A DNA stretch of 32,000 bases, taken from Candidatus Thorarchaeota archaeon. GTDB taxonomy: Archaea; Asgardarchaeota; Thorarchaeia; Thorarchaeales; Thorarchaeaceae. Below the pieces are notes generated by a model that was not told the origin of the DNA, did not search any database, and saw only the letters and a program-made list of their open reading frames with translations. The position numbers and the translations under genes are program-made. The stretch covers positions 82,003-114,002 of the forward strand of contig PRDJ01000036.1 of NCBI GenBank assembly GCA_003345555.1, written 5' to 3'. This document shows positions 1-32,000 of the stretch, in pieces (position 1 is the stretch's first letter; each line of letters opens with the position of its first letter).

Positions 1-20
1 CCTGTGCTGGGAGGACCTTC

Positions 21-28
21 TTTATTAG
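21..28 (+). promoter_or_regulatory. Possible TATA box (TTTATTAG) for the ABC operon
   Basis: Only AT-rich box in the 86 nt before the ATG at 87; GGGGAGG SD-like site at 74-80. Confidence 0.3.
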
Positions 29-86
29 CAGACGACGCTCAGTAGGAGCGACTTCTCCGCAGAGGCCAGCGGTGGGGAGGAATCAG

Positions 87-782
87 ATGAGTTCCGAGAA
101 TGTCATCGACCTAGACTCTGTTTCGAAGATATACAGGATGGGTGAGATTAAGGTTCCAGCCCTAAGGGGCGTGTCGCTGAGGGTAAAGAGAGGCGCAGCA
201 ATTGGAATCATGGGCCCGTCTGGCTCGGGCAAGACGACTCTTCTCAATCTTATCGGCGCGCTCGACCGACCAACGGATGGACGGGTCACTATAGACGGCG
301 TGGACATTACACACATGAGCGAGAGCGAGCTAACACTCGTTAGAAGGAACAAGATATCGTTCGTGTTCCAATTCTTCAACCTGCTTCCGGTCTTGACAGC
401 ATACGAGAATGTCGAACTACCGCTGCTCATCAGTGGAGTCCCCGAAGTGGAGAGAAAGGAAAAGGTCGACCATCTGCTCGGACTGGTCGGTCTCACAGAG
501 AGAGCAGACCATAGGCCGGACGAACTATCTGGCGGCGAACAGCAGCGAGTGGCCATTGCTCGCGCTCTGGCGAAACCAAAAGGCACGACGAGTTCCGTTA
601 TCGTCTTGGCCGATGAACCAACAGGGGACTTAGACACGCTTACTGGCTCAGATGTCATGAAGGTACTAATCGATCTCACCAAAGGAGAAGGAGGAACTCT
701 TATCGTGGTCACGCATGACCCTGATGTTGGGAAACAGATGGATAAAGTCTACAACATGAGGGATGGCCGCATCGTCGATTAG
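87..782 (+). CDS. ABC transporter ATP-binding protein, LolD/MacB family
   Basis: Walker A GPSGSGKTT, Q-loop FVFQFFNL, signature LSGGEQQRV, Walker B/D-loop VLADEPTGDLD, H-loop VTHD. ATG at 87 preferred over GTG at 72 because of GGGGAGG 6 nt upstream. Confidence 0.95.
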   Translation: MSSENVIDLDSVSKIYRMGEIKVPALRGVSLRVKRGAAIGIMGPSGSGKTTLLNLIGALDRPTDGRVTIDGVDITHMSESELTLVRRNKISFVFQFFNLLPVLTAYENVELPLLISGVPEVERKEKVDHLLGLVGLTERADHRPDELSGGEQQRVAIARALAKPKGTTSSVIVLADEPTGDLDTLTGSDVMKVLIDLTKGEGGTLIVVTHDPDVGKQMDKVYNMRDGRIVD

Positions 783-790
783 CTTTCGGG

Positions 791-3616
791 GTGAGCACGA
801 CGACCGCAGCTCCAGCCGATTACGGGTTTGTGCACGATCTGAGAAGGAAAGCTATCACACTCGTGTGCTTTGTTCTCGCATCGACAATCGTAATGGGAAT
901 AGGTACCTACATAGATTCGACATCCGTACATGAATGGGACAAGACTACGGACATCGGGCCTTTTGCCATGTCAGTCAGCGTATACGACCCATACGCCGGA
1001 CCTAGTCTCCTAGAGACTCTTGGCACCATCAGAGGCCTGCCGGGGGTAGAAAGAGCGGCCTATCTCGAAAGGTCATGGGGAAGCTTGAGCATTGTCAATG
1101 AGACCTACTATACAGGATACTACGGAGAGATGGTTGGTCTGGATTCCGACTTTCTCACCGTCTTTCCGAATTCATACGTCCTGACCAAGGGTCGACTGCC
1201 AACGAATGTTTCGGAAATCGCGCTCTTTGTAGACGCCTCTCAAGCGCTTCACCTAAGTGTCGGGGACAAGGTGAACTGCACACTTCCTGACTCGTGGTCA
1301 ACTCTCAGTGTCGTAGGGGTCTTCTCCGTTCCAAAGGAGCTTTACAGCAGCTGGAGTTACTATTCGGAAGTAGCAATACTCGACAGAGGGCTTTTGCAGC
1401 AGGGCAGCATCGTGCCCATCGTCCTCCTCGATGTCAATAGAACACTTCTGAGCCCGTTTGACGCTAATGGCGCTTGGAACTATCTGTCTGGAATAGAGAA
1501 GAGCATTCGGACTCTTGATCCAAGCTACAATCCTCCCTCATCCTACTTCTCACGGTTCGTGGTGAACGACCCGCTAGCGAATGCGATTGCCTCTTTCATG
1601 GGTTGGAGGACGGGAATGCGGTTCACTGAACTGATAAGAGGAGGAGCAGTCGTGCTGCTTGTCGTTCTCACGATGTTCTTGGCCATTCGTTTCAACATGA
1701 ATGACCGACGATACGAAAGAAGCGTCCTGACATCAAGAGGAGCTTCGAAGTCTGACTTGAATCGCATGGTCATCAGAGAACTTGCAGGACTTGCGTTCAC
1801 GGGGTTAATCATTGGTCTTCTCTCTGGTGTGCTAATCAGCAGGGTGGCTAGTACAGCCACGGGCTTCTTTGAATTTGACCAAGCACGGCTGTGGAGTGAG
1901 CCATTCCTAGTGACCATAGAATCGATTGCGACTTCAGTTGTCTTGGGATTGGTGCTGCCTGCAGCGAGCTTTGTAGTCTACACCGCACTCTACTCAACGA
2001 AATTAACTGGCGAAGTGCAGAGAGGAAGGCTTGCCAAGATGGTAAGAGTGTTTGTTCTTCTCCGTTGGGATTTCGCTATTCTCGTACTTACCGGGTTAGT
2101 CATGTTTCTCACTTACACCGCAGGGAGTGCGGTGAAGACGAACCCGGTGCTAACAATCATGGGGCTCTTGTCACCTGTCATTCTGTTCATAGGACTCTCC
2201 AGTCTTACTGTCAAGGGGTTCAGGCGCGGCGCGAACTGGCTGTCACGCAGGATATCCAGGATTACGGGCGACTTACCCGCTTACGGTGTCAGGAGAATCG
2301 GCAAGGAAGCATCGTCAGCAGGAGTCATCGCGGTCATAATTGTGCTAAGTCTGACCATTGCCTGGGGTTACGCATTTGTTGGTACCTCGATACCGATGAC
2401 AAAGATCAACCAAGCAAGGCTTGCTTTCGGGGCCGACGTAACCTTCCACATCGACAAACTGTCGGCCGAAGAAAGAGGCGACTTCGTTAGTAACGCATCA
2501 CTCAATTCAGGGGTGGAGGCCGGAGCAAGTCTTTCTGTACTCAGTATGATGCTGTCGGCAAGTAGTTATGACTACGCAACTGCTGTGGCGATGAACCCTT
2601 CGGAATACTTGAAGGTAGGCTATGACTATGAGGGGACTCCGCTCGAATCCTCAGAGCTCAGACAGGCTATCGTCAGTCTCGAGTCGACTCCGAATGGGAT
2701 AATCATTAGTTCTGATATCGCCACCGAATATGAGCTGAATGTTGGAGACACACTTCGAACATCTTACGAAAGCACAAATGGCTCCAAGGTAATCATCTTC
2801 ATTATACTCGCAGTTACGCCTGCACTCAGTGACGCGCTTCTGCTTGACACTGGTTATGAGCAACCGTACTCAGGACCGATATACTACGGAGCGAACCCGC
2901 CCCCGTACGATTCATCGCCATACTACTACTGGCCATTCTATCAAGTCGGCAAGAACACAATGTGGACAAACGGACAGTATCTCTCAGAACAACTCAACCT
3001 CACGGAGGTTGGAGTTCACCTTTATTGTGTGCGGACCACGCCAGATGCAAATGCCACAGCAGTTGCCCAGGAGATTATCGGTTCTGCCTGGAACGATACA
3101 ATCGGCGATGATGATTGGGCCTCGGTCACAAGAGATCTGACCGGATACATGAATCAAGCTGAATACAGGATAGACCGCTCCATCGACACAATGTTCACCG
3201 TGTGCATGATTCTATCCATGTTTGCGGCTCTCATTGTTTATGCCGGAGAGGATGTTCAGGCACGCCGTCGGGAAGTAGCCCTGCTCAGGGCGATGGGGTC
3301 TGACAGTCGTCTGGTGGCCAAGGTGCAGGGAGCGGAAATGCTTGTACTCGCGTTTTCAGGCATCCTGTTGACCCTCATCTTCGCACCCATTCTCATATTC
3401 AATTGGCTTATGTTGTATAGTACCAGTTTCTATGTCTTCCCTGTCATTGTAACGCTCATCGTTCCTTGGTTACAGCTCACTATCATTCTTCTTTTGTTCG
3501 TAACTTCGATTACCGCTTTCATTGTGCTGGTGGCCATCTTCAGCCCAAGAATCAACTTGGCAGTATCGCTCAATGCGGCTTGGGCAGAAGCTAGCCCCTA
3601 CGGAGGTGAACTCTGA
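791..3616 (+). CDS. Large ABC permease with two FtsX/MacB-type halves (941 aa)
   Basis: Architecture TM - extracellular domain - 3TM, twice. FtsX-like motifs 'RRYERSVLTSRGASKSDL' and 'RRREVALLRAMGSDSRLV'. GTG start, flanked by ABC ATPases. Confidence 0.88.
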   Translation: MSTTTAAPADYGFVHDLRRKAITLVCFVLASTIVMGIGTYIDSTSVHEWDKTTDIGPFAMSVSVYDPYAGPSLLETLGTIRGLPGVERAAYLERSWGSLSIVNETYYTGYYGEMVGLDSDFLTVFPNSYVLTKGRLPTNVSEIALFVDASQALHLSVGDKVNCTLPDSWSTLSVVGVFSVPKELYSSWSYYSEVAILDRGLLQQGSIVPIVLLDVNRTLLSPFDANGAWNYLSGIEKSIRTLDPSYNPPSSYFSRFVVNDPLANAIASFMGWRTGMRFTELIRGGAVVLLVVLTMFLAIRFNMNDRRYERSVLTSRGASKSDLNRMVIRELAGLAFTGLIIGLLSGVLISRVASTATGFFEFDQARLWSEPFLVTIESIATSVVLGLVLPAASFVVYTALYSTKLTGEVQRGRLAKMVRVFVLLRWDFAILVLTGLVMFLTYTAGSAVKTNPVLTIMGLLSPVILFIGLSSLTVKGFRRGANWLSRRISRITGDLPAYGVRRIGKEASSAGVIAVIIVLSLTIAWGYAFVGTSIPMTKINQARLAFGADVTFHIDKLSAEERGDFVSNASLNSGVEAGASLSVLSMMLSASSYDYATAVAMNPSEYLKVGYDYEGTPLESSELRQAIVSLESTPNGIIISSDIATEYELNVGDTLRTSYESTNGSKVIIFIILAVTPALSDALLLDTGYEQPYSGPIYYGANPPPYDSSPYYYWPFYQVGKNTMWTNGQYLSEQLNLTEVGVHLYCVRTTPDANATAVAQEIIGSAWNDTIGDDDWASVTRDLTGYMNQAEYRIDRSIDTMFTVCMILSMFAALIVYAGEDVQARRREVALLRAMGSDSRLVAKVQGAEMLVLAFSGILLTLIFAPILIFNWLMLYSTSFYVFPVIVTLIVPWLQLTIILLLFVTSITAFIVLVAIFSPRINLAVSLNAAWAEASPYGGEL
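3602..3609 (+). promoter_or_regulatory. Shine-Dalgarno site GGAGGTGA for the second permease
   Basis: Perfect archaeal SD consensus 7 nt upstream of ATG 3617, lying within the end of the upstream gene. Confidence 0.75.
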
Positions 3617-6442
3617 ATGTTCATACCCTCGTCCCTAGCCACGTATGGCCGACGGCTGGTCGTTTCCTTCTTCATATTCGCACTTTCCTCGGGAGTTGTC
3701 GGTGGCGTCTTCTTTTACCTGGACTGGACCGGACCCGAAGTGTTCGAGACGGGAGTCCAGCAGGTTCCAGTTGACATGCAGCTGGGTCTCACTTGGCCCT
3801 TCTATCAGCAAAACGAAACAACGCTGGAGAACATCACAGGGATGGTAAGAGAACAAGAAGATGTAGCAGGAACAGAAATCGTATCGTTCCTTCAGACTTG
3901 GGAATACTCCGCTGAACAGTACGAATATACGTCATTGACATACCTCGGGATAGAGCCTTCGTTCTTTGATACGTTCCCGAACGCCATCCTTCTGAATCCG
4001 GGCAGCCCCCCACTGAACAACAGTACATGTTACGTTCAGGAGGAAATGATGGGCCATTGGGGAGTTGATATCGGCCAGAACCTCACGATCCACGTCTTCA
4101 AGTACAACCAGTCCGGTTACGAGATAGAACTCAATGTGACACTGTTGGTCGTAGGAACATTCACATCACAGCTGTTCATGGAACAACAGTACTGGTCGGG
4201 ACCTCAGCTGTCAACTCTAAGGGTAGTTACAACGAGAGACTCACTGACCTTGGCCTTTGGCAATGCAAGCGCGTACGAGTATGGCGTTCCTCAGGAGCAG
4301 GTGTGGATTGCCTTTGACAGGGCCGCCGTTATAAGAGGAGGCGCTGCGGTCGCCACAGATGAGCTAACCAACATCAGAAGGCGAATTGAACAGAGAGCAC
4401 TACCATATGTGAGCGTCCCATACGATGGATTCAAGCTGCTGGATGCAGTAACCGAGTTTTCTGCATGGTCTTCCGATATGAGAGCCATCTCTGTATGTGC
4501 ATCCCTGCCCACAATTATCATGGGCGCAATGCTGGTTCACTACGAATCCACACTCACTGCGGACCAAAGAAGAAGAGACACGGGTACCCTCAGAACAAGA
4601 GGAGCATCGGGCATGCAGGCATTCATGTGGACAATGACTGCCGCTCTCTTCATGGGACTAGTTGGTAGTATCGGAGCAGTGATTATCGGCTACTTCGCTG
4701 CATCGCTCTCTGGTACTGTGCGGACCCTGCTCGAGTTTCAGTGGTCTCAATTTCAGTTGTTCGCTTTCGTTCCGCAGCCGAGCTCAGTTGTCTTTGTATT
4801 CATGTTCTCATTCATACTGGGACTGTTTGTGGCACTACCAGGCGCTGTCCGAGCTATGATAATGTCCGCATCCGAGGCCCGTGCTGCAGTTGCCAGAGAA
4901 GACCTGCCGACACCTGAGAAAGCCCAAACACCATGGGCGAATATCATTGGTCTGGGACTCAGTGCTTACGCTCTTTCGGGAATTCTGTCGTCACTCAGCT
5001 ATATCTCTGACGCAGGAATCCAGGCTTCACTGTTGATCACGGCACTTCCTTTTCTGGCCATCTTCATGTTCACTTTTGCACGACTCCTCTCTAGCCCCGC
5101 GGCCACAGTAAAGGCCAAAGTGCTGAGTTGGTTCAGGAGACCTTCGCTGTCAGCTGGAGCAACGGTTGTGGGCCGGAACCTAGTCCTATACCACAAGACT
5201 CAGTCGTTGGGAGTCATGTTTGTCGCTATGGTCTTTACAGCCGGCGTGTTCTCAGCGCTCTCCGCTACGACAGGCTACTACCACATGAGAGACCTTCTGA
5301 TGTTCCAAGCCGGCGCTGACATCAGAGTTGATGTGAGCTCCGGGGAAGAAAACATCACTCTGAGTATCATGGGTAATCTGACAACTATCGAAGGCATAGA
5401 GTCAGCCGCCGCCATGCTCTCAACAAATGCCTATGTCAGGTATACAGAATGGACGGATTACTACGGCTACTATACTCAGAATAGATCGATTCGCATGTTT
5501 GCTGTCCAACCTTCCGAGTGGTATCAGGCAGGCTTCTGGCAGCCTTATTTCGCATTAAGCGGCAATCCGCAAGCTTCTCTTCAACGTCTTGTGGAGAGCA
5601 ATTCAACCGTAATTACTTCATTCAAACCAATCCTCTCGCGTTCGTACACTCCTTTTGGCCAGACAGTCACTTACGGAGACACTCTCACTCTGACAGTTGT
5701 GGGTACAGGCTGGAAGAACCAAAGCGTTTGTACTATTGTTGATGTTCTCGGTGACGACCCGGCAGGGCAGGGAAGAGCTTACTTCCCTGGACAACCAGAC
5801 CTCACTGATTTCCTGATAATCAATCTGCGCTACGTTCATGCTTGTCTCAGGACTACCAAGATTGACAGTCTGTACATCCGTCTGCGACAGGATGCTAACT
5901 TCTCCCAAGTAATCGAAAAAGTCCACGATGTTGCGCCAGGCAGCTTCAAGACAATCGATTCGGGTCTCAAGAGGATCGATGACGCCCTTGCTTTGAGATC
6001 AGGAAGATCCATATTCGGAGTGTACACTTTGAATCTTGCGTTTTCGATAACATACCTGACAATCGGAATCGCTATCGTGTCCATAGAGAGGATAGGTAAG
6101 CTGAGAAGGCAGCTCTCTGTCTTCAGGGCACTGGGGGGAGAACCAAAGTCTATCGCCATGTCAATCATGGTCGAGACAGCAGTGGGGCTTCTGATCGCTG
6201 CGGCAATAGGCAGTCTCCTAAGTCTGCTTCTCACTTACCTTATCATGAAGGTCCCGTTAATGTTCTTCGGATCTCTCACTGCTACTCTCTGGTCGCGTCT
6301 GCCGATCGAGCTCGTTATTCCGACAGAGCTGCTTCTTTCGATTGTCGGGTTCACTTTCCTTTGTTCTTTGTGCTCAACCTTCATTGTTACGAAGAGAGGC
6401 CTTAGCGTCGGCATAGCCGAAGATATTCAGGTCGAGGAATGA
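3617..6442 (+). CDS. Second large double-FtsX ABC permease (941 aa), paralogous architecture
   Basis: Same layout as 791-3616; motifs 'RRRDTGTLRTRGASGMQ' and 'LRRQLSVFRALGGEPKSI'; 'FQAGADIRV' matches 'LAFGADVTF' of the first permease. Abuts the upstream stop directly. Confidence 0.88.
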   Translation: MFIPSSLATYGRRLVVSFFIFALSSGVVGGVFFYLDWTGPEVFETGVQQVPVDMQLGLTWPFYQQNETTLENITGMVREQEDVAGTEIVSFLQTWEYSAEQYEYTSLTYLGIEPSFFDTFPNAILLNPGSPPLNNSTCYVQEEMMGHWGVDIGQNLTIHVFKYNQSGYEIELNVTLLVVGTFTSQLFMEQQYWSGPQLSTLRVVTTRDSLTLAFGNASAYEYGVPQEQVWIAFDRAAVIRGGAAVATDELTNIRRRIEQRALPYVSVPYDGFKLLDAVTEFSAWSSDMRAISVCASLPTIIMGAMLVHYESTLTADQRRRDTGTLRTRGASGMQAFMWTMTAALFMGLVGSIGAVIIGYFAASLSGTVRTLLEFQWSQFQLFAFVPQPSSVVFVFMFSFILGLFVALPGAVRAMIMSASEARAAVAREDLPTPEKAQTPWANIIGLGLSAYALSGILSSLSYISDAGIQASLLITALPFLAIFMFTFARLLSSPAATVKAKVLSWFRRPSLSAGATVVGRNLVLYHKTQSLGVMFVAMVFTAGVFSALSATTGYYHMRDLLMFQAGADIRVDVSSGEENITLSIMGNLTTIEGIESAAAMLSTNAYVRYTEWTDYYGYYTQNRSIRMFAVQPSEWYQAGFWQPYFALSGNPQASLQRLVESNSTVITSFKPILSRSYTPFGQTVTYGDTLTLTVVGTGWKNQSVCTIVDVLGDDPAGQGRAYFPGQPDLTDFLIINLRYVHACLRTTKIDSLYIRLRQDANFSQVIEKVHDVAPGSFKTIDSGLKRIDDALALRSGRSIFGVYTLNLAFSITYLTIGIAIVSIERIGKLRRQLSVFRALGGEPKSIAMSIMVETAVGLLIAAAIGSLLSLLLTYLIMKVPLMFFGSLTATLWSRLPIELVIPTELLLSIVGFTFLCSLCSTFIVTKRGLSVGIAEDIQVEE

Positions 6443-7350
6443 ACAACATGTCTGAAAATCTAGAACAGATCGCAAAGGAGAACAAAATCGTCGTAAGAGA
6501 CCTGATGAAAGTCTATCGTCGAGGTACGAAAGAGGTAATCGCACTGAGAGGGATTGACTTCGAGGTGAAACCTAGGGAGTTCCTCTCCATTGTGGGTCCC
6601 TCGGGCTCCGGCAAATCCACGTTACTCAAGCTGCTTGGAGCCCTAGACAAACCAACTGCAGGAGTGGTTCTCTACGACGGCCACAATGTCACGCTCTTGG
6701 ACGATTTTAGGTCAATCATATACAGAAGACGTCAGGTCGGATTCGTCTGGCAGACGGGCAATCTCGTTCCCGGCCTCTCAGCTCTCAAGAACGTGAAGTT
6801 ACCAATGAAGCTCGCAGGGACTTCAGGACAAGCTGCAGATGAGAGAGCACGTACGTTGCTTGAGACAATGGGCCTTGAGAATAGAATCCAACACAAGCCA
6901 CACCAGCTCTCAGGGGGTGAGAACCAGAGAGTGGCAATCTGCGTTGCATTGGCCAACAAACCGGAACTGCTTCTTGCAGATGAAGTAACTGGTGAGCTAG
7001 ATACGGAGACGACCGAAATGGTGATGGAGGCTCTGAAGAGAATAAACACAGATTTTGAAACCACAATCATAAACGTGACCCATAACCCGAGAGTTGCCCA
7101 ATATGCCAGTCGTGTACTTCGTATCAGAGACGGGCTGATTGAGGGACAGAGGCACGTGCTGTATGGGGACATAACCGAAATCGACGCAAAGGGCAGAATG
7201 GTCATTCCAGAGACGGTGAGGCGACTTGCAGGCATCGAGAAGAGAGTTGTTCTGAAGGTCACAGCTCAAGGACTTCTTGTAGGCCCGCTAGAATATGAAG
7301 AGCAGGAGCAGCATTCACGGTCGCAGGACGACCAAGACACGGAGACATAG
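6439..7350 (+). CDS. ABC ATP-binding protein (LolD-like) with a C-terminal AbrB/MazE/SpoVT-like domain
   Basis: GPSGSGKST, LSGGENQRV, LLADEVTGELD, VTHN. C-terminal 'EIDAKGRMVIPETVRRLAGI' fits the swapped-hairpin pattern (xDxxGRxxIPxxxRxxxG). Start overlaps the upstream stop (ATGA). Confidence 0.9.
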   Translation: MNNMSENLEQIAKENKIVVRDLMKVYRRGTKEVIALRGIDFEVKPREFLSIVGPSGSGKSTLLKLLGALDKPTAGVVLYDGHNVTLLDDFRSIIYRRRQVGFVWQTGNLVPGLSALKNVKLPMKLAGTSGQAADERARTLLETMGLENRIQHKPHQLSGGENQRVAICVALANKPELLLADEVTGELDTETTEMVMEALKRINTDFETTIINVTHNPRVAQYASRVLRIRDGLIEGQRHVLYGDITEIDAKGRMVIPETVRRLAGIEKRVVLKVTAQGLLVGPLEYEEQEQHSRSQDDQDTET

Positions 7351-7470
7351 TTGGGTCGTATGGAGACATACCGAGATTGCCGGCGATGAGACCGTGCTGT
7401 GCGAAGTGGAAAAGCTCTATATGCGCACTCGTCCCGACGCGACTCGGTGTCTTCATTGAGTAAGGTCAGG

Positions 7471-7683
7471 ATGCCATGGTCATTCTATTCGGTCATCTTG
7501 ACATTCGGGGTATTCTTCTTCAGCCTCAATGTATACCTGTTCACAAGGTGGTTGCGGCACCCTTTGGCGAGCGATCTGTGGCTTGTCGGAGTTATTATCG
7601 GACTCGTGGGCTTGGTATTCTCGGTCCATATGGTACGAGTTCATCAGCGTGAGCTGATAAGAATGAAACTGAACCGAGAATAG
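7471..7683 (+). CDS. Small two-TM membrane protein (about 70 aa), unknown function
   Basis: Two hydrophobic stretches (FYSVILTFGVFFFSLNVYLF; LWLVGVIIGLVGLVFSV) and a basic tail. ATG 7471 chosen because the N-terminal extension from 7399 looks non-coding. Confidence 0.6.
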   Translation: MPWSFYSVILTFGVFFFSLNVYLFTRWLRHPLASDLWLVGVIIGLVGLVFSVHMVRVHQRELIRMKLNRE

Positions 7684-7737
7684 GTATCATTCATATGATG
7701 CTTCTAACCAGCATGATTCCAACTAGTGGCAGACAAC

Positions 7738-9045
7738 TTACGGATACAGTCGCCTGACATCGCGTGGGAACGGTACGCATTCTCGAATGTGCTCTAGATT
7801 GAGCATCCAGGTAATCAGTCTGTCAATTCCAACGCCAAAGCCGGAGTGCTCGACACTGCCGTATTTTCTGAGCTCGATATACCATTTGTACTTCGCCGGG
7901 TCGTCACCTATTCGTTGTAGGTTCTCTATGATTCGTGACTCCTCGTCTTCGCGTTGGCTGCCACCGATGATTTCACCAAAGCCCCTAGGTGCAAGAAGGT
8001 CATCGTTCCTGTATGTTCGCGGGTCGGCTTCATTGTGCTTCATGTAGAAGGACTTGATTTCCTTCGGGTAGAACTGAACAAAGAGGAACTTATCGCTGTC
8101 CCTTGTGAGAATCTCCTCTGCTTCAGTTCGAATATCCTCGCCCCACTTGATATCCAGACCCGCTTTGCTGCAGATTTCAACAGCTTCGCCATACGTGATT
8201 CTATCAAAGGGTGGCTTGACTTGTTCAAGCTTCGCGTAGTCGACTCCCAACTCCTTCAGTTCCTCTCGCCGGTTCTTTGCCACAGACTGGCAAATGTAGC
8301 TAATCAATTCCTCCTGTCGCTTCAAGTTGGCTTCATGATCGCACCAAGCTTCTTCAACCTCTAGATGCCAGTACTCAGTCAGATGCTTTCTAGTTCGTGA
8401 CTTCTCAGCTCTAAAAGATGGGGCCAGCGTGAACACTCTTTCGAGCGCAACAATCTGAGGTTCGAGGTGCATCTGTGATGTCTGCGTGAGGTAGGCCTTC
8501 CTTCCGAAATAATCAACCTCAAACATTTCGGCTCCCTCCTCACCCATCGTAGCCACGAACATCGGGGAAGTGGTCTCATAGAAACCATTCTTGCGGAGGT
8601 ACTCCCTTGAAGAGTAGAAGACTTCGTCCCTCACCTTCAGGATGTTTGTTATCTTTCGGGACCTTAGCCACAAGTGTCTGTAGTCGTTCAGGAACTCAAC
8701 GCTCTGGTCTTCTGTAATCGGGAACTCCTCTGCAAACTGAAGCACCTGCAGCTTGTCAACTTGAACTTCGTATCCACCTTCGGCTCTTGGATCAGCCTTT
8801 GCCACGCCCTCCAGTGTGATAAGCGACTCGACAAGCATTCTGTCTGCGTCCGCATATGTCTGATTACTGACAGATCCCTGTTTGATGACCGTCTGGACAA
8901 CTCCTGAATGATCACGGAGAAGGGCGAAGACCATTGTCTTTTGCTTTCTTATTCTGTGAACCCAACCTCGGAGAGCAACTTTCTTTCCATCATATTTGCC
9001 CTCGAGCACATCCCTGACATGAACGTACTTCATGTATTTCACCAT
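7738..9045 (-). CDS. asnS: Asparagine--tRNA ligase (class IIb)
   Basis: OB-fold start 'LRGWVHRIR...FALLRD'; motif 2 'PSFRAEKSRTRKHLTEYWHLE'; motif 3 'EIIGGSQRE...HSGFGVGIDRL'; C-terminal 'FPR...RLYP'. These match archaeal AsnRS patterns. Confidence 0.93.
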   Translation of the reverse strand: MVKYMKYVHVRDVLEGKYDGKKVALRGWVHRIRKQKTMVFALLRDHSGVVQTVIKQGSVSNQTYADADRMLVESLITLEGVAKADPRAEGGYEVQVDKLQVLQFAEEFPITEDQSVEFLNDYRHLWLRSRKITNILKVRDEVFYSSREYLRKNGFYETTSPMFVATMGEEGAEMFEVDYFGRKAYLTQTSQMHLEPQIVALERVFTLAPSFRAEKSRTRKHLTEYWHLEVEEAWCDHEANLKRQEELISYICQSVAKNRREELKELGVDYAKLEQVKPPFDRITYGEAVEICSKAGLDIKWGEDIRTEAEEILTRDSDKFLFVQFYPKEIKSFYMKHNEADPRTYRNDDLLAPRGFGEIIGGSQREDEESRIIENLQRIGDDPAKYKWYIELRKYGSVEHSGFGVGIDRLITWMLNLEHIRECVPFPRDVRRLYP

Positions 9046-9127
9046 GAAATCGTCTAACTAGTGGTCGGTTTGTGGTTTGCAGTCTACAGACAATAAAAGG
9101 ATGACGACCTGCCTCGTCTACCCACCA

Positions 9128-11023
9128 CTATCTATACTTCACGAACCAAAGGACGAGTCCTAGGACGATAACTCCTCCGGTAGCTACTGCAGCCACAATC
9201 ATTGCATTCACGATGAGAGCGGCAGAGACTATGACCACAACCTCTGAAGCCACAGCGTTTCCTCCTAGGTCAACGACCGTAAGAACAACCGAGTACCGTC
9301 CCTCCGGCAGACCCGAGAAGTCAAAGCTGATACTTTCAGAAGTCCATTTCTCTGAGACTATGAGAACACCGTCAATGGTTATGTTGTATGTGAACTTGAA
9401 TTGATCAGTCGCGGTCCAATTCCGTACGATGTTGATGTCGCCAACAGAATAGTAAATCGTAGGTGGACTGTAGACGAAGACAGGAGGCACATCATCTCTC
9501 TTGACTTGGACGGTCACATTGTCGATGGCAGAGTTGCCACTCGTATCGTTAACCCAGCACGAGTAGACATAGGTGCCTATGCTCAGACCATCCACACTCA
9601 CGTGCACATAAGGTTGGTCGGCAGTTAGAGAACCGTTGGCCACGCTTGTGCCGTCTCTAGAGACCATGTACTTGTCCATGTGAGATTCTGTGATATTCCA
9701 GCGTATGCTGTGTCCTGTCTCATTAAAGACGTACTCAATGTCACTCGGACCTACTATGACCGGTGTTACATTCTCGTAGATTCTCAGATTGATAGTGTCT
9801 CGCGCCTCATTGCTGTTCTTGTCGATAGCTACCAACTGCACTGAGTACCTACCAAGCGCGTAGCCCGTGACATTGAGCGTACAGTTGTACGGGCTTGTGC
9901 TCCATGTTATAGTCTTGTTAAGAACACTGTCAACGTAGATTTTCAGTGTCTGAGGGTTCTCATCAGCAACCGTCCAAGTAATAGTTACATTCTCCGTTTC
10001 GTAGAGGAATTCCTTATCACCGGGGCTAGTGATCACAGGGTCTCGAATGTCTGCTGACACGCTGGTCAGGTTGTACGAGTAGCTTCCGAGCAACTTGCCA
10101 TCCAGTGTTACCGTCCAGTTTACGAACGCAACTGGCAGCTCGAGAAACCTCACGGTTCCATTCGCCGGAGTGTACTTGTAGTCAATTACTGTACCGTTCC
10201 TGTAGGTCACGTTTACAAGTGAACCGGCTATCGGGCTCTCGCTGGTCTCGTAGTACGTGAAAACCTCAAGGCCATAGTAGTTGGCACCAACGAACAAGGG
10301 TGCAATAATGTTGTGGACTAAAATCGCAGTCCCGTCTGATGTGAAGTTGGCCTGTTGCAGTACAGTTCCTGCGTAGGTCCCTGACATCACCGCTACTTTC
10401 CACGTGTAGTTGCCTTTCGGTATTTCGGAGAAGTAAGCAGTCCCACTCGTGCCCAGAACGACTTGGCTCCACGCGCTGCTATTGTCCCTGAAGACTATCG
10501 AGAAGTTCAATCCTTTTGCCGGGTTACCCTCTATATCGACAACACTCGCATTCAGATCGTCGTCATCGTTCTGCCAGTCAAGGTTCCCAATTCTCACAGC
10601 AGCAAACGCTTCGGGCCCATTAGAAACCATTATGCCGGTCTTGAATATGCTCGGAAAGAGAGGAAGAGTCACATTCCATCTGTAGGTTGAACGGGGCACA
10701 TTGTAGAAAGTGGCCGAACCGTCGCCCACAGTTGTCTTGTTAGAATACAATGTGAGGTCGGTCGCGTTGTACAAGCTCACGCGTGCTCCCGCGATAGGCA
10801 GAGTGTAGTTCTTGACGTAGAATAAGAAGTCATCATCATTGAATGACTGATTGTAGTTTATGGTCCTGTTAGTGACAACAAGATTCGTGGCTGCGGTAGT
10901 CCAGGGCGTGTTGGAGGCGACTGGTCCTGTTTGGGTACTGCTCTCGAACCCGATTGGGACTGTGTAGCTTGCGAAAACGACCAGAATCAAGGTGAGTGCA
11001 ATCGCTTTGTTGAAATCCCTCAT
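9128..11023 (-). CDS. Secreted, C-terminally anchored cell-surface glycoprotein with three beta-sandwich (CnaB/carboxypeptidase-regulatory-like) repeats and three Ig-like repeats
   Basis: Signal peptide; three 'PIAG..V........T..G...F...P...Y.W.V' units; three 'P.I..P.D......I.W....G.Y......D..GN' units; about 28 N-x-S/T sequons by manual count; C-terminal TM followed by KYR. Confidence 0.8.
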   Translation of the reverse strand: MRDFNKAIALTLILVVFASYTVPIGFESSTQTGPVASNTPWTTAATNLVVTNRTINYNQSFNDDDFLFYVKNYTLPIAGARVSLYNATDLTLYSNKTTVGDGSATFYNVPRSTYRWNVTLPLFPSIFKTGIMVSNGPEAFAAVRIGNLDWQNDDDDLNASVVDIEGNPAKGLNFSIVFRDNSSAWSQVVLGTSGTAYFSEIPKGNYTWKVAVMSGTYAGTVLQQANFTSDGTAILVHNIIAPLFVGANYYGLEVFTYYETSESPIAGSLVNVTYRNGTVIDYKYTPANGTVRFLELPVAFVNWTVTLDGKLLGSYSYNLTSVSADIRDPVITSPGDKEFLYETENVTITWTVADENPQTLKIYVDSVLNKTITWSTSPYNCTLNVTGYALGRYSVQLVAIDKNSNEARDTINLRIYENVTPVIVGPSDIEYVFNETGHSIRWNITESHMDKYMVSRDGTSVANGSLTADQPYVHVSVDGLSIGTYVYSCWVNDTSGNSAIDNVTVQVKRDDVPPVFVYSPPTIYYSVGDINIVRNWTATDQFKFTYNITIDGVLIVSEKWTSESISFDFSGLPEGRYSVVLTVVDLGGNAVASEVVVIVSAALIVNAMIVAAVATGGVIVLGLVLWFVKYR

Positions 11024-11256
11024 CAAGTGTCACTCTCTAAGTGCTGCGAATCGACAGAGTTTGTGCCAAGTTCGTGGCTTGCCGGCGGCGAACCTTCGGG
11101 GGGCATAAAAGCATTTCCTAGCAGACGCCGAATATGACTGCGTTAGTCCAAGGACATCTTGACCAGTTCGCCGGTCAGTCGAAGCCTACATATGGCAGGG
11201 TTTCTCCTACAATTCGCGCCCACACGGTGTAGATGAACGTTAGGATTGTTTAATGT

Positions 11257-12096
11257 ATGAACTACCAAGAGGGAAGCATTACTGTTGGGGTAGGTCACAC
11301 ACTGTACTATCTAGCATGCTTGCCCATTGAGTGGAGGAAGGGTGTGGTTCAGATTGTGCATGGCTATGCCGAACACAGTGGCCGATACGAGAACGTACTA
11401 AACAAGCTCGTACCGGCTGGCTATGCAGTCTATGTGATGGACCTTTACGGACATGGCAAGAGCGATGGAGATAGGGGGCACGTTGACTCGTATACTGACT
11501 TCATTAGAGACCAGCTTCAGATGAACGACGTGATTCGTGAGAAAGAAGGATTTGACACGCCTATTTTCATGCTGGGTCATTCCTTGGGCGCGATGATAGC
11601 CACACACTATGCTGCCATCCATCAGGCTACTCTAGATGGCCTGATTCTTTCGGGAGCAGGTACGAACTATCCCGACCTTACAATGGGTAAGGCCGTGCTC
11701 GCTGCCAGCCTCAGCAAAGCAACACCAAAGAGGATGGTGACTGCTGTCTTCCCATCTGACCGCTTGTCAAATGATCCCGAGGTGGTCAAAGCATTCCAAG
11801 ACGATCCTCTTGTGTTTGCCGGCAAGATGAGTCTGGGCTTGATGGAAGCGATGAGAAAGCTCTCAGCCGGCATGGCGAAAGCAGCAGAGAAACTCACTTT
11901 ACCCATTCTCATTCAGAAGGGTAGCGACGACAGGGTAGTGCTAGGAGCTGAAGAGCTGTTTGTTGGTCTTGCTCATTGTAGAGACAAGACATACAAAATG
12001 TACGAAGGCCTGAAGCACGAAGTGTACAACGAGATAGAGGTCAAGAGAGAGCAAGTGCTCGACGACCTTCTCGAGTGGCTGGACTCCCACATCTAG
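11257..12096 (+). CDS. Alpha/beta hydrolase, lysophospholipase/monoacylglycerol lipase family
   Basis: 'VHGYAEHSGRY', 'DLYGHGKSDG', nucleophile elbow GHSLG, acid 'GSDDRVV', histidine 'GLKHEVYNE'. Confidence 0.9.
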   Translation: MNYQEGSITVGVGHTLYYLACLPIEWRKGVVQIVHGYAEHSGRYENVLNKLVPAGYAVYVMDLYGHGKSDGDRGHVDSYTDFIRDQLQMNDVIREKEGFDTPIFMLGHSLGAMIATHYAAIHQATLDGLILSGAGTNYPDLTMGKAVLAASLSKATPKRMVTAVFPSDRLSNDPEVVKAFQDDPLVFAGKMSLGLMEAMRKLSAGMAKAAEKLTLPILIQKGSDDRVVLGAEELFVGLAHCRDKTYKMYEGLKHEVYNEIEVKREQVLDDLLEWLDSHI

Positions 12097-12332
12097 CCCG
12101 AAAGTGGCAGCTTTGAGCGAAGGACAATGCAACTCAATGAAATACAATCGACAGCTGCCTTGTCCGCAATAATCATCGATGTCGCGTTAGAGGAGCTAGA
12201 CTCAAGGGTTTGCACATCTACAGCAGAATACTCGGTTTCTGGCTGAGTTTAGTCCCCTTTTGAAAAAGAAACTAATTTATGGACAGACTTGTCGATATAT
12301 GACACCAATCGATCAGGATGTGATAATAGCGG

Positions 12333-12734
12333 ATGCCAAGAATAGCAGATATTGAAGGAATAGGTGCTTCATACGCTCACAAACTCAAGTCGGTCGGCAT
12401 AGCTTCTGTGGAGGCTCTGCTCAAGGCCGCCGCCTCTCCTAAAGATAGGGACGAACTGAGTAAGAAAATAGGGATACAGGCAAGCACTATTCTGGAATGG
12501 GCAAATCGAGCTGATCTGTTCAGGATCAAAGGGGTTGGCGCACAGTATTCCGATCTTCTTGAACAGGCAGGAGTCGATACTGTGGTCGAACTCTCAAAGA
12601 GAGTTCCAGAGAACCTGCACGAAAAGCTCCTAGAAGTGAACAAAGGCAAGAAATTCGTCCAGAGACCACCCTCCATCAAGGCCGTGCAAAGCTGGGTAAG
12701 TCAAGCCAAGAAGTTGCCTAGGAAGCTGGAATAG
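12333..12734 (+). CDS. DUF4332 family helix-hairpin-helix protein
   Basis: 'IEGIG..YA.KL..GI', 'WANRADLFRIKGVGAQYSDLLEQAGVDTVVELSKRVPENL', 'RPPS...V..W..QAK.LPR'. Confidence 0.85.
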   Translation: MPRIADIEGIGASYAHKLKSVGIASVEALLKAAASPKDRDELSKKIGIQASTILEWANRADLFRIKGVGAQYSDLLEQAGVDTVVELSKRVPENLHEKLLEVNKGKKFVQRPPSIKAVQSWVSQAKKLPRKLE

Positions 12735-12774
12735 AGCTCTCTGAATCAGAACAGTATAACCTATGAAAGTGCGC

Positions 12775-13025
12775 TGGCTGCATTGCCTGCCAAATAGGCA
12801 ATGCCCCCAGCCACAAACATAGTCCGTGTGGAGCATGTATCCACGGGGACTCACACACGAGGGTAATTCCGGGTAGCCTAAGCGAAAGTCCACACAACAG
12901 CTTGGATTACCGTATTGGACTGCAGTATTCGTTGATGAAAGGTACAATCCGGCTTTCAGCGAGTCTGTTGGCACTTGGCATTCTGTTCAATGCAGAAGCA
13001 AGGACGATCTTCGTTGATTGCTTCT
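12775..13025. other. Cluster of inverted repeats (possible structured RNA or element remnant)
   Basis: Stems at 12775-12813, 12821-12851, 12862-12911, 12936-12958 and 12994-13025, in a region with no convincing CDS. Confidence 0.35.
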
Positions 13026-13132
13026 TGTGAGTGAGTGCATATTTCTGAAGGACCAGTTTGTCGCTTTGGTTCAATGCTGTATTCTTGCACTCTATTACCC
13101 GGCTGAATTGCAGCCCATCAGATTTAAATGGC

Positions 13133-13162
13133 TTTTATATGGTCAGCCTCTGACCTATATAA
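13133..13162. promoter_or_regulatory. Putative tbp promoter: TTTTATAT and TATATAA boxes in inverted arrangement
   Basis: TTTTATAT at 13133-13140 and TATATAA at 13156-13162 lie just upstream of the ATG at 13180. Confidence 0.55.
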
Positions 13163-13179
13163 GGCAGAGGACCGATTTT

Positions 13180-13842
13180 ATGCCAAGACCCAAACCCCAC
13201 ACGAAGATAGAGAACGTCGTAGCTTCAGTGATTCTTAACCAGCGGCTTGACTTGGATGAGATTGCCGCGACCATGCCCAATGTCGAGTTTGATCCCGAAC
13301 AGTTCCCGGGATTGGTATACAGACTCAAGAAACCCAAAACAGCCACACTGATTTTCAACTCGGGCAAGATGGTATGCACAGGCGCGAAGAGTGAGAAGGA
13401 AGCCAAGCGAGCCGTTCACAAGATTGTAAAGAACATCAAAGAAGCTGGCATAGAAATCACGGGAAAGCCCATCATTGTCGTTCAGAACATCGTTGCGAGC
13501 GCGTCACTCGGAGCAGAACTGAATCTTGAGCTCGCCGCTATGAAACTCGAGAACACTCTCTACGAACCAGAACAGTTTCCCGGCCTCATATACCGCATGC
13601 GTGACCCCAAAGTCGTCATACTCCTCTTTGGATCGGGGAAGTTGGTGATTACTGGCGCTAAGTTCGAACCTCAAATCGATGAGGCAGCAGAGAAGGTTAT
13701 GGAAAGACTCCTTGAGCTCGGCGTCATGAGAATTCCTGAGGGAGAAGACTGGGAAACTGTCGAAGAACCAAGCAAGAAACGTCAACCAGTAAAGAGAGAG
13801 CAAGAAGAGGAAGAAGACGAAGAGGACGAAGATGAAGAGTGA
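13180..13842 (+). CDS. tbp: TATA-box-binding protein with an acidic C-terminal tail
   Basis: Two direct repeats 'IENVVAS...DPEQFPGLVYRL..PK...LIFNSGKMVCTGAK' and 'VQNIVAS...EPEQFPGLIYRM..PK...LLFGSGKLVITGAK'; tail EEEEDEEDEDEE. Start placed at MPRPKP (13180), not the TTG at 13018. Confidence 0.97.
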   Translation: MPRPKPHTKIENVVASVILNQRLDLDEIAATMPNVEFDPEQFPGLVYRLKKPKTATLIFNSGKMVCTGAKSEKEAKRAVHKIVKNIKEAGIEITGKPIIVVQNIVASASLGAELNLELAAMKLENTLYEPEQFPGLIYRMRDPKVVILLFGSGKLVITGAKFEPQIDEAAEKVMERLLELGVMRIPEGEDWETVEEPSKKRQPVKREQEEEEDEEDEDEE

Positions 13843-13921
13843 TCGGGCAGTTCTATTCAGGTAGTAGTGAGCCCTAGAGAGTCCAGATTCGTGTTCTCGG
13901 ATATTCAGACGACAACTCAGA

Positions 13922-13992
13922 AGTTCAGTTCTGAACTGCCAAGAAGACTGTGATACGAACTTCACCCGGACTACTGTACGCGTTGGTACAGT
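13922..13992. terminator. Two hairpins in the convergent tbp / AOR-ligase gap, possible terminators
   Basis: AGTTCAG-TT-CTGAACT (13922-13937) and ACTGTAC-GCGTTG-GTACAGT (13973-13992); no clear U-tract. Confidence 0.25.
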
Positions 13993-14077
13993 CGGTAGGG
14001 TCTACGCAATCCTTTGTCATCTATCGAGAATCATCAGACCACCTTAGTCCCGATGGTGGGATTCTGTACAAATCCGC

Positions 14078-17000
14078 TTACCGCATCTTGGCGAGTTCTT
14101 CTTCTCTAAGCTTCTTCTTGAAGAGCTTCATCACCATTGTCAAAGGCAATTGGTCCCTAAACTCTACCGATTTTGGAATGGCGTATGGCTTTACCTTGTC
14201 CTTCAGGTAGTCGATGATATCCTGCTCCGAAACCTTTCCTCTGTACTCTGGCTTTAGCTGGATGAACGCCTTTACCCTCTCGCTGCCGGGCCTTTCTGGG
14301 TCGGGAATGCCTATCACACCTGCAACATCAACAGCATGGTGCTCGTGAAGGATATCGTCGAGGACCCTGCTATACACCTTGTTGCCTGAGACATTTATCA
14401 TATCTTTCACCCTGTCCACGATTCTGAAGTAGCCGTCATTGTCCATCTCGACAATGTCTCCCATTGGCAGCCACCCGCCTTCCTTGAGCCCACTTCCAGG
14501 CACCGGCCAATATCCTCTCATGACTTGGGGACCACGAATCCAAATCTCACCTCGTTCATGGACTGGTAGCTCCTTGCCTGTGTCTGGGTCAACAATCTTG
14601 ACTTGTGTGTCAGGGACGGGAATGCCGACGCCCCTTTTCGTTTCAGCCATGAAACCTGTGACCTTGGATAGAGCTGATATGTTGATGGTCACGATTGCTG
14701 AAGTCTCGGTTGCACCGTAGCCCTCGCCCGTAGGTACTCCTGTTTTCTTCTCAAACTCCTCTGCAAGATTCGGCGGCAGCCCGGCCGCACCTGAGAAGTA
14801 GAAAATCTGCGCTTTCTTCAAATCCATCCTGCTGAGCATGGTGTAGTGAGCCGGCACCGCAAAAACAACGAAAGGACGTTGCCGGTTTATTATGTCGGCG
14901 ATTCTTGAGATGTCCCGCGGATCTACGAGGTATATCTTCATACCCCACGAGATGCACGCATGAACAGCCCAATGTCCGTACGCATGGAAGATGGGCACGC
15001 AAATGAGACCGGCGCTCTTACCAATGATTCCTTCCTTTAGCGGATCCATCATCCATTGGATTGATTGTATCACGGCACTTGTGATATTGTAGTGGGTCAG
15101 CATGGTCCCTTTTGGAAGTCCCGTAGTGCCGCCTGTGAAGGGCAGTAGGGCAATATCGTCACACGGGTGAATCTCCACTGTTTCTTGATGGGGCTCATGT
15201 TGTTCTATCAAGTCACTGAGAAGGAAGCAATCATCATCTTCAATCCGTTCCATTTCAGGGCGTTCATAGTCCGGGAATACCCTTGTAGGGGTATGGATGA
15301 CGACCCTTACGTTTGTCTTTGGCTTTACTCGATTTACTCTCTCCACGCGCCTGGATGAGCAGACCACGATTTGGGCCCTACTTTCTTTGAGTTCATGCAA
15401 CAAATCGTCTTCCTTATGCATAATGCTCAGAGGTACATGAATGGCTCCAATCTTCATCGCGGCATAATCGGTCATTATGAATTCAGGGCATGACGGCAAC
15501 ACTGTGGCAATTGCATCCCCTTTCTTCACACCGAGGGCTGCAAAAGCTGATGCAAGCTTGTCGACCTTCAGTCTCAACTCCCGATACGTGATATGCTCAT
15601 CCAAGTACTCACAGGCTTCAATGTCAGGGAACTCTCTTGCTGAGTCCTCTAGGAACTTGTAGATGTTCATCTGAGGATAGGGAGCCATCGAATGCTTGAG
15701 CTTGAAAGGACCTATCTTGTAGCCGTTGAGCCAGGGTCTGTCGCCAACGACTCCGACTGATGCTGCTGGTACAGCTCCCGCTGTTTCATTGTCGGAGGTA
15801 GCAACCTGCTTCATTTGTGCCCCTGTAGTTCCTCTCCCAAAACCCCCGTATTCAGGGATTGAACCAGCTACCCATTCCAGACCGAGTTCCTTCAGTTTCT
15901 CTACGGTGGGTCTTCCTTGGCTGTCCCATCCACGATACTTGTAGTATGCGTCCAAGAGAACCTCCAAGTTCACAACATGCCCTTTTGCCGGCCCTTCAGG
16001 CATTGGGTCCTCTAACAGCCGTGGAGGTAAGGTGTCATCTTCCCGTGTGAATCCTTCTCTCAGAATGTATGCCCTCTCTAGGTTGTAAATCCGTTCACCT
16101 GTTTTGCGAAAGTCATCTGCAGAGAATTCATAGCCCATCAAAGTGGAGATCAATTTCGCCCAGTCTTCAGAAGTGAGCACCATCCCCATGAATTTACAGC
16201 CGCCAATGGCATCAAAAATGCCAAGTGCGTCCTCGAAATTCTTGACGACTAGTGCTATCTCCGGAATTTCCATTAGCGGGTCGCCCACATCTGCGTTCTC
16301 GACAATCATGAAAGGCATAGCAAGGAAAGCAGGTCCCTCGATGTATGCTGTGATGTGGTCCCCGCCGCGGTTGGCAACAGCATAGGCAAGTCCTGTTATC
16401 TTAGCAGCTCTGCTGTCATAACCCGGAAGCTCTAGTCCCTTGACATGCATAGCAAACCTCTCGGACCCATTGCCCAGCTTGTCAGCTATTCTCATTGTCC
16501 CCTCAGCAAGAAGGTTACCAATCCCCTCACGTCTTCCAATCTTGTGAACAATGTCAACTATGAGTTGCGCATTTCCCCAGGAGAAATCCATGCCGTCAAG
16601 ATCCTCATGTTTCAGAATGCCGCGTTGGTAGCACTCCATGGCAAACCCGACGGTGTTCCCTGCGGAGATTGTATCAATGCCGTATTCATTGCACAGGAAG
16701 TGTGCGAGTGTGATTGCTTCTAGGTTGTCTACATCACACATGGTCCCAAATGAGCTAAGAGTTTCATATTCTGGACCTTCTCCTTTGCTCTTGAATGGTC
16801 CCTCCCTAATCTCAGATACTCTCCCACAATGGATAGGACAAGAGAAGCATGGCTTTCGCTTCACCAGGATGCTGTCATTGATTGCTGTTCCGTTGATCTT
16901 CTCTGCATTCTCAAAGACACCAGTCTGCCAGTTTCGGGTTGGGATGCCTCCCTTAACATTGACCAAGTCAACCATCGTGGCTGTTCCATAGACCTCAAGG

Positions 17001-17719
17001 GTCATCTTCAGGAGGCTCTGATTCACCCAGTCGAATCTTTGCTTTGCCTCCTTTCTGTATGCATCAGGGTCTGCAATGGGGATCTCTAGCGTCCCCCTTG
17101 ATGCGATTGCTTTGAGATTCTTTGAACCCATTACTGCTCCAACGCCACACCGACCAGCTGCGCGTCCCCAGTTTTCTTCATCACAATCATTCATGATGGC
17201 TGCGTACCTTACGAGATTCTCTCCTGCAATTCCAATGCAGGCAACATTGAACTTTGACCCATGCTTCTCCCTGAGGAGTCTTGTTGTTTCGGATGTGTTT
17301 TTTCCCCATAGCTCTCCTGCATCTAGTAACTCTGCCTTTCCATCGTCGGTTAGGAGATAGACTGGTTTGGGCGCTTTCCCCTCAAAGATTAGCCCGTCAA
17401 AACCGGAGCGCTTGAAATCTCTTCCCCAGAAACCTGCTGAGTTGGCCTGACCCCAACCGTTTGTAAGGGGCGACTTTGTCACCACGCTATATCGTCCAGT
17501 GCTTGGCGAACTGGTTCCCGTGAGCGGCCCGGTCATGAAGATGAGCTTATTCTCAGGTCCTAGTGGATCGATGCCTTTCTCTGTCTCCTCAATGAGTATC
17601 TTTGTGGCTAGCCCTGCTCCTCCGAGGTACTTACGTAGGGTTTCCTCATCAGGAAATTCCTCGGTTATTGTGGAAGTGGCCAGGTTAATTCGCAGGATTC
17701 TACCCATGTAGCCATACAT
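14078..17719 (-). CDS. aor: Fusion protein: N-terminal tungsten-type aldehyde:ferredoxin oxidoreductase (about 617 aa) plus C-terminal AMP-forming long-chain acyl-CoA ligase (about 578 aa)
   Basis: AOR part: 'YGYMGRILRINL', 'KSPLT', 'AGRCGVGAVMGSKNLKAI', CFSCPIHC, GPEYET, 'EYGIDTIS', 'NRGGDH', 'DAIGGC', 'Y..RGWD..GRPT..KL.ELGL'. Ligase part: 'FTGGTTGLPKG', 'GYGATE', 'GEIWIRGPQVMRGYW', 'MGD', 'DRVKDMI..SG..VY'. No stop between the two parts. ATG 17719 preferred over TTG 17743. Confidence 0.9.
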   Translation of the reverse strand: MYGYMGRILRINLATSTITEEFPDEETLRKYLGGAGLATKILIEETEKGIDPLGPENKLIFMTGPLTGTSSPSTGRYSVVTKSPLTNGWGQANSAGFWGRDFKRSGFDGLIFEGKAPKPVYLLTDDGKAELLDAGELWGKNTSETTRLLREKHGSKFNVACIGIAGENLVRYAAIMNDCDEENWGRAAGRCGVGAVMGSKNLKAIASRGTLEIPIADPDAYRKEAKQRFDWVNQSLLKMTLEVYGTATMVDLVNVKGGIPTRNWQTGVFENAEKINGTAINDSILVKRKPCFSCPIHCGRVSEIREGPFKSKGEGPEYETLSSFGTMCDVDNLEAITLAHFLCNEYGIDTISAGNTVGFAMECYQRGILKHEDLDGMDFSWGNAQLIVDIVHKIGRREGIGNLLAEGTMRIADKLGNGSERFAMHVKGLELPGYDSRAAKITGLAYAVANRGGDHITAYIEGPAFLAMPFMIVENADVGDPLMEIPEIALVVKNFEDALGIFDAIGGCKFMGMVLTSEDWAKLISTLMGYEFSADDFRKTGERIYNLERAYILREGFTREDDTLPPRLLEDPMPEGPAKGHVVNLEVLLDAYYKYRGWDSQGRPTVEKLKELGLEWVAGSIPEYGGFGRGTTGAQMKQVATSDNETAGAVPAASVGVVGDRPWLNGYKIGPFKLKHSMAPYPQMNIYKFLEDSAREFPDIEACEYLDEHITYRELRLKVDKLASAFAALGVKKGDAIATVLPSCPEFIMTDYAAMKIGAIHVPLSIMHKEDDLLHELKESRAQIVVCSSRRVERVNRVKPKTNVRVVIHTPTRVFPDYERPEMERIEDDDCFLLSDLIEQHEPHQETVEIHPCDDIALLPFTGGTTGLPKGTMLTHYNITSAVIQSIQWMMDPLKEGIIGKSAGLICVPIFHAYGHWAVHACISWGMKIYLVDPRDISRIADIINRQRPFVVFAVPAHYTMLSRMDLKKAQIFYFSGAAGLPPNLAEEFEKKTGVPTGEGYGATETSAIVTINISALSKVTGFMAETKRGVGIPVPDTQVKIVDPDTGKELPVHERGEIWIRGPQVMRGYWPVPGSGLKEGGWLPMGDIVEMDNDGYFRIVDRVKDMINVSGNKVYSRVLDDILHEHHAVDVAGVIGIPDPERPGSERVKAFIQLKPEYRGKVSEQDIIDYLKDKVKPYAIPKSVEFRDQLPLTMVMKLFKKKLREEELAKMR

Positions 17720-17758
17720 TGACGTGGATCCCTTTCCGTTCAAGAACTGGAGTCAGAC

Positions 17759-17770
17759 GCTTTTAAAAGC
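17759..17770. promoter_or_regulatory. Palindromic TATA-like box GCTTTTAAAAGC, putative bidirectional promoter
   Basis: Perfect 12-bp palindrome centred in the 82-bp gap between the divergent aor-ligase (ATG 17719) and moaD (ATG 17802) genes. Confidence 0.6.
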
Positions 17771-17801
17771 CTGATGATGGCCAAACTGGTGAGGAGCCCG
17801 G

Positions 17802-18086
17802 ATGAAGGTAAAGGTGAGGTTCTTCGCGCATCTTCGTGAACTAACGGGCAAGAAAGTAATCAATGAGGTCGATTGCGAAGAAGGAGCTACCATCTCGATG
17901 CTCCTGGATTGGCTATCCCTAAACTCGAGAATGAAGGATGTTCTGTTCGACGAGAATCAGAGAATCAAGCCCGACATAACTATCCTGAAGAATGGCAGAG
18001 AGATAAGACTCCTAGAGGGTATGCAGACCAAGCTGCATTCAGGAGATGAAATAGCCATTTTCCCCAAGGTTGTCGGTGGGCAATAG
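17802..18086 (+). CDS. moaD: MoaD/ThiS/SAMP-family ubiquitin-like sulfur carrier
   Basis: 'MKVKVRFFAHLRELTG', 'ILKNGREI..LEG..T.L..GDEIAIFP.V.GG'; SD GTGAGGAG at 17789-17796; adjacent to a pterin enzyme. Ends GGQ-stop. Confidence 0.85.
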   Translation: MKVKVRFFAHLRELTGKKVINEVDCEEGATISMLLDWLSLNSRMKDVLFDENQRIKPDITILKNGREIRLLEGMQTKLHSGDEIAIFPKVVGGQ

Positions 18087-18188
18087 ATGCAGCATTGACC
18101 GAGGTAAGCTCCATTTATCAGTCAGTTTCTTCCTATACGAGAGTACTCAATCTGACGATGAATCATGATAGAGCGGGAATTGGTTGCA

Positions 18189-18638
18189 ATGCCAAAACTC
18201 ATGTCAGCTGAATGGCTGAATCTGTATAGGGAAGCTCTCAACAAGAACGAAGCCTATGCTAAGGCCGCCTCGTGGTGGACTGGCGATTTCGTCTTCGTTG
18301 TCAGGGCAAGTGGTAAGTTGGACCATGACCTCTTTGCGTTCATCGGACTATCACACGGCAAATGCACAGGCGTGAAGTCGTTGGTTTCAGCGAACGACTA
18401 CGAAGTTCTGCAACCTGGCAAGAGCGCAAGCAGTAAAGAGAAAGTCGCTGTGGAATACGTCTACGAAGCAAAGTACGATACGTGGCTAACGATTCTGAAA
18501 GGCGAACTGGACCCTATCCGAGCTCTCCTTAGCGGCCAAGCAACGATTGTGGGTAACATGGCCAAGATTCTCAAGGCTACGGATGCTGCAAAAGAGCTAG
18601 TCCGTACATCAGTGAAGATTGACACTCAGTTCTACTGA
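18189..18638 (+). CDS. SCP2 (sterol carrier protein 2-like) lipid-binding domain protein
   Basis: 'SAEWL..Y.EALN....Y...A..W.GDF.FV', 'Y..W..ILKGELDPI.ALL.G...I.GNM..IL' fit the prokaryotic SCP2 pattern. Alternative start at 18165. Confidence 0.8.
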   Translation: MPKLMSAEWLNLYREALNKNEAYAKAASWWTGDFVFVVRASGKLDHDLFAFIGLSHGKCTGVKSLVSANDYEVLQPGKSASSKEKVAVEYVYEAKYDTWLTILKGELDPIRALLSGQATIVGNMAKILKATDAAKELVRTSVKIDTQFY

Positions 18639-18658
18639 AGATGGCACGGTGAGGAACA

Positions 18659-19069
18659 ATGGATGCCGCAGCGCAAGAGACCCTGTTCTTGACATTCAGA
18701 GCTGTAATTGAAGATGTCATAGCTGATAAACGAAAGAACCCGAGAAATGCTAAGGCCCTTGAGGATTTCAAAGCCCGGATGAATATCGGCCTGCACGTGG
18801 AGGAGGACTTCGTGATGTGGGTGAACTTGGTTGTTGAGGGCGGCAACTATACCCTCAGTAGGGATAGGCTAGATACATATGACTTGGAACTCATATGCGA
18901 TCCCGAGGATATGATGTACTTCACTAATAGGAAATACTCCACACTCAAGATGATGCTTACCAAGAATAGGTTCGGCAATAGAAGACTGCGCTTCAAGGGA
19001 GGTACCACTGGTATGAACTTGGGGAAACTACTGAAGCTACCGAAAGTTCTGGTCTTGGATAAGCCATAG
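18659..19069 (+). CDS. Divergent SCP2-like protein
   Basis: SCP2-like order of elements: helix; strands 'MWVNLVVEGGNYTL'; 'YDLELICDPEDM...T...S.LKMML...R..LRFKG...L.KL'. Confidence 0.55.
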   Translation: MDAAAQETLFLTFRAVIEDVIADKRKNPRNAKALEDFKARMNIGLHVEEDFVMWVNLVVEGGNYTLSRDRLDTYDLELICDPEDMMYFTNRKYSTLKMMLTKNRFGNRRLRFKGGTTGMNLGKLLKLPKVLVLDKP

Positions 19070-19187
19070 ACGAATGCTGTGCCACTCGTATAATTGAGCT
19101 AGTCAACAGTGGTTGTTAGTTCCCAATCGAACGAGGGCTCCATCGTCATTCATGATGAAGACTATGAACCAGAGTTGGGATAGAAAC

Positions 19188-20357
19188 CTAGAACAGGCTG
19201 AGTCCCAGCGGTGGGATTGCCAACACGAGGATGATCATGGCCAGTACGAAAGCAGCCTTTCGTGATGCCGAAATTGGCAGGGTATCATTGAGCGGTCCGG
19301 GATGCCCACCGCCCTGCGATATTACCAGCACTAGTATAGCCATTAAGTAGAAACCCATAAGGAACATCACCGCTATTGCGCCGAATCCAATGATTCTATG
19401 TTTTCCTGAATCGACTAGGCCTCGAAGCGCGTGACCTCCGTCTAGCTGACTCACGGGAAAGAGGTTGAGTGCGGTCACAAGGCAACCAACCCAACCCGCA
19501 AACGCAACGGGATGAAGATAGAGGGTACCGCCCGCCGGAATGCGGCCCTGAAATAGGAACTCCAAGAACGAGAAGATGAGTGGGGTTGGAATCGAACCGG
19601 TCATGTTTGGAAACTCGGCGTCTAGAGCGGCCACTTGCGCGGCCGTAAGGGGTACCGACAACCAGAAACCTATCACTAACACGACAAGCGTAACTACAAA
19701 GCCCGTTACAGGACCAGCCATGCCAAGGTCAAAGAGATCTCGTCTATTACGTGGCGGGCTCTTCTGCTGAATGAATGCGCCGAATGTTCCTCCGATGTCT
19801 GGGATACCTGGGATGAAATAAGGGGGAGTAGAATCTATGCCCCTGCGTCTTGCCGTAAGATAGTGACCCATCTCATGGCAGAAGATTATGCCCATCAGCG
19901 AGGCCATGAAAACCAAGGTTACAAAGGCAATATCGACTATCGTCCAGCCGCTCGGGTAGAACAAGGTCAGAAACACAGGACTCGTGGCCTGCATGAAGCC
20001 CGCAATTCCGATTGTTCCTAGAGTCGCCAGAAAGAGGGCGTAGTTTATTCTGATGTCGGACTTCGGCATCTTCTGAGACGGTACGAACCTGATGACATAT
20101 TGACTCATTTTCTTGTTTTCCCATCGAACGACAGGCCACATGTGCAGGCGATCGCATGATTCATCGAGCTCGTCAAAGACTGTCTCTAGTTCATTCGTAG
20201 AAGGGCTTTCGGCTCCGAGCCACTGAACAAGGAATGTGGGCACACCATACTCCAAGACACTCTCAAGAACCTGAAAATGCCTCGAAAGAATGCCATTCAG
20301 CTCAGTAAAAGTCGGATAGGACATGATACTGCTGTCATGCTTCTCATCTATTGCCAA
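19188..20357 (-). CDS. Site-2 protease (peptidase M50) with an N-terminal soluble domain
   Basis: HEMGH zinc motif in a TM segment, 'PYFIP...GTFGAFI', 'AGP..G', 'NLFPVSQLDGGH'. Start may be TTG 20357 or ATG 20324. Confidence 0.92.
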   Translation of the reverse strand: MAIDEKHDSSIMSYPTFTELNGILSRHFQVLESVLEYGVPTFLVQWLGAESPSTNELETVFDELDESCDRLHMWPVVRWENKKMSQYVIRFVPSQKMPKSDIRINYALFLATLGTIGIAGFMQATSPVFLTLFYPSGWTIVDIAFVTLVFMASLMGIIFCHEMGHYLTARRRGIDSTPPYFIPGIPDIGGTFGAFIQQKSPPRNRRDLFDLGMAGPVTGFVVTLVVLVIGFWLSVPLTAAQVAALDAEFPNMTGSIPTPLIFSFLEFLFQGRIPAGGTLYLHPVAFAGWVGCLVTALNLFPVSQLDGGHALRGLVDSGKHRIIGFGAIAVMFLMGFYLMAILVLVISQGGGHPGPLNDTLPISASRKAAFVLAMIILVLAIPPLGLSLF

Positions 20358-20497
20358 GTCGGCCCAACCTCAGGGACGCCAATCAGTGAAGTGGCTCCAG
20401 ACATCTGCCTATAACTCTGGCGTCTAGTGCACAAGGCGACGTTCTTCACTCGATATCTTGAATAGGTTCAACGGCCTTCGGTGAACGATGGGCCGCG

Positions 20498-21106
20498 ATG
20501 AAATCGGTAGCGTCAAGACTCAGGCAGCTGAAGACCTACTCCTATGAACTGGGTCTAGACCTCGGCAACCCTGATGGCAGATTTGAATGGTTTCTTGCCT
20601 CAATCTTGTTTGCCAAGAGAATCTCAACTCAGATTTCCCGCAGGACATTCGTGAGATTTCGAGAGGAAGGCCTCACTACACCGGATGCAATACTGGAAGC
20701 AGGATGGGACAAGCTCGTGGAAGTCTTAGATTCCGGCGGATACACAAGATATGACTTCTCTACTGCTTCGGCTTTGCTTGACATAATGGGGAATCTTCGC
20801 GAACGATACGGGAGTCTCGAAGCAATCCATGCCCAAGCCGAGTCTTCACGTGACCTAGAGACGAAGCTGATGGAGTTCAGAGGGGTTGGCCCTATCGGGG
20901 TGAACATATTTCTGCGGGAGCTCAGAGGAATATGGGAAAAAGCGAACCCAAACCCTTCAAAGCTGGCAATTCAAGCCGCAAACAAGCTAGATATGAAGAG
21001 AATCGATAAACTCGAGTCCCAGCTTGTTAGACTGTACATTGAATACTGCAAGAAGCGCCTCTGTAGCAACTGTCCGGTCAGGAGCTATTGTTCGGTCGTG
21101 AAGTAG
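20498..21106 (+). CDS. HhH-GPD superfamily (endonuclease III-like) protein with a C-terminal Cys cluster
   Basis: 'FEWFLASILFAKRIS', 'GWDKLVEVLDSGGYTRYD', HhH 'LMEFRGVGPIGVNIFLRE', C-terminal CKKRLCSNCPVRSYC. Confidence 0.75.
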   Translation: MKSVASRLRQLKTYSYELGLDLGNPDGRFEWFLASILFAKRISTQISRRTFVRFREEGLTTPDAILEAGWDKLVEVLDSGGYTRYDFSTASALLDIMGNLRERYGSLEAIHAQAESSRDLETKLMEFRGVGPIGVNIFLRELRGIWEKANPNPSKLAIQAANKLDMKRIDKLESQLVRLYIEYCKKRLCSNCPVRSYCSVVK

Positions 21107-21141
21107 GAAGATTCCAAATGAGATTCGGATCCATGAATTCG

Positions 21142-23061
21142 TTACCGCTCCGGGCTTCTGAAGGCGTTGGCAAATCGGTAGGAGCTATGGATGCAATCCA
21201 GCAGATTGTCGCTTCCTGCAATGGAACCAACGACCTCGACATTGATGCCGTTTTGGCGAAGCTGTTCCACCAGTCTGCTACGAGGCAACGGCTTCGTTGC
21301 GACAATCACTGTATCAGCCGAATACATGATTCTGCGACTGTTCTCATTGACCACCGCATAGTCGCTAGTTATCTCGGACACCTCAACCTTAGGGTGTAAC
21401 CGAACGTTGTTCTCGGTCAGAGCTTTCATTATGATCCAGCGCGTAGAGCGTCCAATGTCTGTGGCTATTGCGTCACCTCTCTCGAGAATATCAATGGATT
21501 CTGCTTGTGGAGCCACAAACAAAGCAGTATAGCAGCCGATTGCACCTCCCCCGATAATGATAGTCCTGCCCAGCTTCGTTGGTGATAGCTCAATTGCATC
21601 ATAAGCTGTCATGACGTGTGTTTGTTCTATGCCCTCGATGGGTGGCGCGCATGGAATTGTGCCGCTGGCGCAAACCACACAGTCATAGAACTCAGCCGCT
21701 AACATGGAAAGAGTGGCGGCAGTTCCGAGGCGCAAGTCCACTCCCAGTCGCTTCAGTTCCCTCCACATGTAAGATGTGTATGCTGCGAATTCGCCTCGAC
21801 CAGGTATTCGGGCGGCAAGTCTCAAGAGTCCGCCCGGTTCCGAATTCTGTTCAAACAAAGTGACATCAAACCCCCTAAGGGCCAAGACCCTTGACGCTTC
21901 CATGCCAGCCGCACCTGCGCCAACCACTGCTATTGACCCCTTTCCTTGTGGGCCAATCGTTCGTTCCGATTCCATTCCGGCCTCCGGATTCAATGCACAA
22001 GTAACAGGTTCAATCATGAAGACCCTGTCCAAGCAGCCTTGGTTGCATGCGATGCAAGGTCGTATCTCTTGGGAACGGCCAGACCTGAGTTTTTCGGGGA
22101 ATTCGGGGTCCGCAATGAAAGCCCTTGACATACCAATGAGACTCACCTTCCCATGAGAAAGGATATGTTCCGCAACGGTAGGGCTGTTGATGCGGTTGCA
22201 GGCTATCACCGGAACTCGTACTACTTCCGCTATTCCTTCAGCTAGATACGAGTAGTGACCTCTTGGCACATTCATTGTGATTTGAGGAACGCGAGTCTCG
22301 TGCCAGCCTCCGGTCACGTCAAAGCAGTCCACACCAGCCTTTGCCAGCCAGGGTGCAAGCTGGCGGGTCTCAACAATAGTATTACCTCCAGGAACAAAGT
22401 CGTCTCCGCTCATTCTGTACAGGATGGGAAACCGGGCTCCGACCCTATGCCTGACAGCTCTCACAACCTCAACAGCAAACTTTGCTCGTGACTCCAAGTC
22501 CCCACCATACTTGTCGCTCCTCAAGTTCGTCACTGCAGTAAGAAACTGATTGATGAGATATCCTGCAGAGCCGATTATCTCAACCGCGTCGAATCCCGCG
22601 GACCTCGCACGAGCCGCCGCGGCTGCGAAGTTGTCGACAGTGACACGTATTTCGTCAATGGACAGCTCTCGAGGAGTCTCACGTGTTAACCGACAGGGGA
22701 CAGCAGATGCAGAGACGGCACTTTCACCTAAAATCAGCGAGTGGGCATATCGTCCAGCATGATAAAGCTGAGCCGCAATGGGCACTTGGAAAGAATGGAC
22801 TGCTGACACGAGGCGTGTAAGACCCGTGATGTGCTCATCCTTGCTTATTCCGATCATTGTTGGGGTGCTCATTCCCAGATGTTCTGTGTAGCATCCGCCG
22901 ACGACGATGAGTCCGGGCCTGTGGCGTGCGCGAACAGAATAGAAATCTATGAGCTTCTGTGAGACAATACCATCTTCGCAGTAACCTAGATGCGTTGCAA
23001 GCATCACAAGCCTGTTTTCAAGACGAAGGTTGCCAATCGAAGCAGGTTCCATGAGATGCAT
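21142..23061 (-). CDS. fadH: 2,4-dienoyl-CoA reductase (FadH-type NADH:flavin oxidoreductase with 4Fe-4S and FAD domains)
   Basis: OYE barrel 'AQLYHAGR', 'GFDAVEIIGSAGYLINQF', 'GGWHETRVP' (FadH Tyr/His pair), CIACNQGC, FAD motif 'VVGAGAAG', second dinucleotide motif 'IIGGGAIG'. Start at MHLMEP avoids overlap with the upstream gene. Confidence 0.8.
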   Translation of the reverse strand: MHLMEPASIGNLRLENRLVMLATHLGYCEDGIVSQKLIDFYSVRARHRPGLIVVGGCYTEHLGMSTPTMIGISKDEHITGLTRLVSAVHSFQVPIAAQLYHAGRYAHSLILGESAVSASAVPCRLTRETPRELSIDEIRVTVDNFAAAAARARSAGFDAVEIIGSAGYLINQFLTAVTNLRSDKYGGDLESRAKFAVEVVRAVRHRVGARFPILYRMSGDDFVPGGNTIVETRQLAPWLAKAGVDCFDVTGGWHETRVPQITMNVPRGHYSYLAEGIAEVVRVPVIACNRINSPTVAEHILSHGKVSLIGMSRAFIADPEFPEKLRSGRSQEIRPCIACNQGCLDRVFMIEPVTCALNPEAGMESERTIGPQGKGSIAVVGAGAAGMEASRVLALRGFDVTLFEQNSEPGGLLRLAARIPGRGEFAAYTSYMWRELKRLGVDLRLGTAATLSMLAAEFYDCVVCASGTIPCAPPIEGIEQTHVMTAYDAIELSPTKLGRTIIIGGGAIGCYTALFVAPQAESIDILERGDAIATDIGRSTRWIIMKALTENNVRLHPKVEVSEITSDYAVVNENSRRIMYSADTVIVATKPLPRSRLVEQLRQNGINVEVVGSIAGSDNLLDCIHSSYRFANAFRSPER

Positions 23062-23066
23062 TTCTT

Positions 23067-23909
23067 TCAGCTCTTGCCGTAGAATTTGTACCACTGTACG
23101 AGCGTACCTTCCGCTCGCCTGTCAGCCGCCTCCGGGTAGTACTTTGGCATCATGCCCAGCTCCAAGAACCGGTCTACAGGCACAGCCTGTTTCAGAGCTT
23201 TCTTGACGCTGGCCTTCAGTGATCTGAGGAAATCGACATGACGAACAACTTCTTCATCTTCGCAGACAGGGCCATGCCCAGGGATGATATGTTTGTAGCG
23301 AGCGTCTCGAAGTACTTCCAGATTCCTGATCCAAGAGTCGGGATTGCATGTCGGATCACCAGCGTACGGGAAGCTGCGGCAGAACAACAAGTCGCCTGAG
23401 AAGCATATATGCTCAGGCTCCACAATCACAATAGACGAATCTGCTGTATGGCCTCCCACTAGCCTGACTGTGATATCCTCAAACTTGCCAATGATGAGCT
23501 CATCTCTGAACAGTATGTCTGGTGTTCTTATCTGCAGATCCTGAACGGACGCCCAGTATTCGGGCCGTTCATCTTTTGCCTGATCCGCATGCTTCCGTAT
23601 CTGTGAAGAAGTCCATTCATGTTTCAGTGCCTCTTTACATGATTCGCCCATCCTCATTGAACCTATCATGCTAGCACTCTCAAATGCTTGAGCACCGAAA
23701 ACATGGTCATCGTGGCTATGGGTGAATATCACCTTCTTGATGGGCTGGCCAAATTGCTCAGATAACCAGTCGCGTGCTGTCTTCGTAATCGTGTGTGCAA
23801 TGCCGGCATCTATCACGACTACCTCTTCATCCAAGACGACAGCCCCGAAGTTGCCGCCGTTTTTCCCGTCCGTATCTGCGTAGGTACGACCTGCCACTCG
23901 ACGGATCAT
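23067..23909 (-). CDS. Metallo-beta-lactamase-fold hydrolase
   Basis: 'VVIDAG', THSHDDH, 'GGHTADS', 'FSGDL', 'IPGHG'. Confidence 0.88.
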   Translation of the reverse strand: MIRRVAGRTYADTDGKNGGNFGAVVLDEEVVVIDAGIAHTITKTARDWLSEQFGQPIKKVIFTHSHDDHVFGAQAFESASMIGSMRMGESCKEALKHEWTSSQIRKHADQAKDERPEYWASVQDLQIRTPDILFRDELIIGKFEDITVRLVGGHTADSSIVIVEPEHICFSGDLLFCRSFPYAGDPTCNPDSWIRNLEVLRDARYKHIIPGHGPVCEDEEVVRHVDFLRSLKASVKKALKQAVPVDRFLELGMMPKYYPEAADRRAEGTLVQWYKFYGKS

Positions 23910-23975
23910 AGGACACCTTCTCTCTGCCGAACCTTCTGTTCGCTTGATATAGTTGCTGAAACAAGTCTTCTGTAT

Positions 23976-24623
23976 TCAGCCAACAAGAAGGCTGGCTATT
24001 GCATCAAGTAATTCGGGTGGACCGCGGTACTCTCTTACTTTGAATTGGGCCCCGATTCTCTCTGCCACGCGCCTGCAAGCTTCGATATCTAAGCCTGGAA
24101 CCCTGACCACCGATAGCTCGACGGTCATATACTTGAGACATCTCTCGGCAAATCGGAGCATTGAGGCATAAGTCTTCTCTCCAAAACTCGGCTTACACAG
24201 CTTGACGTAGGTTTGTGAGTCGGGAGCATTGATAGAGACCTGAACGTGGTTCATTCCTGCCAATGCAAGTTCTCGAGGAACGTCGCGACGAGGATACATT
24301 AAGAGCGCCTCTCCGTTCGTGTTGATTCTCACGGGAATACTGGCTAATGACTTGACCTGCCTCACTGAAGCAAGGGTTCCATCGAGATTCAACAGCGGTT
24401 CACCAAGTCCGACGATTGCCGCCTCAACAAAGCCAGTCTTCCAAGTTCTTCTGATTGCCTCCATGAGTTCCTCGGGTGCGGGATCCCTGTCAAGACTCAA
24501 ATCAAAGCCGAAGACCCCATTGTCATAGTTGCGAATGCAAAACATGCACCGATTAGTGCATCGGTAGGATGGATTGACATAGAGGGTCCTACCTCTCCAG
24601 TAGGTCAAGTTAGGTATAGACAT
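23976..24623 (-). CDS. Radical SAM protein resembling the TatD-associated family
   Basis: 'LYVN...RCTNRCMFCIRN' (CxxxCxxC), 'GLGEPLL', 'VRINTNG', 'VSINAPD...Y...C.P.FG'; SD GTGAGGG upstream. Confidence 0.85.
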   Translation of the reverse strand: MSIPNLTYWRGRTLYVNPSYRCTNRCMFCIRNYDNGVFGFDLSLDRDPAPEELMEAIRRTWKTGFVEAAIVGLGEPLLNLDGTLASVRQVKSLASIPVRINTNGEALLMYPRRDVPRELALAGMNHVQVSINAPDSQTYVKLCKPSFGEKTYASMLRFAERCLKYMTVELSVVRVPGLDIEACRRVAERIGAQFKVREYRGPPELLDAIASLLVG

Positions 24624-24668
24624 CCCTCACGCGCGTACGTCATCATCGGATAAGGATTGGGAACTGGA

Positions 24669-25844
24669 CTAGGCCCGTCTATGATGAACTCCGAAGAAGA
24701 TTAGGGCGGTAAGGAAAAGCAACAGTCCAAGCGACGTGAACGAACCCGAGTATCCGTATCCCGCGGCGAGTATGAAGCCAGTAACAATAGGACCCAACAC
24801 TTGTCCTACATCCATTATTGTGCCAAGAAAGCCCATAGATACACCGTACAACTCCTTTCGCGTTAGCTCCGATACGAGAGGTGGGGTTGAGGATGTAACC
24901 AGTGAGAAACCCAGACCATACACTATCGAAATCATGACGAGTTGATAGAAAGATGTGACAAACTGAGCCGCAAACATTGATACTGCTCCCACCAAAAGCC
25001 CGAGAATGATGGGCTTTCTCCTGCCGATCTTGTCTGAGAGTCCGCCCATGATCGGCTTGCCAATAACGAACGTAGCTATTTCAGCTGCTAACACGATACC
25101 GATCTGGAACAGGTCGATTCCCAGCGACTGAGCATAGAGTACGACGTAGAACTCAAAAGCGCCATAGGTGTAGTATTGCGCCGCTTCCACAAGACTTGTA
25201 GCGACTATGCCGCGATTGAGAGCAACTTCAATCCCTTCCCTGACCGCACTCCTAGGAACCTCTTCTCTGGCAACTGGTGCTTCGTAGGATTCTTTCTTGC
25301 CTCGGAGACCTAGTGCAGACGTCAAAGCCAATATGCCGAAGATGCCGACGACTATGTACAGCTCATGGTAATCGGAAATCGTAACGAGGAGAATGTAGCC
25401 ACCAAGGGTGGGTGCGATTGCCCGTCCGACAGCCGTGGAAGACGAGAAGGTTGACACTCTCTGTCCCTTGCTCTTGGGATACATATCTACGATTGCGGCA
25501 TTTGCAACCGGGACAAGGATAGCTGTGGCAAAGCCGTGGTAAAACCTGACCATGATCAGCTGGTACGGAGTCGTAACAAGAACATAGAGGAACGGAGCTG
25601 TCGCGAATACAACTCCAGCACAGATGATAATCCTTGTTCTGCCCAAGCGATCAGAAAGTGACCCGGCCGGTAGACTCGCAATGAGTCCGGGGATAGTTGA
25701 TGCGGAGGCAACGAATCCCATGAGGTACTCCGGTGTTCCCACACTCTCTGCAAACGGGGCAAGCACAGGGCTCTTCGACATCGTTGAACTGAGAATCGCG
25801 AAGAATCCGGTTACACAGAGTGCTGCGAAAAATCTGCGAGACAT
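24669..25844 (-). CDS. Major facilitator superfamily transporter (12 TM)
   Basis: Motif A twice: 'GSLSDRLGRTR' and 'GGLSDKIGRRK'; 'G...AIAPTLGG'. Confidence 0.92.
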   Translation of the reverse strand: MSRRFFAALCVTGFFAILSSTMSKSPVLAPFAESVGTPEYLMGFVASASTIPGLIASLPAGSLSDRLGRTRIIICAGVVFATAPFLYVLVTTPYQLIMVRFYHGFATAILVPVANAAIVDMYPKSKGQRVSTFSSSTAVGRAIAPTLGGYILLVTISDYHELYIVVGIFGILALTSALGLRGKKESYEAPVAREEVPRSAVREGIEVALNRGIVATSLVEAAQYYTYGAFEFYVVLYAQSLGIDLFQIGIVLAAEIATFVIGKPIMGGLSDKIGRRKPIILGLLVGAVSMFAAQFVTSFYQLVMISIVYGLGFSLVTSSTPPLVSELTRKELYGVSMGFLGTIMDVGQVLGPIVTGFILAAGYGYSGSFTSLGLLLFLTALIFFGVHHRRA

Positions 25845-25868
25845 GACCAGTCATCTCGTTGTCTAGCG

Positions 25869-26297
25869 TCAAGCCTCATCTTTCAGGATGGCGTAGATGG
25901 CATCCAAGACGAGTAAGCCTCTGTCAACTATCTCATTGTCTGATTTCGATATTGGGTCCAGTCCTTTCAGAACGTAGCATAAACCTAGTGTCTCCCCAAG
26001 CGCAACGCGCCTCGGATCTTCGTCTGCGTCTATTTCGTAGTCGTGGATGATTTTGCCTATTCTTACCGCGACTGCATCTCGAACCTTGTATTCTTCTAGA
26101 AGTATGTCGTAAGTAGTCTTCTTCCCTTCGACTGGTTTGATGTCGGCCCCGGGCAGCGTAAAGGCGATTGACCCCTTGGGAATCGGATCGTCTTTATTGA
26201 TAAAACCAAACTTCGCCGCCTTGTCGATGAACCTCTTTATCAGCCACGCTGACGCACAGCGGTCAACGTGAGGCTTGGTCCGAGTAATCCACTTCAT
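25869..26297 (-). CDS. Stand-alone ChrB (chromate resistance protein) C-terminal-domain protein
   Basis: 'MKWITRTKPHVDRCASAWLIKRFID..A.F', 'TTYDILLEEY', 'IIHDYEID', 'D.......GL.V.DA.Y'. Confidence 0.75.
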   Translation of the reverse strand: MKWITRTKPHVDRCASAWLIKRFIDKAAKFGFINKDDPIPKGSIAFTLPGADIKPVEGKKTTYDILLEEYKVRDAVAVRIGKIIHDYEIDADEDPRRVALGETLGLCYVLKGLDPISKSDNEIVDRGLLVLDAIYAILKDEA

Positions 26298-26483
26298 GCT
26301 CTTCGCCGAAGTAATTCAAGGTTTCGACAAGTATATAGAACATCCTCTAGGTCGGTTATTCTTGAATGCGGCACAAGTCGAATCCTTCGATGCAACCTTT
26401 ATGCGTATAAGCTGCAACGATGCGGTGTGGAAACTCGCAATCGAGTACGCTGGAGCAAGACCAAGAACGCTGAGGAGTAGTCC

Positions 26484-28136
26484 ATGCGAAGGTACCTTCT
26501 AAGTCTGGTCGGAGGCATAGCTATTCTTGCTGCCGGTGCATTCCTGATTACAGCCATCCGGCCAGATCTAGATATCGGGCTCCTTTCGCTCTCCACTCTG
26601 AGCACAGTCACGCGAATTGGAATCACACTGTTGATTTCGATAGCTTGGGGCGCCTCCTTTGGTATCCTATGCGCCACGAACAAGACTGCTTCCCGAGTGA
26701 TTGTCCCAATCATTGACCTGCTACAGTCTCTGCCTATCCTAGGGTACTTTCCAATGGTCGTCGCGTTTCTATTCACTTGGGGCGCATTTGGCATCGAACT
26801 GGCCGTCATTGTCCTGCTGTTCACATCTATGGCGTGGTCTATCTTCTTCGGAGTCATGGGCGCCGTTCGTAACATCTCTCCAAGCATAATAGAAGCGGGC
26901 CGAAGCTTTGGTATTGTAGGATGGCCGTATATCAGGCACATTATACTCCCGTCTATTGTACCTGCTCTGATTTCGGCAGGGAACCTTGCGTGGTGTGACG
27001 GTTGGTTCTTCATAATTGCAGCTGAATACATTCAGTACCAGAATGAAGTGGTCGGGCCGCCGTCTGGCGGACTAGGGTATCTGCTTGCCAAAGCCGCGTT
27101 CCAGCAGCAAGACATGGTGCTCTCCTTCAGTCTGCTACTATATATCACCTTCATTGTCGTCTACTTCAACACAATAACATGGCAGCGACTCATGGAACGC
27201 ACCAGCGCTGACGCATTTGGGCCCATATTCAGAACCCACGTCTCCATGCCAGGCAAGTTTGGTATCGCCAAAGCTAGTCAGCGTCTTCGACTAGAAGGAG
27301 CCCATTGGTCAAGACCGTTCACCAGCATGTGGCAACGGCTGCGCAAATACTCGCGCGTGGAGAAGGGTATCCTCACTGCTATGGGTGTCTTGGTTGCGAG
27401 TGTGATCGTATACATCCTGGTTTTCCAGCTCCCGACAGGGGCACTGATTCTGCAGGGCCTAGCGACGCCTCCAGCAAGCGAGTTGCCACATCTCCCGCTG
27501 TTGGTGTTGCTGACGATGAGTCGCCTAACAATCGCGTATGTGATATCATTGGTAGTGGCTATCAGCTTGGGAGTCTTGGCCGCGGAACACAAGGGAGTAG
27601 CCAGAGTACTTTATCCAATATATGACATAGGACAGGGCGTCCCTATCTTGGCTCTCTTCCCTGTAATCTACCTCGGGTTGAGTGGGTTCTTTGCATCCAC
27701 TGAGGCCGCTCTCGAAGTAACGTGCATCTTGATGCTCGTTCTGGATATGATATGGTACATGTTCATGAACATCGTAAGCGCAGTGAAAGTGATTCCCAGC
27801 GAGATTCGGGAGGTCGGTCAAGTCTTCGGTTTCAAGGGATGGCACCGCATCAGGCACATCATCTTGCCTTCCATCATGCCAGCTATCGTGACAGGTAGCA
27901 TATTATCATGGGGGACCGGATGGAACACAGTCATCTTCGCGGAGTACCTTGAGACCATCCCGCCAGCATATCTCCCGGGTATCGGCTCGCTAATGGATCG
28001 GGCGGGATATGTGTACGGCAACACTGTCATCCTAATCCTGTTACTTGGTGTCATAGCCGCCATCGTCCTTGCTACGGAGGCCCTGCTCTGGAGGCCATTG
28101 ATGAGAAAGCGCGAGAAACACGAGGTGGTTGGCTAG
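26484..28136 (+). CDS. NitT/TauT-type ABC permease with two fused permease domains
   Basis: Two 'P..D..Q..P.L..FP' segments and two EAA loops ('IIEAGRSFG..GW.Y..HIILP', 'IREVGQVFG..GW....HIILP'). Confidence 0.88.
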   Translation: MRRYLLSLVGGIAILAAGAFLITAIRPDLDIGLLSLSTLSTVTRIGITLLISIAWGASFGILCATNKTASRVIVPIIDLLQSLPILGYFPMVVAFLFTWGAFGIELAVIVLLFTSMAWSIFFGVMGAVRNISPSIIEAGRSFGIVGWPYIRHIILPSIVPALISAGNLAWCDGWFFIIAAEYIQYQNEVVGPPSGGLGYLLAKAAFQQQDMVLSFSLLLYITFIVVYFNTITWQRLMERTSADAFGPIFRTHVSMPGKFGIAKASQRLRLEGAHWSRPFTSMWQRLRKYSRVEKGILTAMGVLVASVIVYILVFQLPTGALILQGLATPPASELPHLPLLVLLTMSRLTIAYVISLVVAISLGVLAAEHKGVARVLYPIYDIGQGVPILALFPVIYLGLSGFFASTEAALEVTCILMLVLDMIWYMFMNIVSAVKVIPSEIREVGQVFGFKGWHRIRHIILPSIMPAIVTGSILSWGTGWNTVIFAEYLETIPPAYLPGIGSLMDRAGYVYGNTVILILLLGVIAAIVLATEALLWRPLMRKREKHEVVG

Positions 28137-28138
28137 GA

Positions 28139-28948
28139 ATGGCGATACTTGATTTCCAATCCGTTAGCAAGAGTTTCACGAAGGACATGACACGAATCGA
28201 TGTTCTGGAGGAAGTCTCATTCACAGTAGACGAAGAGTTTGTGTGTATAGTTGGCCCATCGGGTTGCGGCAAGTCCACACTACTTCGTATTGCGGCGGGC
28301 CTTGAACATGCAGATTCCGGTCAGATCCTGTTCAAGGGAGACCCAGTAATCAAACCTACCCAGAAGATCGCGATGGTATTCCAACTCTTCGGATTGTTGC
28401 CTTGGAAGACGGCAATTGAAAACGTTATGCTTCCTCTGGAAATTGCCGGTCTTGATAAAGAGACACGGAGCCAGCGGGCTCGGGAACATCTTCACAACGT
28501 AGAACTCGATGGATTCGAAGGCACATACCCTCACGATCTCTCTGGTGGTATGAAGCAGCGTGTTGGCATCGCGCGTGCTCTTGCACTAAGGCCGGATGTT
28601 CTTCTCATGGACGAGCCTTTTTCCTCTCTGGACGAACTGACCGCCAAGACTCTGAGAGAGATGGTTCTGAAGATCTGGCGCGAACCTGAACCGCCTAACA
28701 CCTTCATAATGGTGAGCCACAATGTCGAAGAGGCCGTGTTGATGGCCGATCGAGTGCTGGTCATGTCATCAAGACCAGGCAAAGTCATCGGCGAGGTCCA
28801 AGTAGATATTCCTCGCCCGAGGATTGACCATTGTAGAGGAACGCAGTACTTCGACTCGGTTGATGACGTAGTAGGTCTCCTAGAAAAAGGAAAGAAGATG
28901 AGACCGATCTCTAACAACACTCCAGACCATGTTCCGGCTTCAGAGTGA
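28139..28948 (+). CDS. NitT/TauT-type ABC ATP-binding protein
   Basis: GPSGCGKST, 'MVFQ.FGLLPW.T..ENV', LSGGMKQRV, LLMDEPFSSLD, 'VSHNVEEAVLMADRVLVM..RPG'. Confidence 0.93.
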   Translation: MAILDFQSVSKSFTKDMTRIDVLEEVSFTVDEEFVCIVGPSGCGKSTLLRIAAGLEHADSGQILFKGDPVIKPTQKIAMVFQLFGLLPWKTAIENVMLPLEIAGLDKETRSQRAREHLHNVELDGFEGTYPHDLSGGMKQRVGIARALALRPDVLLMDEPFSSLDELTAKTLREMVLKIWREPEPPNTFIMVSHNVEEAVLMADRVLVMSSRPGKVIGEVQVDIPRPRIDHCRGTQYFDSVDDVVGLLEKGKKMRPISNNTPDHVPASE

Positions 28949-29087
28949 GCTACGGCTTCTCACAGATGCAAGATGCTGCTTCGGCGATGAGGTCTTCAGA
29001 CTTCGACACACACCTTATAGGAGACTGCGTGGATTCAGTTGGTGCGCGACGAACTGATGGCGCCGCAAGACGTCTGGGAATCTGAGT

Positions 29088-29798
29088 ATGCTAACACGCA
29101 CCGACCTCCTCATCTGGTTTCTTGGTGCATGGATTGCCTCAGCTGCCGCGTACGGCCTGCTCAAGAGGCGGCGAGGAACAGGGCTTCCTCCAGGAGCAGT
29201 TGAGGTTGGCAAGCCACAGAGGGATCTAGGTGACGCACCGGCCGGAACAGCGTGGTCAAGATGGGGGATTATCGTAGGGATGGGGGTCAATTCATTCCTC
29301 ACAGTTGTCGTGTTCCTTCTGTGCGCCTTCGACCTATGGAACACAGTATGGCCGTTCATGGCTATCGACTTGCCTGCATCAATTAACTGGACCGGGATCG
29401 CAGGTATCTGGGTGACGGACATGTGGGGTGTCGCTGTCATGTACTACAACGTGAACTACGTGCCAGCTAATAGGCCGATGCGTGAAGCGTCTGCACTCTT
29501 GGGCTCGGAACATGGTGGCTACGTGCTTGCAACGGGAGGACCCTACAGATGGGTAAGGCACCCAATGTACGTAAGCAAGATTGTCTTTGGCCTTTTTCTC
29601 TTTCTCGCAACTGGCATTTGGCTCGCGTTCTTCAGCTTGATTGCCGCCGTATCACTTCCGACTCAGGCGAGAGGAGAAGAAGAGCTACTGCGGAGCATAT
29701 TTGGCAAGGCCTATGACGACTATGCCGCTAGAACCGGGAGATTCCTTCCGATAATCCGAAGAGCGAGGCGTACGGAAATGGTCCACGACCCGAACTAG
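29088..29798 (+). CDS. Isoprenylcysteine carboxyl methyltransferase (ICMT/PEMT)-family membrane protein
   Basis: 'LATGGPYRWVRHPMY', 'EEELL...FG..Y..Y...T.RF.P'; several TM segments. Confidence 0.85.
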   Translation: MLTRTDLLIWFLGAWIASAAAYGLLKRRRGTGLPPGAVEVGKPQRDLGDAPAGTAWSRWGIIVGMGVNSFLTVVVFLLCAFDLWNTVWPFMAIDLPASINWTGIAGIWVTDMWGVAVMYYNVNYVPANRPMREASALLGSEHGGYVLATGGPYRWVRHPMYVSKIVFGLFLFLATGIWLAFFSLIAAVSLPTQARGEEELLRSIFGKAYDDYAARTGRFLPIIRRARRTEMVHDPN

Positions 29799-29891
29799 GC
29801 GTGGACTTACGGTGCAAGTCGGAAGCAGCTCAGAGAAATCAATACCCAACTCCTACTGCATTGACAGGGTCTGTCTCAGACGAAGCAAAGG

Positions 29892-31490
29892 TCAGAACGC
29901 CCACAACATCGTCATGATAGCTACAACTGCGGTCATCAAGATCGCCACGACTGCGCCATAACGAATGACTCTGCCTTCAATACCTATTTGGTCAATGACT
30001 GCCGCAGCATTCTGAATCTTCGCCGGGCTGAGAACGCTTGCCAAACCACCGCCGATACCGTTGGAAGCTGCGACCACGATTGAGTTCGCGCCAATCAGCG
30101 TGCTCGCCTCATGATGGTATTTCGTAAACATTGCTATTGCGGAAGTCTCGGAACCAGAGATGAATCCGGCCAAGAGCCCGAGGAACGCCGCCGTCAAAGG
30201 ATACCCTCTACCCAAGGTCTCAGATGTCATCGTTGCGAGCATGTAAATCATATTGTTCGTTGGCGTGGCAGACGGGAATGTCCATTTGCCCAAGTCGAAG
30301 TAGAAACCGCTATAGTTCATGACCTCAGCCATGGCGAAGAATATCGCAGCAGCTAGTACTGGCCTAGGTGCACGTTTCATGAACTTCGCAAATACGTTCC
30401 GAAGAGTCGTCTTGTCTCGCCTGAAGAACGGAATAGACAGGACAGTCGCAATCAACATGAGAGTGTAGGCCTGCCACAGTACTCTTGTGGGAATGAGATC
30501 TGGATAGCTGCCAACGACGACCTTCATGGCTAGCTGGTTATACAGAATGTCCCTGAAATAGGGAATCAGATTCGTCATGAGACATAGAACCACCAGTATG
30601 AGCCAAGGTATGCTGGCGCGCTTCAGACTCATCGAAGCCACAATTTCATTGTCCTTTTCGGACAACATGCTCTTGTCAATCAATGGCCGACGACGGGCTT
30701 TATTGTAGAGAAAGAGAACCAACAGGACTGCCGCGCCTGCAAACACATCAGTAAGCGTAGTCTGATTCACAATGGCTGTATTGCATACAATTGAAACGAC
30801 ACCGGCAGTGACGCCGCATACGGCCGCAAGCAATAGGCCTTCTCTGCTCTTGAGGAGCTTACTACCGCCCCCAATCCAAAGCATCGAAACAGCGATACCG
30901 GTTGTGATTATAGGCATATAGAAGGAAAAAACCGACCCGGCCTGCCAAAGTGGAATGTCAACCCCGCTCACCTGTGAATATGTGTCCCTGAACACAACTG
31001 CTGGTACGCCCAGCAAAGCAAACGTAGTCAATGGATCGTAACCGATTGCAGGAAGAGCCACTGCAACAAGCGGATTGAATCCAAGCGCGAGCATGACTGG
31101 TGGCAACATTGACACCGGTGTGGCACCAATGCCCACCAGAAACAGACCGAGACCAAGACTGATTATCATGATCTGCATCGGCCTGCTTCCTCCGCCTAAC
31201 GTCTTGAAGAATACAACGAGCCTCTGAAGCGATCCGGTCTCTTGCATGTACGTCATCATGAGTATCGATGTCGCAACCATGAGCGAGATAGGGAATGATT
31301 TCACGATACCCGCCACGCTGGCCGTGAGCACAATGATGAAATCCGTTTGAAAAGCAAGGACTGCTATCACGACCGTTACCAGCCAAACGACTACGCCGGT
31401 CGTGTCCGCGGCTCTGTGAAGGAAGACGAGCATGACAAAAGCAAGTGCTATGGGGAGCACTATCAGGAGCAGACCTACAAGTGCTTCCAT
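29892..31490 (-). CDS. lctP: L-lactate permease family transporter
   Basis: Polytopic; 'G.DP.TTFA.LG.P', 'LGLLAGFISGSETS..AMF...H', 'A.SN.IGGG.AS..SPAKI..AAA' match the LctP pattern. Confidence 0.8.
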   Translation of the reverse strand: MEALVGLLLIVLPIALAFVMLVFLHRAADTTGVVVWLVTVVIAVLAFQTDFIIVLTASVAGIVKSFPISLMVATSILMMTYMQETGSLQRLVVFFKTLGGGSRPMQIMIISLGLGLFLVGIGATPVSMLPPVMLALGFNPLVAVALPAIGYDPLTTFALLGVPAVVFRDTYSQVSGVDIPLWQAGSVFSFYMPIITTGIAVSMLWIGGGSKLLKSREGLLLAAVCGVTAGVVSIVCNTAIVNQTTLTDVFAGAAVLLVLFLYNKARRRPLIDKSMLSEKDNEIVASMSLKRASIPWLILVVLCLMTNLIPYFRDILYNQLAMKVVVGSYPDLIPTRVLWQAYTLMLIATVLSIPFFRRDKTTLRNVFAKFMKRAPRPVLAAAIFFAMAEVMNYSGFYFDLGKWTFPSATPTNNMIYMLATMTSETLGRGYPLTAAFLGLLAGFISGSETSAIAMFTKYHHEASTLIGANSIVVAASNGIGGGLASVLSPAKIQNAAAVIDQIGIEGRVIRYGAVVAILMTAVVAIMTMLWAF

Positions 31491-31493
31491 TCT

Positions 31494-32000
31494 CTACGCC
31501 TTCTTTTCCAAGTGACCGTTGGCGAAGTACCAGTCTATCGTCTTCTTGATACAATCTACCATCGTGTAGCGAGGAGACCATCCCAAGAGCCGCTTTGCCT
31601 TCTCATTCGTGTACCATCGATCCTCGACCATACTCTGAATGGTTTGCCTGTGCCAAAGGAAAGTTGTTCCGTGTCGGTTCTTGATTGGACTCAGAAGACC
31701 AATGCCCAGTTTAGCAAGAGATGTAGGGATATACCTTGTCGGTGGCTTCACACCCAAGCAGTCTGCAATGAACACTATCAGGTCCTTGTACTTGATTGGT
31801 TCGTTCGGAGATAGTATTATCGTGGTGTTCAGTGCGCCCCGCGAAGTCAGGGCTTTGGCAAAACCGTCTACAACATCATCAACATGTGAGTACATTATGT
31901 GCTTCTGACCGTCCCCAGGAAGAACAGGAACTGCACGGTCATTCAGATTCTTGATTAACTCGAACGCCGAGTAGAAGTCGCCCTCTCCCATGACGCCTGT
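31494..32000 (-). CDS. NAD-dependent epimerase/dehydratase (extended SDR), 5'-truncated by the window end
   Basis: Frame is open to the window edge (TGVMGEGD); 'GDGQKHIMYSHVDDVVDG', 'YTNEKAKRLLGWSPRY....I..T..WY'. Confidence 0.8.
   Translation of the reverse strand, partial: TGVMGEGDFYSAFELIKNLNDRAVPVLPGDGQKHIMYSHVDDVVDGFAKALTSRGALNTTIILSPNEPIKYKDLIVFIADCLGVKPPTRYIPTSLAKLGIGLLSPIKNRHGTTFLWHRQTIQSMVEDRWYTNEKAKRLLGWSPRYTMVDCIKKTIDWYFANGHLEKKA

Follow-up and report, generated by a model that had tools for sequence, protein, structure and literature searches.

Tungsten-dependent aldehyde:ferredoxin oxidoreductases (AORs) are among the most numerous and least understood oxidoreductases of anaerobes, and for most of them we know of no substrate or pathway role. 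A gene of a Candidatus Thorarchaeota archaeon, lying in a stretch of 32,000 nucleotides that was analysed as a whole (hereafter the window), raises the question of whether an AOR and an acyl-CoA ligase are really joined in one polypeptide there and, if so, which reaction such a protein would carry out.

The fusion gene and its two enzyme halves

The original prediction described a single unbroken frame of 1213 codons containing a complete AOR and a complete ligase. This frame was confirmed on the minus strand (Table 1), with its stop codon at 14078-14080; the plus strand across 14078-17743 is riddled with stops. The longest uninterrupted minus-strand frame spans 14078-17743 and would give 1221 aa from a TTG start. 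Translation probably does not begin at this upstream TTG (17743), and the ATG at 17719 was adopted because orthologues begin with MYGYMG, as does the P. furiosus AOR. A Pfam search of the product matched four families in all (AFOR_N, AFOR_C, AMP-binding and AMP-binding_C) and neither a carrier (PCP) domain nor an NAD-binding reductase domain.

Table 1. Features of the fusion locus, in window positions
Feature	Position	Strand	Remarks
AOR-acyl-CoA ligase fusion gene	14078..17719	-	1213 aa + stop; conserved ATG at 17719
AFOR_N	17090..17704	-	aa 6-210; Pfam E 1.6e-78
AFOR_C domains 2 and 3	15878..17011	-	aa 237-614; Pfam E 2.8e-139
Inter-enzyme linker	15746..15862	-	about aa 620-658; low complexity, hypervariable
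Predicted AMP-forming acyl-CoA ligase half	14081..15745	-	aa 659-1213
MoaD/ThiS-like small protein	17802..18086	+	PF02597, E 1.3e-12
SCP2-fold carrier protein, 157 aa	18165..18638	+	profile match to T. thermophilus SCP2 1WFR/2CX7
Second SCP2-fold protein, 136 aa	18659..19069	+	no Pfam match; AF2 pLDDT 87

The AOR half matches AFOR_N over profile positions 1-199 of 199 and AFOR_C over 16-385 of 385, and the motifs CFSCPIHC, EGPEYET, NRGGDH and DAIGGC listed by the original prediction were all recovered in the translation. The predicted [4Fe-4S] ligands C291, C294, C298 and C508 align with C288, C291, C295 and C494 of the P. furiosus enzyme, while E319 and H455 are the equivalents of its Glu313 and His448. 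Pterin-binding positions R76, N93, R186, D349, D503 and C508 are conserved, the corresponding set in 1AOR being R76, N93, R182, DxxGxD and DxxGxC; the first Asp of DxxGxD is replaced by Asn344, as in several ordinary AOR paralogues of the same genome. Across 37 fused and split orthologues, no variation occurs at the Fe-S ligands, at the Glu313/His448 equivalents or at the pterin-contact residues. Among solved structures, P. furiosus AOR (1AOR) scored 551 bits, FOR 391, WOR5 282 and BamB 226. According to this score ranking, from which (and not from a tree) the type was assigned, the half appears to be a canonical tungstopterin/[4Fe-4S] aldehyde:ferredoxin oxidoreductase, built as a single subunit and belonging to the AOR-proper type.

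Known enzymes of this type (P. furiosus 1AOR, 9MQX, 9G7J and Aromatoleum aromaticum AorB, 8C0Z) align with the AOR half over its full length, and with that of P. furiosus it shares the three-domain build as well as the cofactor and catalytic residues listed above. They differ from the fusion protein in that they either stand alone, with about 605 aa, or form a subunit of AorABC, and none of them has a ligase. The ligase-linked subfamily moreover has its own invariant substitutions beside the catalytic His, with Asp or Cys in place of Cys447 and Thr in place of Lys450; elsewhere, Asn replaces Asp338 and five residues are inserted behind Asn177-Asp178.

In the ligase half, Pfam places AMP-binding at aa 690-1071 (E 3.3e-86) and AMP-binding_C at aa 1121-1194 (E 1.3e-12), behind a conserved N-terminal segment PWLxxYxIGPFKL. 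The core motifs, namely the P-loop TGGTTGxPKG, GYGxTE, GD and the hinge DRxKD, are invariant across the family together with the predicted catalytic Lys1198 near the C-terminus (invariant residues T862-K870, E999-E1005, D1088, R1103/K1105 and K1198). The closest solved relative is A. fulgidus FadD-1 (PDB 3G7S), and the two-domain ANL fold signature and core motifs are shared with FadD-type synthetases (3G7S, PRK06187), which, unlike this half, are not tethered N-terminally to an AOR. Best matches were medium- and long-chain fatty-acid, feruloyl- and 4-coumarate-CoA ligases, and the top NCBIfam models were long-chain fatty-acid CoA ligases. None of the curated NCBIfam cut-offs was reached (best model PRK06187, 366.7 bits against 476), so that the half does not count as an equivalog of any characterised ligase and its substrate class is left wide; it is best described as a putative FadD-like AMP-forming acyl-CoA synthetase. 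With full Pfam domains on both sides and every checked cofactor and catalytic residue present, as the original prediction had anticipated, both enzyme halves look catalytically complete.

Fused and split forms of the gene pair

The same fused frame was found in more than 30 independent Thorarchaeota clusters and genomes at 78-91% identity, which excludes an assembly artefact. It is present in the Thorarchaeota chromosome record CP070658.1 and in GTDB species genomes, and a Hodarchaeota clade also carries the fusion at 62-64% identity; the fusion is thus real and conserved. The possibility that all close relatives might encode two separate genes proved half right: the closest ones are fused, but the next-closest clade, also within Thorarchaeota (about 70% identity), and most other lineages keep two genes. 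Neighbouring but separate aor and ligase genes were found in Promethearchaeia, Heimdall-, Hod- and Hermodarchaeota, in this second Thorarchaeota clade and in Bathyarchaeales. Bacterial pairs occur in Thermodesulfobacteriota, other Deltaproteobacteria-type MAGs, Chloroflexota, Actinomycetota and Spirochaetales. Split pairs are ordered aor then ligase, with gaps of about 0 to 250 nt or an overlapping TAATG.

A tree of the pair rooted on 19 bacterial pairs calls for two independent fusions, and the AU test rejects one single fused clade (p = 1e-45). This phylogeny indicates that the fused form is derived and that the split pair, widespread in anaerobes, is ancestral. In Thorarchaeota, the stop and the short spacer between adjacent, co-transcribed aor and ligase genes would have been lost in one lineage. 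Since the next clade and most other lineages keep two genes, the fusion was probably a late and easy event that is not required for function.

The roughly 40 residues of the linker, rich in Gly, Ala, Thr, Ser and Val, form the sole hypervariable stretch of the 37-sequence alignment (mean column identity 83%), sit where split forms have their intergenic spacer and display no visible sequence constraint; the linkers of the Thorarchaeota and Hodarchaeota fusions are unrelated to each other. In three of the six loci of the split Thorarchaeota sister clade (L024, L025 and L028), a single stop is all that separates the two genes, which read in the same frame. In-frame TGA, TAA and TAG codons in full-length genome matches were considered as possible selenocysteine or recoding sites; this was rejected, as every one of them falls within the linker (query positions 617-648) and the loci are split genes sharing one frame. 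Two further loci, G350 and G173, are likewise split despite a large open-frame value.

Among the best 150 matches to protein representatives, no other protein matched both halves, the family's own representative being absent there as well, and full-text literature outside subscription journals contained no description of the fusion or of the gene module. Both kinds of enzyme are known, but we found no paper on their fusion or on the module, which appear to be new.

Conserved companions of the pair

Two kinds of small protein accompany the pair. The MoaD-like gene diverges from the fusion gene at a distance of 82 bp, encodes a protein ending in GGQ and adjoins the pair in many loci. The most constant companion is the gene of the 157-aa SCP2-fold protein, which adjoins the pair in several bacterial loci and in the majority of those Asgard loci whose flanks are long enough to tell. 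Its single-sequence Pfam SCP2 match lies below threshold; a 22-sequence profile matches T. thermophilus SCP2 at E 1.5e-27, and its AF2 model (pLDDT 89) matches 2CX7 at E 2e-11. Compared with T. thermophilus SCP2 TT1886 (1WFR/2CX7), it has about 30% identity and, for the predicted fold, a target-normalised TM of 0.85, and both share the pattern WxxxY...WEG...HGxC. The His-Gly-x-Cys motif is invariant in the SCP2 protein; it was considered as a module-specific thiol or metal site and dropped, being a family feature also present in the T. thermophilus protein.

The 136-aa protein is kept in Thorarchaeota and some Promethearchaeia loci, and all top PDB matches of its AF2 model were SCP2 or UbiJ-SCP2. 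Profile comparison of the two SCP2-fold neighbours gave no similarity; their kinship is suggested by predicted fold only. A complex prediction for the AOR half with the SCP2 protein scored 0.01, uninformative in either direction.

Other neighbours vary with the lineage. An Fe-ADH adjoins the module in Hod-, Heimdall-, Hermod- and Bathyarchaeal loci. A GMC flavoprotein, unrelated to Fe-ADH, lies directly upstream in four deltaproteobacterial loci, and HGD-D pairs and an acyl-CoA dehydrogenase lie downstream in other bacterial loci. The fusion gene of the window has no alcohol dehydrogenase, ferredoxin or beta-oxidation gene as a direct neighbour. Beyond the core, the flanking genes (tRNA synthetases, TBP, DUF4332, alpha/beta hydrolase, HAD hydrolases, transporters) show no conserved association with the module.

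Proposed function and alternatives

Adjacency of the two genes in Asgard archaea, in Bathyarchaeales and in a wide range of anaerobic bacteria, sealed twice by fusion, bears out the functional link claimed by the original prediction. We consider it somewhat more probable than its alternatives taken together (about 0.55) that the protein is a bifunctional AOR and acyl-CoA synthetase converting hydrophobic alcohols or aldehydes to acids and then to acyl-CoA. A poorly water-soluble aldehyde, often produced from the alcohol by a dehydrogenase encoded nearby or farther away, would be oxidised to the acid at the tungsten site with ferredoxin as electron acceptor. The tethered ligase would then adenylate the acid and thioesterify it to acyl-CoA, which may enter CoA-dependent catabolism, as suggested by the four acyl-CoA dehydrogenase genes of the genome. 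The role of the one or two SCP2-fold proteins is probably to keep the substrate in solution or to hand it over, and the MoaD-like protein probably serves the supply of the pterin cofactor. We infer that both halves act consecutively on one substrate, that this substrate is hydrophobic and that the route runs from aldehyde to acyl-CoA.

This direction, also proposed originally, is favoured by the two unrelated alcohol dehydrogenase families nearby and by the bacterial acyl-CoA-handling genes. Gene neighbourhood does not fix it: some anaerobes run their AORs and Fe-ADHs in the reductive sense, and AMP-forming ligases can work backwards. Oxidation by this route also costs two ATP equivalents, against none with a CoA-acylating aldehyde dehydrogenase, which makes its benefit doubtful unless low-potential ferredoxin is the aim. 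Physical channelling, another part of the claim, found no support, the linker being a hypervariable tether and most relatives acting as two proteins. The energetics that the original prediction envisaged, those of a mirror image of carboxylic acid reductase, gained no support either. Coupling would operate through proximity and not through a tunnel, and the variable linker and the two-protein state of most lineages argue that fusion adds little besides stoichiometry and proximity.

The architecture suits both directions, and the module might instead serve as a fermentative electron sink. Acyl-CoA, AMP and PPi would give acid and ATP on the ligase half, after which the AOR half would use reduced ferredoxin to turn the acid into the aldehyde, and an alcohol dehydrogenase would yield the alcohol. 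Asgard archaea are energy-limited syntrophs in need of such sinks, the Fe-ADHs beside the archaeal modules are typical of alcohol-forming fermentations, and precedents exist, acetogens using AOR reductively for ethanol and Syntrophus aciditrophicus making ATP via an AMP-forming acetyl-CoA synthetase. On the other hand, GMC flavoprotein dehydrogenases normally catalyse alcohol oxidation, the genes for HGD-D and acyl-CoA dehydrogenase that follow the ligase suggest that the CoA ester is consumed and is not the source, the SCP2 carriers suggest long hydrophobic substrates that would be unusual as fermentation end products, and archaea usually draw ATP from acyl-CoA via ADP-forming synthetases, so that we regard a reverse run as unlikely. 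The case that the halves have no metabolic link, using unrelated substrates and being joined by neutral read-through, can invoke the unconstrained linker and the loci in which one point mutation at the single stop would fuse the two frames. It is highly improbable considering that the same AOR and ligase subfamilies stay adjacent across two domains of life while flanks change, that fusion arose twice and persisted through many species, and that the nine other AOR-family genes (of ten) and the four other ligases of this genome are unfused.

A further alternative places activation before the redox step: the ligase would convert the acid to acyl-adenylate or acyl-CoA and the tungsten site would act on the activated species, either turning the thioester into the aldehyde, which would take about -400 mV and not -580 mV, or reducing another part of the CoA ester. 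Tethering of an adenylating domain to a reductase follows the logic of carboxylic acid reductase (CAR), BamB is an example of an AOR-family member working on a CoA ester, and the substitutions near the catalytic His are peculiar to the ligase-linked AORs. Still, the Lys450-equivalent position also varies among ordinary AOR paralogues of the genome, a PCP domain is lacking, and the residues of aldehyde oxidation are invariant. BamB (4Z3W), the tungsten subunit of class II benzoyl-CoA reductase, resembles the fusion protein in placing an AOR-family fold downstream of a CoA ligase, but it is the most distant solved relative, with a partial alignment, whereas AOR proper is about 50% identical over its full length. 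We know of no AOR that reduces thioesters. Activation-first schemes are accordingly very unlikely, and the BamB-like alternative raised by the original prediction is disfavoured. It is scarcely to be expected that the protein is an ATP-driven, ferredoxin-dependent carboxylate reductase in which the tungsten site reduces the ligase-made acyl-adenylate or acyl-CoA to the aldehyde; such an enzyme would be the tungsten counterpart of CAR, would remove the -580 mV barrier to the reduction of free acids and would perform a reaction known for no AOR. Both CAR and the fusion protein join adenylate-forming and aldehyde/acid redox domains in one chain. The fusion protein has the opposite domain order, neither a phosphopantetheine carrier nor an NAD(P)H reductase domain, a predicted tungstopterin/Fe-S redox cofactor and a likely oxidative direction.

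For the preferred oxidation of aldehydes to acyl-CoA, the nearest parallel is found in Aromatoleum aromaticum, where phenylacetaldehyde is oxidised to phenylacetate by AOR and then converted to phenylacetyl-CoA by a CoA ligase, in the same order as proposed here and with the same two enzyme families. To our knowledge, its enzymes are separate and form no fixed gene pair with an SCP2 carrier. The fixed partnership of AOR, ligase and SCP2 gives one AOR subfamily a testable pathway. If the proposal is true, anoxic sediments would gain an oxygen-independent route by which fatty, isoprenoid or aromatic alcohols and the matching aldehydes are oxidised; the module also bears on lipid feeding by Asgard archaea. 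For biocatalysis, aldehyde, acid and CoA ester would then be interconverted within one protein, and the single-chain form is a handy construct for expression and proximity-coupling tests.

Reading frame and integrity of the two halves

The uninterrupted 1213-aa frame announced by the original prediction at 14078-17719 exists, but on the minus strand: plus-strand translation of this interval gave many stops throughout, and the minus strand carried a single open frame of 1221 aa with a TTG start. The conserved start of the gene is the ATG at 17719, and a MYG... start was found at the same place in all orthologues and in the aldehyde:ferredoxin oxidoreductase (AOR) of P. furiosus (PDB 1AOR). The motifs named in the prediction, CFSCPIHC, EYET (within EGPEYET), NRGGDH and DAIGGC, were all recovered in the translation.

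Features of the fusion gene, its neighborhood and related loci (window coordinates unless a locus or contig is named)
Feature	Location	Strand	Remark
Open frame	14078-17743	-	TTG start, 1221 aa
Fusion gene	14078-17719	-	ATG start, 1213 aa
AFOR_N	aa 6-210		Full-length Pfam domain
AFOR_C	aa 237-614		Full-length Pfam domain
Linker	~aa 620-658; 15746-15862		Sole hypervariable stretch of the protein
AMP-binding	aa 690-1071		Full-length Pfam domain
AMP-binding_C	aa 1121-1194		Full-length Pfam domain
MoaD/ThiS-like gene	17802-18086	+	
157-aa SCP2-family protein	18165-18638	+	Profile match and AF2 model
136-aa SCP2-fold protein	18659-19069	+	AF2 model
DUF4332 gene	12333-12734	+	
DUF4332 gene	L002 11688-12440		Other Thorarchaeota locus
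HGD-D-family gene pair	L091 6611-9144		Bacterial, after ligase
HGD-D-family gene pair	L092 6720-9297		Bacterial, after ligase
HGD-D-family gene pair	L097 6584-9111		Bacterial, after ligase
Stand-alone ligase homologue	L008 441-2102		In-frame stop
AOR paralogue	C1:72158-73969		Window's own genome
Fe-ADH gene	C1:74642-75139		Window's own genome

The AOR half aligned end to end with the P. furiosus enzyme (551 bits), with falling scores against the other solved relatives FOR (391), WOR5 (282) and BamB (226). Cluster cysteines (C291, C294, C298 and C508), the equivalents of the catalytic residues Glu313 and His448 (E319 and H455) and pterin-contact residues (R76, N93, R186, D349 and D503) were all present and did not vary among 37 orthologues. 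Where P. furiosus AOR has Lys450, Cys447 and Asp338, the subfamily characteristically has Thr, Asp or Cys, and Asn, respectively. The genome's ordinary AOR paralogues vary at these positions too, and the substitutions are not read as inactivating. None of the ANL core motifs was missing from the ligase half or varied within the family, and the closest solved relative of this half was A. fulgidus FadD-1. Top NCBIfam models were long-chain fatty-acid CoA ligases, with scores below every curated cut-off. Judged from these residues and motifs, both halves look intact.

Distribution and origin of the fused form

The fused build was found in more than 30 protein clusters from Thorarchaeota MAGs (78-91% identity) and in four clusters from Hodarchaeota (62-64%). 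Genomes that represent their species have it too, one of them a Thorarchaeota record with the title 'chromosome'. This recurrence across clusters and genomes excludes an assembly artefact as its source. An exhaustive representative search listed no representative of the fused family, of which the sister database holds many members, so that its silence on other fused forms is to be read cautiously. Public annotations of the protein are 'aldehyde ferredoxin oxidoreductase C-terminal domain-containing protein' or 'hypothetical', and full-text literature searches turned up no publication on the fusion or on the module. Both kinds of enzyme and their reactions are already known; what is new is the fixed AOR/ligase partnership, together with the SCP2 carrier and the single-chain form.

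Three surveys agreed: one of 400 Asgard genomes, one of named genomes and one of shorter proteins. In Promethearchaeia (Loki-type), in Heimdall-, Hod- and Hermodarchaeota and in a second Thorarchaeota clade, two separate genes lie next to each other in the same direction and encode an AOR (68-77% identity) and a ligase (59-70%) of the subfamilies joined in the fusion. Every in-frame stop read through by the genome search mapped to the linker region; these loci are thus split genes, and recoding was ruled out. At lower identity (AOR 49-62%, ligase 43-49%), the adjacent pair extended to Bathyarchaeales and to bacteria, in records labelled Thermodesulfobacteriota, Desulfobacteraceae, Desulfobacula, Desulfarculales, Syntrophaceae, Anaerolineae, Ardenticatenales, Actinomycetota and Spirochaetales. 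On one metagenomic contig, the ligase start was overlapped by the AOR stop (TAATG).

A tree built from 81 concatenated pairs, with the 19 bacterial ones as root, placed the Asgard sequences in a single clade (support 100). Fused Thorarchaeota forms (16 rows, 100) were sister to the split Thorarchaeota and Promethearchaeia forms, and fused Hodarchaeota forms (6 rows, 99) were nested within split Hermod- and Heimdallarchaeota forms. Forcing all fused forms into one group cost 357 log-likelihood units (AU p = 1e-45), and the linkers of the two lineages differed in length and had no common sequence. Together, the rooted tree, the AU test and the unrelated linkers show that the split state is ancestral and that fusion occurred at least twice. 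Among the split Thorarchaeota of the sister clade, the aor and ligase frames are in register and, at three of six loci (L024, L025 and L028), separated by a single stop, so that one point mutation could fuse the genes.

Companion and neighboring genes

The fusion gene lies opposite three plus-strand genes, across a divergent region of 82 bp. The 157-aa product belongs to the SCP2 family: its profile matched T. thermophilus SCP2 (E 1.5e-27) and its AF2 model (pLDDT 89) matched 2CX7 (E 2e-11). The 136-aa protein had no Pfam match and no profile similarity to the 157-aa protein, and the structure matches of its model (pLDDT 87) were SCP2 and UbiJ-SCP2 only. Homologues of the 157-aa protein adjoin the pair, in variable position and orientation, in most Asgard loci with sufficient flank, and also in Bathyarchaeales and several bacterial loci. 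MoaD-like genes are present at many pair loci. The C-terminus of the window's MoaD/ThiS-like protein is GG-Q and that of its nearest relative (L010) is GG-R; the majority of module-linked orthologues stop exactly at GG, and longer tails occur in a few. The GG-Q end may represent a capped C-terminus or mere tolerated drift.

An Fe-type alcohol dehydrogenase (Fe-ADH) lies within the cluster in Hod-, Heimdall- and Hermodarchaeota and in Bathyarchaeales. Immediately upstream of the AOR, four deltaproteobacterial loci encode a GMC flavoprotein that is unrelated to Fe-ADH; in three of these loci, an SCP2-like gene comes straight after the ligase. Another five bacterial loci, from records labelled Actinomycetota, Thermodesulfobacteriota, Desulfarculales and Pseudomonadota, have SCP2 genes ahead of the pair, accompanied in four by an Fe-S protein; in three of the five, two HGD-D-family genes come after the pair. 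An acyl-CoA dehydrogenase gene lies upstream in the Actinomycetota locus. The HGD-D family is that of 2-hydroxyacyl-CoA dehydratases and benzoyl-CoA reductases. Other genes around the module differ from locus to locus.

A large Fer4 protein precedes the AOR in four bacterial loci (L092, L094, L097 and L109), that of L097 with an SCP2-resembling N-terminus. Hod- and Heimdallarchaeota (L001, L003, L030, L032, L039, L040, L059, L080, L081 and L098) conserve, close to the module, a gene for a small protein of 110-127 aa that stands alone and had a single match, to the N-terminal domain of HMG-CoA reductase (PF25653). A DUF4332 (helix-hairpin-helix) gene just downstream of the fusion gene was shared with one other Thorarchaeota locus, and was missing from most loci.

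Proposed function and related enzymes

Oxidation of an aldehyde to an acid by AOR and conversion of an acid to acyl-CoA by the ligase are consecutive on paper. Since adjacency of the pair is fixed across two domains of life and two fusions arose independently, consecutive action on one substrate is the best-supported reading; two halves without any metabolic link are very improbable. A tungsten site working on an activated acid or CoA ester, in a CAR- or BamB-like manner, also appears very improbable.

As to direction, the non-homologous alcohol dehydrogenases upstream and the CoA-ester enzymes downstream favor an oxidative module, in which an alcohol would be converted to aldehyde, acid and finally acyl-CoA. 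The reverse, a reductive and ATP-conserving route, is unlikely, though less so than the other alternatives. The SCP2-fold carriers suggest that the substrate dissolves poorly, as fatty, isoprenoid or bulky aromatic compounds do. Since a hypervariable stretch of ~40 residues tethers the halves, and two separate proteins do the work in most organisms, whatever advantage fusion may bring is probably one of stoichiometry and proximity and not of a structured tunnel.

The window's own genome (2.3 Mb) encodes acyl-CoA dehydrogenases, one aldehyde dehydrogenase family gene and two Fe-ADH genes away from the module. It also has nine other members of the AOR family (27-41% identity), one of them ~0.7 kb from an Fe-ADH gene, and four ligases that stand alone. 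At locus L008, a stand-alone ligase homologue (52% identity) has an in-frame stop within its conserved N-terminal segment, and the gene after it is of the ADP-forming acyl-CoA synthetase type (CoA_binding and Succ_CoA_lig). In other genomes, the next-nearest AORs (P0053-P0100; ~830 aa) share 42-50% identity with the AOR half and carry, as a fusion, a 3-hexulose-6-phosphate synthase/OMP-decarboxylase-type domain (PF00215 and others). They occur in MAGs of Methanomethylicaceae, Nezhaarchaeales and Promethearchaeota, and their composition suggests formaldehyde-handling AOR fusions.
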